From Rhizobium sp. Q54 (lineage in GTDB: Bacteria > Pseudomonadota > Alphaproteobacteria > SHVZ01), in NCBI GenBank assembly GCA_945871425.1, contig CAMBVS010000001.1, positions 16,303 to 80,302 on the forward strand: a stretch of 64,000 nucleotides of DNA. Direction: 5' to 3'. Below, piece by piece: positions 1-64,000 of the stretch (positions are counted from its first letter, which is position 1; every line of letters begins with the position of its first letter). The notes beneath the pieces are model-generated. The model was not told the origin of the DNA, did not search any database, and saw only the letters and a program-made list of their open reading frames with translations. Made by a program: the position numbers and the translations under genes.

Positions 1-46
1 TGACGCGTGATCGAACGAGCATCGCGACGTGATTGCACTCTGGCCG

Positions 47-703
47 TCACCGGATCTCCGCCCGAATCAGGAAGCGATAGGCGCAGAGGTCGCGGGCGAA
101 TCCCAGGGTCAGCGTGTCCAGCAGCGCTGACTTGCCCTGGACCGGCGCCTCGATGCGGGTGACCGCGAGCCCCGCCTGCTCGAACAGGGTCGTGGCCGAG
201 GCGCGGGTGAAGAAGCGGAGATGGCCCCGGTCCAACGTGCCGGAGGAGGCGTAGTCGAAACGTCCGTTCAGAAGAAGCGGGCCCAGTGTGCCCAGGTGCC
301 GGATGTTGGGGATGCAGGCGATGATCGCTCCGCCCGCACGAAGCCGGGCTTTGAGCCGGCGGACCACCCCCCAGGGGTCGATCAGGTGCTCGAGCACGTC
401 GAGACAGAGCACGAGGTCGAGTTCGTCGGGCAGATCCGAGTCGGGCAGCGATTCGATGTTGCCGGCGATGACGCGGTCGAGATGGGCCCGGGCCTGCGCG
501 GCGGCCTCGGGGGCGATCTCGACCCCGGCGGCCCAGCGGACGAGCCCCTGTTCCTTCATGCGCGCAAGGGTCGCGCCTTCGCCGCATCCCAGCTCCAGCG
601 CGCGCTCGACGGCGCCTGCAAGCAAGGGAACCACTTCCATATCCCGAGCATTGGCGAAATATCCCGCCGGTTTGTCCGAGTAGAGTTCGCGAACCGCATC
701 CAT
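47..703 (-). CDS. class I SAM-dependent methyltransferase
   Basis: 218-aa ORF with the glycine-rich SAM motif 'LELGCGEGATL' and a downstream acidic 'CLDVLEHL' segment. Overlapping + strand ORFs are Arg/Pro-rich shadows. Confidence 0.8.
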   Translation of the reverse strand: MDAVRELYSDKPAGYFANARDMEVVPLLAGAVERALELGCGEGATLARMKEQGLVRWAAGVEIAPEAAAQARAHLDRVIAGNIESLPDSDLPDELDLVLCLDVLEHLIDPWGVVRRLKARLRAGGAIIACIPNIRHLGTLGPLLLNGRFDYASSGTLDRGHLRFFTRASATTLFEQAGLAVTRIEAPVQGKSALLDTLTLGFARDLCAYRFLIRAEIR

Positions 704-841
704 GATCTGCAGACTATATCCCGCCGAATACCGTTTCGCCCTTCCTAAGCTCCCGAATCTGTGATGACATTAGCTCCGGGCTCGACAGAGCCGTGCCGGC
801 CCGTCCGTGACCCTTCTCTCGCCGACCGACCGCTCGACTCA

Positions 842-1492
842 ATGGACAGCCTTCCGACCATCCGCGCCAGCTATCGCCGCCTCTCGCCGCTCTACGACGT
901 GCTTGAAGGCGCCATCTTCCATTCCGGGCGCAAGGACGCGGTCGCGCTTGCGAACAAGCGTGCCAACCAGCGCATCCTGGACGTCGGCGTCGGCACCGGG
1001 CTTGCGCTTCCGCTCTACCGCAAGGACGCCTGGGTCGTCGGCATCGACGCCTCGCCGGAGATGCTGAAGCGGGCGAAGGCCCGCGTCGAGCGCAAGCGCC
1101 TGGAGAACGTCGGCGGCCTGATCGAGATGGACGCCATGCGGATGGCCTTCGCCGACCGCAGCTTCGACGCCGTGGTGGCGATGCATGTCGCGTCCGTGGT
1201 GCCCGATCCGATGAAGCTGATCGCCGAGATGAAACGGGTCTGCGTGCCCGGCGGCGACATCCTGGTGGTGAACCACTTCGCCTCTTCCGGCGGCGTCATG
1301 CGGCTGATCGAGAAGTCGGCGCGGCCCTTCGCCGAGGTCATCGGCTTCCGCCCGGACGTCCGCCTGATGCATCTCGCCGACGGCGCCAGGCTGCAGATCG
1401 TCCAGGTCCGCCGGGTCAATCTCGGCGGCTACTGGCGGCTGATCCATTTCCGCAATACCGCGCCGGCCGACGCGGCTCACCGCAACGCCTGA
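842..1492 (+). CDS. class I SAM-dependent methyltransferase (UbiE/COQ5-like; resembles Rhodobacter-type phospholipid N-methyltransferases)
   Basis: The track ORF is 761..1492. I prefer ATG 842 (MDSLPTIRASY...) because it aligns with the N-terminus of the downstream paralog (MDLDLIRRLY...). SAM motif 'ILDVGVGTGLALPLY'. Confidence 0.75.
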   Translation: MDSLPTIRASYRRLSPLYDVLEGAIFHSGRKDAVALANKRANQRILDVGVGTGLALPLYRKDAWVVGIDASPEMLKRAKARVERKRLENVGGLIEMDAMRMAFADRSFDAVVAMHVASVVPDPMKLIAEMKRVCVPGGDILVVNHFASSGGVMRLIEKSARPFAEVIGFRPDVRLMHLADGARLQIVQVRRVNLGGYWRLIHFRNTAPADAAHRNA

Positions 1493-1513
1493 CCGGCACA
1501 GGCCGTCCGTCCC

Positions 1514-2179
1514 ATGGATCTCGACCTGATCCGGCGCCTCTACGGCAAGGGCGCCAAGGTCTATGACGCCGTCTTCGGCCCGCTGCTGGATCGCGGACGG
1601 CGGCTGGCGGTCGAGACGGTGAACGCGACCGGCGCGAAATCGGTGCTCGAGGTCGGCGTCGGCACCGGCCTCTCGCTTCCGCTCTACCGCCGCGATCTCG
1701 AGGTCACCGGCATCGACCTCTCGCCCGAGATGCTGGCGCGCGCGCGCGAACGCGCGGCGGCGCTGCCGAACGTCCGGGGCCTGCTGGAAATGGACGCCCA
1801 GAACATGAGCTTCCCCGACGCCCGCTTCGATGCGGTCGTCGCCATGTATGTCGCCGCCGTGGTGCCGGACATGCACCGGCTCTTCGCCGAGCTGAAGCGG
1901 GTCTGCGTTCCCGGCGGACATGTGCTGGTGCTGAACCACATCAGCGCCGACAAGGGCGTGCTCGGGACCATCGACCGCCTGGCGGCGCCCGCGACCCGAG
2001 CGCTCGCCATCCGCTCCGACCTCACCCTGAAGACCCTGGTGGATGCTGCCGGGCTGGAGCTGGTCGCGGCCGACGACGCCGGCATCGGCGGATACATCAA
2101 GCTGGTCAGGTTCCGGAATAAATCATCGGAACCCTCCCTCGGCTCCGCCGGGGGAGGGCAGGGTGGGGGCCGAGCGTAG
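1514..2179 (+). CDS. class I SAM-dependent methyltransferase, tandem paralog of 842..1492
   Basis: 221 aa with 'VLEVGVGTGLSLPLY'. It shares strings 'FDAVVAM' and 'KRVCVPGG' with the upstream gene. The last ~16 codons lie inside repeat B1. Confidence 0.75.
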   Translation: MDLDLIRRLYGKGAKVYDAVFGPLLDRGRRLAVETVNATGAKSVLEVGVGTGLSLPLYRRDLEVTGIDLSPEMLARARERAAALPNVRGLLEMDAQNMSFPDARFDAVVAMYVAAVVPDMHRLFAELKRVCVPGGHVLVLNHISADKGVLGTIDRLAAPATRALAIRSDLTLKTLVDAAGLELVAADDAGIGGYIKLVRFRNKSSEPSLGSAGGGQGGGRA

Positions 2180-2270
2180 CGAGGTCGTGTTGCGCTCCAT
2201 CGCTTGAAGACCTCGCTGATGCTCGGCCCCCACCCCATCCCTCCCCCGCGCGTCGCACGAGGGAGGGGGT
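2131..2270. repeat. B-family palindromic G5/C5-rich intergenic repeat, copy B1
   Basis: Outer inverted arms are 'accctccctc' and 'gagggagggggt'. Inner arms are 'ggggagggcagggtgggggccgagc' and 'gctcggcccccaccccatccctcccc'. Same architecture as 17472..17628. Confidence 0.65.
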
Positions 2271-2393
2271 ACGACTCCGCCTTCCTCAAATTTTCTTAAT
2301 CTTGCGGCAAGGCGCCGCCGAGGTGCCGATCCCCATTCTCTTCTCCAGTCTTCCCGGCTGCATGTCGCGCCGGAACACGAAGGAGAGAGACAG

Positions 2394-3878
2394 ATGACGA
2401 AACCCAGGAACCGGACGCCGCGGATGCGCATGCTCGCCGCCGCGCTTCTGGTCACCACCATCCTCGGCGGCGGCGTCGCCTGGTCGCAGGCGACCATGGT
2501 CCCGCCGGTCGCGGCGCCGACGACGACGGCGACGCCTTACGGCATCCGGCAGCTGGGCTTCGCCGACCTCGTCGACAAGGTGAAGCCGGCGGTGGTCAAC
2601 ATTTCCACCACCGAGAAGGCGGTCCGCCCCAACGCACGCCAGATGCCGAACATGCCCCCGCAGATGGAGGAGATGTTCCGGCGCTACTTCCGCGGCCAGG
2701 GCAATGACGGCGAGGGTCGGGCGAAGCGGTCGGCCGGCTCCGGCTTCATCGTCGATCCGGCCGGCTGGATCGTCACCAACAACCACGTCGTCGACGGCGC
2801 CACCAAGATCACGGTGACGCTGGACAACGGCACGAGCTATCCGGCGACGGTGAAGGGCCGCGACGAGAAGGTCGACGTGGCGCTCTTGAAGATCGACGCC
2901 TCCGGCCCGCTGCCCTATCTCGCGCTCGGCAACTCCGATGCCGCGCGCGTCGGCGACTGGGTGATCGCGGTCGGCAACGCCTTCGGCCTCGGCGGCACGG
3001 TGACGGCGGGCATCATCTCGGCCCACAACCGCAACATCCACGCCGGCCCCTATGACGCCTTCCTGCAGATCGACGCCCCGATCAATCCCGGCAACTCGGG
3101 TGGCCCCCTGTTCAACCAGCAGGGCCAGGTGATCGGCGTCTCGACGGCGATCTACTCGCCGAACGGCGGCAGCGTCGGCATCGGCTTCGCCATCCCGTCC
3201 AACCTCGTCGCCAAGGTGGTGGCGGAGCTGCGCGAGCACGGCAGCGTCAGCCGCGGCTGGCTCGGCGTGCAGATGCAGCCCCTGACCCCGCCTCTGGCGA
3301 AGGCGATGGGCCTGCCCGGCGCCGAGGGCGTCGTGGTCAACCGCGTCGAGGAGAACTCGCCGGCGGCCAAGGCCAGGCTGCAGCTGGGCGACGTCATCAC
3401 CGCCTTCGACGGCCGGGCGATCAAGTCGCCGCGCGATCTCGCCGTCGCCGTCGGCGACGCCAAGGCGGGCACCGCTGCGCGGATGACCGTGTGGCGTGAC
3501 GGCCGCGAGCAGACGGTCAACGTCACCATCGGCGCGCCTCAGAAAGAGAAGGCGGCCGCCAACGACCAGGCTCCGGAGCGCAACCCGGTCGGCCTGGCGC
3601 TGGCCCCGCTGTCGGCCGAGCAGCGGGAAGAGCTGGGCCTGTCGCCGACGGCCAAGGGTGTCGTCGTCTCGCGCGTGACGCCCGACAGCCGGGCGGCCGA
3701 GAGCGGCATCGAGGCGGGCGACGTCATCGTCCGCGTCGGCGACGAGCCGGTGAACGCGCCGGCCGATGCCATCGCCAAGATCCGCAAGGCCGAGGCCGAA
3801 AAAAAAGAGGCCGTGCCGTTGTTGGTCATGCGGGACGGCACCACATATTACTTAGCCCTGCAGCTCCAGCGGAGTTGA
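2394..3878 (+). CDS. Do/DegP/HtrA-family periplasmic serine endoprotease with two PDZ domains
   Basis: 494 aa with a hydrophobic signal-like N-terminus. Catalytic regions 'TNNHVV', 'DVALLKI' and 'GNSGGPLFN' are present, followed by two PDZ-like C-terminal segments. Confidence 0.9.
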   Translation: MTKPRNRTPRMRMLAAALLVTTILGGGVAWSQATMVPPVAAPTTTATPYGIRQLGFADLVDKVKPAVVNISTTEKAVRPNARQMPNMPPQMEEMFRRYFRGQGNDGEGRAKRSAGSGFIVDPAGWIVTNNHVVDGATKITVTLDNGTSYPATVKGRDEKVDVALLKIDASGPLPYLALGNSDAARVGDWVIAVGNAFGLGGTVTAGIISAHNRNIHAGPYDAFLQIDAPINPGNSGGPLFNQQGQVIGVSTAIYSPNGGSVGIGFAIPSNLVAKVVAELREHGSVSRGWLGVQMQPLTPPLAKAMGLPGAEGVVVNRVEENSPAAKARLQLGDVITAFDGRAIKSPRDLAVAVGDAKAGTAARMTVWRDGREQTVNVTIGAPQKEKAAANDQAPERNPVGLALAPLSAEQREELGLSPTAKGVVVSRVTPDSRAAESGIEAGDVIVRVGDEPVNAPADAIAKIRKAEAEKKEAVPLLVMRDGTTYYLALQLQRS

Positions 3879-3891
3879 CGGGCAACCGGCT

Positions 3892-3919
3892 GGAGCGACG
3901 ATTCCCCCCTCGTCGCTCC
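3892..3919 (+). other. 10-bp stem hairpin between the protease and response-regulator genes
   Basis: 'ggagcgacga' - 'ttcccccc' - 'tcgtcgctcc'. There is no following T-tract, so it is not a canonical intrinsic terminator. Confidence 0.3.
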
Positions 3920-3941
3920 GGCCGACTTCCTTCGAGGCGTC

Positions 3942-4619
3942 ATGAAGATCCTGCTGGTCGAGGACAACGAGCGGGTCCGGGATTTCGTCGCCAAGGGGCT
4001 CCGCGAAAGCGGCCATGTCGTCGACCAGGCCGCCAACGGCCGTGACGGGCTGTTCCTCGCCTCCAGCGAGACCTACGACGCCATCATCCTCGACCGCATG
4101 CTGCCCGGCGGCATCGACGGCATCGGCATCATCGAGGCGCTGCGCAAGACCGGGAACAAGACCCCGATCCTGATTCTCTCGGCGCTGGCCGAGGTCGACG
4201 ACCGCATCAAGGGCCTCAAGGCCGGCGGCGACGACTACCTCACCAAGCCCTTCGCCTTCGGCGAGCTGATGGCCCGCCTCGATGCCCTGGTTCGCCGCTC
4301 GCAGCGGGCGGATGTGGAGACGGTGCTCAGCGTCGGCGACCTGAGAATGGATCTCCTCGCCCGCCAGGTGACGCGGGCGGGGAAGCCGGTCGACCTGCAG
4401 CCGCGCGAGTTCAAGCTGCTCGAATACCTGATGCGCCATGCCGAGCAGGCGGTGACCCGCACCATGCTGCTGGAGAACGTCTGGGACTACCACTTCGACC
4501 CGCAGACCAACGTCATCGACGCGCATATCTCCAAGCTGCGCCAGAAGATCGACGCGCCCTTCGACCGGCCGCTGCTGCAGACGCTGCGCGGCGTCGGCTA
4601 CAAGCTCGGCGCCTCTTGA
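3942..4619 (+). CDS. OmpR/PhoB-family response regulator
   Basis: 225 aa. Receiver domain (MKILLVEDN..., 'DAIILDRMLPG', 'LSALA', 'YLTKPF') plus a winged-helix C-terminus ('LLEYLMRH', 'RGVGYKL'). Confidence 0.92.
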   Translation: MKILLVEDNERVRDFVAKGLRESGHVVDQAANGRDGLFLASSETYDAIILDRMLPGGIDGIGIIEALRKTGNKTPILILSALAEVDDRIKGLKAGGDDYLTKPFAFGELMARLDALVRRSQRADVETVLSVGDLRMDLLARQVTRAGKPVDLQPREFKLLEYLMRHAEQAVTRTMLLENVWDYHFDPQTNVIDAHISKLRQKIDAPFDRPLLQTLRGVGYKLGAS

Positions 4620-6010
4620 GTAAGCTTCTCCGCTCGACCTCCGTCCGCCTGGCGCTGGGCTATGCGGTGCTGTTCATCCTGTCGTCGGCGCTGCTGGTCG
4701 GCCTCTTGTGGTGGCGGACGGCCGACTATCTCGACCGCGCGACCGAGGCGGTGATCGTCGCCGACACCCAGGCCGTGGGCGACCGGCTGCGCGACTTCGG
4801 CCTCGCCGGCGCGGTCGAGACCGTCAAGGAGCGCGTGCGCCGCGCCGCCGACGAGCGCGCGATCTATCTCCTGACCGATCCGCGCCTCAACCCGGTCACC
4901 GGCAACCTGAATGCCTGGCCGCTCGAGGTCGGCCAGCGGGCGGGCTGGTACCAGGTGGGCCTCGTGCGCGACGACCGGCGGCATGCGACCCGCATCCTGC
5001 ACGTGCTGCTGCCCGGCAATTTCCATCTGCTGGTCGGCCGCGACGTCGAGGACCGCGTTCAGCTCCGGGCGCTGATCTTCAACGCGCTGGCCTGGGCGGC
5101 GGCGGCCGCGGTGGTGCTGGCGATCGCCGGCGGCCTCCTGGTGCGGCGCGCCACGCTGGGGCGGATCGAGGAGATCAACCGCACCGCGTCCGGCATCGTC
5201 CGCGGCGATCTCTCGCGTCGCCTGCCGGTGCGCCGCTCCGGTGACGAGTTCGACCAGCTGGCGCTGATCATCAACGGCCTCTTGGAGCAGATCCAGCAGC
5301 TGATCGAAGGGCTGCAGACCACCAGCCACGCGATCGCGCATGACCTGCGCACGCCGCTGACCGAGCTGCGCGGCCGGCTGGAAGACCTGCTGCGGACGCG
5401 CCCGCCGGCCGAGGACGCGTTCAGACAGATCGACGACGCCGTCGCCGATGTAGATCGCGTGATCGAGATCTTCAACGCGCTGCTCAGGCTGGCCGAGATC
5501 GATTCCGGCGTCCGGCGATCGGGCTTCCGCCGGGTCGATCTCGGGCGCCTGGTCGCCGAGGCGGCGGAGCTCTATCGGCCGACCGTGGAAGAGACGCAGG
5601 CGACGCTGGCGGTGGAGGCGGCCGAGGGCGTGGAGATCGACGGCGATCCGTTCCTGATCGCGCAGGCGGTCGGCAACCTCCTCGACAACGCGGCGAAGGT
5701 CGCGCCGGCCGGGAGCACCGTCACGCTGTCGCTCGCGCGCCGGGACGACCGGATCGAGATCGCGGTCTCAGATCGCGGCCCCGGCATTCCCGCGGCGGAG
5801 AAGCCGCGTGCGACCGAGCGCTTCTTCCGCGGCGACGCCAGCCGCGGCACGCGCGGCGTCGGATTGGGCCTCAGCCTGGTCGCCGCCGTCGCCCGCCTGC
5901 ATGGCGGTGCCCTGGTGCTGGACGACAACGAGCCGGGCCTGAAGGCGCGGCTGGTGATTCCGGCGACGGATACAGGCTCGCTACACGAGAAGCGTCCGAC
6001 CCTCGCTTAA
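4616..6010 (+). CDS. sensor histidine kinase (2 TM, HAMP, HisKA, HATPase_c)
   Basis: 464 aa. The TTG start overlaps the regulator stop codon. H-box 'AHDLRTPL', N-box 'LLDNAAK', G-boxes 'DRGPGI' and 'GVGLGLSLV'. Confidence 0.9.
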   Translation: MSKLLRSTSVRLALGYAVLFILSSALLVGLLWWRTADYLDRATEAVIVADTQAVGDRLRDFGLAGAVETVKERVRRAADERAIYLLTDPRLNPVTGNLNAWPLEVGQRAGWYQVGLVRDDRRHATRILHVLLPGNFHLLVGRDVEDRVQLRALIFNALAWAAAAAVVLAIAGGLLVRRATLGRIEEINRTASGIVRGDLSRRLPVRRSGDEFDQLALIINGLLEQIQQLIEGLQTTSHAIAHDLRTPLTELRGRLEDLLRTRPPAEDAFRQIDDAVADVDRVIEIFNALLRLAEIDSGVRRSGFRRVDLGRLVAEAAELYRPTVEETQATLAVEAAEGVEIDGDPFLIAQAVGNLLDNAAKVAPAGSTVTLSLARRDDRIEIAVSDRGPGIPAAEKPRATERFFRGDASRGTRGVGLGLSLVAAVARLHGGALVLDDNEPGLKARLVIPATDTGSLHEKRPTLA

Positions 6011-6197
6011 TGGCGTGACGCTCGCGATATGGTCTCGCTACGCGAGGAGCCTCCGACCCTCGCTCAGTGGCGTGACGCTTTCGTTCGCGAAGACGCGAAC
6101 CCCGCGTCCCGCCGCTCGGGCGATCCGAGCCGCGAGGCGCGGCAGTAAGCGTCTTCGCTTACGAGAGCGGCGAGCACCAAGGCGAGGTCCGAAACTC
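5977..6197 (+). repeat. A-family modular intergenic repeat, copy A1
   Basis: Two 'ctcgc-NNN-gcgag ... ccgaccctcgct..ggcgtgacgc' sub-units, then hairpin gttcgcg-aaga-cgcgaac (6083..6100), then 'cccgcgtcccgccgctcggg'. It overlaps the last ~11 codons of the kinase gene. Confidence 0.75.
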
Positions 6198-6202
6198 GTG
6201 CC

Positions 6203-7144
6203 CTACTTCGGCGCGACGACGCCCGTCTGACTCACGATCAAGCCGTAAGCGTCCGGCCGCCTGTGCGCCGCGAAGTCGAACATCTTCTGCTTGCCGTGGG
6301 CGCAGAGATCGAGATCGCAGTCCGCCACCAGCAGCTCGTCGGCGAGCGTCTTCGCTTCCGCGACGACCCGCCCGTTGGGATCGACGATGACCGAGCCGCC
6401 GATCAAGCCTGAGCCGTCCTCGACGCCGGCCTTGGCGACGCACGCGGCCCAGGTCGAGTTCATGTACGCGTTCGCCTGCGCGACCAAAGTCGAATGGAAG
6501 GTGCGGAGCTTGGCGTCCTCGTTGTCACGCCCGTAGGGATCGTAGGCGGCGGAGTTGTAGCCGCAGCACACCAGCTCGACGCCCTGCAATCCCAGCACGC
6601 GCCAGGCCTCCGGCCAGCGCCGGTCGTTGCAGATCAAGGTGCCCATCACCGCGTGGCCGAGATCGTCGGGCGCGCGGAACGCCTTGAATCCAAGGTCGCC
6701 ATTGGTGAAGTAGCGCTTCTCCAGCTGCTGATAGGAGGCGCCGGCGCGCGGCTCCAGCGTGCCCGGCAGATGCACCTTCCGGTACTTGGAGAGGATGCGC
6801 CCGTCGCGGCCGACGATGACGGCCGCGTTGTAGCGCTTTCCCTCCGCCGTCAGCTCGGCGTAGCCGACATGGAATCCCAAGCGCAAGTCGCGCGCGCGGT
6901 CGAACAGCGCCTGCGTCTCCGGCCCCGGCAGGCTGCGCTCGCAATACGCATCGAGCGCCGCGTCGTCGAGCAGCCAGCGCGGGAAGAAGGTGGTGAACGC
7001 CAGCTCGGGGAAGACGACGAAGGTCGCGCCCGCGGCCGCGGCTTTCTCCAGAAGGGCGATCAGGCGGGCGAGCGTATGCGGGCGGGTGTCCGCGCGCTGG
7101 GTGGGGCCGAGCTGGGCTGCGGCGAGACGGATGAGGCGGGGCAT
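6203..7144 (-). CDS. carbon-nitrogen hydrolase family protein (N-carbamoyl-D-amino-acid hydrolase-like)
   Basis: Only the C-terminal 313 aa of the 1110-aa track ORF look real, starting at 'MPRLIRLAAAQLGP...'. 'VVFPELAFTTFFP' carries the catalytic Glu region and 'GTLICNDRRWPE' the Cys region. ATG at 7144. Confidence 0.8.
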   Translation of the reverse strand: MPRLIRLAAAQLGPTQRADTRPHTLARLIALLEKAAAAGATFVVFPELAFTTFFPRWLLDDAALDAYCERSLPGPETQALFDRARDLRLGFHVGYAELTAEGKRYNAAVIVGRDGRILSKYRKVHLPGTLEPRAGASYQQLEKRYFTNGDLGFKAFRAPDDLGHAVMGTLICNDRRWPEAWRVLGLQGVELVCCGYNSAAYDPYGRDNEDAKLRTFHSTLVAQANAYMNSTWAACVAKAGVEDGSGLIGGSVIVDPNGRVVAEAKTLADELLVADCDLDLCAHGKQKMFDFAAHRRPDAYGLIVSQTGVVAPK

Positions 7145-7203
7145 GGCGGTCTCTCTCTCGGGAGGGAGCCCCGAGCATAGCCGACGTACGGCCCGTCCGT
7201 GCT

Positions 7204-10134
7204 TCAGTCGAAGAAGGTTTTTAGCGCCGGGGCGGTCGCCGCCTTCTGGGCGATATCGAGCATGATGTGATAGCCGAGCGCGCGATAGGATTCGAGCTGC
7301 GGCTCGTCGAACCACTGGTCGGCCGTCGACTGGTTCGGGAATTCCTCGTGGGCGCGGTTGTAGGCGACGAGGTCGGCGGCACGCTCGCTGCCCTTCACCA
7401 GGGGCTTGATGTAGAGGATCGAGCCGACCGATTGTCCGTCCGGATACTCGATGGTGCCGATCGCATAGGCCGGAACGTCCTCGGCGTCGGCGGCGGCGGT
7501 CAGCATCTTCGTGTCGGCGAAGGCGATGCGCACGCCGAGATCGATCCGTATCTTGCGGACGGCGTTGCCGAGATCCTCGAAGGCGCGCTTGCCGTCCTCG
7601 CCGGCGTCGACGACGACGATGCGCCGGCAGCGGCGGCGGACCATCTCGTACAGGCCGAGATTCTCGAAATGGCCGCCGTCCGACAGATGGACGTAGCTGC
7701 TGGTCTCGTCGCTGAGGCCGAACAGCTCGCTCAGCAGCGGACGGTAGGCGAGCAGCGGCGACTCCCGCCGATACGGATCGACCTGCGGCGCGAGCGGCCT
7801 TACACCGGCGTTGCCGGCCCAGCCGGGATTGCCGAGCCACCAGCCGAGGCGGACGTTGAAGAGCGTCAGCAGGAAGGCGACGGTGGGCGAGGAGTGATAG
7901 CCCATATTCGGGCTGACCGCGGCGCCGGAGATCGCCATGGCGGTGCCGAGCGTGATGCCCTTGCCGTCCCTGGCACCGTAATCTGCGGTCCTGCGGTAGC
8001 CGAGCTCGGCGGTGCCGCAATGGAACGGCGTCACCGTGAAGGATTCGGCCTTGCGCTGCTGCCAGGCGAGCTTGCGGCTGGAGGCGAGGTTGAGGGCGAT
8101 GCCGATGACGTGCAGCGGGCGCCAGGACCCGGGCTTGAGCCCGCCCTCGGGCCAGAGGTCGGCAACGCGGATGCCGCTGTCCCGGCTGTCGAAGCCGGTG
8201 AAGCCGTCGGGCGCCCGCTCCTTCGGCCGCGACCCGCCGAGGAAGGCGCGGACCAGCCGGTTGCGGTAGAGCGCGTGCAGCGAGAAACGGTTGACGTTCA
8301 CCATCCACTGGGTGGCCAGCGCCATCACCAGCAGGATCCCGGCGATCACGAACGTCCAGAGCCAGTTGTCGAAGTACTCGCCCGAAGCAACGGTACCGGT
8401 GAAGAAGGCGGCCGTGTGGAACGGCGTGCCGAGCGCCAGCCGGTCGAACGTCATCGACAGGAAGATCAGCAAGATCGCCGCGAACAGCGGTCCGGCGACG
8501 GCGAGCGCGAGGTTCACCCACCACGCCTTCCGGTCGGTGGCGGGGCCCTTGCCGGACGTCGCGCTGCCGGCGCCGAGGAAGGCGGTGAGGGTGCCGGCGG
8601 CGGCACCGATGGTGGCGAGGCTGACATTGGCGGAGATCACCGGAGCCGTGCCCTGGTACAGCCACGAGCCCAGCAGGACGATGCTGGAGAGCACGATCCA
8701 GCCGAGCGCGGCGATCAAGTACCAGCCGCCGGAGCGACCGAGCCATTCGCGCTCGAAGTCGCCGTTGCGGGCATAGCCGTTGACCATGACGTAGGTCATC
8801 TGGCCGAGCAGCATCGACATCAGGAACCAGGGCTGGCCGAGGATCACCAGCAGGATCTGCGGGTTGATGGCCGAGTCCTTGTCCTTGTCCAGCAGCAGGT
8901 CGACGCCGGGGATATCGGCGGGCTTCTGCTCGAGCCCGGCGTAGAGGTGGACGCCGAGCCAGAGCAGCACGCCGGAAACCACGGCGGCGATGAGCCAGGA
9001 CATCCAGACCATGCGATCGAGCTCGATCGCCTTCCCCGCCTTCAGCCGCGCCCCGACGATGCCCAGCAGCCAGACGACGACGGCGACGGCGACCATGCGC
9101 AGTAGCAGCCATCCGTCGAACGCCGCTGTCTGCCCGAAGGTGCCGTCGACGAGGCCCGCCGCCAGCGCGTCGCCGGCTGTCATCCACCGGTTGGCGAGCC
9201 AGGCGAAGCAGGAGCTGGCGAGGATCGCCGGCATGAGGCAGCCGAAGAGGAACCGCGTCTGCTCGTTCCAGGGGCCGGCGTGGCCGGCGGACATCGGCGT
9301 CTGCGTCGCCGGCGGATGGTGCAGCTTGTAGACCTTGTAGCCGAAGCTCTGGGCCGTCAGCAGGACGCCGAGGAGGGCGACCAGGAAGCCCCAGGCCGGG
9401 CATGATGCGCCGAACGTCCCGGTATGCGCCACGGCGGCGACCACCTTGATCAGGATCACCGGCGCCGCCAGGACCGGCAGCAGCACCAGCCAGTTCAGCA
9501 GCAGGTTGCGGATGAAGATGGCGACGGCGGTCCACAGGTCGATCGACACCAGCCCTGCCTTCGGGGTGAGGTAGGCGCTGTAGTCGCGGAGGTGGCGGAT
9601 CTCCTCGGGCTCGGCATCGCCGCCGGCGCGGCGGACGTGGAGATCGTCGATGACGTCCTGGCTCCTCCCGGCCCGGCTGAGCCAGGCCGAGAGCCAGGAG
9701 CCGATGTAGCCGCCGCCGGACACCGTCGAGAGATAGTGGAACCGGGTGAGCAGTCCCGACTGGGCCAGCGCCTGCAGCACGCCGAGCGAGAACGAGGCGC
9801 TGCGGATGCCGCCGCCGGAAAGCGCCAGCGCCTCGGGCTTGAGCCGGTGCGCGGCGGCGTAGACCGCGGATCGCCGCCCGGGCTCATGCTCGGCATCGAA
9901 GCCGGCGAGCGCCTCCTCGGCCGCCGCCGCGGCGCGCGCGTCTCCCGCCTGCCGCGCCTTGGCGCAGGCCTCGACCAGCGTCTCGCGCCCGGCGGTCAGC
10001 GCGCCGAGCTTCGCGTCCAGAGCCCGGATCTCCGGCCGCGGTCCCCAGATCGCGGCGAACTCGTCGCGGAGCACGTTCGAGAGCGGGAGCGGTCCGGGAT
10101 CGGGCCCGGCCGGCGTCGCGTTCGCTTGCGTCAT
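7204..10134 (-). CDS. patatin/cPLA2-like phospholipase with a large multi-TM insertion
   Basis: Motifs 'LSGGGIRS' (oxyanion), 'TVSGGGY' (Ser elbow) and 'LSDGGHFENLG' (Asp) are present, with about 11 hydrophobic helix-length segments between Ser and Asp. The track start at 10170 is a TTG with an abutting SD. ATG 10134 (MTQANAT...) has 'gggggga' upstream. Confidence 0.8.
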   Translation of the reverse strand: MTQANATPAGPDPGPLPLSNVLRDEFAAIWGPRPEIRALDAKLGALTAGRETLVEACAKARQAGDARAAAAAEEALAGFDAEHEPGRRSAVYAAAHRLKPEALALSGGGIRSASFSLGVLQALAQSGLLTRFHYLSTVSGGGYIGSWLSAWLSRAGRSQDVIDDLHVRRAGGDAEPEEIRHLRDYSAYLTPKAGLVSIDLWTAVAIFIRNLLLNWLVLLPVLAAPVILIKVVAAVAHTGTFGASCPAWGFLVALLGVLLTAQSFGYKVYKLHHPPATQTPMSAGHAGPWNEQTRFLFGCLMPAILASSCFAWLANRWMTAGDALAAGLVDGTFGQTAAFDGWLLLRMVAVAVVVWLLGIVGARLKAGKAIELDRMVWMSWLIAAVVSGVLLWLGVHLYAGLEQKPADIPGVDLLLDKDKDSAINPQILLVILGQPWFLMSMLLGQMTYVMVNGYARNGDFEREWLGRSGGWYLIAALGWIVLSSIVLLGSWLYQGTAPVISANVSLATIGAAAGTLTAFLGAGSATSGKGPATDRKAWWVNLALAVAGPLFAAILLIFLSMTFDRLALGTPFHTAAFFTGTVASGEYFDNWLWTFVIAGILLVMALATQWMVNVNRFSLHALYRNRLVRAFLGGSRPKERAPDGFTGFDSRDSGIRVADLWPEGGLKPGSWRPLHVIGIALNLASSRKLAWQQRKAESFTVTPFHCGTAELGYRRTADYGARDGKGITLGTAMAISGAAVSPNMGYHSSPTVAFLLTLFNVRLGWWLGNPGWAGNAGVRPLAPQVDPYRRESPLLAYRPLLSELFGLSDETSSYVHLSDGGHFENLGLYEMVRRRCRRIVVVDAGEDGKRAFEDLGNAVRKIRIDLGVRIAFADTKMLTAAADAEDVPAYAIGTIEYPDGQSVGSILYIKPLVKGSERAADLVAYNRAHEEFPNQSTADQWFDEPQLESYRALGYHIMLDIAQKAATAPALKTFFD

Positions 10135-10397
10135 CCTGGATCCCCCCGGCGGCCGCCCGGCCGCCTGCAATCTCCGGGGGAATTATCGGCCGGAATCCGG
10201 GCATGTGCATCCCCCATCTGGGGGGAGGGCGACGCACCCCCCGGCGGCGCGGGGCGTCGGGCTCCGCCCGGCCTCGCCGCGGCAGGGGAGCCCGGAAAGC
10301 ACGTTTCGGGGAGCGGCGGCCGGGGCGATGGCCAGGGCGCGAAAAGCCTCCTAATCTTGCCGGGCCGGGCAGTCCGTTTCGGCCGGCCAGGGGGGCG

Positions 10398-10919
10398 ATG
10401 GCCCGTCAAGTCCACAAGAAGCGCTCGTCGGCGATGCCGGCACCGGCGCATGTGATCTACGAGCCGGTGGCGGGCGACATCCACGACGGCGACCTGCGTG
10501 CGCTGTTCCAGCGCTGGGAGGCGGAGATCGCCGCCGGCCACGCGGTGCCCGGCCAGGAGATCCTGGGCTATCCGGAGATCGCGCCGCTGACCCGCAACCT
10601 GATGCTGCTGGAGATCATCCCGCTCGCGGCCGGCGGTCACGACTACCGCTATCGCATCTACGGCGCGGAGATCGCCAAGGCCTACGGCCAGGACATGACC
10701 GGCCGGCTGACCAGCGAATTCCCGAGCGGCGTCGCCAGCTTCTTCGCCGAGCTCTACGAGACCGCGATCGACCGCAAGATCGTCATCCACAGCCTGCACA
10801 CGCCGCCTTTGAGCGTGAACGTCACCAAGTGGGAACGGCTGATCTTCCCGCTGGGCGACCCCGAGGTGAAGTGGCTGCTGGTGGTGAACATCGCGAAGGG
10901 CAGGCGGCGGGAGGAATGA
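10398..10919 (+). CDS. small PAS-like domain protein (PAS_5/DUF1457-like)
   Basis: I trimmed track ORF 10203..10919 to ATG 10398 (MARQVHKK...) because the upstream part is Arg/Gly junk. The 'YRYRIYGAEIAKAYGQDMTG' type core is recalled from small alphaproteobacterial PAS proteins. Confidence 0.55.
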   Translation: MARQVHKKRSSAMPAPAHVIYEPVAGDIHDGDLRALFQRWEAEIAAGHAVPGQEILGYPEIAPLTRNLMLLEIIPLAAGGHDYRYRIYGAEIAKAYGQDMTGRLTSEFPSGVASFFAELYETAIDRKIVIHSLHTPPLSVNVTKWERLIFPLGDPEVKWLLVVNIAKGRRREE

Positions 10920-11170
10920 CTCGCTTGCGCGAGAGGCCTTCGCTCGCCGCTTGGGGCGCGCTCCATGGACTTGCTTCGCGAGACCTCCCGACCCTCGCTC
11001 AAGTGGCGTGACGCTTTCGTTCGCGAAGACGCGAACCCCGCGTCCCGCCGCTCGGGCGATCCCGAATCTCCCGAGCGCGGAACGCGGCAGTAAGCGTTAA
11101 GTGCGACGCGAAGCGTCGTCACGGTCGCTTACGAGAGCGGGCCGCACTCAGCGAGGATCGGAAGCTCTCG
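10920..11170 (+). repeat. A-family modular intergenic repeat, copy A2
   Basis: Same sub-units and same core hairpin gttcgcg-aaga-cgcgaac (11019..11036) as A1 and A3. Confidence 0.75.
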
Positions 11171-11242
11171 CGAATGCGGGGCCGTGGACTTTGTGTGTCC
11201 CGAGCCCCAAGCTTCGAAAACGAAATCCCGGGAGGTCTCGCC

Positions 11243-12301
11243 ATGCGCCTGCTTCTCCGCCTCGCCGCCGCGCTCACTCTCCTCGCCACATCCGCCTTCG
11301 CCCAATCCTTCCCCGCGCCGAAGACCGGCGAATGGATCGCCAAGGATTTCAAATTCCACACCGGCGAGACCGTGCCGGAGGTGAAGCTGGCGTACACCAC
11401 CATCGGCGATCCCAAGGGCGAGCCCGTGCTGATCTTGCATGGCACGTCCGGTTCCGCCGGCTCGATGCTGGGGCCCGCTTTCGCCGGCCAGCTGTTCGGT
11501 CCCGGCCAGCCTTTGGATGCGCAGCGATACTTCATCATCATCCCGGATTCGATCGGCCACGGGAAATCGTCCAAGCCGTCGGACGGGCTCCGCGCCAAGT
11601 TCCCGCGCTACAATTACGACGACATGGTGCAGGGCCAATACCGGCTGGTGACCGAGGGCCTGGGCGTGAAGCATCTCCGCCTCGTGCTCGGCAACTCCAT
11701 GGGCGGCATGCACACCTGGCTCTGGGGCACCACGCATCCCACGATGATGGACGCACTCGTGCCGATGGCCTCGCAGCCGACGGAGATGTCCGCCCGCAAC
11801 TGGATGATGCGCCGGCTTATCATCGACACCATCCGCAGCGATCCCGAGTGGAACGGCGGCAACTACACCAGCCAGCCGAAGTCGCTCAAGATGGCCAACG
11901 TGTTCTACGGCATCGGCACCAACGGCGGTACGCTGGCGTGGTCGTCGCTGGCGCCGACGCGGGCGGCCGCCGACAAGATCGTGGATGAGCGCCTGGCCGC
12001 GCCGTTCACCGCGGATGCCAACGACTTCATGTATGCGTGGGATTCCTCGCGCGACTACAACGCCGCGCCCGGCCTGGATCGCATACAAGCGGCGCTCCTC
12101 GCCATCAACTCCGCCGACGACGAGCGCAACCCGCCGGAGACCGGCGTGATGGAACGCGAGCTCAAGCGCCTCAAGAACGCCAAGCTCCTGCTTATACCAG
12201 CGAGCACGGACACGCGCGGCCATGGCACGACCGGCATGGCCAGGTTCTGGGCGAGTGAGGTAAAGGCGTTGCTGGATGCGACGCCCAAGAAGGCGATGTA
12301 G
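11243..12301 (+). CDS. secreted alpha/beta-fold hydrolase (homoserine O-acetyltransferase-like fold)
   Basis: ATG 11243 is preceded by 'ggagg'. Signal peptide 'MRLLLRLAAALTLLATSAFAQ' and nucleophile elbow 'GNSMGG'. Confidence 0.8.
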   Translation: MRLLLRLAAALTLLATSAFAQSFPAPKTGEWIAKDFKFHTGETVPEVKLAYTTIGDPKGEPVLILHGTSGSAGSMLGPAFAGQLFGPGQPLDAQRYFIIIPDSIGHGKSSKPSDGLRAKFPRYNYDDMVQGQYRLVTEGLGVKHLRLVLGNSMGGMHTWLWGTTHPTMMDALVPMASQPTEMSARNWMMRRLIIDTIRSDPEWNGGNYTSQPKSLKMANVFYGIGTNGGTLAWSSLAPTRAAADKIVDERLAAPFTADANDFMYAWDSSRDYNAAPGLDRIQAALLAINSADDERNPPETGVMERELKRLKNAKLLLIPASTDTRGHGTTGMARFWASEVKALLDATPKKAM

Positions 12302-12577
12302 GCGTCGACTCGCTACGCGAGGACTTACGACCCTCGCTTAGGGCGTGACGCATTCGACGGACTCGCTTGCGCGAGAGCATCCGACCCTCGCTTGGTGGCA
12401 TGACGCTTTCGTTCGCGAAGACGCGAACCCCGCGTCCCGCCGCTCGGGGGCGAGCGCGGGATGCGGAGCTAAGGCGCAAGGTGCGCACTTGCGCACCGAC
12501 AGCCTTAGCGGAAGCAGACCGCCTTAAGCGAGCCTCGTTGAGTTCCGAGCGCAGCGAGGCTTCACCGCAGCGAGTCT
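12302..12577 (+). repeat. A-family modular intergenic repeat, copy A3 (with extra 3' modules)
   Basis: Core hairpin at 12411..12428, plus nested hairpins 'ctaaggc...ggtgcgca-ct-tgcgcacc...gccttag' and 'agcctcg...cgaggct'. These modules recur inverted in A4. Confidence 0.75.
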
Positions 12578-13162
12578 TCAATCCGGCAGCTCGTACCCAA
12601 TCCTGGTCTCGACCTCGATTGTCTTCCGCACCGCCGGCCTCTCCATCATCCTCTCGTAATGAGCGCGCAGATTCGCGAACTCTCCCGGCCCCGCGTGCAA
12701 CTTCGCGCCGAACCGCCAGAACAGCCGGAACAGATGAATGTCTGCGATCGAATAGCGGCCGCCGACCGCCCAGTCCGCATCGCCGAGCCGCCGGTCGGCC
12801 AGCGCGTAGACGTCCCGCATGCGCTCGATGCCTTGCGTGCGTGCCGGGTGAAGCGTCGCGGCGATGAACGACATCCACGAGATGACCTCGGCCTCGGCGA
12901 ACGCATCTCCCGCGGGCAGCAGCCCTGCCTCCGGATACCGCCTCGCGAGATAGAACAGGATCGCCGCCACTTCCGTCAGCACGCGCCCGTCGACCTCCAG
13001 CACCGGCACCTGGCCCACCGGATTGATCTTCAGGAACTCAGGCGTCAGCGTCTCCGTCCTGTGGATCGACAGCACCCGGCTCTCGAACGCGCAGCCGACC
13101 TCATGCAGCGCGATATGCACCGCCATCGACGAGGTGCCGGGGGCGAAGTGGAAGATCAGCAT
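12578..13162 (-). CDS. glutathione S-transferase
   Basis: 194 aa. N-terminal thioredoxin-like 'GTSSMAVHIAL...QVPVLE' and a C-terminal helical GST domain. Confidence 0.85.
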   Translation of the reverse strand: MLIFHFAPGTSSMAVHIALHEVGCAFESRVLSIHRTETLTPEFLKINPVGQVPVLEVDGRVLTEVAAILFYLARRYPEAGLLPAGDAFAEAEVISWMSFIAATLHPARTQGIERMRDVYALADRRLGDADWAVGGRYSIADIHLFRLFWRFGAKLHAGPGEFANLRAHYERMMERPAVRKTIEVETRIGYELPD

Positions 13163-13171
13163 GGCTGGCTC

Positions 13172-13636
13172 CTAGCGCACCTGGAAGATCGCTTCGACCG
13201 AGCAGGCGAAGTCCATTGGCCCAATGGTGCCGACGGCGAAGCGCGCATGCCGGCCGGCCTCGCCCCAGATCTGGACCAATAGGTCGGAGGCGCCGTTGGC
13301 GACCTGCGGCTGGCCCTTGAAGTCGGGCGCGGAGTTGACGAAGACGCCGAGCTTGACGCAGCGCACCACCCGGTCGAGATCGCCGTCCAGCGCCGCCTTG
13401 AGCTGGGCGATCACGTTGAGCGCCGAGAGCCGCGCCGCCGCCTGCCCCTGCTCGAGCGAAATCTCGACGCCCAGCCGGCCGAGATAGGGGCGCCTGTCGC
13501 CGTCGACCGGCGGCTGGCCGGCGACGAAGGCGAGCCCGTCGACCACGACCACATGCTGGAATGACGCGAACGGCGTCCCCGCCGACGGCAGGACGAGGCC
13601 GAGCTCGGCCAGCTTCACATCGATGCGTCCACTCAT
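13172..13636 (-). CDS. RidA/YjgF/UK114-family protein
   Basis: 154 aa. 'AGQPP', 'GVFVNSAPDF', 'GEAGRHARFAVG' are typical of the YjgF fold. Confidence 0.8.
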   Translation of the reverse strand: MSGRIDVKLAELGLVLPSAGTPFASFQHVVVVDGLAFVAGQPPVDGDRRPYLGRLGVEISLEQGQAAARLSALNVIAQLKAALDGDLDRVVRCVKLGVFVNSAPDFKGQPQVANGASDLLVQIWGEAGRHARFAVGTIGPMDFACSVEAIFQVR

Positions 13637-13790
13637 CCGTGCTCCCCCCGGCTGTGCAGGATGAGCCTAGCGCGCGAATGCCTCTGCGTCCCCCGAGCGC
13701 GAGGCGGCGGCAGGCTTGGATCGCATCTTGGCGACCTTGCCCGCCATCAACTCCGCCGAGCGAGGGAGAGAAGGGCGCCGAGCCTCGCGA

Positions 13791-14171
13791 TCAGGCGCTC
13801 TTCAGCGACCGTCGTCCGGCGGCGCGTGGCTTCCGCGCCTTGGCCGGCCGGGCACCGCTCTCCGCAGTCTTGCCGTAGCGCGTCAGCTCGACCAGCTTGC
13901 CCTTGAGGTCGGCCATGACGACGAGGCAGCCGCCGGCGGCGTCGACGTAGCGCGCCAGCGTCGAGACGAACATGTCCGGCCGCCGCTCCAGGCGCGAGAC
14001 CTGCGGCTGGTCGATCTCCAGCCGCGCCGCCATCTCCTGCTGCGACAGGCCGGCGGCGGTGCGGATCTCCTGCAACGCCAGATCCTTCAGCAGGCCGTCA
14101 TAGATCCGGTCCGACGCATCGCGCTCCTTCGGCGTCATCCTGGCGCGCAGCGCCGACAGCGGCTTTGCCAT
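13791..14171 (-). CDS. XRE-family HTH regulator, antitoxin-like (HigA-type architecture)
   Basis: ATG 14171 (MAKPLSAL...) with 'ggaga' upstream. HTH 'GLSQQEMAARLEIDQPQVSRLE', followed by 'STLARYVDAAGGCLVVMADL', which is typical of XRE antitoxins. Basic C-terminal tail. Confidence 0.75.
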   Translation of the reverse strand: MAKPLSALRARMTPKERDASDRIYDGLLKDLALQEIRTAAGLSQQEMAARLEIDQPQVSRLERRPDMFVSTLARYVDAAGGCLVVMADLKGKLVELTRYGKTAESGARPAKARKPRAAGRRSLKSA

Positions 14172-14197
14172 CGAACATCTCCGAGTGGGTGAACCGT

Positions 14198-14899
14198 TCA
14201 CGTCAAGAAGCGAAGACACGAAAGCAGTGGAGCTACGTGGTCAACCAGATCCTTCGGGATGGTGCCGCAGATGACGCCGGAAAATAGCCAGACGGCGCCC
14301 GTCGCCGAAATATCTAAACCGCCAGTCTCCGCCACCGCCATCGTGTTGCGGATGTCTTGGTCTTCCGCGGCGCGAGATCGCTGTTCCTGCTTCAAGGCTT
14401 CGTCCTGCCTCCGGACGTTCGCGTCCATTTCTTCTTGGGCTTGGCTTATCCGGTCGTCGATGAGCGTGGCATTCTTCTCTAAAGCCGCAACCCGGTCTTC
14501 TATCGTGGCACCGGGGCCGGCTTTGTGTCTGGCAATGCCGCGTGCATTGACCGTGTCCGAATCTTGCACGACGGCAAGCACACCGGAAACTGTTGCTATA
14601 TTGTAGGCTGGCCAGCGGCCAAACCATTGGCGTGTACGGTCAAATATGCCAGGAAGCCCGAAGAGTTTGCGGGTCTCTCTAATGCCGATCGCCACCATCC
14701 CTATGCCGAGAAGCTGGAGCGCCGCCCCGGCCCTCGCTATGTAGAGTTCGCTCCCCTGCGCCACGACGACGATCGGGAACATCAATCCAATCCCGCCAGT
14801 CCCGAGGATGAGCAGCAAGAATTTCCATGTTTCTCTCGCCAAGGAGCCCAACGCCTTGATCCAGCGCCATGACTTTTTTATTTGAGCGTGAAGGGCCAT
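14198..14899 (-). CDS. hypothetical membrane protein with central coiled coil
   Basis: ATG 14899 with 'gaggat' SD. Two N-terminal TM segments ('FLLLILGTGGIGLMFPIVVV', 'AALQLLGIGMVAIGI'), a charged helical stretch ('DRISQAQEEMDANVRRQDEALKQEQRSRAAEDQD') and a C-terminal hydrophobic segment. GC is lower: 33/60 on line 14581. Confidence 0.55.
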   Translation of the reverse strand: MALHAQIKKSWRWIKALGSLARETWKFLLLILGTGGIGLMFPIVVVAQGSELYIARAGAALQLLGIGMVAIGIRETRKLFGLPGIFDRTRQWFGRWPAYNIATVSGVLAVVQDSDTVNARGIARHKAGPGATIEDRVAALEKNATLIDDRISQAQEEMDANVRRQDEALKQEQRSRAAEDQDIRNTMAVAETGGLDISATGAVWLFSGVICGTIPKDLVDHVAPLLSCLRFLT

Positions 14900-15101
14900 G
14901 CGGATGATCCTCACTTGGGTGTTTCCAGTTCGCGTTTGGATCGTTATTCCAAGGATTAACAGGCAAACCAAGCCCGTTCCTTGATCCGCCACCGAGAGAA
15001 TAGCGGCCGGTCAGTGACTCAAGGCGGGCGACTTGCTGCACCGCCTCACGCCTTCTGCTAACCTCCCTCCACCCTTTCACCCCCTCCCGGAGCCGCCCCC
15101 C

Positions 15102-16271
15102 ATGTCCGCCTGCATCATCGGCTGGGCCCATACGCCCTTCGGCAAGCATGACGCCCTCGATCTGGAAACCTTGATCGTCACCGTCGCCCGCCAGGCGGTG
15201 GCCGATGCCGGCCTCGAGCCGAAGGACATCGACCAGATCTTCGTCGGCCACCTCAATGCCGGCTTCGTCCGCCAGGAGTTTCCTTCCTCGCTGGCGTTGC
15301 AGGCCGCGGACGAGTGGCGCTTCAAGCCGTCGACCCGTGTCGAGAACGCGTGCGCCACGGGATCGGCGGCGATCCATCAGGGGCTGAACGCCATAGCCGC
15401 CAAGCGTGCCAAGCGCGTGCTGGTGGTCGGCGTCGAGAAGATGACGGAGGTCACCGGCGCGCAGGTCGGCGACCTGTTGATCCGCGCCTCGTACCTCAAG
15501 GAAGAGGGCGCGACCGAGGGCGGCTTCGCCGGGGTCTTCGGCGGCATCACCGCGAATTATTTCCAGAAGCACGGCGACCAGTCGGACGCGCTGGCGCGCA
15601 TCGCCGCTAAGAATCACAAGAACGGCGCCGTCAATCCGCTGGCTCACATGCGGAAGGATCTGGGCTACGACTTCTGCCGGAACGTCAGCGAGAAGAACCC
15701 CTTCGTCGCCGGCCCGCTGAAGCGCACCGACTGCTCGCTGGTTTCCGACGGCGCCGCCGCCGTGGTGCTGGCGGACATGGACACGGCGCTGTCCTCGAAG
15801 AAGGCCGTGGTGTTCCGCGCCGCCGAGCAGGTGAACGACTTCCTGCCGATGAGCCGCCGCGACATCACCTTGTTCGAAGGCTGCGAGCAGGCGTGGAAGA
15901 AGGCGCTCTCGGCCTCCCGCCTCAACCTGCTCGATCTCAGCCTGGTCGAGACGCATGACTGCTTCACGGTGGCCGAGCTGATCGAATACGAGGCGATGGG
16001 CCTGACCCCCAGAGGACAGGGCTATCGCGCGATACAGGAAGGCTGGACCGAGAAGACCGGCAAGCTGCCGGTGAACCCCTCCGGCGGCCTCAAGTCCAAG
16101 GGCCACCCGATCGGCGCCACCGGCGTTTCCATGCACGTCATGAGCGCGATGCAGCTCACGGGTGCGGCGGGGGACATGCAGGTGAAGGGGGCGAAGCTCG
16201 CGGGCGTGTTTAATATGGGTGGCGCGGCTGTTGCCAACTACGTGAGCATTCTCGAACCCCTCAGATCTTAG
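15102..16271 (+). CDS. thiolase-family protein (SCP-x/lipid-transfer type acetyl-CoA C-acyltransferase)
   Basis: ATG 15102 (MSACIIGWAHTPFGK). Active-site Cys region 'VENACATGSAAI' and C-terminal 'NPSGGLKSKGHPIGATG' and 'NMGG'. Confidence 0.85.
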   Translation: MSACIIGWAHTPFGKHDALDLETLIVTVARQAVADAGLEPKDIDQIFVGHLNAGFVRQEFPSSLALQAADEWRFKPSTRVENACATGSAAIHQGLNAIAAKRAKRVLVVGVEKMTEVTGAQVGDLLIRASYLKEEGATEGGFAGVFGGITANYFQKHGDQSDALARIAAKNHKNGAVNPLAHMRKDLGYDFCRNVSEKNPFVAGPLKRTDCSLVSDGAAAVVLADMDTALSSKKAVVFRAAEQVNDFLPMSRRDITLFEGCEQAWKKALSASRLNLLDLSLVETHDCFTVAELIEYEAMGLTPRGQGYRAIQEGWTEKTGKLPVNPSGGLKSKGHPIGATGVSMHVMSAMQLTGAAGDMQVKGAKLAGVFNMGGAAVANYVSILEPLRS

Positions 16272-16545
16272 GGCCTCGCTTCGCTCGGAACTCAACGAGG
16301 CTCTCTGACGGCGGTCTGCTTCCGCGGTCTTGAAGCCTCGCTGTGCTCGGAACTCATGAGGCTCGCTTGATGCGTGCTGCTTCCGCCAAGGCTGACGTGC
16401 GCAAGAGCGCACTTGCGCCTTGGCTCCGCATCCCGCGCTCGCCCCCGAGCCCCGAGCGGGACGACGCGGCAGGTCGATCGCCTCTTGGCGATCGTACCGG
16501 GAGCGGCGGACCATCAAGCGAGGGTCCGTAAACTCTTCCGCGCTA
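16272..16545 (-). repeat. A-family modular intergenic repeat, copy A4 (inverted relative to A1-A3)
   Basis: The reverse complement aligns module by module with A3. The core hairpin is replaced by gatcgcc-tctt-ggcgatc (16476..16493), and the 'agcctcg...cgaggct' module is duplicated. Confidence 0.75.
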
Positions 16546-16558
16546 CCGAAAGCCCAGC

Positions 16559-17470
16559 TTGACCTACCAGCAACCGACGCACTCGAGACATCACGCGCTC
16601 ATCATCCTGGTCGTCCTCACCTTCATCTGGGGGCTGAACTGGCCGGGGATGAAGCTGGCGGTGATGGGCTTTCCGCCCTGGCATTTCCGCGCGGCCTGCG
16701 CCGCCTTCGGCATCGTCGCGCTGTTCACGCTGGCAAGATTGCAGGGCCACCGGCTGATGCCGCCGCCCGGGCTCTGGTGGTCGCTGGCGTTGGCGGGCGT
16801 GCTCAACGTCTCGGGCTGGCAGGTGTTCTCGGCAACCGCGCTGCAATACATGCCGTCCGGCCGGGGCGCGATCGTGGCCTACACCATGCCGCTGATGACG
16901 GCCGTGCTGTCGGTACCGCTCTTGGGCGAGCGGCTGACGCTGCGTGTGGTCGTGGCACTGGCGATGGGCATGGGCGGCATGGCGTTCCTGCTGCCGCCGG
17001 ACATCCTTTCGGCGCATGACGAGCAGATCCACGGCATCCTCTTGATGCTGGGCGCGGCGCTGTCCTGGGGACTCGGCACGATCTACCTCAAATATCTGAA
17101 GCTGCCGATGCCGACGACGGTGATCACCGCCTGGCTGTTCGTCTTCGCCCTGCCGCCGATGTTCATCGGCGCGATGTTCGAGCCCTGGCCGCCCGATCCG
17201 GCGCTCCTCACCTGGCCGGTGATACTGGGCGCGCTTTATGCGAGCACCATACCCGTCGCCTATGGCTACTGGGCGTGGTTCCGCCTGGTCGAGGTGATGC
17301 CGGTGACCGTCGCCTCCATCGCCAACCTGGCGACGCCGGTGGTCGGCGTGCTCGCCGGCGCGCTGATCCTCGGCGAAAGCATCGGCTGGCGCGAGGGTGC
17401 GTCGCTCGGCCTCGTTGTCCTGGCACTCGTCCTCGTCCTCTATAGGAAGCCCGCGCCGAAAGCTTCATAG
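16559..17470 (+). CDS. DMT-superfamily (EamA-like) transporter
   Basis: 303 aa with a TTG start, ten hydrophobic segments and a duplicated EamA-like organisation. Confidence 0.85.
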   Translation: MTYQQPTHSRHHALIILVVLTFIWGLNWPGMKLAVMGFPPWHFRAACAAFGIVALFTLARLQGHRLMPPPGLWWSLALAGVLNVSGWQVFSATALQYMPSGRGAIVAYTMPLMTAVLSVPLLGERLTLRVVVALAMGMGGMAFLLPPDILSAHDEQIHGILLMLGAALSWGLGTIYLKYLKLPMPTTVITAWLFVFALPPMFIGAMFEPWPPDPALLTWPVILGALYASTIPVAYGYWAWFRLVEVMPVTVASIANLATPVVGVLAGALILGESIGWREGASLGLVVLALVLVLYRKPAPKAS

Positions 17471-17471
17471 A

Positions 17472-17628
17472 ACCCTCTCCTGCGTCGTACGCGGGGAGGG
17501 CAGGGTGGGGGCGAGCGCAAAGCGAGATCTTTCGCCGGCCGCTGCAAGAGCTTTATCCCACCGCCGCTCCTCGCTTACGCTCGGCTCTCACCCCATCCCT
17601 CCCCCGCGCTTCGCATGGGAGAGGGGGT
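17472..17628. repeat. B-family palindromic repeat, copy B2
   Basis: Outer arms are 'accctctcc' and 'ggagagggggt'. Inner arms are 'ggggagggcagggtggggg' and 'ctcaccccatccctcccc'. Confidence 0.65.
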
Positions 17629-17644
17629 CCAAGGAGTCAATCGC

Positions 17645-19225
17645 ATGCTGGTCGGTTACGTCAGCGACGAACGCTATGTTGCCATCGAAGGCGTCGCCTT
17701 CGAGTTCATTCGCGCCGGCGTCTCCGTCGCCGTGCACTCACGCGCGTCCGGCGCCGTCCATGCGGACATCGCGCCCGGCGAATACGAGGTCGTGCTGTCG
17801 AAGGAGGGCTTCGGCGCCAAGCGCGTGACCATGAACGCGGTGCGCGACGTGCCCTACCAGTTCCGGCTGCTGGCCGACCAGCTGCTGGGCTATCCCTGGC
17901 CGAAATATGTCCGTGCCGGCGAGCAGGCGGAATTCAGAGTGCACTCGCCCGAGGCCTACCACATGGAGCTCTGGCGCTATGGGCTGAAGAAGGAGAAGGT
18001 GCAGAGTCTCGGCTGGTGGGACGAGCACGGCCCCCGCGCCATGGTGCAGATCACGCCGGACGGCGACTACACCCAGACCGGCTGCCAGTGGAGCAAGACC
18101 GGATATGCCAGCCCGGGCTTCCGGCCCAAGGCGACGGCGCCGGAGAAGAGCGGGCTCTACTACTTCCATGCCTCGACCAAGTCCGGGAAGTTCTTCTCCT
18201 TCCCCTGGGTGGTGGCGCCGGCGAAGCCGACCGAGAAGATCTGCGTCTTGGCATCCAACATCACCTGGAACGTCTACAACGCCTTCGGCGGCCGCTCGAA
18301 CTACATCAACACCGACAAGCTGCCGCCGACGCCGACGGTGAATTCCCGCCAGGACCTGCAGCGCTACACCGCCGCGAATTTCCTCACATACCAGTCCGAG
18401 GTCTACGCGCCCCTGTCGTTCGACCGGCCGGAGCCGATCAACTTCGTGCCCGAGGACGAGACGCCGGAGAAGGTGATCGAGGGCAGGTCCGCCTGCCACA
18501 TCGCGCCGGCGGAATGGCGGCTGCTCGCCTGGCTCGAGCGCGAAGGCTTCGGCTACGACTTCTGGGCCGAGAGCCAGCTTCACGACGGCACGCTCGACCT
18601 CGATGCGTACACCGTGCTGATCCTCTCGACCCACCCGGAATACTGGTCCAGGGAGATGTACTTCAAGGTCAAGGCCTGGGTGCACGAGCGCGGCGGGCGG
18701 CTCCTCTATCTCGGCGGCAACGGCATCGACTGCGAGGTGACGTTCGAGGGCGACGCCGTGGTCTGCCACAACGGCGATGCGCGCCGCTTACGCGCGCCCG
18801 GCTCCTACACGCCGCGCTTTCGCGACCGCGTCGAGTGCCCGTCCCATCTCCTCGGCGTCGTCTTCGACTATGACGGCGCCATGACCGGCGCGCCCTACCG
18901 GGTGAAGGACGCCTCGCATTGGGTCTATGCCCACACCGGCCTCAAGGACGGCGACACCTTCGGCGAGAAGTCGCTGCACATGCGCTGCCCCGGCGGCGCG
19001 TCCGGCCACGAGACCGACAAGATGACGCCGTACACGCCCAAGGGCACGGTGCACCTCGCCAAGGGCCTCAACCCGGACAAGGGCGGCGCCGACATGATCC
19101 ACTACGAGACCAAGACCGGCGGCCAGGTCTTCTCGGCGGGATCGATCGCCTGGACCGCGTCGATCTTCGTCGACGATAAGGTGTCCAAGATCACCCGCAA
19201 CGTGATCGAGCGGTTCCTGAAGTAG
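17645..19225 (+). CDS. N,N-dimethylformamidase large-subunit-like protein (DUF6605-type)
   Basis: ATG 17645 follows 'aaggag'. The N-terminus 'MLVGYVSDERYV' and the 'ASNITWNVYNAFGG' and 'YLGGNG' segments match my memory of this family. Confidence 0.65.
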   Translation: MLVGYVSDERYVAIEGVAFEFIRAGVSVAVHSRASGAVHADIAPGEYEVVLSKEGFGAKRVTMNAVRDVPYQFRLLADQLLGYPWPKYVRAGEQAEFRVHSPEAYHMELWRYGLKKEKVQSLGWWDEHGPRAMVQITPDGDYTQTGCQWSKTGYASPGFRPKATAPEKSGLYYFHASTKSGKFFSFPWVVAPAKPTEKICVLASNITWNVYNAFGGRSNYINTDKLPPTPTVNSRQDLQRYTAANFLTYQSEVYAPLSFDRPEPINFVPEDETPEKVIEGRSACHIAPAEWRLLAWLEREGFGYDFWAESQLHDGTLDLDAYTVLILSTHPEYWSREMYFKVKAWVHERGGRLLYLGGNGIDCEVTFEGDAVVCHNGDARRLRAPGSYTPRFRDRVECPSHLLGVVFDYDGAMTGAPYRVKDASHWVYAHTGLKDGDTFGEKSLHMRCPGGASGHETDKMTPYTPKGTVHLAKGLNPDKGGADMIHYETKTGGQVFSAGSIAWTASIFVDDKVSKITRNVIERFLK

Positions 19226-19284
19226 GTTCCGATGCGCCGTCCCCCGCGCTAACCTCTCCACAGGGGAACCTCGGGGGATCGAAC

Positions 19285-20853
19285 ATGCGCGCCATCACCG
19301 CTGCCGTCGCCGTCACGCTGCTGGCGGCAACATCCGCGCTCGCCCAGCCGAAGGTGCTGCGCTATACGCCGGCCGCCGACCTGACCTCGCTGGATGCGCA
19401 GACCAACACCGCCTTGGTCACCGCGCAATACGGCATGATGGTCTACGACACGCTGTTCTCCTTCGACCTCGGCATGTTCCCGCGCCCCCAGATGGTGGCG
19501 GATCACACCGTCTCCGCCGACAAGCTCACCTATACCTTCAAGCTCCGCCCCGGGCTCAAATTCCATGACGGCCAGCCGGTGACCGCAGCCGACGTGGTGC
19601 CGTCGATCCGGCGCTGGATGAAGCGGGACGCTTTGGGCCGCCGCATGGAGGCGGCGATGGCCTCGTTCGAGGCGGACGGCGCCGACACGGTGAAGATGGT
19701 GTTCAAGACGCCCTTCCCCTTCGTCGAGATGGCGCTCGCCTGGAGCGGCTCGGGCATGGCGGCGATCTTGCGCAAGGCCGACGCCGAGACCGACCCGATG
19801 AAGCCGCTGACCAGCCATGTCGGCTCCGGTCCGTTCAAGTTCATGCGCGACGAATGGCGCACCGGCTCGATGGCGGCCTGGGAGAAGAACGCCGACTATG
19901 TGCCGCGCTCGGAGCCGCCCAACGGCCTCGCCGGCGGCAAGGTGGTGAAGCTCGACCGCGTCGAGCTGAAATACATCCCCGATGCAGGCACGCGGGCGAA
20001 CGCGCTGAAGGTCGGCGAGATCGACCTGATCGACCTGCTTCCGGTCGACCTGATCCCGGTCTTCAAGGGCGCCGCCAACGTCACCGTCGACAAGCTCTCG
20101 CCCTTCGGCGGCGAGGGCGTGATCCGCATGAACCAGCTGCAGCCGCCCTTCGACAGCCTGAAGGCCAGGCAGGCGCTGGCGCACACCATCGTCCAGTCGG
20201 AATACATGTCGGCCGCCTATGGCGATCCGCAATGGTGGGAGCCGAGCTGCTTCTCCTGGTTCGTCTGCAAGTCGGCCAACGGCACCGAGGCGGGATCCGA
20301 GCCCTACCGCACGCCCGACTACGGCCGCGCCCGCACGCTCCTCACCGAGTCCGGATACAAGGGCGAGCCGATCGTGATCATGACGGTCAGCGACGTGCCG
20401 TCGATCTACGCCATGGCCCAGGTGATGGCGGCGAACCTGCGCAAGATCGGCGCCACCGTCGATCTGCAAGTGGTCGACTTCGGTCAGCTCTTCGCCAGGC
20501 GCGAGAACAGGAAGACCCCGGCCGAGGGTGGCTGGCACCTGATCGTGCTGGGCTACAACGGCCAGTTCCTGCAGTCGCCGCTGACCAACCCGATCATCGA
20601 CTCCCGCTGCGGCGAGGCGATCTTCGGCTGGCCCTGCGACGAGGCGGTGGAGAAGCTCCGGACCGCCTATTTCAACGAGCCCGACCTGATCAAGCGGAAG
20701 GCGGTGCTGGAGGATCTCTCCAAGGCCGCCTGGGCCTCGCTGCCGAGCCTGCTCACCGGCATGTACTACAACGCCTATGCCTGGCGCGCCGAGGTGAAGG
20801 GCCTGCTCAAGTCGCCGCAACTGGTGTTCTGGAACGTCGAGAAGACGAAGTAG
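19285..20853 (+). CDS. ABC transporter substrate-binding protein, family 5 (peptide/nickel type)
   Basis: 522 aa with signal peptide 'MRAITAAVAVTLLAATSALAQ' and typical family-5 length and segments ('YTFKLRPGLKFHDG'). Confidence 0.85.
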   Translation: MRAITAAVAVTLLAATSALAQPKVLRYTPAADLTSLDAQTNTALVTAQYGMMVYDTLFSFDLGMFPRPQMVADHTVSADKLTYTFKLRPGLKFHDGQPVTAADVVPSIRRWMKRDALGRRMEAAMASFEADGADTVKMVFKTPFPFVEMALAWSGSGMAAILRKADAETDPMKPLTSHVGSGPFKFMRDEWRTGSMAAWEKNADYVPRSEPPNGLAGGKVVKLDRVELKYIPDAGTRANALKVGEIDLIDLLPVDLIPVFKGAANVTVDKLSPFGGEGVIRMNQLQPPFDSLKARQALAHTIVQSEYMSAAYGDPQWWEPSCFSWFVCKSANGTEAGSEPYRTPDYGRARTLLTESGYKGEPIVIMTVSDVPSIYAMAQVMAANLRKIGATVDLQVVDFGQLFARRENRKTPAEGGWHLIVLGYNGQFLQSPLTNPIIDSRCGEAIFGWPCDEAVEKLRTAYFNEPDLIKRKAVLEDLSKAAWASLPSLLTGMYYNAYAWRAEVKGLLKSPQLVFWNVEKTK

Positions 20854-20865
20854 GAGCGCGGGCCC

Positions 20866-21717
20866 CTACAGCTCCGTCATCCACTTGCGCACCGTCTCGA
20901 CCCAGGGGCTGCCGCGGCGGCCGTTGTCGAGGCTGATCTGGAAATGGTCGAAGTCCTCGAACACCTGGGACTCGACGCGCGTGCCGGCGGCCTTGAGGGC
21001 CTCGACCATCGGCGGCGCGGTTCGGAGGCAGTATTCGAGGTCCTTGCCGCCCCAGGTGATGTAGAAGGGCACCCGGTTGCCGGCGACGTGATTGATCGGG
21101 CTGATCTCGGCCGCGTCCTCGGGCTTTTCCAGCATCGCCTTGCCGCGCGCCTCCAGCTCGCCGACCTCGAACTTGTAGGAGCCGCTGACCGGGAAGCAGC
21201 CGAGAATAGTCTTCACCGGCACGCCGGCGGCGGCGAGCAGGTCGCGCCTGAGCGTCGCCAGCGCCGCCAGATGGGCGCCGGCCGAATGGCCGCCGATGAA
21301 CAGGCGGTCGGTGTCGCCGCCGAAGCGCGCGATGTTGCGGCGGACCCAGGCGAGCGCGGCGATGGTGTCGTCGAGATTGGCCGGATACTTGATGTCAGGC
21401 AGCAGGCGGTAGGAGACCGAGATGAAGATCGCCGGCAGGTCGGTGAATGCCGGGGCCATGAAGCCCATCCACTCCTTGTAGCCGTTCGACCAGCCGCCGC
21501 CGTGCAGGAACAGCAGCACCGGCAGGTCGCGCAGCGACTTGTCGGCCGGCAGGTAGACGTCGAGGCGCTGCCAGTAGTCGGGGCCATAGGCCTGGTCAAC
21601 CACGACCCGGCTGGTCTCGGCGACCTTCTTCGAGCGTTCCAGGATCTCCGCCGCATAGGCTTGGGCTGCCGGCCCCATCCGCTCCTGCGACTGCGGCGGC
21701 AGATTGTCGAAACCCAT
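20866..21717 (-). CDS. alpha/beta hydrolase (esterase/arylformamidase-like)
   Basis: I trimmed the 418-aa track ORF to ATG 21717 (MGFDNLPP...). Oxyanion 'HGGGW' and nucleophile 'GHSAGAH' are present. Confidence 0.78.
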   Translation of the reverse strand: MGFDNLPPQSQERMGPAAQAYAAEILERSKKVAETSRVVVDQAYGPDYWQRLDVYLPADKSLRDLPVLLFLHGGGWSNGYKEWMGFMAPAFTDLPAIFISVSYRLLPDIKYPANLDDTIAALAWVRRNIARFGGDTDRLFIGGHSAGAHLAALATLRRDLLAAAGVPVKTILGCFPVSGSYKFEVGELEARGKAMLEKPEDAAEISPINHVAGNRVPFYITWGGKDLEYCLRTAPPMVEALKAAGTRVESQVFEDFDHFQISLDNGRRGSPWVETVRKWMTEL

Positions 21718-21946
21718 GGCGAGACCCTCCGTTTGACGCGACCGCGTTCGCCACCGGCCCGGCACCCGCCACCCGGACCAGCCCAACCCGAGCCGGCGAG
21801 ATCGAAGGCCTTTGCGGCAAAGGCGGCGAGGACAGGCGCACGGACGACGCCGCAGCATTTGCCGCGTCGAGCCTGACGCTCGACCATAATTGATTAATCT
21901 TTTGCTGGGATAGTATTTAGTTCTTCGAGATGCGGGGTCCCGGCAT

Positions 21947-23164
21947 ATGACCGTTCCCATGCCTGTTGACGAGCCGTTGCGGCTCGAAGCGCTGCGCTCG
22001 CTGGAGGTGCTCGATACCTCGCAGGACCCTCGCTTCGATCGGTTCGTCCATCTCGCCGCGCAGATCCTGGATACGCCGATCGCGCTGGTTTCCCTGGTCG
22101 ATGCCAACCGGCAATGGTTCAAGGCAAGGATCGGACTGGACGTGACGGAGACGCCGCGGGATGTCGCCTTCTGCGCCCATGCGATTCTCTCGGATGCACC
22201 GATGGTCGTCGAGGATACGCTGCTCGATCCGCGGTTCTTCCGGAACCCGCTCGTTCAAGGGGCGCCGAACATCCGCTTCTACGCCGGGGCGCCGCTGACC
22301 TCCCGCGGCGGCTATCGCCTGGGAACGCTCTGCGCCATCGACACGCGGCCACGGCAGCCGACGCGCCCGCAGATCGCCGCCCTGCAGACGCTCGCATCGA
22401 TTGCCGCCGATGTCCTGTCCATGCACCAGGAGCTGAAGGCGGTGAACGTGCTGCTCTCGGACTCGCGGACCGAGGCGCGTGAACGCTCGCTGTTCGTCGC
22501 GAGCTTCAGCCACGAGCTGCGAACGCCGCTGAACCACATCGGCGGATTCTCGGAAATCATCGAGAACGACACCCAGGAGTCCCTGCCGCGCGCCAAATGC
22601 AGGGAGTACGCCTCGATCATCAGGCGGAGCGCGCAGCACTTGTTCCAGGTTATCGACGGCATCGTGCGCTTGGAAAAAGCGGCCTACGGAGCCGACGTCG
22701 GCGTCGGGCCGGTCGATGTCGACAATGCCGTCGGAGAGGTCGTGAGGTCGTTCGAGGCGATGGTCGCGAGCAAACGACAGCGGCTCGAATTCCGTCCGTC
22801 GGGGTGTGGTGCCCGGGTGCCTGCGGACGAGACGGCGCTGCGACAGATCGCCGTCAACCTGATCTCGAATGCCTGCAAGTACAGCCCCGAAGGAGCCGCG
22901 ATCACGGTCACCGCCTTCGCCCCCGGCCCGGATGACCGTTGCTTTCTCGAAGTCGCGGATTCCGGGCCCGGAATCGCCGACGATCTGTTGCGTCGGATCG
23001 GCGAGGCTTTTGTTCAGGACAAGAATCCGAAGCTGCACCATGGTGCCGGCATCGGTCTCGGCCTCCGCATCTCGATGCAGCTGGCGAAAGCCATGCACTG
23101 CGATCTGAAGATCACACGCGGCGCGCAGGGGGGAACCATCGCACGCCTGGAAAGGGCCCGTTGA
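21947..23164 (+). CDS. GAF-domain sensor histidine kinase (orphan)
   Basis: 405 aa. N-terminal GAF ('FCAHAIL...FYAGAPL'), H-box 'SHELRTPLN', and a C-terminal ATPase with 'DSGPGI' and 'GIGLGL'. No adjacent response regulator. Confidence 0.82.
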   Translation: MTVPMPVDEPLRLEALRSLEVLDTSQDPRFDRFVHLAAQILDTPIALVSLVDANRQWFKARIGLDVTETPRDVAFCAHAILSDAPMVVEDTLLDPRFFRNPLVQGAPNIRFYAGAPLTSRGGYRLGTLCAIDTRPRQPTRPQIAALQTLASIAADVLSMHQELKAVNVLLSDSRTEARERSLFVASFSHELRTPLNHIGGFSEIIENDTQESLPRAKCREYASIIRRSAQHLFQVIDGIVRLEKAAYGADVGVGPVDVDNAVGEVVRSFEAMVASKRQRLEFRPSGCGARVPADETALRQIAVNLISNACKYSPEGAAITVTAFAPGPDDRCFLEVADSGPGIADDLLRRIGEAFVQDKNPKLHHGAGIGLGLRISMQLAKAMHCDLKITRGAQGGTIARLERAR

Positions 23165-23361
23165 ACCGCCCTACCGGCGCGCGCCGCCGGTCGTGTCGCC
23201 CCTAGCCCCGCGCCGGCGGCCGCATCCGCTCCTGCGACCGCAGATTGCCGAACACCATGCTCGTCTCCCTGTCCGATGCGGACGAGCCTGAGATCCGAGC
23301 GGGTTGAAATCCAGGGAGCGGGCTGAGAGGGTGCAGGCCTCCCGTTCCGAGAGACAGCCAC

Positions 23362-24330
23362 ATGTCCTTCACCTTCGTCATGCTCCCGCCGCACAGCGAC
23401 GCCGCGCGCGGCTTCGCCCGGAAGCTCGCCCGCGATCTCCCGGAGATCAGGCTTCTCGCGCCGGAGAACCCGAACGAGGCGGCTGCCGCGATCGCCGAGG
23501 CCGACGGCGCCTTCGGCACGCCGACGCCGGCGCTGATCAAGGCGGCGACGAAGCTGCGCTGGCTGCAGGCGCCGGCCGCGGCGCCGCCGGCGGGGTTCTA
23601 CTTCCCCGAGCTGGTCCAGCACCCGGTGGTCGTCACCAACATGCGCGAGATCTACAACGACCATATCGGCGCCCATATCATGGCATTCGTGCTGGCTTTC
23701 GCCCGCGGGCTCCACGAATACGTCCCGCTTCAGCTCAAACGCCAATGGAAGCCGAGGCCGCTGGACACCGGTGTCGTCGACCTGCCGTCCTCGACCCTGC
23801 TGATCGCGGGCCTCGGCGGCATCGGCGCCGAGACGGCCAGGCTCGCGGCCGCCTTCGGCATGACGGTGATCGCGACCGACGCCCGCCGCACCGATACTCC
23901 GCCCGGCGTCGCCGGGCTGCATCCGGCAGGCGCTCTGGACACGCTTCTTCCGCGCGCCGACTTCGTCGTGCTCACCATCCCGCATACGCCGGCGACCGAA
24001 GGGCTGATGGACCGTGCGCGCTTTCGCCGCATGAAGCCGGGCGCGTTCTTCATCAACATCGGCCGCGGCATGACCACGCGCCTGGACGATCTCGTCGCCG
24101 CGCTGAAGGCCGGAGAGATCGCCGGCGCCGCTCTCGACGTGTTCGAGCAGGAGCCGCTGCCGGCCGGCCATCCGCTGTGGACATTGCCGAACGTGCTGAT
24201 CACCCCGCACACCGCCGGCTTCGGCCCGCATCTGGACGAGCGCCGCTACGAGATCATCCTCGCCAATGCACGCGCGATGCTGGCGGGAACGCCGCTCCGG
24301 AACGTCGTCGACAAGGCGAACTGGTTCTAG
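23362..24330 (+). CDS. D-isomer-specific 2-hydroxyacid dehydrogenase family protein
   Basis: 322 aa. NAD motif 'GLGGIGAETARL' and catalytic region 'NIGRG...DV...EPLP..HPLW...N...TPH'. Confidence 0.85.
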   Translation: MSFTFVMLPPHSDAARGFARKLARDLPEIRLLAPENPNEAAAAIAEADGAFGTPTPALIKAATKLRWLQAPAAAPPAGFYFPELVQHPVVVTNMREIYNDHIGAHIMAFVLAFARGLHEYVPLQLKRQWKPRPLDTGVVDLPSSTLLIAGLGGIGAETARLAAAFGMTVIATDARRTDTPPGVAGLHPAGALDTLLPRADFVVLTIPHTPATEGLMDRARFRRMKPGAFFINIGRGMTTRLDDLVAALKAGEIAGAALDVFEQEPLPAGHPLWTLPNVLITPHTAGFGPHLDERRYEIILANARAMLAGTPLRNVVDKANWF

Positions 24331-24520
24331 GCTGCCGGATATCTTTTGGGCGCGCCCCTTGCCGAACGAGGGCGGTGGCCCTATTTAGTGCCCATTGAGA
24401 TTCGGCCGAACGACTTGGCCCCGCCGCGATAGCGGCCCGACTGACGACCCTCCCAAATCTCGAGTTCACCCGCCGCGAGCGATCGCGGCTCTCTCTATAC
24501 TTGCTAAAGGACGACATCCC

Positions 24521-24730
24521 ATGACGACGGGAACTGTGAAGTGGTTCAATACCCAGAAGGGTTTCGGCTTCATTCAGCCGGAAACCGGCGATAAGGACGT
24601 CTTCGTCCATATCAGCGCGGTCGAGCGTGCGGGCCTCGGCTCCCTCAACGAGGGCCAGAAGGTGACGTTCGATATCGTCGCCGACAAGCGTTCCGGCAAA
24701 TCCTCCGCCGAGAACCTGCGCGCCGAATAG
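24521..24730 (+). CDS. cspA: cold-shock protein (CspA family)
   Basis: 69 aa, '[17 protein letters not shown]' (RNP1) and 'DVFVHIS' (RNP2). The track ORF starts too far upstream. Confidence 0.95.
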
Positions 24731-24899
24731 GCGCCCTTAAGGGATCGCGACGCCCTGACCACGGATGTACTGGCAGGGCTGACGCGGTCTCAAAGGACGA
24801 TGGACCCGACGATCGCGCCCCCTGACCACGGATGTACTGGCAGGGACGGAGCGGTCGTCGAGTTCCGCAGCGCGGGCCGAAAGGCCCGCGTTTTCGTTT
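24731..24899 (+). ncRNA. candidate structured cspA 3' UTR or small RNA: two near-identical stem-loops plus an intrinsic terminator
   Basis: ~35-nt direct repeats at 24743..24778 and 24811..24845 each fold as CCCUG(A)CCA-CGGAUGUAC-UGGCAGGG. The terminator lies at 24871..24899. Confidence 0.35.
24871..24899 (+). terminator. rho-independent terminator
   Basis: 'cgcgggcc-gaaa-ggcccgcg' followed by 'ttttcgttt'. The T-tract is present only on the + strand. Confidence 0.8.
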
Positions 24900-24923
24900 A
24901 TGGTCATGATTAACGCCTGTTTT

Positions 24924-24952
24924 TTGCATCCGCCGTGCCTTGGCGATAAAAT
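24924..24952 (+). promoter_or_regulatory. sigma70-like promoter, apparently leaderless
   Basis: TTGCAT - 17 nt - TAAAAT. The ATG at 24959 begins 7 nt after the -10 element. Confidence 0.5.
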
Positions 24953-24958
24953 GCGCGC

Positions 24959-25147
24959 ATGAGCCCGATCGCCGCTTACGCCAGCGCCCCCCCGCCGCTC
25001 CAGCCGATCGCTCCCGTCGTGGGCCGTTCCGGCGGCGAGCAGAGCGAGGGCGGGCAGAGCCAGTTCCAGGCCTCCGACGTCCACTCCCATGGCGAGCTGG
25101 CGTCGACATGTCCGACCTGCGGACACAGCCTCAACCTTTCCGTCTGA
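24959..25147 (+). CDS. hypothetical small protein (62 aa) with C-terminal CxxC
   Basis: Third-position G/C is very high by eye. The stop lies 9 nt before the GTG of the next gene. 'CPTCGH' near the C-terminus. No family recognised. Confidence 0.45.
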   Translation: MSPIAAYASAPPPLQPIAPVVGRSGGEQSEGGQSQFQASDVHSHGELASTCPTCGHSLNLSV

Positions 25148-25156
25148 TCCCGCCTC

Positions 25157-26338
25157 GTGAGCGAGCAGGCTGACGTCGTCGTCATCGGCGGCGGTGGCGT
25201 CGGCTCGGCCGTCGCCTACCAGCTGACGGCGAGGCCCGACTTCCGGGGATCGGTCGTCGTCGTCGAACGCGATCCCGCCTACGCGACCGCGTCGACCGCG
25301 CTGTCGGCCGGCGGCGTCCGCCAGCAGTTCTCGACGCCGGAGAACATCCGTCTTTCGCTCTACGGCGCTCATTTCATCCGCGACATCGGCCGGCTGCTCG
25401 AGGTCGACGGCGACAAGCCGAGCATCAACTTCATCGAGGGCGGATATCTCTTCCTGGCCTCGCCGTCCGGCGTGCCCGTGCTCGAAGCCAATCATGCCGT
25501 GCAGAAGGCCGAGGGCGCCGACAACGCGCTGCTGGCTCCGGCGGCGCTGAAGGCGCGTTTTCCCTGGCTCAATGCCGACGGTCTGGCGCTGGGATCGCTC
25601 GGCCTGTCGATGGAAGGCTGGTTCGATCCCTACGGTCTGCTTCAGGCACTTAAGCGGAAGGCGCGCGCCCAGGGCGTCCGCTACGTCACCGACACCGTCG
25701 TCGGCCTCGACCGGACGGGCGATCGCGTTGACGCGGTCAGGCTCGCCTCCGGCGGACGGATCGCCGGAACATGGATCGTCAACGCCGCCGGGCCGCAGGC
25801 GGGAAGGGTGGCGGCGATGGCCGGGCTCGACCTGCCGGTGGTGCCGAAGAAGCGCTTCGTCTACGTCTTCGACTGCCGCGACACGCTCTCGCCGCGCCTG
25901 CCGCTCCTGATCGACGCGACCGGCGTCTGGGTCAGGCCGGAAGGCGCCGGATATATCGGCGGCATCTCGCCGCCCGAGGACCAAGACCCGGACTCCGATG
26001 ACCTCGACGTCTCCTACGATCTCTGGGAGGAGATCGTCTGGCCGACGCTGGCCGAGCGCATCCCGGCCTTCGAGGCGGTGAAGCTGCAGCGGGCCTGGGC
26101 CGGGCACTACGACTACAACACCCTCGATCAGAACGGCATCATCGGCCCGCATCCGGATGTGCCGAATTTCCTTCTCGCCAACGGCTTCTCCGGCCACGGC
26201 ATCCAGCAGGCGCCGGCCACCGGCCGCGCCATCGCTGAGCTGATCTGCGACGGCCGTTTCACCTCCATCGACCTCGACCGCTTCGGCTATGCGCGCATCC
26301 GCGAGCAGCGGCCGCTGACCGAGCTCAACGTCGTCTAG
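25157..26338 (+). CDS. FAD-dependent oxidoreductase (DAO/sarcosine-oxidase-beta-like)
   Basis: 393 aa. N-terminal 'VVVIGGGGVGSAVAY' dinucleotide fold and C-terminal 'NGFSGHGIQQAPATG'. Confidence 0.85.
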   Translation: MSEQADVVVIGGGGVGSAVAYQLTARPDFRGSVVVVERDPAYATASTALSAGGVRQQFSTPENIRLSLYGAHFIRDIGRLLEVDGDKPSINFIEGGYLFLASPSGVPVLEANHAVQKAEGADNALLAPAALKARFPWLNADGLALGSLGLSMEGWFDPYGLLQALKRKARAQGVRYVTDTVVGLDRTGDRVDAVRLASGGRIAGTWIVNAAGPQAGRVAAMAGLDLPVVPKKRFVYVFDCRDTLSPRLPLLIDATGVWVRPEGAGYIGGISPPEDQDPDSDDLDVSYDLWEEIVWPTLAERIPAFEAVKLQRAWAGHYDYNTLDQNGIIGPHPDVPNFLLANGFSGHGIQQAPATGRAIAELICDGRFTSIDLDRFGYARIREQRPLTELNVV

Positions 26339-26353
26339 AGTGAGGAGGGGCGC

Positions 26354-26734
26354 ATGCCCGACACCCTGACCAGCGTCCGCTACATCGTCGGCGACGTCGA
26401 TGCCGCCGTCGGCTTCTACACGCGGCACCTGGGATTCACCCTCGGCCTCGACGCCCGGCCGGCCTTTGCCGCGGTGACGCGCGGCGGCCTGCAGCTCTGG
26501 CTGAGCGGCCCGAAGAGCTCCGCCGGGCGGACGCTCGCCGACGGCCGGACGCCGGCGCCCGGCGGCTGGAACCGCATCGTCCTTGAGGTCTCCGACATCG
26601 CCGCCGACGTCGAACGCCTCGGCGCCGCCGGGCTCCTGTTCCGCGGCCCGATCGTCAAAGGCCCGGGCGGCAGCCAGGTCCTGCTCGACGATCCCTCCGG
26701 CAATCCCATCGAGCTGTTCCAGCCGGCGGGCTGA
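26354..26734 (+). CDS. VOC-family (glyoxalase/bleomycin-resistance fold) protein
   Basis: 126 aa, with 'YIVGDVDAAVGFYT..LGF' and 'DPSGNPIELFQ'. Confidence 0.8.
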   Translation: MPDTLTSVRYIVGDVDAAVGFYTRHLGFTLGLDARPAFAAVTRGGLQLWLSGPKSSAGRTLADGRTPAPGGWNRIVLEVSDIAADVERLGAAGLLFRGPIVKGPGGSQVLLDDPSGNPIELFQPAG

Positions 26735-26776
26735 GGCCGCCGCCCGGCCGAAATCGCGTCGCTGTCCCGAAATACA

Positions 26777-26804
26777 TTGACACATTCGAATTCATCTATA
26801 TATT
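26777..26804 (+). promoter_or_regulatory. sigma70-like promoter of the ArsR gene, near-leaderless
   Basis: TTGACA - 16 nt - TATATT, with the ATG at 26812 only 8 nt after the -10. The spacer contains the palindrome ATTCGAAT. Confidence 0.5.
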
Positions 26805-26811
26805 AGCCGGC

Positions 26812-27135
26812 ATGGACATCAGCTCCCAGCTCAAGGCGCTCGCCGACCCGGCCCGCCTCCGCATCGTCGAGTTCCTGCGCCGCCCCGACGCCGGCTGCTG
26901 CACCCAGCCCGACCGGGTCTGCGCCTGCGACCTCGAAACCCTGCTCGGCCTCTCGCAGCCCTCGATCAGCCATCACATGAAGATCCTGACCCAGGCCGGC
27001 CTGGTCAGCGGCGAGAAGCTGGGACGCTGGATGTTCTACCGCCTCGAGCCGGCTGCCTTTGCCGAGGTCGTCGCCGCCCTGATCCCCTTCTCGACCCCGC
27101 CGGCCGCGACCTCTCCCGTCGCCCGCGCCGCCTGA
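26812..27135 (+). CDS. ArsR/SmtB-family metalloregulator
   Basis: 107 aa. 'LADPARLRIVEFL', a 'VCACDL' metal-site helix with an extra upstream 'GCC', and 'SQPSISHHMKIL' as the recognition helix. Confidence 0.9.
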   Translation: MDISSQLKALADPARLRIVEFLRRPDAGCCTQPDRVCACDLETLLGLSQPSISHHMKILTQAGLVSGEKLGRWMFYRLEPAAFAEVVAALIPFSTPPAATSPVARAA

Positions 27136-27152
27136 ACCAGAGGACCGTCCCC

Positions 27153-28625
27153 ATGAGCATGCTTCCAATCGCCGTCATTGGCGCCGGCCCCGTCGGCCTC
27201 GCCGCCGCCGCCCATCTTCTCGGCCGCGGCCTCACGCCGCTGGTGCTGGAGGCGGGGCCCAAAGTCGGCCATGCCGTCCGCCAGTGGGCGCATGTCCACA
27301 TGTTCTCGCCCTGGGGCTTCACCATCGACCGCGCCGCCCGCGCCCTTCTCGAAGCCTCGGGCTGGACCGCGCCGGCTGCGGACGAGGTGCCGACCGGCGG
27401 CGGCCTCGTCACCCGCTATCTCGAGCCGCTGGCGGCGCTGCCGGCGATCGCGCCGCATCTCCGCTTCGGCACGCGTGTCGTCGCCGTCGGCCGCAAGGAC
27501 TTCGACAAGGTCAAGACCGCCGGCCGCGACGCCCAGCCCTTCGTGCTGCAGATCGAGTCCGCCGACGGCACGCGCTCGTCGGTCGAGGCCGCCGCCGTCA
27601 TCGATGCGTCGGGCACCTGGCCGACGCCGAACCCGATCGGCTCCGGCGGGCTGCCGGTGCCCGGCGAAGGAGACTGCCGCGACCGCATCGCCTATGGCAT
27701 CCCCGACGTGCTGGGAGCCGAGCGCGAGACCTACCGCGACAAGGCGGTGATGGTGGTCGGGGCCGGGCACTCGGCGCTGAACGCGCTGCTGGAGCTGACC
27801 GAGCTTCAGGAAACCGCGCCGGCGACCCGCATCCTGTGGGCGACGCGGCGCGACCAGATCGAGAGCGCCTTCGGCGGCGGCGAGAGCGATGCGCTGCCGG
27901 CGCGCGGCGCGCTCGGCACCCGCGCAAGGCGGGCCGTCGCCGACGGCCGCATCGAGGTGCTGTCGCCGCTTCGCATCTCGGCGCTCTCGCGCCGGAGCGA
28001 CGGCCGCATCGCGGTCGAGGGCACGCTCCGCGGCCATCCGGTGTCGGTCGACGCCGACCGGCTGATCGTCGCCACCGGCTTCCGTCCCGACTTCGATCTC
28101 TTGCGCGAGATCCGGCTCGACCTCGATCCCTGGCTGGAATCCACGCGCGCGCTCGGGCCGCTGATCGATCCCAACCTGCACAGCTGCGGCACGGTTCGTC
28201 CGCATGGCGCCAAGGAGCTGGCGCATCCGGAGAAGGACTTCTACATCGCCGGCATGAAGAGCTATGGCCGCGCGCCGACCTTCCTGCTCGCCACCGGCCA
28301 CGAGCAGGTGCGCTCGATCGCGGCATCGCTCGCCGGCGACCACGAGGCGGCCGCACGGGTCGAGCTCGAGCTGCCGGAGACCGGCGTCTGCCACTCGACG
28401 CCCAAGATCGGCAAGGTGGCGGCGGGCGAGGCGGCGGCGGCCGGATGTTGCGGCGGCCCGGCGCCGGCCGCGGCCGATGGCTGCTGCATCGCCGATGTCG
28501 AAGCCAAGGCGGCGGGCGAGGCGGGCTGCGGCTGCGCCGCACCGGCGCCGGCCGCGGTGGTCGTCGCAGTGAAGCCGCGCGTCAGGGTTCCTGCCGGCGG
28601 TTCCGGTTGCTGCGGCGGCGCCTGA
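27153..28625 (+). CDS. two-dinucleotide-fold flavoprotein oxidoreductase with Cys-rich C-terminal tail
   Basis: 490 aa. 'VIGAGPVGLAAA' and 'VVGAGHSALNAL' are Rossmann motifs. The tail reads '...GVCHS...AAGCCGGP...DGCCIAD...AGCGCAAP...GSGCCGGA'. Confidence 0.75.
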   Translation: MSMLPIAVIGAGPVGLAAAAHLLGRGLTPLVLEAGPKVGHAVRQWAHVHMFSPWGFTIDRAARALLEASGWTAPAADEVPTGGGLVTRYLEPLAALPAIAPHLRFGTRVVAVGRKDFDKVKTAGRDAQPFVLQIESADGTRSSVEAAAVIDASGTWPTPNPIGSGGLPVPGEGDCRDRIAYGIPDVLGAERETYRDKAVMVVGAGHSALNALLELTELQETAPATRILWATRRDQIESAFGGGESDALPARGALGTRARRAVADGRIEVLSPLRISALSRRSDGRIAVEGTLRGHPVSVDADRLIVATGFRPDFDLLREIRLDLDPWLESTRALGPLIDPNLHSCGTVRPHGAKELAHPEKDFYIAGMKSYGRAPTFLLATGHEQVRSIAASLAGDHEAAARVELELPETGVCHSTPKIGKVAAGEAAAAGCCGGPAPAAADGCCIADVEAKAAGEAGCGCAAPAPAAVVVAVKPRVRVPAGGSGCCGGA

Positions 28626-28635
28626 GCCTCGGCAT

Positions 28636-29847
28636 GTGATAGGGACGATGCCGAGAGCCCGGCGCCACCGGATCATCGCGGCGCTCGGCATCGCCCAGAT
28701 CCTCGCCTATGGCGCGTCGTTCTATCTGCCGGCGATCCTGGCCCGGCCGGTCGCCGCCGACACCGGCTGGCCGTTCGCCTGGGTGATCGGCGGCCTCTCC
28801 CTCGGTCTCCTGGTCGCAGGCCTCGCGTCGCGACAGGTCGGCCGCGCGATCGACCGCCAGGGCGGACGTCCGGTGCTGGCGGCCAGCGCGCTGCTGCTCG
28901 CCCTCGGTCTTCTGATGCTCGCGCTGGCGCCGACGCTCCCGGTGTTCGTCGCCGCCTGGGTCGTGCTCGGTCTCGGCATGGCGGCCGGCCTCTACGACGC
29001 CGCCTTCTCGACGCTCGCCCGCATCTTCGGCGCCGGCGCCCGCAGCGCGATCACGACGCTCACCCTCTGGGGCGGTTTCGCCAGCACGGTCTGCTGGCCG
29101 CTCTCTGCATATCTGGTCGAGACCGTCGGCTGGCGCGGCACCGCCGCCGCCTACGCCGCGATCGAGCTCGTCCTCGTGCTGCCGCTCTATCTCTTCATGC
29201 TTCCCGGGGAGGAACGACGAGAGCCGACGGCGAAGCCGTCGGAGACTGCGGCCCCCGTCGCCGGTGAGGTGCCGGCAGCGCGCCGCGCGCTTACCTTCGC
29301 GATCCTGGCGGCGGTGCTGACCGCTGGCGGCACCATCTCGGCTCTCCTGTCCGTGCATGTCATCACGATCCTCCAGGCCGGCGGGCTCTCGCTCGCCGCC
29401 GCGGTCGGGCTCGGCGCGCTGATCGGCCCGGCCCAGGTCGGCGGCCGCGTCGTCGAGATGTCGCTCGGCGGCCGGCACCACCCGATGTGGACCCTGACCG
29501 CGGCCGTCGTGCTGATCGCGGCCGGCCTCGTGCTGCTCTGCCTCGGGCTGCCGCTGCCGGCGCTGGCGCTCGTCAGCTACGGTGCCGGCAACGGCATCTG
29601 GTCGATTGCGCGCGGGACCGTGCCGCTGGCGTTGTTCGGACCCTCCGGCTACGCCGTGCTGATGGGACGCCTGGCGACGCCGATCCTGGTCGTGCAGGCG
29701 GTGGCGCCGTCGGTCGGCGCCGTCCTGATGGACGAGGTCGGCGCGACGGGGACGCTGGCGGTCTTGAGCGTGCTCGCCATTCTCAACGTCGCCGGCGTCC
29801 TGGCGCTCTGGCTCTGCAGCCGAGCGCCCAGGTCCTCCGCCGATTAG
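28636..29847 (+). CDS. MFS transporter
   Basis: 403 aa (GTG 28636; alternative ATG 28648) with about 12 hydrophobic segments. It directly follows the flavoprotein. Confidence 0.8.
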   Translation: MIGTMPRARRHRIIAALGIAQILAYGASFYLPAILARPVAADTGWPFAWVIGGLSLGLLVAGLASRQVGRAIDRQGGRPVLAASALLLALGLLMLALAPTLPVFVAAWVVLGLGMAAGLYDAAFSTLARIFGAGARSAITTLTLWGGFASTVCWPLSAYLVETVGWRGTAAAYAAIELVLVLPLYLFMLPGEERREPTAKPSETAAPVAGEVPAARRALTFAILAAVLTAGGTISALLSVHVITILQAGGLSLAAAVGLGALIGPAQVGGRVVEMSLGGRHHPMWTLTAAVVLIAAGLVLLCLGLPLPALALVSYGAGNGIWSIARGTVPLALFGPSGYAVLMGRLATPILVVQAVAPSVGAVLMDEVGATGTLAVLSVLAILNVAGVLALWLCSRAPRSSAD

Positions 29848-31085
29848 CGCAGCGCGTCGCGTCTCTGCTGCAGGAAACGACGGACGGCGGGATCCGACTC
29901 GAGGCCGATGGCGCGCTCATAGGCCGTGTCGGCCGCCTTCGCGTCGCCTAAGCGGGCGAGCAGGTCGGCGCGCGCCGCCCAATAGGGTTGATAGTCGGCG
30001 AGGCGTGCGTCCGCCGCCGCTTCGTCCAGCAAGGCGAGGCCCTCCTCGGCGCCTTCGGATTCAGCGAGCGCGACGGCGCGGTTGATCGCCACCACCGGCG
30101 ACCCGGTCATCGCCTGCAGCGCGCCATAGAGGGCGGCGATCGCCTCCCAGTCGGCACGGCCGGTCACCCGCCTGACGACGTGCGCCGACTGCACCGCCGC
30201 TTCCAGCTGATAGCGCCCGGAAACGCCGGCACGGCTGGCGCGGCTCAACAGTGTTTCCGCTTCTTCGATCAGGTCTGCATTCCAGGACGCGGGGTCCTGC
30301 TCGGCCAGCGGCACATAGTCGCCGTCGGCGGTACGCCGGGCGCGCCGCCTCGCTTCCGCATACAGCATCAGCGCCAGCAGGCCCTTGGCTTCCGGCTCGT
30401 CAGGCAGCAGCGACGCCGCCAGGCGTCCGAGCCAGATCGCCTCCTCGGCAAGATCGCGCCGGCGTGCCTCGGTGCCGGCGGGGTCGGTCCAGCCCTCGGC
30501 GAAGGCGGCGTAGATTGCCTCCAGCACCGCGTCCAGCCGTTCGGGCAAATCGGCGGCGTCCGGCATCCGGAACGGGATGCCGGCCTCCTTGATCCGGCTC
30601 TTGGCCCGCACCAGCCGTTGGCCCATCGCCGCCGGCGAGACCAGGAAGGCCGAGCCGATCGTCTCCGCGTCCAGGCCGAGGATGGTCTGCAAGATCAGCG
30701 GGGCGCGCATCGCCGCGTCGATCGCAGGATGCGCGCAAGCGAACATCAGGCGCAGCCGCTCGTCGGCGATCGGCGTTTCATCCCGCACGGCATTCAGCTC
30801 CTCGGCGATGAGGCGGACATGGCCCTCGGCGTTGCTGGCGGTACGCCGGCGGCGGGACGCGTCGGCGAGCTTGCGGCGCGCCGCGGTGAGCAGCCAAGCC
30901 TCCGGCGCGTCCGGCACGCCGCTCCGCGGCCAATGCGCCAGCGCCGAAGCGAAGGCATCGGCGAGCGCATCCTCGGCGGCGGCGACGTCGCGCGTGCGCG
31001 CGGCGAGGAAGGCGACGAGCTTGCCGTAGCTCTGTCGCGCTACCGCTTCGGCGGTTGCGCGCGCCTGCTCGTCGTCCTTCCTCAT
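29844..31085 (-). CDS. ECF-type sigma-70 factor with long C-terminal TPR-like extension (ECF42-like)
   Basis: 413 aa. N-terminal sigma region 2/4 segments ('YGKLVAFLAARTRDVAAAEDALADAF', 'LILQTILGLDAETIGSAF') and a ~200-aa helical C-terminal extension. A YciI/DGPF gene lies immediately upstream. Confidence 0.8.
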   Translation of the reverse strand: MRKDDEQARATAEAVARQSYGKLVAFLAARTRDVAAAEDALADAFASALAHWPRSGVPDAPEAWLLTAARRKLADASRRRRTASNAEGHVRLIAEELNAVRDETPIADERLRLMFACAHPAIDAAMRAPLILQTILGLDAETIGSAFLVSPAAMGQRLVRAKSRIKEAGIPFRMPDAADLPERLDAVLEAIYAAFAEGWTDPAGTEARRRDLAEEAIWLGRLAASLLPDEPEAKGLLALMLYAEARRRARRTADGDYVPLAEQDPASWNADLIEEAETLLSRASRAGVSGRYQLEAAVQSAHVVRRVTGRADWEAIAALYGALQAMTGSPVVAINRAVALAESEGAEEGLALLDEAAADARLADYQPYWAARADLLARLGDAKAADTAYERAIGLESDPAVRRFLQQRRDALR

Positions 31086-31097
31086 TTCGAGGCCGCG

Positions 31098-31445
31098 CTA
31101 CATCTCCCAGATCGGCCGTACTTCGATCCGGCCATGTGCGGCGGCCGGGCAGCGCGCCGCCCAGATGATCGCCTGGTCGAGATCGGGCACGTCGATCATG
31201 TAGTAGCCGCCGAGCTGCTCCTTGGTCTCGGCATAGGGGCCGTCCTGGATCTTGGTCTTGCCGTCGGCGAGGCGCACGGTGGAGGCGGTGCTGGTCGGCT
31301 TCAGTCGATCGGCGCCGACAAAGACGCCGGCCTTCCGCATCGCCTCGCCATAGGCGCCATAAGCGGTCATGACCTTCTCGATGTCGGCCTTGGTCGATTT
31401 GTCGTAGCCGGTCTCGTCGCCGTAGATCAGCAGCATGTACTTCAT
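31098..31445 (-). CDS. YciI/DGPF-family protein
   Basis: ATG 31445, 'MKYMLLIYGDE', 'DGPYAETKEQLGGYYMIDV'. Confidence 0.85.
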   Translation of the reverse strand: MKYMLLIYGDETGYDKSTKADIEKVMTAYGAYGEAMRKAGVFVGADRLKPTSTASTVRLADGKTKIQDGPYAETKEQLGGYYMIDVPDLDQAIIWAARCPAAAHGRIEVRPIWEM

Positions 31446-31532
31446 CGGTCTCTCCCTCGCGTTCCGGCGGGCCTCATGCGCCGCCGACACGGTGACGCGC
31501 GAGCCGGCGGCGGACAGACAGGAGGCCGAACT

Positions 31533-31970
31533 TTATTTCGCCGTCTCTTCCAGGATGTCGTAGCGGAACTCGAACTTCACCGGGTCGAGCACGACTTTGG
31601 TGCGGAACTTGGCGACGTCGGGCACCTGCACCACCAGGGCGAATTCGGGGTCGCCGGTGACGATGTAGCACTGGCGCACCGCCGGTTCGGCCATCGCGGC
31701 GCGCTTGAAGTTGTCGATCATGTCGATGCGGTCGCGCTCCATGGTCACCTCGACCAGAGCGGTCATGTGCTGGCCGGCATAGGCCGGCGCCGGCACCGAG
31801 ACGTCGCCCTGGATGACCCCTGCCTCGCGCAGCCGCCGGACCGGCCTCAGGCAGGCCGGCGGCGAGATCCCCACCTGCTGGGCGAGATCCAGGTTGGTGG
31901 CCAGGTCGTCGCGCTGGAGCCGGTCCAGGATTCGCCGGTCGACGACATCGAGATCGATCATGGATTCCAT
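31533..31970 (-). CDS. Lrp/AsnC-family transcriptional regulator
   Basis: Only the last 145 aa of the 449-aa track ORF are real. 'LDVVDRRILDRLQRDDLATNLDLAQQVGISPPACLRRVRRL'-type HTH plus a RAM domain. Confidence 0.85.
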   Translation of the reverse strand: MESMIDLDVVDRRILDRLQRDDLATNLDLAQQVGISPPACLRPVRRLREAGVIQGDVSVPAPAYAGQHMTALVEVTMERDRIDMIDNFKRAAMAEPAVRQCYIVTGDPEFALVVQVPDVAKFRTKVVLDPVKFEFRYDILEETAK

Positions 31971-32054
31971 GTTAAGAGTGATTTGGAATTCATGACCTGA
32001 TATTCGCGCAAGTCCGAAATCCGCTGGAGAGAGGCGGGGTCTAGCATTCACCCC

Positions 32055-33047
32055 ATGATCGGGGAGGTTCCGACGACCATTCAGTTGACCGGCCGTGAGA
32101 TCGAGGCCGCTGCCCGTCGCCTGGCGCCGCATATGACGCCGACGCCGCTGGTCTTCTCGCCAGCGCTCTCCGACCTCCTCGGAGCCGATGTCTGGCTGAA
32201 GCTGGAGACCGCCTCCGAGATCGCCAGCTTCAAGCTCCGGGGCGCGCTGAACGCGCTGCTCTCGGTCGAGGCCCCGGGCAGCGCGTTGACGTCCTCGACC
32301 GGCAATCACGGCCAGGGCGTGGCGCTGGCCGCCCGCCGGCTCGGCATCCCCGCCGACATCTTCGTGCCGGTCGATCCCAACCCGGTGAAGGTGAGGATGA
32401 TCGAGCTGCTCGGCGGGCGGGTGCATGTCGGCGGTCACGACATCGACGCGGCCAAGGAGCGCGCCTATGCGCACCAGGCAAGGCATGGCGGCACCTTCGT
32501 CGACGACGGCGAGAACGCAAACTTGATCGCCGGCGCCGGCACCGTCGGGCTCGAGTTCGGCAAGGCCCTTTCCGGCATCGACGTGCTCTACGTGCCGATG
32601 GGCTCGGGCTCGCTCGCCGGCGGCACCGCCGTCGGCGTCAGGTCGGTGCAGCCGGGCGCGCGTGTCGTCGCGGTGCAGGCGACCGGCGCGCCGGCGATGG
32701 TCGAGAGCTTTCATGCCCGCCGCGCGATCGAGCGGCCGATCGCGACGCGCGCCGACTGCCTCGTCTGCCGTATCCCGGCGGCACAGGCGCTCTCGACCTT
32801 GATCGCCGCCGTCGACGACGCCCTGCTGGTCACCGACGAGGAGATGCTGTCGGCCGTCCACGCCTATCTCGCCCGCGCCCATCTCCTGGTCGAGCTCGGA
32901 TCGGCGGCGCCGCTGGTCGGCGCCTGGAAGGAGCGCGAGAAGAATCGCGGCAAGCGCGTCGTGCTGGTCGTCTCCGGCGCCAACGCGGTGCCGGAGATCG
33001 TCGCCGAAGCGCTCCGGACGCCGCCTCTCGGTGGGGAATTCGCGTGA
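32055..33047 (+). CDS. PLP-dependent threonine/serine dehydratase family enzyme
   Basis: 330 aa. PLP-lysine motif 'SFKLRGA', with 'SSTGNHGQGVA' and the 'GSGSLAGG' loop. Divergent from the Lrp regulator. Confidence 0.8.
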   Translation: MIGEVPTTIQLTGREIEAAARRLAPHMTPTPLVFSPALSDLLGADVWLKLETASEIASFKLRGALNALLSVEAPGSALTSSTGNHGQGVALAARRLGIPADIFVPVDPNPVKVRMIELLGGRVHVGGHDIDAAKERAYAHQARHGGTFVDDGENANLIAGAGTVGLEFGKALSGIDVLYVPMGSGSLAGGTAVGVRSVQPGARVVAVQATGAPAMVESFHARRAIERPIATRADCLVCRIPAAQALSTLIAAVDDALLVTDEEMLSAVHAYLARAHLLVELGSAAPLVGAWKEREKNRGKRVVLVVSGANAVPEIVAEALRTPPLGGEFA

Positions 33048-33054
33048 GGCGCGC

Positions 33055-33810
33055 CTAGCCTCGTTCCTTCGCCGCCTGCCGCCGCTTGCGCGCCCTCCTC
33101 GACATCATGTTCAGCCCCTCCACCAGCGCCGAGAACGCCATGGCCGCGTAGATATAGCCCTTCGGCACATGCGCGCCGAAGCCCTCGGCGATCAGCATGG
33201 TGCCGATCAGCATGAGGAACCCGAGCGCCAGCATGACGACGCTGGGATTGGCGTGGATGAACTTGGCGAGCGGATCGGCGGCGAGCAGCATCGCCAGCAC
33301 GGCGACGACTACCGCGATCACCATCACCGGCACATCGTTGGTCATGCCGACCGCGGTGATGATGCTGTCGATCGAGAACACGAGGTCCAGCACCAGGATC
33401 TGCGCGATCGCCGCGCCGAATCCGATCGCCGCGCCCTTGGTGGCGAACATGTCGGGCTCGGGATCGGGATCGACGTTGTGATGGATCTCCTTGGTCGCCT
33501 TCCACACCAGGAACAGGCCGCCCGCGATCAGGATCAGGTCGCGCCAGGAGAAGGCCTGCCCGAACAGGGTGAACAGCGGCTGGGTGAGCTGCACGATCCA
33601 GGCGACGGTCCCGAGCAGAAGGAGCCGGAGGCCGAGGGCGAGCCCGATGCCGATCTGCCGGCCGCGGTTGCGCTCGTGCTCCGGCAGCTTGTTGGTGAGG
33701 ATCGAGATGAAGATCAGGTTGTCGATGCCGAGCACCACCTCCATGGCGATCAGCGTGGCGAGCGCCGCCCAGACGGTGGGATCGGCGGCGAGGACAAGCA
33801 GGGAATCCAT
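33055..33810 (-). CDS. TerC-family integral membrane protein
   Basis: ATG 33810 ([14 protein letters not shown]...). '[15 protein letters not shown]' and '[16 protein letters not shown]' are duplicated TerC signatures. Confidence 0.85.
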
Positions 33811-33940
33811 GAGCGCTCCGGCGGCGGGGGTCGGAAGCGGAGATGGCACCGGACGGCGCCGGAGACAAGGCCGGCGTCCGCGGAGCCGCAAATCGGATGC
33901 CGGGTTCGTGAGCTCCGTTTAACTCGATTGAATAAATAAG

Positions 33941-33969
33941 TTGACCCGCATTTTCTGAATGTATATTGA
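33941..33969 (+). promoter_or_regulatory. candidate sigma70-like promoter for the GNAT gene
   Basis: TTGACC followed by an AT-rich -10 candidate (TATATT at 15 nt or TATTGA at 17 nt) in the only AT-rich stretch of this intergenic region. SD 'aggggg' precedes ATG 34005. Confidence 0.35.
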
Positions 33970-34004
33970 GGAAATTGTAATCGTCTGCCCTAAAAAGGGG
34001 GACC

Positions 34005-34634
34005 ATGACGCTCGCCGGCACTTCCTTCAGTTCGCCGTCGTCAGGACGCGGTGCCCCCCGTGGGGTGGCCGTGGCGACGGCGCGCCTCGACCTGAAGGCG
34101 ATGGATCGGGGCGACGTGGTCAGGATCTCCGCCCTCAACGACCTGCTGCAGCAGAAGGACGTCGACGTGCCGGCGCTCGACCGCGAGGCGCTGGACGAGC
34201 TCTGCGCACGCTTCGACGCGGAATGGCGGTTCCATGGCATGGGGCATCTGATGATCCTCCGCCGCGAGGACGACCAGCCGGTCGGCCATGTCCACCTCAA
34301 ATGGCTCGCGGACGCCAAGTCCGGCCGGACGGCCGAACTCTCCTACGCCATCGACGCGCCCTACCAGAACCAGGGCTACGCGACCGAGGCGGTCGACGGC
34401 ATGCTGGGCTTCGCCTTCGACCGGGCCGGGCTCGACTACGTGATCGCCTGCGTCGAGCCGGACAACCTGGCCTCCGTCCGCGTCGCCGAGAAGAACGGCA
34501 TGGCGCCGATGGCCGAGGGCCGGTTCCGCTACCGGCTGGTGCGCCGCTATCTCATGCCCGCCCTCATGTGGCGCTTCCACAAGAAGCTCCGCGGCCGGGC
34601 GGCGGCGGCTAAAGACGCTTCAGCCGGCGCGTGA
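34005..34634 (+). CDS. GNAT-family N-acetyltransferase (RimJ/RimL-like)
   Basis: 209 aa. 'TARLDLKAMDRGD' as the N-terminal strand and 'YQNQGYATEAVDGMLGFAF' as the acetyl-CoA motif A region. Confidence 0.8.
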   Translation: MTLAGTSFSSPSSGRGAPRGVAVATARLDLKAMDRGDVVRISALNDLLQQKDVDVPALDREALDELCARFDAEWRFHGMGHLMILRREDDQPVGHVHLKWLADAKSGRTAELSYAIDAPYQNQGYATEAVDGMLGFAFDRAGLDYVIACVEPDNLASVRVAEKNGMAPMAEGRFRYRLVRRYLMPALMWRFHKKLRGRAAAAKDASAGA

Positions 34635-35187
34635 CCCGGGCGAGGAAGCGGGCGCGCTCCTCCTCGGTCGTCGAATCCATCTTGTAGAGCCTGAGGAAGA
34701 TCGGCTTCGCCTGCGGGGATACCGCGACCCTGAGCGCGCGCATCAGCACCCGCACCGGATCGAGCAGGGCCATCACCTGCCACCACGCCGAGCCTGCGGT
34801 GGTGATGACTGCCCAGACCTTGATCTGCGTCAGCAGCGGGCGGAACGGACCGTCCTTCAGCTCGAACACCACGCCCGGCAGGAACACCCGGTCGAGCCAG
34901 CCTTTCAGGATCGCCGGCGGTCCCGTCCACCAGGTCGGAAACACGAACACCAGCGCCTCCGCCCAGAGCAGATCCTCGACCGGCCCCGCCACCGGCGCCC
35001 GGTTCTCCGGCACCTTGGCGTTCATCCGCCATTCGGGGTCCGACAGCCTGGCCTCGAAGCCCTCGCCGTAGAGGTCGAGCGTCCGGACCTCGTGCCCGCC
35101 CTCCTTCAGCGCCGCCAGCGCCTCAGTGAACACGGCCGCTGTGAAGCTGGTGGCGGAGGGATGGGCGAGGATCGCGAGCACGCGCAT
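34609..35187 (-). CDS. flavodoxin-like-fold NAD(P)H dehydrogenase (quinone) family protein
   Basis: Only the last 192 aa of the 974-aa track ORF are real. 'MRVLAILAHPS' and 'LVFVFPTWWTGPPAILKGWLDRV'. Alternative ATG at 35205. Confidence 0.75.
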   Translation of the reverse strand: MRVLAILAHPSATSFTAAVFTEALAALKEGGHEVRTLDLYGEGFEARLSDPEWRMNAKVPENRAPVAGPVEDLLWAEALVFVFPTWWTGPPAILKGWLDRVFLPGVVFELKDGPFRPLLTQIKVWAVITTAGSAWWQVMALLDPVRVLMRALRVAVSPQAKPIFLRLYKMDSTTEEERARFLARVTRRLKRL

Positions 35188-35529
35188 GGCTGGAGGAAAT
35201 GCCATGATCGCAAGCGCGGTTCCAGGAGAAGACTCGAGCCGCGTGTCCTTTACCGGGAAGCGGCCGGCTTCTGAGCAGCGCGACGTGCAGCCGCCGCGCC
35301 AAGGGCGACGGTCGGGTCGGGTGGGTCTCTTGGAATTGCCAGCACGCGAATGGTGTCGCGCTCGCTCGGAACGATGCGATCTGGTGTTGCATGAGGATGG
35401 TCGGAATCCCGGACGGCCATTCCTCAATGTCTCTCGATTGTTCTGCTCAGCCCGAATGTCGACAGCCTTCATGCGACAGCAAGGAATTGTACCGCCGCCG
35501 GCACGACCCGCCGCTATGATCGCCGCCCC

Positions 35530-38319
35530 ATGACCATGCCGGCCCCGCCTTCGCGCCCGCTTGCGCGCCGCGTGCTCCTGCCGGAGGCGCCGGCGATGGT
35601 GCTGCGTGCCTCGGGCGTGGTCTGGCTGAACCCGGAAGGCGACGTCGAGACCATCGGGCGGGCCGAAGCGGTCAGGCGCTTCGAGGCGGGGGCGCGGCCC
35701 TTGCTGTGCCATGGCCGTTCGATCGGCCGCCGCCTCGGCGCGGCGGTCACCGGCCACGACGTCGTCGAGCTCTTCGCCTTCGTCCGTCCCGCCCGCTTCG
35801 CCCCGCCGACGCCGCGCGGCCTCGCCGGCGCGCTCGGCCTCGATCCGCCGGAGTCGGCGGAGGCCGAGGCCGCGGCGCTTTTCGCCGTCGCCCGCAACCT
35901 GATGAGCGAGCTCGCCGACGATCGCGACGCCGAGACCGCGGCGATCGCCAAGGTGATGGCGGCTGCGGGCTGGGCCTGGGGCCCGGCGGTGCTGGCTGCG
36001 CTCGGCGTCGATCCGTCCGAGCGCCCGCATACCGCGGCGCTCGAGGTCTGGCGGCGGCTGCCCGAATGGCAGGAGCATGCGCCGCCGGCGCCGCCGGGAA
36101 GCCAGCCGGTCGATCCGGCGGAGGCGCGCACCCGGCTCACCCGGCTCCTCGGCGACCGCTCCGAACCGCGTCCCTCGCAGGCCGACTATGCGTCGGCCGT
36201 CTCCGCCGCCTTCCTCCCGCGCGAGCACGAGGACCAGCCGCGCATGGTGCTGGCCGAGGCCGGCACCGGCGTCGGCAAGACGCTCGGCTACGTCGCGCCG
36301 GCCAGCGTCTGGGCGGAGAAGAACGAGGGCTCGGTCTGGTTCTCGACATACACGCGGAACCTCCAGCACCAGATCGACGGCGAGCTCGACCGGCTCTATC
36401 CGAACCCGACCGACAAGGCCCTCAACGTCGTCATCCGGAAGGGCCGCGAGAACTATCTCTGCCTGCTGAATTTCGAGGACGCGCTCAGGAACCTCAGAGG
36501 CAATCCCGACAACTCGATCCCGCTCGGCCTGCTCGCCCGCTGGGCCGCGGCGACGCGCGACGGCGACATGGTCGGCGGCGATTTCCCCGGCTGGCTCGCC
36601 GACCTGGTGGGGCGCGGCCGGGCCATGGGCCTGACCGATCGCCGCGGCGAGTGCGTCTACTCCGCCTGCACGCACTATCAGAAGTGTTTCATCGAGCGCG
36701 CGCAGCGGCGCTCGCGCCGCGCGCGCCTGGTCGTCGCCAACCACGCGCTGGTGATGAGCATCGCCGCCTCGGGCGGCATGGCCGAGGGCTCGCTCTCGCA
36801 CCGTCTGGTGTTCGACGAGGGCCATCACGTCTTCGATGCCGCCGACTCGGCGTTCTCGCTGGCGCTCTCCGGATTGGAGGCGGTCGAGCTGAAGCGCTGG
36901 GTGCGCGGGCCGGAGGGCAGCCGGCGCACGCGCGGCCGCGGCCTGCAGCGCCGCGTCGAGGATCTGGTGATCGACGACGAGGAGGGCGCGAAGGCGCTGG
37001 CCGATGCGATCGAAGCGGCGCGCATCCTGCCATCCGAAGGCTGGGTGACCCGGCTCGCCGAAGGGGCGCCGAACGGACCGACCGAGGCGTTTCTCTCCTT
37101 CTGCCGCCAGCAGGTCTATGCGCGGGCGAACGAGACCGAGAACGCCTATGCGATCGAGGCCGACGCCCAGCCGCCGGTCGAGGGGCTGATCCGCGCGGCG
37201 GCTCATCTTCGGAACGGGCTCCAGGAGCTGCGCCGGCCGCTGGCGAAGCTGCGCGACCGGCTGAAGGCCCGGCTCGACGACGAGGCGGAGGATCTGGAGA
37301 CCGCGATGCGGCTTCGCCTCGAAGCCATGGCGCGCATCATCGACCGGCGGATCAAAGGACTCCTCGACGGCTGGATCTCGATGCTGGAATCCCTGGCGGC
37401 GCCGACACCGCCGGAATTCGTCGACTGGCTCCAGGTCGACCGCATGGAGCAGCGCGACCTCGATGTCGGGCTTCATCGCCACTGGGTCGACCCGACCGTG
37501 CCTTTTGCGGAGACGGTGCTGAAGCCGGCCCATGGCGTGGTCGTCACCTCGGCGACCTTGCGCGATGCGACCGGCGTGACCGAGCTCGACTGGGCGGCGG
37601 CGGAGTCGTCATCGGGCGCGCGGCACCTGGCGGCGCCGGCGATGCGGGCGGCGGTGGCGTCGCCCTTCGACTATCCGAAGCAGACCCGCATCTTCGTCGT
37701 CACCGACGTCGACAAGCGCGACTTCGCCCAGGTGGCGTCGGCCTATCGCGAGCTGTTCTTAGCCTCCGGCGGCGGCGCGCTCGGCCTGTTCACCGCGATC
37801 CGGCGCTTGCGCGAAGTGCATGCCCGCATCGCCCAGCCGCTGGAGGAGGCCGGCGTCGCCCTCTATGCGCAGCACGTCGACGGCCTCGATACCGCGACGC
37901 TCATCGACATCTTCCGCGCCGAGCCGGAGAGCTGCCTCCTCGGCACCGATGCCGTCCGCGACGGCGTCGACGTGCCGGGGCGCTCGCTCCGCCTCATCGT
38001 CTTCGACCGCGTGCCCTGGCCCCGCCCCGACATCCTGCACCGCGCCCGCCGCCAGGCCTTCGGCAACAAGGCCTATGACGAGCGGGTGACGCGCTTTCGC
38101 CTGAAGCAGGCCTTCGGCCGGCTGATCCGCCGCGCCGACGACATCGGCGTCTTCGTCATGCTCGACAAGGCGCTGCCGACCCGCCTCGCCGCGGCGTTTC
38201 CGGAAGGCGTCGAGGTCGAGCGGGTGGGCCTGGCCGAGGCGGTCGCCCGGACGCGGGAGTTCCTGGCCGACCCGGGTAAATTAAGTTTTGGCATTAATAA
38301 GTTAACGCCGCTGTTTTGA
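35530..38319 (+). CDS. DinG/Rad3-like ATP-dependent DNA helicase with N-terminal extension
   Basis: 929 aa. Walker A 'AGTGVGKTLGY', motif II 'VFDEGHH', C-terminal helicase motifs 'TSATL' and 'LLGTDAVRDGVDVPG'. Confidence 0.8.
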   Translation: MTMPAPPSRPLARRVLLPEAPAMVLRASGVVWLNPEGDVETIGRAEAVRRFEAGARPLLCHGRSIGRRLGAAVTGHDVVELFAFVRPARFAPPTPRGLAGALGLDPPESAEAEAAALFAVARNLMSELADDRDAETAAIAKVMAAAGWAWGPAVLAALGVDPSERPHTAALEVWRRLPEWQEHAPPAPPGSQPVDPAEARTRLTRLLGDRSEPRPSQADYASAVSAAFLPREHEDQPRMVLAEAGTGVGKTLGYVAPASVWAEKNEGSVWFSTYTRNLQHQIDGELDRLYPNPTDKALNVVIRKGRENYLCLLNFEDALRNLRGNPDNSIPLGLLARWAAATRDGDMVGGDFPGWLADLVGRGRAMGLTDRRGECVYSACTHYQKCFIERAQRRSRRARLVVANHALVMSIAASGGMAEGSLSHRLVFDEGHHVFDAADSAFSLALSGLEAVELKRWVRGPEGSRRTRGRGLQRRVEDLVIDDEEGAKALADAIEAARILPSEGWVTRLAEGAPNGPTEAFLSFCRQQVYARANETENAYAIEADAQPPVEGLIRAAAHLRNGLQELRRPLAKLRDRLKARLDDEAEDLETAMRLRLEAMARIIDRRIKGLLDGWISMLESLAAPTPPEFVDWLQVDRMEQRDLDVGLHRHWVDPTVPFAETVLKPAHGVVVTSATLRDATGVTELDWAAAESSSGARHLAAPAMRAAVASPFDYPKQTRIFVVTDVDKRDFAQVASAYRELFLASGGGALGLFTAIRRLREVHARIAQPLEEAGVALYAQHVDGLDTATLIDIFRAEPESCLLGTDAVRDGVDVPGRSLRLIVFDRVPWPRPDILHRARRQAFGNKAYDERVTRFRLKQAFGRLIRRADDIGVFVMLDKALPTRLAAAFPEGVEVERVGLAEAVARTREFLADPGKLSFGINKLTPLF

Positions 38320-38409
38320 CAGTCGGCAGCTGGCCCGCTAGAGTTTTCTTCCGGTAGAACACCGCTCGCGGTCCGCCTGTCGCGGTCGCGGGCCGAAGAG
38401 GGTGCCTGA

Positions 38410-39261
38410 ATGGCGCTTGAGATCGGCCAGGTCGTCAGTGGGATCGCGCTCTTCCCGACGCGTCGGGGACAGTCCCAGGACGGCACGGCCACCGCCCCGC
38501 CCGAGACGACCCTTCCGGGGGAACAGGCTCCGCCGCTGACCGGCGTCGTGGGCGGGAAACCGCTGTCCGGCGAGGCGCTGCAGACCCTGCAGGGTACCGA
38601 GCAGGCCGGCACCGTCGGCAAGTCCGGCGAGTCCGAGACCGAGGGCGAGCTCACCGACGAAGAAAAGGAAGTCGTCGAGAAGCTGAAATCGCGCGACCAG
38701 GAGGTGCGCCGCCACGAGGCGGCGCATGCCGCCGCCGGCGGGCAATATGCCGGCGCGCCGACCTTCTCCTACCAGCAGGGGCCGGACGGCAAGCGCTACG
38801 CCATCGGCGGCGAGGTCTCGATCGACACAAGCCCGGGCAGCACGCCCGAGGAGACCATCCGCAAGGCCGACCAGATCCGCGCCGCGGCGCTGGCGCCGGC
38901 CGATCCCTCCGGCCAGGACCAGGCCGTCGCCGCCGCCGCGATCCAGATGAAGGCCCAGGCCCAGGCCGAGAAAGCGGCGCAGCGCGCCGAGGAGCAGAAG
39001 GCCAAGGACGAAGAGGGCGCGGAAGAGCAGCCCGCCGTCCCTGGCGCCCCGAAGCCGGAAGAGACCGGACCCGAGATCGCCGGGCCGAAGCCGGTCGGCC
39101 AGAAGGACGAGACCGCAGAAGCGGGCACCGCGCCGGCGACTGAAACCGCCCCGGCGAACGACCGCCGCAACGCCGCCGCCGCGGAGGCCTACGGGCGCAC
39201 CGAGAACTCGGTCAGACGGACCGGCGAAGCGACATCCGAGGCGCTGTCTCTGGTCGCATAA
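38410..39261 (+). CDS. SprA-related / CJM1_0395-type putative metalloprotease family protein
   Basis: 283 aa. '[45 protein letters not shown]' matches my memory of this family. Low-complexity acidic flanks. Confidence 0.65.
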
Positions 39262-39306
39262 GCCTGTGTTCCCTCCCCCCGCGGAGCGTGGGGGCGGGCG
39301 TAGGAG

Positions 39307-39795
39307 CTACTTCACCACCTCGTCCGGATAGGCCCCGAAGAATTCGCCGCGTTTGAGCCAGCCCTTGTAGCCGCCGATCTCGGCCCGGCACCAGACGTCG
39401 CGGCATTCGAGCAGGCGGCCGACCAGGCCGGGCTCGACCATGGCGACGGCGGCGGCGCTCTCGGCCTTGTCCTCGCGGAGCTTCCTGGTGGCGCCGGTGA
39501 CGATCAGGGTGCGGCGGTTGGTGAGGAAGCTCGACTGCACCCAGCCGACGGTGCCCTGGTAGTCGCGGATCCGCCGCCAGGTGTCGAATTCCTGGATCAC
39601 CTCGACCGGCATCGCCCGCTTGGTCAGCACCCACTCGATCGGATAGCGGGTGCCGGGGCCGGTTCTCAGGTTGACCTCGCCCGAGCGCACCGAGACGAAG
39701 CGGGGCAGAGGCAAGCCGCTCTCCTTGGCGGCCTCGGCGGGTGCGAGCCCGGATGCCAGGAGGATGAGGAGGAGGACGGCGAGGCGACGCAGCAT
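39307..39795 (-). CDS. secreted tandem SH3-like domain protein (DUF1058-type)
   Basis: ATG 39795. Signal 'MLRRLAVLLLILLASGLAPAEA', then 'VNLRTGPGTRYPIEWV' and 'WCRAEIGGYKGWL'. Confidence 0.7.
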   Translation of the reverse strand: MLRRLAVLLLILLASGLAPAEAAKESGLPLPRFVSVRSGEVNLRTGPGTRYPIEWVLTKRAMPVEVIQEFDTWRRIRDYQGTVGWVQSSFLTNRRTLIVTGATRKLREDKAESAAAVAMVEPGLVGRLLECRDVWCRAEIGGYKGWLKRGEFFGAYPDEVVK

Positions 39796-39975
39796 GCCGG
39801 TCTTGGACGCGCCCGGAAGGTGACCCCTGTTTAGGTGCGGAGCGCCTTCCGGGTCAAGGAATTGCGACCAAGGGTCGCTTGGGGGGCGCCCGGGGGGCCG
39901 CCGGGGGATTTGCGGCTGGAAACAGGCATATGGCGGGCTATAGTCTCGGCCGAACGGCGAAGCGTCGGGAGGCGG

Positions 39976-40716
39976 ATGGGCGTCTGGGAGGATCTGGGGC
40001 GGGAGCTCGACGCCTGGGGAGAGGCGGCGAGGCTGGCGACGCTGTGGTGGCGCGACGACGATGCGGTCGCGCCGACGGCGGCGCTCGCCCGGCTGCATGA
40101 CCTGGCATCCGCCCATGACCTCGTGCCGGCGCTGGCGGTGGTGCCGCGCGACGCGGCCCCGTCGCTCCCCGGCCAGGCGCTGCTCCAGCACGGCTATGCC
40201 CATACCAATCACGGCCTGAAGAAGAAGGCCGAGCTGGGCCCGGAACGCGCGGCCGCGGCCGTCGCCGGCGAGCTCGCCCACGGCCGTCGGCGCCTTCTCG
40301 ACCTCTTCGCCGGCCGCGTGCTGCCGGTGCTGGCGCCGCCCTGGAACCGGATCGCGCCCGAGGTCGTGGCCCTGCTGCCGGGCTTAGGCTTCCGCGGCCT
40401 CTCCACATTCCGGCCGCGTCGGGCGGCGGAAGCGGCGCCGGGAGTGACGCAGGTCAACGCCCATGTCGACATCATCGACTGGCAGGAGCGGCGTTTCGCC
40501 GGCGACGAGCCGACGGTGACGGCGCTGATCGGCCATCTTTCCGACCGCCGCCACGGCCGCGCCGACGCGGGCGAGCCGACCGGGCTCCTGACCCACCATC
40601 TCGTCCATGACGCGCCGGCCTGGGGCTTCCTCGCCCGGCTCTTCGCCGTCACCCGCGCCCATCCCGCCATCCGCTGGCTCACGCCGGCCCAAGCCTTCGG
40701 ACTCGCCGCCGCATGA
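39976..40716 (+). CDS. polysaccharide-deacetylase-like protein
   Basis: ATG 39976 (MGVWEDL...). 'LWWRDDDA' and 'HGYAHTNH' are metal-site-like segments. The assignment is from memory. Confidence 0.5.
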
Positions 40717-41204
40717 CCGAACTCCGCTACCCGACCCAGGCGATGATGGGCGACTACGTCCGCGCCGCCTTCGGCCTGGCGCTGACCGGGACGCCGCTGC
40801 TGCTGTCGCCGCCGGGCTCGGCCGCCACCTACATCCTGGGACCGCTGGCGCTGCTGTTCGCGGTCTTCGGCGCGCGCACGGCGCTCCGCCACCGCACCGT
40901 GGTCGAGGTCGAAGATCAGAAGGTGGCGACCAACGGGCTCTGGCGCCAGGAGCTGAGATGGTCGGAGCTGATCGAGGTCAAGCTCAGCTACTTCTCGACC
41001 AAGCGCGACCGCACCCAAGGCTGGATGCAGCTGATGCTGCGCGGGCCGACCGGCAAGCTCCGCTTCGATTCCACCCTCGACGGCTTCCCCGACGTCGCCA
41101 GGCGCGCGCATATGACGGCCAGGGCCAAGGGGATCGAGCTTTCGGAAGCCACCATCTCCAACTTCGCCTCGCTCGGCTTCGAGCCGGCGAAGGCGAAGGA
41201 GTGA
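40713..41204 (+). CDS. hypothetical membrane protein (2 TM plus a possible PH-like soluble domain)
   Basis: 163 aa. The ATG overlaps the upstream stop (ATGA). Hydrophobic '[14 protein letters not shown]' and '[14 protein letters not shown]'. Confidence 0.5.
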
Positions 41205-41218
41205 GCCCCTCTAAGGCG

Positions 41219-43111
41219 ATGACCACCAGCCCGCTCCTTCGCGTCAACAACCTCAAGATCGTCTTCGATCTGCCGGAGGGGCAGCTCGTCGCCGTCGACG
41301 GCGTCAGCTTCCGCGTGCGCTACGGCCAGACCACGGCGCTGGTCGGCGAGTCGGGCTCGGGCAAGACCGTGGTCTCCCAGGCGATCATGAACATCCTGCC
41401 CAAGGCCGCCCGCGTCGCCTCCGGCCAGATCCTGTTCGCCGATCCGACCAAGGCCGGCACGGTCAACGACATCGCCCACATGCCGCCGGAGAGCCGCGGC
41501 ATGCGCGCCATCCGCGGCGGGCGTATCTCGATCATCTTCCAGGAGCCGATGACCTCGCTCTCGGCGCTCCACACCATCGGCGACCAGATTTCCGAGACGC
41601 TCGAGCTGCACAAGCCGGTCAGCCGCGCCGAAGCGCTGGAGGCAACCCGCGAGATCCTGCGCCTGGTTGGATTCCCCGATCCGAAGAAGGCGATCGACAC
41701 CTATCCCTTCGAGCTGTCGGGCGGGCTCCGCCAGCGCGCCATGATCGCCATGGCGCTGATCTGCCGGCCGGCGCTCCTGATCGCCGACGAGCCGACGACC
41801 GCCCTCGACGTCACCATCCAGGCGCAGATCCTGAAATTGATCGCCGACCTCCAGACAGAGCTCGGCATGGCCGTCCTGGTCATCACCCACGACCTCGGCG
41901 TCGTCGCCAACATCGCCCAGGAGGTTGTGGTGATGTACCGGGGGAAGGTGATGGAGTCGGGCACGGTCGAGGACATCTTCCGCGCGCCCGAGCATCCCTA
42001 CCTGAAGGCGCTGATGCGGGCGGTGCCGCGCCTCGGCATGAAGCCGGGCGAGCGGCTGATCCCGCTCCGCGAGATCAAGAGCGAGCACAGCCGGCTGATG
42101 GCCGAGAAGCCGGCCTGGCCGGAGGGCGCCGACGCCGCCGGGCCGCTGCTCTCGGTCAGGGGCATCACCAAGAGCTTCCAGATCCGCAAGACCGCCTGGT
42201 TCGGCGACAAGTCGGCCGGCAGGGTGCTGGCGGTCGACGACGTCTCCTTCGAGGTCAGGCGCGGCGAGTGCCTGGGCCTGGTCGGCGAGAGCGGCTGCGG
42301 CAAGACCACCTTGTCGAAGATCCTGCTGCGCGCGTTCAAGCCCGACTCCGGCGAGGCGATCTTCAACGACCACGGCCGGCCGGTCGACATGCTGGCGCTC
42401 GAGGGCGACGACCTCATCCGCTTCCGCCGGCAGATGCAGTACGTGTTCCAGGACCCGTTCGGCTCGCTCAATCCGCGCATGACCGTGTTCGACCTCATCG
42501 CCGAGCCGCTGATGATCCACGGCATCGCCGACGAGGCCGAGCGGGCCGAGCGGGTGAAGGAGCTGATGCGCCTTGTCGGGCTCGACGTCCGCCACCTGAA
42601 GCGCTATCCGCACAGCTTCTCCGGCGGCCAGCGCCAGCGCATCTGCATCGCGCGCGCGCTCGCGCTCAGCCCCGATCTCCTGATCTGCGACGAGCCGGTC
42701 TCTGCCCTCGACGTCTCGATCCAGGCGCAGATCCTCAATCTCCTGAAGGACCTGCAGAAGCAGCTCGGCCTGACCTATCTCTTCATCAGCCACAACCTCG
42801 CCGTCGTCGACTATGTCGCCCATCGCATCGCGGTGATGTGCGCCGGCCGCCTGGTCGAGGTGGCGCCGCGCGAGGAGCTGTTCCGCAACCCGGTGCATCC
42901 CTACACCCAGGCGCTGCTCTCGGCGGTGCCGGAGCCCGACCTCGAGCGCAAGCTCGACTTCGCCCATGTGGTCGACAGCAAGGCCTCGATCCCGGCGGCC
43001 TGGCCCGAGCCCTTCCGCATCGACGGCAGCAAGAAGGCGTCGATGATCGACCTCGGCGACGAGCATTTCGTGCGCGCCACCGCAATACCCGTGCTCAAGG
43101 AGGTGGCGTGA
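41219..43111 (+). CDS. ABC transporter ATP-binding protein, duplicated (YejF/DppDF-like)
   Basis: Two cassettes: 'GESGSGKT'...'LSGGLRQR'...'LLIADEPT' and 'GESGCGKT'...'FSGGQRQR'...'LLICDEPV'. I trimmed the track ORF from 40607. Alternative GTG at 41201. Confidence 0.9.
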
Positions 43112-45012
43112 TGCGCCTGCTTCTCGCCGCCGTCCTGGCGCTCGCCGCCGCCGGCGCCGCGGCCCAGCCCTTTCGCGAGCCGCCGAGCCTGCTCGACCAG
43201 GTGGCCGCCGGCAAGCTGCCGCCCGTCACCCTCCGCCTTCCCGAGCGCCCCGACGTCGCCAAGCTGTTGCCGTTCCAGACGATCGGCCGCCACGGCGGCA
43301 GCTGGCGGATGATCGCCGGCGGCGCCTCCGACACGCGCTTTTCCGTCGTCTACGGCTACGCCCGGCTGGTCGGCTACGACGCCCAGTTCAAGCTGCAGCC
43401 CGACATCGCCGAGAAGGTCGAGGTCGAGGACGAGCGCCGCTTCACCTTCCATCTCCGCCCGGGCCATCGCTGGTCCGACGGGGCGCCCTTCACCACCGAC
43501 GACTTCCGCTACGTCTGGGAGGACGTCTACGGCAATTCCAGGCTCCGGCCGTCGGGCGTGCCGATCGAGCTCCTGGTCGAGGGCGAGCGGCCGATCTTCG
43601 AGATCCTGTCGCCGAGCGTGGTGCGTTACACTTGGTCGAGGCCGAACCCCACCTTCCTTCCGGCGCTGGCCAGCCCGCGGCCGCTCGAGATCTTCGGGCC
43701 GGCGCACTACCTCAAGACCTTCCACGAGAAATTCGCCTCGGCAGCCGAGCTCGAGAAGAAGGTGCGCGACACGCGCGTGCGCAACTGGGCGGTGCTGCAC
43801 AATCGCCGCGACAACCAGTACCGCGTCGACAATCCCGACCTGCCGACGCTTCAGCCGTGGATGCTGGCGACGGTGCCGCCGGCCGACCGCTTCGTCTTCA
43901 AGCGCAATCCCTACTACCACCGGGTCGACGCCGAGGGCCGGCAGCTTCCCTATCTCGACGAGCTGGTGATGGCGCTCGCCGACTCGAAGATCGTGCCGCT
44001 GAAGACCGGCGCCGGCGAAGCCGACCTGCAGGCGCGCTACCTCCGCTTCGACAACTACACCTTCCTGAAGGAAGCGGAGGCGAGGAACGGCTACAAGGTG
44101 CGCCTATGGCGGACGGTGCGCGGCGCCGACCAGGCGCTGGTGCCGAACCTCAACGTCAGCGATCCGGTGTGGCGCCAGGTGCTGCGCGACGTCCGCTTCC
44201 GCCGCGCGCTCTCGCTCGGCACCAACCGCCACGAGATCAACCAGGTGATCTATTACGGGCTCGGCATCGAGGGGAACAACACGGCGCTGCCGGGCTCGCC
44301 CCTGTTCGACGCCGAGTACCGCACCCGCTGGACCCGCTACGACCTCCGCACCGCCAACGCGCTGCTCGACGAGATGGGGCTGACCAAGCGCGACCACCGG
44401 GGGCTGCGCCTGCTTCCCGATGGCCGGCCGATGAAGATCGTGATCGAGAGCGCCGGCGAGTCGACCGAGCAGACCGACGTGCTGGAGCTTCTGCACGACA
44501 CCTGGATCGAGCTCGGCATCAAGATCTATCCGAAGGCCCTCCAGCGCGACGTCATGCGCAACCGCATCTTCGCCGGCGAGACGGTGATGTGCATCTGGTT
44601 CGGCTCGGAATTCGCGCTGATGGACGCCGACTCGAACCCCAAGGACTACGTCGTCTCCGACCAGCAGCAGCTGCAATGGCCGAAATGGGGTCAGTTCCGC
44701 GAGACCAAGGGCAAGGCCGGCGAGCCGGTAGACATGCCCGAGGCGAAGGAGCTGCAGGAGCTCGAGCACGCCTGGGCCGCGACCGCCGATCGCGCCGAGC
44801 GCACCCGCATATGGCGCCGCATCCTCGAGATCAACGCCGACCAGCAGTTCACCATCGGCATCCTCGCCGGCGCCTTCCAGCCGGTGGTGATCGCGAGCGC
44901 TCTCAAGAACGTGCCGGAGGAAGGGATCTTCAACTGGGAGCCCGGAGCGCAATTCGGCATGTACCGGCCGGACACGTTCTACTTCGCCACATCCGACGTG
45001 GCGTCGAAGTGA
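43111..45012 (+). CDS. ABC substrate-binding protein, family 5 (YejA-like, long form)
   Basis: The ATG overlaps the upstream stop (GTGATG). Signal '[19 protein letters not shown]'. 633 aa. Confidence 0.85.
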   Translation: MRLLLAAVLALAAAGAAAQPFREPPSLLDQVAAGKLPPVTLRLPERPDVAKLLPFQTIGRHGGSWRMIAGGASDTRFSVVYGYARLVGYDAQFKLQPDIAEKVEVEDERRFTFHLRPGHRWSDGAPFTTDDFRYVWEDVYGNSRLRPSGVPIELLVEGERPIFEILSPSVVRYTWSRPNPTFLPALASPRPLEIFGPAHYLKTFHEKFASAAELEKKVRDTRVRNWAVLHNRRDNQYRVDNPDLPTLQPWMLATVPPADRFVFKRNPYYHRVDAEGRQLPYLDELVMALADSKIVPLKTGAGEADLQARYLRFDNYTFLKEAEARNGYKVRLWRTVRGADQALVPNLNVSDPVWRQVLRDVRFRRALSLGTNRHEINQVIYYGLGIEGNNTALPGSPLFDAEYRTRWTRYDLRTANALLDEMGLTKRDHRGLRLLPDGRPMKIVIESAGESTEQTDVLELLHDTWIELGIKIYPKALQRDVMRNRIFAGETVMCIWFGSEFALMDADSNPKDYVVSDQQQLQWPKWGQFRETKGKAGEPVDMPEAKELQELEHAWAATADRAERTRIWRRILEINADQQFTIGILAGAFQPVVIASALKNVPEEGIFNWEPGAQFGMYRPDTFYFATSDVASK

Positions 45013-45016
45013 ACGA

Positions 45017-45120
45017 GTCCCTGCCCCTTCCCCCCACTCTATCCCTGCCCCCACTGTGGGGGAGGTACGCGCAACGCGAAGCGTTGTCGCGCTGGGTGAG
45101 GGGTGCCGTTGCCGCCCCTC
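45017..45120. repeat. B-family-related G/C-run palindromic repeat, copy B3
   Basis: 'ccctgcccc...ccctgcccccac-tgt-gggggagg', followed by hairpin 'gcgcaacgc-gaa-gcgttgtcgcgc'. Confidence 0.5.
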
Positions 45121-45133
45121 GCTCCGGAGGCGA

Positions 45134-46135
45134 ATGATGTTCGGCTACGTCGTCCACCGCCTCCTGGTGATGATCCCGACGCTGCTCGCCATCAGCGCCA
45201 TCACCTTCCTGATCATGCAGCTGCCGCCGGGCGACTTCCTGTCGACCCACATCGCCGAGCTGCAGAGCCAGGGCGAGTCCGTCGACATGGCGAAGATCGA
45301 GTTCCTGCGCCAGCAATACGGCCTCGACCACTCGCCGGTGGTCCAGTATTTCCACTGGATCTTCGGCATGCTGCAGGGCGACTTCGGCTACTCATTCGAG
45401 TTCCAGCTGCCGGTCACCAAGGTCGTCGGCGACAAGATGTGGCTAACCGTCATCGTCTCGGTCGCCACCATCCTCTTCACCTGGATCGTCAGCTTTCCGA
45501 TCGCGATCTACTCGGCGACCCACCAGTACTCCTGGGGCGACCACGGCCTGACCCTGATCGGCTTCCTCGGCCTGGCGACGCCCAACTTCCTCCTGGCGCT
45601 GGTTCTGCTCTACTTCGCCAACGCCTATTTCGGCATCTCGATCGGCGGGCTGATGGACGACCGTTTCCTCGATGCGCCGTGGAGCTGGGAGAAGATGCGC
45701 TCGGTCCTGGCCCATCTCTGGGTCCCGACGCTGGTGATCGGCGCGTCGGGCACGGCCGGCATGATCCGGCGCCTTCGCGCCAACCTGCTGGACGAGCTGC
45801 AGAAGCAGTACTACGTCACCGCGCGGGCCAAGGGCATGGGGCCGTTCCGGGCGCTGGTGAAGTATCCGCTGCGCATGTCGCTGAACCCGTTCATCAGCGA
45901 CATCGGCAGCATCCTGCCCAGCATCATCTCCGGCGCCGCGGTGGTCTCCATCGTCATGAACCTGCCGACCACCGGGCCGATGCTGCTCCGCGCCCTCCAG
46001 GCCCAGGACACCTATCTCGCCGGCTCGTTCCTGATGTTCCTGGCCGTGCTGACGGTGGTCGGCGTCTTCCTCTCCGACCTGGCGCTGGCGGCGCTCGATC
46101 CGCGCATCCGGCTCGAAGGCGGGAGCAGCCGATGA
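45134..46135 (+). CDS. ABC transporter permease (YejB/DppB-like)
   Basis: ATG 45134 follows 'ggagg'. 'MMFGYVVHRLLVMIPTLLAISAITFLI' is the typical N-terminus. Six TM segments. Confidence 0.9.
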   Translation: MMFGYVVHRLLVMIPTLLAISAITFLIMQLPPGDFLSTHIAELQSQGESVDMAKIEFLRQQYGLDHSPVVQYFHWIFGMLQGDFGYSFEFQLPVTKVVGDKMWLTVIVSVATILFTWIVSFPIAIYSATHQYSWGDHGLTLIGFLGLATPNFLLALVLLYFANAYFGISIGGLMDDRFLDAPWSWEKMRSVLAHLWVPTLVIGASGTAGMIRRLRANLLDELQKQYYVTARAKGMGPFRALVKYPLRMSLNPFISDIGSILPSIISGAAVVSIVMNLPTTGPMLLRALQAQDTYLAGSFLMFLAVLTVVGVFLSDLALAALDPRIRLEGGSSR

Positions 46136-47292
46136 CCGCCCAGCCGCCGCTCGAGCACTACGTCAGCCGCGCGCCGTTCAATCCGGCGACCGACGAGGCG
46201 CTGACGCCGGAGCAGGAACGCTACTACATGGCGTCGCAGTGGCGGATGATGTGGCGGAAGCTCCGCCGCCATCACCTGGCCGTGCTCTCCGGCGCCATCC
46301 TGATCGTGCTCTACGCCTCGATCCTGGTGACCGAGATGCTGGCGCCCTACAGCGTCGCCACCCGCCACACCGACCACCTGTTCGCGCCGCCGCAGTCGAT
46401 CCATCTTTTCCACGAAGGCAGCTTCGTCGGCCCCTTCGTCTACGGCTACGCCTACCGCCTCAACATGGAGAACCTCAGGCGCGAATACACCGAGGACACG
46501 CGCAAGGTCGAGAAGCTGCGCTTCTTCTGCCAGGGCGACGAGTACCGCTTCTGGGGGATGATCGAGATGAAGTTCCATTTCGTCTGCCCGGCGGTCAACG
46601 GCGAGTTCTTCCTGTTCGGCACCGATCGCCTGGGGCGCGACATGTTCTCGCGCATCCTCTACGGCACCCGCATCTCGCTCACCGTGGGATTGATCGGCAT
46701 CACCATCTCCTTCGTGCTCGGCATCGTCGTCGGCGGGCTTGCCGGGTATTACGGCGGCTGGACCGACGCCATCGTCCAGCGCATCATCGAATGCATCCGC
46801 TCGTTCCCGGAGCTGCCGCTGTGGATGGCGCTCTCCGCCGCGCTCCCGGTCGACTGGAGCCCGGTGCTGATCTATTTCGGCATCACCATCATCTTAGGGC
46901 TCCTCGACTGGACCGGCCTCGCCCGCTCGGTCCGCTCCAAGCTGCTGGCGCTGCGCGAGGAGGACTTCTGCACCGCCGCCGTGCTGATGGGGGCGAAGCC
47001 GGGCCGCATCATCTTCCGCCACCTGATGCCGAGCTTCACCAGCCACCTGATCGCGTCGGCCACGCTGTCGATCCCCAGCATGATCCTCGGCGAGACGGCG
47101 CTGTCGTTCCTGGGCCTCGGACTCCGTCCGCCGATCACCAGCTGGGGCGTGCTGCTGAACGAGGCGCAGAACATCAACGTGGTGGCGCTCTATCCCTGGC
47201 TGATGATCCCGGTTATCCCGGTGATCGTCACCGTCCTCGCCTTCAACTTCCTCGGCGACGGGCTCCGGGACGCGGCGGATCCGTACAAGTAA
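46132..47292 (+). CDS. ABC transporter permease (YejE/DppC-like, long N-terminus)
   Basis: The ATG overlaps the upstream stop (ATGA). 'GTDRLGRDMFSRILYG' plus an EAA-like region. Confidence 0.9.
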   Translation: MTAQPPLEHYVSRAPFNPATDEALTPEQERYYMASQWRMMWRKLRRHHLAVLSGAILIVLYASILVTEMLAPYSVATRHTDHLFAPPQSIHLFHEGSFVGPFVYGYAYRLNMENLRREYTEDTRKVEKLRFFCQGDEYRFWGMIEMKFHFVCPAVNGEFFLFGTDRLGRDMFSRILYGTRISLTVGLIGITISFVLGIVVGGLAGYYGGWTDAIVQRIIECIRSFPELPLWMALSAALPVDWSPVLIYFGITIILGLLDWTGLARSVRSKLLALREEDFCTAAVLMGAKPGRIIFRHLMPSFTSHLIASATLSIPSMILGETALSFLGLGLRPPITSWGVLLNEAQNINVVALYPWLMIPVIPVIVTVLAFNFLGDGLRDAADPYK

Positions 47293-48501
47293 CTAGTTCG
47301 GCTTTCCCGCCTCTCTGAGCGGCTTCGTCAGCAGTCCGGCGATCCCGCCGGCCACGGTCATCGCACCGACCAGGCCGACGGTCGCGGCGATGCCGATCGC
47401 AGGCAGCAGGAATCCGGCGAGCGCGCCGCCGACCGGGCGGCCGGACTGCATCAGCATCCGCAAGAGCGCGAAGGCGCGGCCGCGCATGGCTTCCGGGATG
47501 ATCGCCATGCGCAAGGTCTGCGCCCAGGGGGTCAGCGGTGCGGCGGCGATGCCCCAGGCGAGGAAGACGGCGCCGGTCAAGGTCGCGTCCGGGGCGAGGA
47601 GGACGAGCAGCAGCACCAGGCCCGCGAGCGTCTGCGCCAGCGCGATGCCGAGGCCGAGCCGCACCCGGCCGCCGATCTGCCCGATCGCCAGCGTCGCCCC
47701 GATCTGGCCGACCGAGATGATGCCGAGCAAGATGCCGTAGAGTTCGGGCCCGCCGCCGAGAGTCTGCTCGACATGCAGAGGCAGCCACACCGGAACGCTG
47801 CCGGTGCCGATGTTGTAGACGAGGAACATGAAGGTGGTGGCGATCAGGATCGGATTGCCGAAGAGAAGACGGACAGCATCGCCGATCGGCGCCGATGCCC
47901 GCTTCACCGGCGCCGGCAGCGACAGCTTGAGCCGGAAGAGGATCAGCGCGAAGAGAACGTAGGAGACGACGTCCAGCATCACCGTCGCCGGCGCGCCGAT
48001 GCCGGCGATGAGGAGGCCGGCCAGCACCGGCCCGGCGACCCCGGCCAGCGAGTAGGCCAGGGTCTCCAGCGCGTTCGCCGTCGCCAGGCGCTCCTTCGGC
48101 GCCAGCGCCAGGATCATCGTCGGCGTGCCGGCGAGCGAGATCATCAGGAGGAGGCCGTAGACGGATGCCGCGACATACACGTGCCAGACCTCGAGCCAGC
48201 CGAGCAGATGCAGCGCCGGCACCGCGGCGAGTGCCAAGCCGCGGATGAGGTTGTCGACGGTCATCACCAGGCGGCGGTCGAAGCGATCCAGCAGCCAGCC
48301 GGCGACGAAGCCGCCGACCACGATCGGCCCGGTCAGGCAGAGCATGAGGATGCCGAGCGCCTCCGCCGATCCGGTCCGCTCGTAGACGAACCAGACCAGC
48401 GCCACCTTGGTCAGCTCGTCGCCGGTGGCCGAGACCAGCAGGCCCGCCCAGAAGCGGCGGAACGGCGGATCGCTGAGGAGATCGGCGTAGGGGCTGGACA
48501 C
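47293..48501 (-). CDS. MFS transporter
   Basis: 402 aa, 'FRRFWAGLLVSATGDELTKVAL', about 12 TM segments. High GC: 45/60 on line 47401. Confidence 0.8.
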   Translation of the reverse strand: MSSPYADLLSDPPFRRFWAGLLVSATGDELTKVALVWFVYERTGSAEALGILMLCLTGPIVVGGFVAGWLLDRFDRRLVMTVDNLIRGLALAAVPALHLLGWLEVWHVYVAASVYGLLLMISLAGTPTMILALAPKERLATANALETLAYSLAGVAGPVLAGLLIAGIGAPATVMLDVVSYVLFALILFRLKLSLPAPVKRASAPIGDAVRLLFGNPILIATTFMFLVYNIGTGSVPVWLPLHVEQTLGGGPELYGILLGIISVGQIGATLAIGQIGGRVRLGLGIALAQTLAGLVLLLVLLAPDATLTGAVFLAWGIAAAPLTPWAQTLRMAIIPEAMRGRAFALLRMLMQSGRPVGGALAGFLLPAIGIAATVGLVGAMTVAGGIAGLLTKPLREAGKPN

Positions 48502-48743
48502 GGGGGTTGAGAATAGACGCCCGGTCCTGCCACCGTCCTGTCAGGTATCGACTGGCGGGGGGGCGGGTGATCGGCTATCACGCGATCGACAAACGCCCCC
48601 ACCCGGGCGGCGGCGAAGACGCCGCCTCTCCTCCCCGGCTTCGCCGAGAGAGGGGGTTCGATTTCGAAACCCTGCCTCGGCTGCGCAGCAGACGGATGAG
48701 GGCAGGGGAGAGGCTTGAGCCCGGACTTCAAGAGGACTTCATC

Positions 48744-51554
48744 GTGGACTTTGCCGGCGGACCGCTGATCGGACGAATCCTAGAAATCGCGAGGCGGGCC
48801 GGTGACGAGCCGTTTCTTCGCTTGCTCGGTGCTGACGGAATCGCGACAGAGTTGTCCTACGGTGTTCTTCTCCAGCAGGCGGGCGTGTGGTCGAAGATCT
48901 ACCGAAAACATAATTTAGAGCCCGGCCAGCGGGTGGCGATCTTCCTACCGCATTCCGTTGACAGCTATGCCGCTTTTCTCGGCGCGCTTCTAAGCGCCCT
49001 TGTTCCGGCGATGCTGCCTCCGCCGTCGCCCAAGCTCTCGACGGGCCGCTTCAACGCTACAGTATTGCCCGTCTTGCCCATTACGAAATCTCACGCGGTC
49101 GTTCTTGGCGCGGACTTTCGCGCGGGATTCGAGGCGCAGCCGGGGCTAACAGTTCTCGATGCATCCGCGACGCTGTCGGAGACGGTCCCGACGTTGGACC
49201 AGGTCACATTCCCGATCGGAGGCCTGGGAAACACGCCTGCATTTCTCCAGTACAGTTCCGGCACGACGGGTCTTCGAAAGGCCGTCGCAATTTCTCAGCA
49301 TGCATGCGTTCGACAAGTGGATCTTTACCGCGCGGCGATCGAGCTCAGCCCTTCAGACTCGATCGTTTCGTGGCTCCCGCTTTACCACGACATGGGTCTG
49401 ATCGCATGCTGGATGCTGCCCCTCTTGACGGGAACGCCAGTCACCACGATGTCGCCCTTCGATTGGGTAGGGCGACCTTCCATGTTGACGCGCGCCATCG
49501 AGGACTATCGACCTACGCTCTGCTGGCTTCCGAATTTCGCGTTCTCGCATCTTGCCCGCTCGATCACGGGACGTGATTTGACTCTTGGAAGTTGGAGTTC
49601 GCTGCGCGCGGTCATCAATTGCTCGGAACCAATTCGGCATGTGAGTCACGAGGCGTTTCTACGCAGATTCAAGTCGGCGGGCGTCACACCTGCCAAGATC
49701 GCTACTTGCTATGCGATGGCAGAGGCTACGTTTGCCGTAACCTCATCGCGGGTCGGGGAGCCTCCCCCGACCCTGTCGGTTGATCCGACAAGTCTCGGCG
49801 TTGGGTCCACCGTTCGTCCAGGTGAGAGGCGGCTGGTATCATCCGGGCGGCCCATAGGAGGGACGACCGTTCGCATCGTCGATGATCGTGGCAACGATGT
49901 CCCGGACAGTGTCGTTGGTCACGTGCGCGTGACGAGCGAGAGTCTCGCAGCCGGATATCTCGAGAACGACGAAGCAACGCAAGCTGCCTTCGCTGGTAAC
50001 GAGCTGCACACAGGTGATTTAGGCTTCGTGAGTGGTGGCGAGACGTTCGTCCTGGGGCGGGCCGACGACATGATCATCGTCGCCGGACGAAACATCTATC
50101 CCCAGGATTTGGAATGCGTCGCGGAATCGATTCCGGGGACGATTCCTGGCCGATCGGTCGCATTCGGTGTCGATGATGCTGTCGATGGCACCGCTCACAT
50201 CATTGTCGTTGTTGAAGTCGAGGAGGCACGAAACCGCGATGTCCTGGAGCGGCAGATTGCTTCCGAGCTGGTTGCCCAAGTCGATGTGTCGCCGCGAGTA
50301 GTCAAGATCGTCGATCGTGGTTGGCTCATCAAGTCGACGTCCGGAAAGGTGTCTCGTCGGCTCAACCGCGATCGCTATCTATCTGAGGCGACAACGCCGC
50401 CTCAGGCTTCAGAACTGACGCGACCCGACAAGCACGCGCCGCTTCGCAGCTTCGTACGGGCTGCCGTATCAGCGGCCCTGGGGCGGTCAGCGCCGGCTGA
50501 CGACGAGTCTCTCATCATGAGCGGTCTTCTCGATTCCCTTTCGTTGACGACTTTGCTTCTCGAACTCGGCGAGCGCATCGGCGACCGACTGCCAATGCCC
50601 AATGTCGTGGGTTTTCGCCACTATGAGACGATTGAATCCATCTGCCGCTTGCTGGACGAAGTCGAACGGGGATTCTCCTTACCCGCACGAGAAGCGCTGT
50701 CGAGAGTTCGAGAAACAAAGGTAAAGGGCCTGTCGAGATCTACAGGCGCACTCGACCTCATCATCTTGGGGAGTAGTACGTTCTTGGCTGTTCCCAGTCG
50801 GATGACGAAGGCTTCCGCAATGTCTGGCTTCAATCTGTCGGTGAACGGGGCAACGCTCGCCGAACTCTACTGCTTGTTGCAGCTTGCGAGGAATCGTCGG
50901 AAAGCAATCCATCGCGCCATTGTCGGCCTCGATCTTTGCGCTTTCAGGGCAAGATCAGCAGTTCTTGACCTAAAAACACTCACACTTCCGGAGGTCGCAG
51001 CGTATCTGGCGCCAGAGGATCAGGCGGAGATCGCGCAACGCAAGCGCGAGGCATTGCTGGCGTCTCAGCATTCCCGCATCAACCTTGAGCGGCTTGCCGA
51101 ATGGACTCCGGAAGTGGCGACCAATATCGATGAGCAGACAGGCGAGCTGATATTTGCGACGCCCAACGGACACCGGTCGGTGCGACGGCATGGTCCGGAG
51201 GAAATGACCCACGAAATGGTTATGGCATATGCCGAGTTCGACGCCCTCTGTCCGAGGCAAGTGACCTACCTTCAACGCCTTGTTTCCATCGCCGCGACGG
51301 CGGGGATCATGCTCGATCTCGTCGTCGTGCCTATTAATCCCAACCTTCACTCGTTCCTTGCGCAAAGCACGCGCTATTTTCAACGACGAACGGACGTTCT
51401 TGCGAAGCTCGAACCACTTCGTTCAGAGACGGTGAGGGTTCATGACATGATGACCCCGAGCGCTTTCGGTGGTGCCAATGATGGCTTCACGGATGCGCAC
51501 CATTTCGGTCCCGAAATTGCGACTCCGCTCTTAGAACACATTCTATCAGCCTAG
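48744..51554 (+). CDS. fusion protein: fatty-acyl-AMP ligase (FAAL-type adenylation) + carrier protein + DltD-like/SGNH-type C-terminal domain
   Basis: GTG 48744 follows 'agagga' (alternative ATG 48696). Adenylation motifs are 'YSSGTTGLRKAV', 'WLPLYHDMGL', 'HTGDLGF', 'GRADDMIIVAGRNIYPQDLE' and 'SGKVSRR'. The carrier motif is 'GLLDSLS'. The C-terminal ~300 aa carry 'LIILGSSTF' and 'FTDAHHFG'. Lower GC: 34/60 and 30/60 on lines 49201 and 50941. Confidence 0.75.
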   Translation: MDFAGGPLIGRILEIARRAGDEPFLRLLGADGIATELSYGVLLQQAGVWSKIYRKHNLEPGQRVAIFLPHSVDSYAAFLGALLSALVPAMLPPPSPKLSTGRFNATVLPVLPITKSHAVVLGADFRAGFEAQPGLTVLDASATLSETVPTLDQVTFPIGGLGNTPAFLQYSSGTTGLRKAVAISQHACVRQVDLYRAAIELSPSDSIVSWLPLYHDMGLIACWMLPLLTGTPVTTMSPFDWVGRPSMLTRAIEDYRPTLCWLPNFAFSHLARSITGRDLTLGSWSSLRAVINCSEPIRHVSHEAFLRRFKSAGVTPAKIATCYAMAEATFAVTSSRVGEPPPTLSVDPTSLGVGSTVRPGERRLVSSGRPIGGTTVRIVDDRGNDVPDSVVGHVRVTSESLAAGYLENDEATQAAFAGNELHTGDLGFVSGGETFVLGRADDMIIVAGRNIYPQDLECVAESIPGTIPGRSVAFGVDDAVDGTAHIIVVVEVEEARNRDVLERQIASELVAQVDVSPRVVKIVDRGWLIKSTSGKVSRRLNRDRYLSEATTPPQASELTRPDKHAPLRSFVRAAVSAALGRSAPADDESLIMSGLLDSLSLTTLLLELGERIGDRLPMPNVVGFRHYETIESICRLLDEVERGFSLPAREALSRVRETKVKGLSRSTGALDLIILGSSTFLAVPSRMTKASAMSGFNLSVNGATLAELYCLLQLARNRRKAIHRAIVGLDLCAFRARSAVLDLKTLTLPEVAAYLAPEDQAEIAQRKREALLASQHSRINLERLAEWTPEVATNIDEQTGELIFATPNGHRSVRRHGPEEMTHEMVMAYAEFDALCPRQVTYLQRLVSIAATAGIMLDLVVVPINPNLHSFLAQSTRYFQRRTDVLAKLEPLRSETVRVHDMMTPSAFGGANDGFTDAHHFGPEIATPLLEHILSA

Positions 51555-51581
51555 CGTGGGCAGCGAAGGCCGGCAGTAGGA

Positions 51582-51613
51582 GATGGTCGGCGGCATCGAA
51601 CCGCCGGGCCGAC
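51582..51613 (-). other. tRNA 3'-end-like fragment (T-arm plus acceptor strand), minus orientation
   Basis: The reverse complement reads 'ggcgg-ttcgatg-ccgcc-gaccatc-t'. No matching 5' acceptor strand is nearby. Confidence 0.25.
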
Positions 51614-51679
51614 GCCGATGGGTAACATAGCCACGACACTTGGCAGTTAAGCCATTAAGAATCCTTGATTTACAGAGTG

Positions 51680-51720
51680 TTCTGACTCCGCCAGTCTAGG
51701 TTCGAATCCTAGGTCCCTCG
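51680..51720 (+). other. tRNA 3'-half-like fragment (anticodon-loop-like, T-arm, acceptor 3' strand): possible integration-site remnant
   Basis: 'ctagg-ttcgaat-cctag-gtccctc-g' has the GGTTCGAATCC T-loop consensus. The complementary 5' acceptor 'gagggac' is absent from the preceding ~100 nt, so this is not an intact tRNA. Confidence 0.4.
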
Positions 51721-51737
51721 TTCATCCGGATGAACCC

Positions 51738-52934
51738 ATGCCTCGCTTCAACACCCTCGACGATCTCTCCGTGAAATCGAAGCGCGTGCTCGTGCGCGCC
51801 GATCTCAACGTGCCGGTCAAGGACGGCAGGGCGACCGATACCACCCGCATCGACCGCCTGGTGCCGACGCTGGCGGAGCTGACGGGGAAGGGAGCGCGGG
51901 TCGTCGTACTCTCGCATTTCGGCCGGCCGAAGGGCGGGCCGGACGAGACGAATTCGCTCAAGCACCTGGTGCCCGATCTTGCGAAGGCGGTCGGCAAGCC
52001 GGTCGCCTTCGCCACCGACTGCATCGGTGCGGCCGCCGAGTCGGTGGTCGCGGCGCTGAAGGACGGCGAGATCGCGCTTCTTGAGAATCTCCGCTTCCAC
52101 AAGGGCGAGGAGGCGAATGACGCCGCCTTTGCCGATGCGCTGGCGAAGCTCGGCGATCTCTATGTCGACGATGCCTTCTCGGCGGCGCATCGCGCGCACG
52201 CCTCGATCGAGGCGCTGGCGAAGCGCCTGCCGGCGGCGGCTGGGCGGCTGATGCAGGCGGAGCTTGAGGCGCTGTCGAGAGCGCTCGACAAGCCCGAGCG
52301 GCCGCTCGCCGCCATCGTCGGCGGCGCCAAGGTCTCGACCAAGCTCGACCTCCTCGGCAACCTCGTGGCCAAGGTCGACATCCTCGCCATCGGCGGCGGC
52401 ATGGCGAACACCTTCCTGGTCGCGCAGGGCATCGAGATCGGTCGTTCGCTGGCCGAGCGCGACATGGCGGAGACCGCGCGCGAGATCCTGAAGAAGGCTG
52501 CCGAGCGGAACTGCCGCATCGTGCTGCCGGTCGACGCGGTGGTGGCATCGGCGCTGAAGGAGGGCGTCGACACCCGCACCGTCGCCATCGACTTCGTGCC
52601 GGAGGACCTGATGATCCTCGATGTCGGCCCGAAGAGCGTCGCCGAGCTGACCAAGGTCCTGGGCGAGTGCCGGACGCTGGTGTGGAACGGCCCGCTCGGC
52701 GCCTTCGAGACCAGGCCCTTCGATGCGGCGACGGTGGCGATCGCGCGCGCCGCGGCTGCGCTTACCAAGGCCGGCAAGCTGAACTCGGTCGGCGGCGGCG
52801 GCGACACCGTGGCGGCGCTGACCGCGGCCGGGGTCGAGGAACAGTTCAGCTATGTCTCGACCGCCGGCGGCGCCTTCCTCGAATGGCTCGAAGGCAAGAC
52901 CTTGCCGGGGGTCGCGGCCTTGATGCAGGGTTGA
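51738..52934 (+). CDS. pgk: phosphoglycerate kinase
   Basis: 398 aa. '[11 protein letters not shown]', 'SHFGRPKG', '[12 protein letters not shown]' and '[14 protein letters not shown]' are the classic PGK signatures. Confidence 0.97.
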
Positions 52935-52938
52935 GTCC

Positions 52939-54165
52939 ATGAAAGCCGCGCTCGCCGGACTTCTGTTGGCGGCGGTCGCCTCCGCTGCTTCGGCGGAGGT
53001 GGGCGAGCGCATCCGTCTGATGCCGGCCGACCTGCCGGCGCCCTACGCCACCCGCTCGGTCTCCAACTCGCCCCGTGTCGTCTCGCGGCCGCCGGACGCC
53101 ATGCCGAAGGCGCCGGCTGGATTCCGGGTCAGCCTGTTCCGCGCCGGGCTCTCGCACCCGCGCCACCTGATCGCGGCCGCCAATGGCGACGTGCTTCTGG
53201 CCGAGCCGTCCGAGGACCAGATCACGCTGCTTCGCGACACCGACGGCGACGGCCGGGCGGATCTGGTCCAGCCCTTCGTCGGCGATCTCGACCGCCCGCA
53301 CGGGCTCGCGATCCATGGGGGATATCTCTACATCGGCGACACCGACCGGGTCTGGCGCGTGCCCTACCAGCCGGGCGACACGAAGGCGCGGGGACCGCTG
53401 GAGCCGGTGACCGACGAGGGCGCCATCGGCCCGGGCGGCGGACATTGGACCCGCAACGTCGCGATCTCGCCCGACGGCAGGCAGCTGTTCGTCTCCATCG
53501 GCTCGGCCGGCAATATCGGCGAGGAGCCGGCGCCGCGCGCCACCATCCAGTCGTTCCGCCTCGACGGGCCCAACGGCACCGCCCGCGGCCAGGCCACATA
53601 CGCGTCGGGCTTGCGGAACGCCGTCGGGATCGCGCTCCTGCCCGGCACCGGCCGGCTCTATGCGGTGATCAACGAGCGCGACGGCCTCGGCGACGACCTG
53701 GTGCCGGACTATTTCACCGAGGTCCGTCCCAACGGCTTCTACGGCTGGCCCTATTCCTACATCGGCCGGAACCCGCAGCCGGGATTTGCCGAGCGCAAGC
53801 CGGATCTGGTGCGCCAGGCCATCGTCCCCGATCTCCTGTTCCGCTCGCACTCGGCACCGATCGGCCTGGTCTTCTACCAGGGCACGCGGTTCCCGGCCGA
53901 GTATCGCGGCAACGCCTTCGTCACGCTCAGGGGATCGTGGAACTCAGGCAAGCCGGTCGGCTACCAAGTGGTGCGGATCAGGCTCGAAGACGGGAAGCCC
54001 GACGGCGGCGGCTACGAGGTCTTCCTCGACGGCTTCCGCTTGGGCGGCACCGACCGCGCCGAGGTCTGGGGCCGCCCCGCCGGCATCGCCGAGACGCCCG
54101 ACGGCAGCCTGCTCGTCACCGACGACACCGGCAAGACGATCTGGCGGGTGAGCTTCGGCGGCTGA
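52939..54165 (+). CDS. PQQ-dependent sugar (sorbosone/glucose) dehydrogenase-like beta-propeller protein
   Basis: 408 aa with a signal peptide. 'HPRHL', 'DGDGRAD', 'PHGLA' and 'NERDGLGDDLVPDY' are typical of the family. Confidence 0.72.
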   Translation: MKAALAGLLLAAVASAASAEVGERIRLMPADLPAPYATRSVSNSPRVVSRPPDAMPKAPAGFRVSLFRAGLSHPRHLIAAANGDVLLAEPSEDQITLLRDTDGDGRADLVQPFVGDLDRPHGLAIHGGYLYIGDTDRVWRVPYQPGDTKARGPLEPVTDEGAIGPGGGHWTRNVAISPDGRQLFVSIGSAGNIGEEPAPRATIQSFRLDGPNGTARGQATYASGLRNAVGIALLPGTGRLYAVINERDGLGDDLVPDYFTEVRPNGFYGWPYSYIGRNPQPGFAERKPDLVRQAIVPDLLFRSHSAPIGLVFYQGTRFPAEYRGNAFVTLRGSWNSGKPVGYQVVRIRLEDGKPDGGGYEVFLDGFRLGGTDRAEVWGRPAGIAETPDGSLLVTDDTGKTIWRVSFGG

Positions 54166-54166
54166 G

Positions 54167-55288
54167 CTAGTCGATCGGCCAGGACATCGCCTTCGGCACC
54201 GTGACCGCCTCGGCTGCGTCGGGCTCGGGCTTCAGCGCGCGCGTGTCGACGGCGCGCCACCATGGTTTCGCCTCCTCCGCATAGGCGGGCTCGACCGCTT
54301 CGCCGAGGCGGGGCATCAGCAGATGCACGCCCGCCTTCGGGGCCAGCTTCAGCAGCGCCTCCGCCGGTTCGTCCCAGGCATGCATCGCGAGAGCGAAGGT
54401 GCCCCAGTGCACCGGCAGGAAGGCGCCGCCGCCGAGCAGCGCCAGCGCTTCCAGCGCGTTCTCGGGCCCTAGATGGATGTCGCCCCAGGCCGGAAGCCAG
54501 GCACCGACCTCCAGCATCACCAGGTCGAAGGGACCGAGGCGTTCGCCGATCGTCCGGTACTCGGTGGTGAGGCCGGTATCGCCGCTGAAGAAGACGGCGT
54601 GGCGTTCCGAACGGAGGACGAAGGAGGACCAGAGCGTGGTGTTCCGGCCCTTGAGGCCGCGGCCGGAGAAGTGTTGCGAGGGGGCCGCGGTCACCGTCAG
54701 CCCGGTGTCCGGCGACTCATGCGAGTCCCACCAGTCGAGCTCGACGATGCGCTCGTGGCGCACGCCCCAGGCCTCGAGATGCGCACCGACGCCCAATGAC
54801 GTCACGAAGGGCACGTCGCGTTTGGCGAGCTCGCGGATGGTCGGATAGTCGAGGTGGTCGTAGTGGTCGTGGGAGACCACCACGAGATCGATCGGCGGCA
54901 TCGCGCCGAGAGGAACCGGGACGGGCTGGAAGCGCTTCGGCCCGGCGAGCTGCGAGGGCGAGGCCCGCCGCCCCCACACCGGGTCGGTGAGCACGCGGAT
55001 CCCGTCGATCTCGATCAGCACGGTGGAGTGCCCGAGCCAGGTGGCGCGCAGCCCGCTGTCGGGGCGACGGTTCCAGGCATCGAGCGGGCTCGTCGAGGGC
55101 AGCGGCCCCTGCGGCACGCGCCGTTCGCCGCCCCAGAGGAATTGGGCCAGCGTCGGCATCGGCGCGTTCGGATCGCGCAGGCCCGCGAGGATCGGATGGC
55201 GGTTCTGGAAACGCTCGCCCGTCCACAGCGGCGACGACGTGATGCGCTCGAGCCTGGCGCCGTCGGGTTTCCTGCCCAGCGATTTCAT
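54167..55288 (-). CDS. MBL-fold metallo-hydrolase (NAPE-PLD-like)
   Basis: ATG 55288 (MKSLGRKPDG...). Metal motif 'VVSHDHYDHLD' with an upstream 'WLGHSTVLIE'. Confidence 0.8.
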   Translation of the reverse strand: MKSLGRKPDGARLERITSSPLWTGERFQNRHPILAGLRDPNAPMPTLAQFLWGGERRVPQGPLPSTSPLDAWNRRPDSGLRATWLGHSTVLIEIDGIRVLTDPVWGRRASPSQLAGPKRFQPVPVPLGAMPPIDLVVVSHDHYDHLDYPTIRELAKRDVPFVTSLGVGAHLEAWGVRHERIVELDWWDSHESPDTGLTVTAAPSQHFSGRGLKGRNTTLWSSFVLRSERHAVFFSGDTGLTTEYRTIGERLGPFDLVMLEVGAWLPAWGDIHLGPENALEALALLGGGAFLPVHWGTFALAMHAWDEPAEALLKLAPKAGVHLLMPRLGEAVEPAYAEEAKPWWRAVDTRALKPEPDAAEAVTVPKAMSWPID

Positions 55289-55310
55289 GGATTCACGGGA
55301 GAAGCGGCTC

Positions 55311-55357
55311 CCCCCACCCTGACCCTCCCCCACAGAGGGGGAGGGTCAGGGTGGGGG
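55311..55357. repeat. perfect 21-bp-stem hairpin (B-family-like), copy B4
   Basis: 'cccccaccctgaccctccccc-acaga-gggggagggtcagggtggggg' lies between two co-directional minus-strand genes. Confidence 0.8.
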
Positions 55358-55363
55358 ACGGCT

Positions 55364-56134
55364 TTATGCCGCCCTCAGGATCGCCCTGACCCGTGCGTCG
55401 GCGCGGGCATGGACGGCCTTGGCGAAGCCGTCAAACAGCACCTTGGAGACCGAATCGGCGAGGCTCGGATATTCGGCGTGCCATTGCACGCCGACGGCGA
55501 AGGCCTCGCCCTCGACGCGGACCGCCTCGATCAGGCCGTCGGGTGCCTGGGCCTCGACGACGAGACCCGGTGCCAGCCGGTCGATGCCCTGGCCGTGCAG
55601 CGAGTTGACCTGGACCTCGGCGGTGCCGAGCGCCCGCTGGAGGTAGCCCCCGGGGGTCAGCGTCACCGGATGGGCGTGGGCGTAGCGCTCGTGCCACGGC
55701 TTGGTCTTGTCGGAGCGGTGGTCGTGCTTGCCGTCGACCTCGTGCACGTGCTGGTGAAGCGTGCCGCCGAGGGCGACGTTGAGCTCCTGGAGGCCGCGGC
55801 AGATGGCGAAGACCGGCACCCCCTCCTCGATGCAGGCGCGGATGAGGGGCAGCGTCGTCGAATCGCGGTCGCGGTCGTGCGGCGTGTCCGGCCGGCTGGG
55901 GCCGCCGCCGTAGCGGTGCGGCTCGACGTTGGAGAGGCCGCCGGTGAGCAGCAGGCCATCCAGGCGGCGCGCCAGATCCGCCATGTCCATGCGCTCGGCC
56001 CCGAGCGCGGGAACGATCACCGGCAGGCCGCCGGTGCCCTCGACGACGGCGAGCAGGTATTTCTCGGAGACGGTATGGACCGGAAAGCTGCCATCGAGTT
56101 TCACGCCGGCGGAAATGCCGATCAGCGGCGTCAT
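55364..56134 (-). CDS. gamma-glutamyl-gamma-aminobutyrate hydrolase family (class I glutamine amidotransferase, peptidase C26)
   Basis: ATG 56134 (MTPLIGISAG...). Nucleophile 'AICRGLQELNVALGG' and 'GVQWHAE' His region. Confidence 0.85.
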   Translation of the reverse strand: MTPLIGISAGVKLDGSFPVHTVSEKYLLAVVEGTGGLPVIVPALGAERMDMADLARRLDGLLLTGGLSNVEPHRYGGGPSRPDTPHDRDRDSTTLPLIRACIEEGVPVFAICRGLQELNVALGGTLHQHVHEVDGKHDHRSDKTKPWHERYAHAHPVTLTPGGYLQRALGTAEVQVNSLHGQGIDRLAPGLVVEAQAPDGLIEAVRVEGEAFAVGVQWHAEYPSLADSVSKVLFDGFAKAVHARADARVRAILRAA

Positions 56135-56208
56135 GCAGAGGCCTCGGGAGATAGAAGTGCCGGCGAAAGTGGCACGAGCGGGCCGGCGCGGCAAGTCGCT
56201 GCGGGCGT

Positions 56209-56874
56209 CTACTGGCCGCCGCCCGGACGCGGACCGCGCTCCGGCGGGGTGAACTCGAACAGCTTGGGATCGAGCACGGCGCCCAGCTGCGGATCGAGGA
56301 GCGAGACCTTGGTCTCGACCCCTTGCGGGTCGACGATGGTCCATTGGCGGAGCTGGAGCGGGCGGTCGTCGAAGGCGAGCGTCACCCGTCCGCCGTCGGC
56401 GTCGTCGCTCTTCGCCAGCGTCACCCGCAGAACGCCGGAAGCGCGCTCGTAGCGGGTGACGGTGACGTCGCCGGACAGCCGGACCTGCTCGCGCACCAGG
56501 ACGCCGAGCGGCGTCTGGTCGATGCCGACATAGTTCGCCTGCTTCAACTCGCGATCGTAGACGACCATGGAGCCGGAGCCGCCGACGACCAGCAGCCCCT
56601 TGGTTGCCGGCTCGTAGTCGATGCGGATCCTCCCCGGGCGCGAGATCGAGACGGTGCCCTTGGCCTGGCTGCCGTCGGAGGCGGCCTGGAGGAAGGGCGA
56701 GGAGAAGGTGCGGATGTCGTTGAGATAGCGCTCGATCCGCTGGACGTCGGCGCGGTCCTGGTCGGAGAGCTTGGCGGGGGTCGCGGGCTTGGCCAAGGCC
56801 AGGCTCGGGGCGGCGACGAGGGCGAGGACGAGCGAAAGGACGCGCGCCCGCCGGATGAGGATCTGCATGGTCAT
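56209..56874 (-). CDS. LolA-like outer-membrane lipoprotein carrier family protein
   Basis: ATG 56874. Signal 'MTMQILIRRARVLSLVLALVAAPSLALA'. 'FSSPFLQ...GTVSISRPGRIRIDY' is a beta-rich LolA-like pattern. Confidence 0.6.
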   Translation of the reverse strand: MTMQILIRRARVLSLVLALVAAPSLALAKPATPAKLSDQDRADVQRIERYLNDIRTFSSPFLQAASDGSQAKGTVSISRPGRIRIDYEPATKGLLVVGGSGSMVVYDRELKQANYVGIDQTPLGVLVREQVRLSGDVTVTRYERASGVLRVTLAKSDDADGGRVTLAFDDRPLQLRQWTIVDPQGVETKVSLLDPQLGAVLDPKLFEFTPPERGPRPGGGQ

Positions 56875-57091
56875 GTGCCGATAAATCGCATTAAACGTGG
56901 CGAAATCAAGACCCTGCGGGCCGGACGGCGGCACGTCGCAGATTTCGTCCGCGGCCGTCCCGTCCCGCCGGTTGAACCCGGCGGGCGACGGGTGCATGAT
57001 TGATCTCCGGGCGGCGCCTTCGTTTCATGAGGGGCGTAGAATGTCCCACTAGGCGTCAGAGCCCGTGCCTCGAAAGGGAGAGGAACGGCTC

Positions 57092-57535
57092 ATGCATAGA
57101 AGCATCGTACCCGACATCATCGGCGGCAAGCAGACGCTGGCGACGCTCACGGCCGACGTGACGGTGCGCCAGGCCGCCAAGGTCATGGCGGAACGGCACA
57201 TCGGCGCGGTCCTGATCACCGCGAACGGGCGGCTCGAAGGCATCTTCACCGAGCGCGACGTGCTGAACAAGGTGGTGGCGCCGGGCCGCGACCCGGAGAC
57301 GGTCACGCTTGGCGAGGTGATGACCCGCAACCCCGACACCGTATCCCCGGACGCGACCGCCCTCGACACGCTGATCCGCATGCAGACCAAGGGCTGCCGC
57401 CACGTGCCGGTGGTCGACGGCGGCGAGCTGATCGGCATCGTCTCGGTGCGCGACCTGTTCAACGCGGTCAAGCGCGAGCTCGAGGAAGACATCCAGGAGC
57501 GGGAAGCGTTCATCTTCGGCGCCACTGCGGCCTGA
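57092..57535 (+). CDS. CBS-pair domain protein
   Basis: ATG 57092 follows 'gggagagga'. Two CBS repeats ('HIGAVLI..GRLEGIFTERDV' and 'CRHVPVVDGGELIGIVSVRDL'). Confidence 0.85.
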   Translation: MHRSIVPDIIGGKQTLATLTADVTVRQAAKVMAERHIGAVLITANGRLEGIFTERDVLNKVVAPGRDPETVTLGEVMTRNPDTVSPDATALDTLIRMQTKGCRHVPVVDGGELIGIVSVRDLFNAVKRELEEDIQEREAFIFGATAA

Positions 57536-57626
57536 GCCGCCGGCGACACATCGCCGGCCGGGGTTGACGGCCCTCGGGGAGGGTCTATTTTCCTTCGCAG
57601 TTGCGAAATCCTCCCCCGAGGCCGTC

Positions 57627-58187
57627 ATGCCGTTGTCGCCGCCGGCTCCGCGCGAGCCGCTTCATACGCGCCACGTCGAGTGCCGCGGCTATCGTCGCGA
57701 GGACGGGCTCTGGGACATCGAGGGCCATCTCGTCGACACCAAGACCTATGCCTTCTCCAACCGCAGCCGCGGCGAGGTCTCGCCGGGGACGCCGCTGCAC
57801 GAGATGTGGATCCGCCTCACCCTCGACGACGGCCTGACGGTGAAGGCGGTCGAGGCGGTCACCGACCACGGCCCCTTTCCAATCTGCGGCGACATCGCGC
57901 CGGCCTTCAAGAAGCTGGAGGGCCTGACCATCGGCCCCGGCTGGAGCCGGAAGGTGAAGGACCTGCTCGGCGGCACCCGGGGCTGCACTCATATCGTCGA
58001 GCTTCTGGGACCGGTCGCCACCACGGCCTTTCAGACCCTGTTCTCCCGCCGTGAGCGCGAGCGCCGGGAGTCGAAAGACGAGGCGGAGTCCAAGACCAGG
58101 CCGCGGGTGATCGATTCCTGCCACGCGCTCAGCGCCGACGGTCCGGTGGTGAAGATCGAGTGGCCGGAGTTCTACACCGGGCGCTGA
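57627..58187 (+). CDS. DUF2889-family protein
   Basis: ATG 57627 (MPLSPPAPRE...). 'RGYRREDGLWDIEGHLVDTK' and 'GCTHIVELLGP' match my memory of DUF2889. Confidence 0.65.
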   Translation: MPLSPPAPREPLHTRHVECRGYRREDGLWDIEGHLVDTKTYAFSNRSRGEVSPGTPLHEMWIRLTLDDGLTVKAVEAVTDHGPFPICGDIAPAFKKLEGLTIGPGWSRKVKDLLGGTRGCTHIVELLGPVATTAFQTLFSRRERERRESKDEAESKTRPRVIDSCHALSADGPVVKIEWPEFYTGR

Positions 58188-58199
58188 AGCCGGCCGCCC

Positions 58200-58535
58200 T
58201 CATCGGGCCCCGCGCCGCGTACCAGACCGCGCGAGGCTTTCTTGCAGACCCGTCGGCCTAAGCCCGCTGCCGGTCGCCGCCGGGGTCTCGGCCGAGGGGG
58301 CGCTCGCCGGCGCATGGACGGCCTTGGCGCGGAAATAGGCGAGCGCGAAGACCCGGACCGCCGAGGTCAGGCCGGAACGGCCGCGCGTCTCGGCGATTTT
58401 CGAGCAGAGATCGTTGAGGCTGAGGCCCTCGGCGTCGCCGATCTCGGCGAGCGCCCGCCACATCTCGGGCTCGAGGCGCATGCTGGTGCGGCGGCCGGCG
58501 ACGACGATGTTGCGACTGACGAGCGAGCTTGCCAT
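58200..58535 (-). CDS. ribbon-helix-helix domain protein (RHH_4-like)
   Basis: ATG 58535 (MASSLVSRNIVVAGRRTSMRLEPEMWRAL...). The 'TSxRLEPxxW' signature is widespread in alphaproteobacteria. Confidence 0.62.
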   Translation of the reverse strand: MASSLVSRNIVVAGRRTSMRLEPEMWRALAEIGDAEGLSLNDLCSKIAETRGRSGLTSAVRVFALAYFRAKAVHAPASAPSAETPAATGSGLRPTGLQESLARSGTRRGAR

Positions 58536-58604
58536 GCGGACCGCGAGGCGATTGACGCGAAACGACCGCGTTCCCGCAAATTGTAGCCCGGGCGTCGGCT
58601 GATG

Positions 58605-59018
58605 CAACCGCAATACGGACTTTTCTTGCCGGCGCTTCTCTTGGTTGCGGCGGCGAGAGGGCCCTGGCGATAAGGCTCGTTCACGCTCTGGCCGCCGACG
58701 AATTTCTGGACGTAGCCGAGCTGCGTGCCGTTCGCCAGGCTGGTGTCGATCACCTACCAGGACGCCTGGCCCCTCGTCGTAGACCAGGACACCGGCGAAG
58801 ATGTCGCCATTGGCGTTGGTCTCGATGAGGATGTCGCGGCCGGCGGGCTCGGCCGGGTTTCACCACCAGCCGTTCTGGGGCCGGAAGGTCGGCGGGATTT
58901 CTCCGCCGCCGCCCTCGCCCCGGGCCGGAGAGGCCGCCAGCGCGGCGGCGCGCAGGAGCGCGCCGATGTGCCAGCGGGACGAACGAAGCTTGCCGCGAAG
59001 CGAAATGAGGAAGTTCAT
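58605..59018 (-). pseudogene. disrupted gene for a small secreted protein (in-frame TGA plus a frameshift); 3' limit approximate
   Basis: ATG 59018 has a strong SD ('aaggagcgcatcATG') and a signal-like 'MNFLISLRGKLRSSRWHIGALLRAAALAAS'. The frame hits TGA after '...PQNGWW' and continues plausibly as 'NPAEPAGRDILIETNANGDIFAGVLVYDEG'. The sense then moves to another frame ('IDTSLANGTQLGYVQKFVGG...'). Confidence 0.4.
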
Positions 59019-59179
59019 GATGCGCTCCTTGTGATGCGGGATCGGCGTGTGAGGCCGATTGACGCAGCAATGCCGGCGCCGAAGCCGCGGATGCAGCGCA
59101 AAAAAGCACAGACTGCTTCTGCGGCGGTGCGGCGAAAATGCGACGGCGGGAGCGCGATATTATGTTCCGCAACAACGAG

Positions 59180-59452
59180 TTAGCTGGTTTCAGCCGACCC
59201 TTTTAGATTGAGCGCCAGCGCGTGGACGGGGCCCTTCAGCTCCTCGGCCAGAACCTGATGGACGCGTCGCTGGCGGTCGATGCGGCTGAGCCCGTCGAAG
59301 CTGGCGGAGACCATCGTCACCTGGAAGTGGGTCTCGCCCTCCGGCCGGGCGCCGGCATGGCCGGCATGGCGGTGGGACTCGTCCTCGACGACCAAGCGTT
59401 CCGGCTGGAACGCCGCCTCGAGCTTCCGGCGGATGGACTCGGCGACACGCAT
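59180..59452 (-). CDS. bolA: BolA-family protein
   Basis: 'IRRKLEAAFQPERLVVEDESHRHAGH...THFQVTMVSASFDGLSRIDRQRRVHQVL'. I prefer ATG 59452. The longer track start at 59536 would abut the divergent J-domain gene. Confidence 0.85.
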   Translation of the reverse strand: MRVAESIRRKLEAAFQPERLVVEDESHRHAGHAGARPEGETHFQVTMVSASFDGLSRIDRQRRVHQVLAEELKGPVHALALNLKGSAETS

Positions 59453-59534
59453 CTTGGGCGACGCTTGCGCCGCTCCACCCTGGCTGTCAATCGGTTGCGC
59501 CGGCCGCGCGTCCTTCCCATACTTCCAGATCGCC

Positions 59535-60101
59535 ATGACCCGTGCCCGCCGCCATGCCAGCGCTCTTGCAGAGCCTCTCGATCTCAGGCTTCGCGCCTGC
59601 GACCAGCCGGGCTGCGCCGGCGAAGGCCTGTTCCGGGCGCCGAAGGCCCGCGACCGGCTGAACGAATACTTCTGGTTCTGCCTGGAGCATGTCCGGGTCT
59701 ACAACGCCGCCTGGGACTATTACCGCGGCATGAGCCCGCACGAGATCGAGCGCCAGGTGCGCAACGATACGGTCTGGCAGCGGCCGACCTGGCCGCTCGG
59801 CCCCGGCGGCCGGCGCCAGCGCGCCGACGACATCGACATCGACGATCCCTTCGAGATCTTCGGCGAGGGCGAGCGGCCGAGGCCGGAGTCGCGGACACGC
59901 GACCTGCCGCCGGAGGAACAGGAGGCGCTGGCCATCCTCGACCTGCCGCCGGATGTTACACTTGAAGACCTGAAGGCCCGGTACAAGATCTTGGTGAAGC
60001 GCCATCACCCCGACGCCAATGGCGGCGACCGTCAGGCCGAGGAGCGGGTGAAGGCGATCAATCACGCGTATTCGGTGCTGAAGAAGCGCCTTGCCGCTTG
60101 A
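59535..60101 (+). CDS. J-domain protein with N-terminal Cys-containing domain (DnaJ-like co-chaperone)
   Basis: ATG 59535 (MTRARRHAS...). The C-terminal J domain reads 'LEDLKARYKILVKRHHPDANGGD...INHAYSVL' and contains the HPD tripeptide. Confidence 0.8.
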   Translation: MTRARRHASALAEPLDLRLRACDQPGCAGEGLFRAPKARDRLNEYFWFCLEHVRVYNAAWDYYRGMSPHEIERQVRNDTVWQRPTWPLGPGGRRQRADDIDIDDPFEIFGEGERPRPESRTRDLPPEEQEALAILDLPPDVTLEDLKARYKILVKRHHPDANGGDRQAEERVKAINHAYSVLKKRLAA

Positions 60102-60173
60102 CGGCCGCACGGCGGGAGCGTTTTCTACCCGGCCCTCCCCAGACCACCGGCCCTGCCACCCCTTGAGGATCCG

Positions 60174-61166
60174 ATGCCGAACGCCGCTGCAGCCCCAACC
60201 GCGCTCAACATCCCCGACATCAAGGTGTCGGTGCGTCAGCTCTTCGGCATCGACACCGACATGCAGGTTCCGGCCTTCTCGAACCCGACCGAGCACGTGC
60301 CGGTGCTGGACGAGGCCTATCGCTTCGACCGCGACACCACGCTCGCGATCCTGGCCGGATTCGCCCACAACCGCCGCGTCATGATCCAGGGCTACCACGG
60401 CACCGGCAAGTCGACCCATATCGAGCAGGTCGCCTCCCGCCTCAACTGGCCCTGCATCCGCGTCAACCTCGACAGCCACATCAGCCGCATCGACCTGATC
60501 GGCAAGGACGCGATCGTCATCAAGGACGGCAAGCAGGTGACGGCCTTCAAGGAAGGCATCCTGCCCTGGGCGCTGCAGAATCCGACCGCGCTTGTGTTCG
60601 ACGAGTACGATGCCGGCCGCGCCGATGTCATGTTCGTGATCCAGCGCGTGCTCGAGGTCGAGGGCAAGCTGACGCTGCTCGACCAGAACAAGGTCATCCG
60701 CCCGCACCCGGCCTTCCGGCTGTTCTCGACCGCCAACACCGTCGGCCTCGGCGACACCACCGGCCTCTATCACGGGACCCAGCAGATCAACCAGGGCCAG
60801 ATGGACCGCTGGTCGATCGTCGCCACGCTGAACTACCTGCCGCACGACGCCGAGGTGAACATCGTCCTCGCCAAGGTGCCGGTGTGGGCGACCGAGGAGG
60901 GCAAGAAGACGGTGTCCGCCATGGTGGCGCTGGCCGACCTGACGCGCGCGGGATTCGTCGCCGGCGACATCTCGACCGTCATGAGCCCGCGAACGGTGAT
61001 GACCTGGGCCGAGAACGCCCGGATCTTCAACGACATCGGCTTCGCCTTCCGTCTCACCTTCTTGAACAAGTGCGACGAGATGGAGCGCTCGACGGTAGCC
61101 GAGTACTACCAGCGCTGCTTCGGCTCCGAGCTGCCGGAGTCCGGCGTCAAGGCGAGCCTCGCCTAA
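60174..61166 (+). CDS. cobS: cobaltochelatase subunit CobS (MoxR-type AAA+ ATPase)
   Basis: 330 aa. Walker A '[13 protein letters not shown]', Walker B 'LVFDEYD', and 'FRLFSTANT'. It is followed by cobT. Confidence 0.9.
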
Positions 61167-61176
61167 AGAGGGTTCG

Positions 61177-63066
61177 ATGAGCGCGCAGAACCGCAACTCC
61201 GAAGAGGCGGCGGTCGAGTCCTTCAAGCAGTCGACGGCGGCGGCGCTCCGCGCCATGTCGCATCGCGACGACGTCGAGGTCGCCTTCGGCGCCGAGCCGC
61301 CCGGCATCGCCGGCAACCGCGCGCGGGTGCCGCAGCCGACCCGCAACCTCACCACCGGCGAGGTCGCCCATGTGCGCGGCGAGGCCGACTCGATCGCCCT
61401 CAAGCTCCGCCATCACGACCGTCAGCTCCACGGCCGGCGCATGCCCCAGGGGCAGATGGCGCGCTCGATCTACGAAGCGGTCGAGCAGACGCGCTGCGAG
61501 TCGATCGGCTCCAACCGCATGGCCGGCGTGCAGGAGAACCTGTCGGCGGCGCTGGACCAGCGCTACCGCAAGAAGGGCTTCGAGCGCATCACCGAGCGAT
61601 CGGATGCGACCCTGGTCGAGGTTGTCCGGCTGATGACCCGCGAGGCCTTGACCGGCGTCCGCCCGCCGCCGTCGGCCCGCCACGTCGTCGATCTCTGGCG
61701 GCCGTTCGTCGAGTCGCGCTGCGGCGCCGACTTCCGCGAGATGGCGCGCTCGATCGGCGACCAGGAGAAGTTCCAGCACTGGGTCCGCCAGCTGATCCAG
61801 GACCTCGAGCTCGAATCGGCCGAGGAGGCCGAGCTCCAGGACGATCCCAACGAGGAGGAGGGCGGCGAGGACTCCGACAGCCAGGACCCGAACTCCGAGG
61901 CCGGCCAGCGCGGCGCGTCGGACTCCGACGCCTCCCAGACCACGGCGCCGGACATGCAGCCGGCCGAGGACGGCGAGGACGGGGCCGAAGAGGCCGATGG
62001 CGAGATGCAGCCGGGCATGGGCGACGAGCAGCCCGGCAACCCGGGCATGCCGCAGATGCACGGCCGCAACGCACCCAGCGACCTCGATCTCTACAAGCCG
62101 TTCACGCCTGAGTTCGACGAGATCGTGGTCGCCGACACGCTCTGCGATCCGGACGAGCTGTCACGGCTGCGCCAGCTTCTCGACCAGCAGCTCTCGCACC
62201 TGCAGGGCGTCATCGGCAAGCTCGCCAATCGCCTCCAGCGCCGCCTGATGGCGAAGCAGAACCGCTCCTGGCAGTTCGATCTCGAGGAAGGCATCCTCGA
62301 TGCCGGGCGTTTGGCGCGCGTCGTCGTCAACCCGACGCAGGCGCTCTCCTACAAGGTCGAGCTCGACACCGAATTCCGCGACACCGTGGTGACCGTGCTG
62401 ATCGACAATTCCGGCTCGATGCGGGGCCGGCCGATCACCATCGCCGCGATGAGCGCCGACATCTTGGCGCGCACGCTGGAACGCTGCGGGGTCAAAGTCG
62501 AGATCCTCGGATTCACCACGCGGGCGTGGAAGGGAGGCCAGGCGCGCGAGCGCTGGATCGCCTCGGGCAAGCCCGCCAACCCGGGCCGCCTCAACGATCT
62601 CCGCCACATCATCTACAAGGCTGCCGACCACCCCTGGCGGCGGGCCCGGAAGAGTCTCGGCCTGATGCTTCGCGAAGGCATCCTGAAGGAGAACATCGAC
62701 GGCGAGGCGCTGCTCTGGGCGCATAACCGCCTGATGGCCCGCACCGAGCAGCGCCGCATCCTGATGGTGATCTCCGACGGCGCGCCGGTCGACGACTCGA
62801 CGCTCTCGGTCAATCCCGGCAACTACCTGGAGCGCCACCTGCGCGAGGTGATCCAGGAGATCGAGACCCGTTCGCCGGTCGAGCTGGTGGCGATCGGCAT
62901 CGGCCACGACGTGACGCGCTACTACCGCCGCGCTGTCACCATCGTGGATGCCGAGCAGCTCGGCGGCACGATGATGGAGAAGCTGGCCGAGCTCTTCGAC
63001 GAGCAGGAGCACCGGACGCCGATGGCCGAGAAGCGCGCCAGCCGCAAGCCCAGGGCGAAGCGCTGA
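61177..63066 (+). CDS. cobT: cobaltochelatase subunit CobT (acidic linker plus C-terminal vWA domain)
   Basis: 629 aa. A D/E-rich middle region and a vWA MIDAS-like 'LIDNSGSM' with a later '[10 protein letters not shown]'. Confidence 0.9.
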
Positions 63067-63194
63067 GCGCCTAGTCGGGCTAGGCGCAGTCGTCGGCGAG
63101 GCGCCGGATCCGTCGCGAGCGATTTTTTACTTCCCCGCGGGTGCATGCTCTGTTGCAATTAGAGGTTGGAAGGCCGGCCAATGGGGGCAGAGCC

Positions 63195-64000
63195 ATGGCA
63201 ACTTTGGTCGATTCGGCAGGCGAGGAAGCAAGTCAGCCGCCCGACGACTTCCTCCGACGGCTGATAAGCGGCGGCTGGCGCGTTCTTCGCGACGAACAGA
63301 TCGAGGAGCAAGACGCAGTCCTCCTCGAACTCGTCCATCCATCGGCTCCCCTCTTTGTCGAGGTTCTCTTTCTCGCGGTATCGCGCTTCGCGGAAACTTC
63401 TTCCGATGCAGCGCGACGCATTATCGCTGAGAAAGCCATCAAACACGGCCCGGGCGCAGCGATCGGTTATCTCCAGATGCTGCGGTCAAAGGATCCTTCG
63501 GCAGGGCTCAGGGCAGGGTTCGCGTTGGGACTGAGCTTCCAGGGTCAAACACTCTCCGCAACCGGCAGCATAGACGAGATGTCTGACATTCTCTTGAGTG
63601 AGATCACGGTGCTCCGGGATCGAGCCGTGAGATTCGGTTCGAGCGAGCCGAAGACTTCTTCGGCCGATGGCGGTGACGCAAAGCCCGCCCCGTGCCTCGT
63701 CGCCGACGACCTGCCGGCGGTGTCCGACGGGCTTCCGGCGAAGCCCGGCCTCGGCTTCGACCGCATCGCAGCCGCGATCGTCAAGCTGGTCGACGGCGTC
63801 GTCGACGAGGCCCGCGACCGTGAGGCGCGCGACGAGAGCCTGATCACCGTCGGCATCTACGGTCTCTGGGGCTCGGGCAAGTCGACGCTGATGCGGGCGA
63901 TCCGGGGCGCGCTGCCGGCGAAACGCTACCTCTCCATCTCGGTCAATCCCTGGAAGATCGCGGAGAAGGAGAGCCTCTACGACTACTTCCGCGACCGCAC
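63195..64000 (+). CDS. KAP-family P-loop NTPase with ~220-aa N-terminal extension (partial, runs off window)
   Basis: This frame is not in the ORF track because it has no stop in the window. It is open from 63066, with its first ATG at 63195. It translates to 'MATLVDSAGEE...PGLGFDRIAAAIVKLV...LITVGIYGLWGSGKSTLMRAI...'. The 'G(I/L)xGxWGSGKS(T/S)' context preceded by 'GFDR..A..I' is KAP-like. Lower GC: 35/60 on line 63361. Confidence 0.65.
   Translation, partial: MATLVDSAGEEASQPPDDFLRRLISGGWRVLRDEQIEEQDAVLLELVHPSAPLFVEVLFLAVSRFAETSSDAARRIIAEKAIKHGPGAAIGYLQMLRSKDPSAGLRAGFALGLSFQGQTLSATGSIDEMSDILLSEITVLRDRAVRFGSSEPKTSSADGGDAKPAPCLVADDLPAVSDGLPAKPGLGFDRIAAAIVKLVDGVVDEARDREARDESLITVGIYGLWGSGKSTLMRAIRGALPAKRYLSISVNPWKIAEKESLYDYFRDR

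Follow-up and report, generated by a model that had tools for sequence, protein, structure and literature searches.

A segment of about 3.0 kb in the genome of an uncultured, Rhodospirillales-like alphaproteobacterium is a genuine insertion of foreign DNA, and the single gene that it contains encodes a protein of 936 residues in which a FAAL domain (FAAL, fatty acyl-AMP ligase), a carrier domain and a DltD-like SGNH domain are fused. The reading that we favour, with slightly more confidence than doubt, is that this horizontally acquired insertion encodes a soluble cytoplasmic enzyme which would activate an acid, carry the resulting acyl group and transfer it, in a layout like that of the A-PCP-TE modules of NRPS proteins. 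A more specific reading is put forward only tentatively, doubt being somewhat the stronger: a DltD-type transferase may have been relocated to the cytoplasm and wired to a FAAL and a carrier, giving a mobile single-gene acylation module that would esterify, with a fatty acyl group, some acceptor inside the cell or in the inner leaflet, for instance a small metabolite, a lipid or the lipid-linked precursor of a glycan. The term “window” denotes the whole stretch of 64,000 nucleotides that was analysed, and the features discussed below are located within it in Table 1.

Table 1. Positions, in window coordinates, of the inserted segment, its flanking genes and the features of the fused gene
Feature	Position	Strand	Remarks
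MFS transporter gene, native left flank	47293..48501	-	directly adjoins pgk in relatives
Inserted segment, ~3.0 kb	48708..51705		missing from close relatives; right edge uncertain within ~12 nt (51693-51705)
Shine-Dalgarno-like AAGAGGA	48730..48736	+	7 nt 5' of GTG start, within insert; read off sequence
FAAL-carrier-DltD-like protein gene	48744..51554	+	936 aa, from GTG start through stop codon
Fatty acyl-AMP ligase (adenylation) domain	48744..50387	+	residues 1-548; Pfam, NCBIfam and PDB matches
Carrier (PP-binding) domain	50442..50666	+	residues 567-641
Phosphopantetheine-site Ser598	50535-50537	+	motif GLLDS598L
DltD-like SGNH domain	50706..51551	+	residues 655-936; AlphaFold2 and Foldseek, residue conservation
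Catalytic-residue codons	Ser678 50775-50777; Asp917 51492-51494; His920 51501-51503	+	Gly676-Ser677-Ser678, Asp730, Asp917, His920
T-arm-like hairpin CTAGGTTCGAATCCTAG	51695..51711	+	straddles right junction of insert; not a tRNA gene
pgk (phosphoglycerate kinase gene), native right flank	51738..52934	+	

The fused gene and its product

In the ORF list of the window, the stop-to-stop reading frame spans positions 48507-51554 of the forward strand, and the GTG at 48744 is the earliest in-frame start that lies within inserted DNA. An earlier note on this DNA had quoted a series of motifs from the 936-residue translation, all of which are present there, and had proposed that three activities are fused in the one protein, a proposal with which the Pfam, NCBIfam, PDB sequence and PDB structure matches agree. 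A protein database holds a cluster (P0001) of the same length as the window protein, with an identity listed as 100% and a representative that differs from it at one residue; the cluster has 11 member sequences, and the same protein occurs on three contigs from different samples.

The full-length structural model (pTM 0.86) joins the domains by short linkers at residues 549-566 and 642-654, and it can be superposed on the A-PCP-TE module of EntF with a TMq of 0.53-0.54 and on the thiolation state of LgrA with an rmsd of about 5 A over about 650 columns. The fused protein carries neither a signal sequence nor a hydrophobic segment at its N-terminus, and its sole hydrophobic peak, at residues 846-864, maps to a helix and a strand that lie buried in the model, so that the earlier claim of a protein lacking a signal peptide or transmembrane segment stands. 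An N-terminal hydrophobic segment is present in 91 of the 103 stand-alone homologs of the C-terminal domain.

Sister FAAL-carrier proteins have a hexapeptide-repeat or GDSL_2 domain at the C-terminus instead, and other FAAL fusions (loci L071-L089) end in a PlsC-type domain. The source of one homolog names it “non-ribosomal peptide synthetase, partial”. The fusion does not appear to be a common architecture that has already been characterised: the literature searched, two FAAL-wide surveys included, contains no description of a FAAL-carrier-SGNH protein, and the C-terminal domain of about 280 residues is covered by no Pfam or NCBIfam model.

Assignment of the adenylation and carrier domains

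The Pfam AMP-binding model matches residues 17-406 with an E-value of 2e-45, and NCBIfam models for FAAL and long-chain ligase subfamilies give scores of up to 310 bits. The nearest sequences in the PDB are all FAALs (7r7e-g with E 7e-65, 3kxw, 3pbk and FadD32/23/28) and rank above the CoA ligases, which start at about E 1e-23; a structure search with the full-length model likewise places FAALs on top, in the order of the sequence search. Taken as sequence and model comparisons, these results identify the adenylation part as belonging with the FAALs rather than with the acyl-CoA ligases. Its core motifs QYSSGTTG, TGD and SGK are invariant across 61 homologs, and in the region after the A5 motif YAMAE, where a FAAL-specific insertion would be expected, residues 333-366 align almost without gaps to the equivalent part of the olefin-synthase FAAL 7r7f. 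The FAALs to which the domain is nearest were solved with C16 and C18 acyl-adenylates.

The carrier domain is matched at residues 570-637 by the Pfam PP-binding model PF00550, which scores 22.1 bits where 20.8 is the cut-off, and residues 567-641 form a helical bundle in the AlphaFold2 model. Ser598 is invariant in the 61 homologs, and its neighbours Gly594, Asp597 and Leu599 are kept in at least 90% of them.

Assignment of the C-terminal domain

The identity of the C-terminal domain emerges from its predicted structure. In a Foldseek search of the PDB with the AlphaFold2 model of this domain (pLDDT 89.3, pTM 0.89), which is the kind of check that the earlier note had called for in suggesting an SGNH/DltD-like fold, the seven top matches are all DltD (6pfx, 3bma, 6o93; E 1e-5 to 4e-4, probability 1.0, TMq 0.46-0.52), and further down the list stand other SGNH enzymes, including E. 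coli thioesterase I/TesA (5tic), PAF acetylhydrolases and esterases. As modelled, the domain is placed by these matches in the SGNH fold with DltD structures as its best counterparts, the likeness to DltD being one of fold level only (TM about 0.5, identity 10-12%).

Sequence comparison alone does not lead to DltD. Residues 640-936 have no match in Pfam; the Pfam DltD model (PF04914) has none, at E-values up to 1, in the window protein or in 38 members of the family; and sequence and profile searches of the domain against PDB chains returned matches at chance level, with DltD not among them. When the C-terminal domain by itself was the query, a word-index search for homologs gave no match, and its homologs were found solely through the full-length protein as query. 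The family of this domain has 6,571 representatives at E-values up to 1e-3. Among Pfam families, DUF1574 (PF07611), an SGNH-clan family uncharacterised in function and structure (PMC9487903), is alone in matching several members, but these matches are weak (11 of 38 members, best E 8e-5) and the window protein has none. One stand-alone homolog has a faint DUF1574 match. SGNH-like proteins from Chloroflexi operons were considered as possible kin of the domain, and their comparison with its profile by hhalign gave no significant similarity; they are therefore from different SGNH subfamilies.

The residues expected of an SGNH active site are maintained across the family, as the earlier note's reading of the domain requires: Gly676, Ser678 and His920 never vary among 61 full-length homologs, at least 90% of which share each of Ser677, Asp730 and Asp917. 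A Ser near the start of the domain and an Asp-x-x-His near its end reproduce the layout of L. plantarum DltD, whose catalytic residues are Ser74, Asp373 and His376 (PMC13653941).

Proposed mechanism

In the mechanism that we propose, the FAAL domain would adenylate some carboxylic acid, most probably a fatty acid of medium or long chain length, and the carrier domain in cis would then receive the acyl group on the phosphopantetheine arm that Ser598 bears. The nucleophile Ser678 of the SGNH domain, assisted by Asp917 and His920, would take over the acyl group from the thioester, and the domain would finally hand it to a hydroxyl or amine on an acceptor. TesA is an SGNH thioesterase that cleaves acyl thioesters, so the SGNH fold is able to attack thioesters of this type. 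Working in this way, the enzyme would dispense with the MBOAT step that is needed by its stand-alone, membrane-anchored relatives.

Structural matches to SGNH thioesterases and esterases (5tic, the PAF acetylhydrolases), together with the fact that a release domain which closes an A-PCP module may act as a hydrolase, also accommodate an alternative in which the SGNH domain is a hydrolytic thioesterase, so that the acyl group on the carrier would be released or proofread by conversion to free acid. We consider this unlikely, because activation of an acid at the expense of ATP followed by its re-hydrolysis would amount to a futile cycle, because the best structural matches are to DltD, which is a transferase, and because the nearest sequence relatives of the domain are DltD-type proteins with an MBOAT partner; the sister proteins, moreover, have at the same position a hexapeptide-repeat domain, which is typical of acyltransferases. 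We accordingly take it to be more probable that the domain hands the acyl group to an acceptor than that it hands it to water.

Genomic context

For 10 kb in either direction from the fused gene, none of the called genes is a PKS, NRPS, PPTase or MBOAT gene, as the earlier note had stated for the vicinity, and no MBOAT gene is present in the whole 64-kb window. The survey of homologous neighbourhoods which that note had suggested yields the same picture, in that the fused genes, in 7 distinct contexts, share no conserved neighbour and have no MBOAT within 10 kb. The full-length alignment query mainly retrieved loci of stand-alone FAALs; the related stand-alone FAALs sit in FAAL-carrier-MBOAT-SGNH operons, and the stand-alone homologs of the C-terminal domain adjoin an MBOAT gene in all 4 of the loci examined.

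It is the usual presence of stand-alone FAAL and C-terminal-domain homologs in MBOAT operons, along with the 64 kb over which the genome is covered here, that speaks for a second alternative, namely that the protein belongs to a Dlt-like pathway whose genes are dispersed, and that an MBOAT or other partner encoded elsewhere in the genome receives the acyl group from it. This is improbable for a lone gene on a 3-kb insert that close relatives lack, given also that MBOAT genes are missing within 10 kb in all 7 contexts. In the Dlt pathway, moreover, the SGNH protein works outside the membrane (PMC12148441), whereas the SGNH domain of the window protein has neither anchor nor signal and forms one chain with a carrier in the cytoplasm. 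The description of the protein as self-contained, made in the earlier note, is consistent with the one-gene insert, with the 7 contexts that have no neighbour in common and with the lack of a nearby MBOAT.

The insertion and its origin

Two close relatives (loci L095 and L096), which have 88-90% nucleotide identity to the window in the flanks, align to it through position 48707 and again from position 51706, with merely 8 nt between the two alignments; in both of them the MFS transporter gene and pgk are adjacent and separated by a spacer of 227 nt, which represents the empty site. The gene has a GC content of 0.587 and a GC3 of 0.637, compared to 0.65-0.71 and 0.90-0.95 for neighbouring genes, which confirms the lower GC reported earlier, and it is the only gene in the insert, as expected of the single-gene islet that had been described. 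The gap in GC3 and the empty site between the MFS and pgk genes in close relatives together establish that the insertion is real, and an insert of one gene at a site that is empty in relatives implies that the gene came without partners.

The case for horizontal acquisition therefore stands on composition and on the empty site, while the argument from “tRNA-like fragments” beside the gene, which had also been offered for it, fails, because neither a tRNA gene nor an integrase nor a repeat at the flanks came to light. ARAGORN predicts no tRNA anywhere in the 64-kb window, and the Rfam tRNA match at the CTAGGTTCGAATCCTAG hairpin is non-significant (12.9 bits, E 4.8). As an integration site, a tRNA in the downstream spacer was rejected after ARAGORN runs at default or 80% thresholds gave nothing there and low-threshold calls were implausible, extending into coding sequence. 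The exact word GGTTCGAATCC has a single occurrence, and matches to the pattern with 1 mismatch are equally frequent in shuffled sequence and in the window. No integrase accompanies the one gene inside the insert, no convincing direct or inverted repeats flank it, and its 5' and 3' non-coding ends have no match in the other loci compared. An attC-like signature of an integron cassette was sought by eye in the insert and dismissed, the core-site consensus being absent.

A further alternative is that the acquired copy is decaying or inactive in its present host. Measured against the family consensus, the window protein deviates at 15 of 160 well-conserved positions (among them, in the C-terminal domain, G692A, H865N, D914G and N925I), so that its activity could be altered. 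This count puts it among the most divergent members, and its codon composition is unadapted to the host and a simple scan detects no sigma-70-like promoter; yet the count lies inside the family range of 1-20, the frame of 936 codons is intact with every predicted catalytic residue present, and the recurrence of the protein on three contigs from different samples, in a cluster of 11, also speaks against decay. We therefore assign inactivity only a small probability.

That the FAAL and carrier domains instead form a loading module for a PKS or NRPS encoded elsewhere, with the SGNH domain merely accessory, is very improbable: FAAL-ACP didomains do often open lipopeptide and polyketide assembly lines (PMC8460268), and one homolog bears an NRPS source name, but no PKS or NRPS gene adjoins the fused gene in any of the 7 contexts, the catalytic residues of the C-terminal domain are invariant, and the insertion consists of one gene.

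Relation to known systems

The activate-carry-transfer scheme favoured here resembles the Dlt pathway (DltA, DltC, the MBOAT protein DltB, DltX and DltD) in that a ligase loads a phosphopantetheinyl carrier and an SGNH enzyme with a Ser...Asp-x-x-His arrangement carries out the final transfer, which for the window protein is a prediction; the stand-alone relatives of its C-terminal domain are, like DltD, anchored and MBOAT-adjacent. The window protein differs from that pathway in having all three activities on one polypeptide and in having a ligase of FAAL type rather than DltA type, and it differs from DltD itself in that its SGNH domain has no N-terminal anchor and is placed behind a cytoplasmic ligase and carrier. 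Since its locus has no MBOAT or DltX and the protein has no membrane anchor, the SGNH domain would have to act in the cytoplasm and receive the acyl group straight from the carrier.

With the NRPS A-PCP-TE termination modules (EntF, SrfA-C) the protein shares the order of its domains, the short linkers and a Ser nucleophile in the release domain, but this release domain has an SGNH rather than an alpha/beta-hydrolase fold, the adenylation domain is a FAAL, and there is no condensation domain. E. coli Aas combines an acid-activating ligase with an acyltransferase in one protein; it is a membrane protein with a PlsC-type domain and no fused carrier. In the AlmEFG system of Vibrio cholerae, a Dlt-like ligase and carrier feed a transferase on the cytoplasmic side with no MBOAT; in contrast to the window protein, these are separate proteins, glycine is activated, and the transferase belongs to the lipid A acyltransferase family rather than to the SGNH enzymes. 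Fusions of FAALs with acyltransferases have been reported in FAAL surveys (PMC8460268, PMC12820801), and these FAAL-PlsC/LPLAT proteins also unite an acid-activating ligase and an acyltransferase in one chain; they are, however, membrane proteins whose acyltransferase domain is of PlsC type (HX4D) and to which no carrier is fused, whereas the window protein has a carrier and an SGNH domain and no membrane segment.

Among the systems of MBOAT/SGNH envelope acylation, dependence on a carrier has so far been described for the Dlt pathway only (PMC12148441). The operons of many uncultured lineages in which a fatty acyl-AMP ligase and a carrier are paired with MBOAT and SGNH proteins, and the fused, anchor-less form that manages without an MBOAT, which would be a second addition, point to a broader picture of carrier-dependent acylation. 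If the cytoplasmic reading of the module is true, the fused form and these operons would together make up a second carrier-dependent branch of MBOAT/SGNH type, one that uses fatty acids and not D-alanine. An active fused form of the kind proposed could bring a new host a new fatty-acylated product by means of one 3-kb gene, and it would be a compact system in which to study how an SGNH transferase accepts acyl groups straight from the thioester on a carrier. The family of the C-terminal domain has thousands of members, and no Pfam or NCBIfam model covers it. As to the acid that is activated, a fused homolog in one of the loci (L006) lies immediately downstream of a beta-oxidation operon, a neighbour that hints at a fatty acid.

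Adenylation and carrier domains

The Pfam AMP-binding family spans residues 17-406 of the 936-residue protein (E 2e-45), the top NCBIfam matches are subfamilies of long-chain fatty-acid ligase and fatty acyl-AMP ligase, and the nearest solved sequences to the adenylation domain are FAALs without exception. Among the closest are the FAAL domain of the Synechococcus olefin synthase (7r7e-g, E 7e-65), the FAALs of Legionella (3kxw) and E. coli (3pbk), and FadD32, FadD23 and FadD28, with acyl-CoA ligases appearing only from approximately E 1e-23. FAALs are also matched by the full-length model in a structure search, where their ranking before acyl-CoA ligases was repeated. PP-binding spans residues 570-637 (22.1 bits, cut-off 20.8), and Ser598, in the carrier motif GLLDS598L, does not vary among 61 aligned full-length homologs.

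The C-terminal domain

Sequence methods give no identification of the C-terminal domain: Pfam has no match to residues 640-936 and no NCBIfam model exists for the domain, which is common to 68 of the 120 best full-length matches. The sole Pfam family matched by several members, weakly and in 11 of 38, is DUF1574, which belongs to the SGNH clan and is uncharacterised (PMC9487903). The earlier note had proposed an SGNH/DltD-like fold, to be checked with Foldseek, and this proposal agrees with a confident AlphaFold2 model built from the homolog alignment (pLDDT 89.3, pTM 0.89), whose best seven matches in the PDB are all DltD (three species: E. faecium, S. pneumoniae and E. faecalis), with E 1e-5 to 4e-4, probability 1.0 and TMq ~0.5; next come generic SGNH enzymes, namely PAF acetylhydrolase, E. 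coli thioesterase I and PatB, a peptidoglycan O-acetyltransferase. Across the 38 sequences of one alignment and the 61 of another, Gly676, Ser678 and His920 never vary, and Ser677, Asp730, Asp917 and several other residues are kept in at least 90%. The Ser...Asp-x-x-His layout equals that of the L. plantarum DltD triad, Ser74/Asp373/His376 (PMC13653941), although the domain falls outside the DltD family of Pfam. The Foldseek matches and this layout argue for a domain that resembles DltD in its modelled shape and putative working.

The full-length AlphaFold2 model is also confident (pLDDT 88.8, pTM 0.86), with short, low-confidence linkers at ~549-566 and 642-654. It aligns with the A-PCP-TE termination module of EntF (TMq 0.53-0.54) and with the LgrA initiation module in its thiolation state (rmsd ~5 Å over ~650 columns); the fused protein would place predicted Dlt-like chemistry in an A-PCP-TE-like layout. 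Its N-terminus has no hydrophobic segment, and the single hydrophobic peak, at residues 846-864, is a core helix and strand of the modelled SGNH fold, in keeping with the earlier view that the protein lacks an obvious signal peptide or TM segment. The FAAL-carrier-DltD-like architecture is not mentioned in two FAAL-wide surveys, which mention fusions with lysophospholipid acyltransferases and PKS/NRPS, and targeted full-text literature searches gave no match to it.

Genomic context and the proposed reaction

A profile of the C-terminal domain, run against 1.84 billion representative proteins, matches 6,571 at E <=1e-3 and 276 at E <=1e-30, and the best 150 matches include ~35 fused proteins (930-1000 aa) and ~100 stand-alone proteins (300-460 aa). 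An N-terminal hydrophobic segment like that of DltD is present in 91/103 stand-alone proteins, and an MBOAT gene adjoins the stand-alone gene in all four readable loci (L045, L091, L093 and L094). An MBOAT also lies within a few kb in 29 of the 80 genome loci with the closest FAALs. Operons of FAAL, small carrier, MBOAT and SGNH/GDSL-like genes are found in Chloroflexi (L013, L015-L022, L024, L026, L028, L033, L090), where the recurring form encodes a small protein, an MBOAT, one to three or more SGNH/GDSL-like proteins, a carrier and a FAAL, and in Acidobacteriota (L056, L059, L063, L065, L070, L076). Their make-up suggests a carrier-dependent MBOAT/SGNH pathway that resembles Dlt but has a fatty-acid ligase as its basis, and they are a noteworthy by-product. 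According to a 2025 mechanistic paper, MBOAT/SGNH pathways besides Dlt have no carrier protein (PMC12148441).

The fused genes have no MBOAT within 10 kb in any of seven distinct contexts, which have no neighbour in common, and the 64-kb window contains no MBOAT at all; the earlier note had claimed that none is nearby. In one context (L006) the fused gene lies 224 nt 3' of a beta-oxidation operon on the same strand (acyl-CoA ligase, thiolase, hydroxyacyl-CoA dehydrogenase/hydratase and acyl-CoA dehydrogenase), a hint that the substrate is a fatty acid.

On the most economical view the protein is an activate-carry-transfer enzyme, in which the FAAL would make an acyl-adenylate and then load the phosphopantetheine on Ser598, the SGNH domain would be acylated at Ser678, and the acyl group would be handed from Ser678 to an acceptor. 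A cytoplasmic, MBOAT-independent reaction is the best-supported model, because the stand-alone relatives are partners of MBOATs outside the cytoplasm, the anchor is lost in the fused form, the fused SGNH domain adjoins a carrier that needs ATP charging in the cytoplasm, and the gene arrived here alone. The SGNH domain may instead hydrolyse the acyl group rather than transfer it, or an unlinked partner encoded elsewhere may take part. The window's copy may be decaying, as 15 of the 160 positions conserved in the family depart from the consensus in its protein, but the predicted catalytic residues are all intact.

The insertion and its site

By its pgk protein the host belongs with uncultured Rhodospirillales-like alphaproteobacteria (85% identity to a Rhodospirillaceae MAG; ~70% to Oceanibaculum, Dongiaceae and Stellaceae). 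Close relatives, whose pgk is 94% identical, have contigs that carry OppC, MFS (-) and pgk (+), with an MFS-pgk spacer of 227 nt. Their DNA matches the window to 48707 and resumes at 51706, at 88-90% identity and with 8 nt between; the window therefore carries ~3.0 kb of extra DNA, which holds this one gene, 36 nt on its 5' side and ~150 nt on its 3' side. The GTG at 48744 is the earliest in-frame start codon within the insert and has a Shine-Dalgarno-like AAGAGGA 7 nt 5' of it; the resulting 936-aa protein equals in length the database cluster P0001, listed at 100% identity, whose representative is 1 residue different.

Every motif quoted in the earlier note is found in the translation, and its claims of lower GC and horizontal acquisition are upheld: GC is 0.55-0.61 over the gene and 0.68-0.72 in both flanks, GC3 is 0.637 compared with 0.90-0.95 in 8/8 neighbouring genes, and the relatives' site is empty. 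Its "tRNA-like fragments" did not survive, since the insert has no tRNA gene, integrase or flanking repeat; the fragment is a perfect T-arm-like hairpin that straddles the right junction and partly aligns with native sequence of the relatives (GGGGGCGATCCAG). It is not a tRNA gene and is not statistically distinguishable from chance. The insert also lacks a target-site duplication, terminal inverted repeats and any mobility gene.

Coordinates of features in the window and in compared loci
Feature	Location	Remarks
Longest + strand ORF	window 48507-51554	
Extra DNA	window 48708 to ~51705	
Empty MFS-pgk spacer	L095:3301-3527; L096:6774-7000	counterpart of window 48502-51737
T-arm-like hairpin	window 51695-51711	CTAGGTTCGAATCCTAG
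Palindromic hairpin	window 48650-48672; L095 ~3431-3455	GGGGGTTCGATTTCGAAACCC
Overlapping long ORFs	window 42268-48510	e.g. 42268-45012 (914 aa), 45103-47292 (729 aa)
2OG-Fe(II) oxygenase gene	L095:8063-8686; L098:3796-4422	missing at window ~56.1-56.3 kb
FAAL-carrier-MBOAT-DltD-like operon	L045:9914-14704	full operon; Ignavibacteriae MAG
Fused gene and beta-oxidation operon	L006:2704-12721	
Permuted fusion	L072:2-2599	Magnetococcales MAG
Fusion with different C-terminus	L074:9974-12916	Alteromonas facilis P0213
Carrier-DltD-like didomain	L092:1650-2888	P0122, 412 aa
Interrupted fused-type locus	L011:9875-12775	marine Alphaproteobacteria MAG

The native MFS-pgk spacer contains a conserved palindromic hairpin, of which the empty-site relatives have a slightly altered version. 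In relatives, a gene for a 2OG-Fe(II) oxygenase separates a glutamine amidotransferase-like gene from the LolA gene; the window's strain lacks it (L001, where genes are called), which makes a second small gene-content difference. On the MFS side of the insert, both strands contain overlapping very long ORFs in several frames because GC content is roughly 70%; the real genes there are ABC peptide-transporter components and the MFS gene, as called in L001.

Other architectures

Other FAAL-carrier proteins have a hexapeptide-repeat or GDSL_2 domain in the equivalent C-terminal position, and FAAL-PlsC fusions also occur. The permuted protein has the order FAAL, SGNH-like part (GDSH...DGTH) and C-terminal carrier, and the 981-codon ORF of A. 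facilis, a cultured strain, encodes a FAAL, a carrier and a different SGNH-like C-terminus (GASS...DYWH). The solo didomain has no adenylation domain, and no MBOAT is present on its 9.5-kb contig. In L011, the sole fused-type locus among 80 species-representative genomes, an in-frame stop codon separates the adenylation domain (542 codons) from the carrier-DltD-like part (424 codons), which could mean that the gene is split, that it is a pseudogene or that the sequencing is in error.
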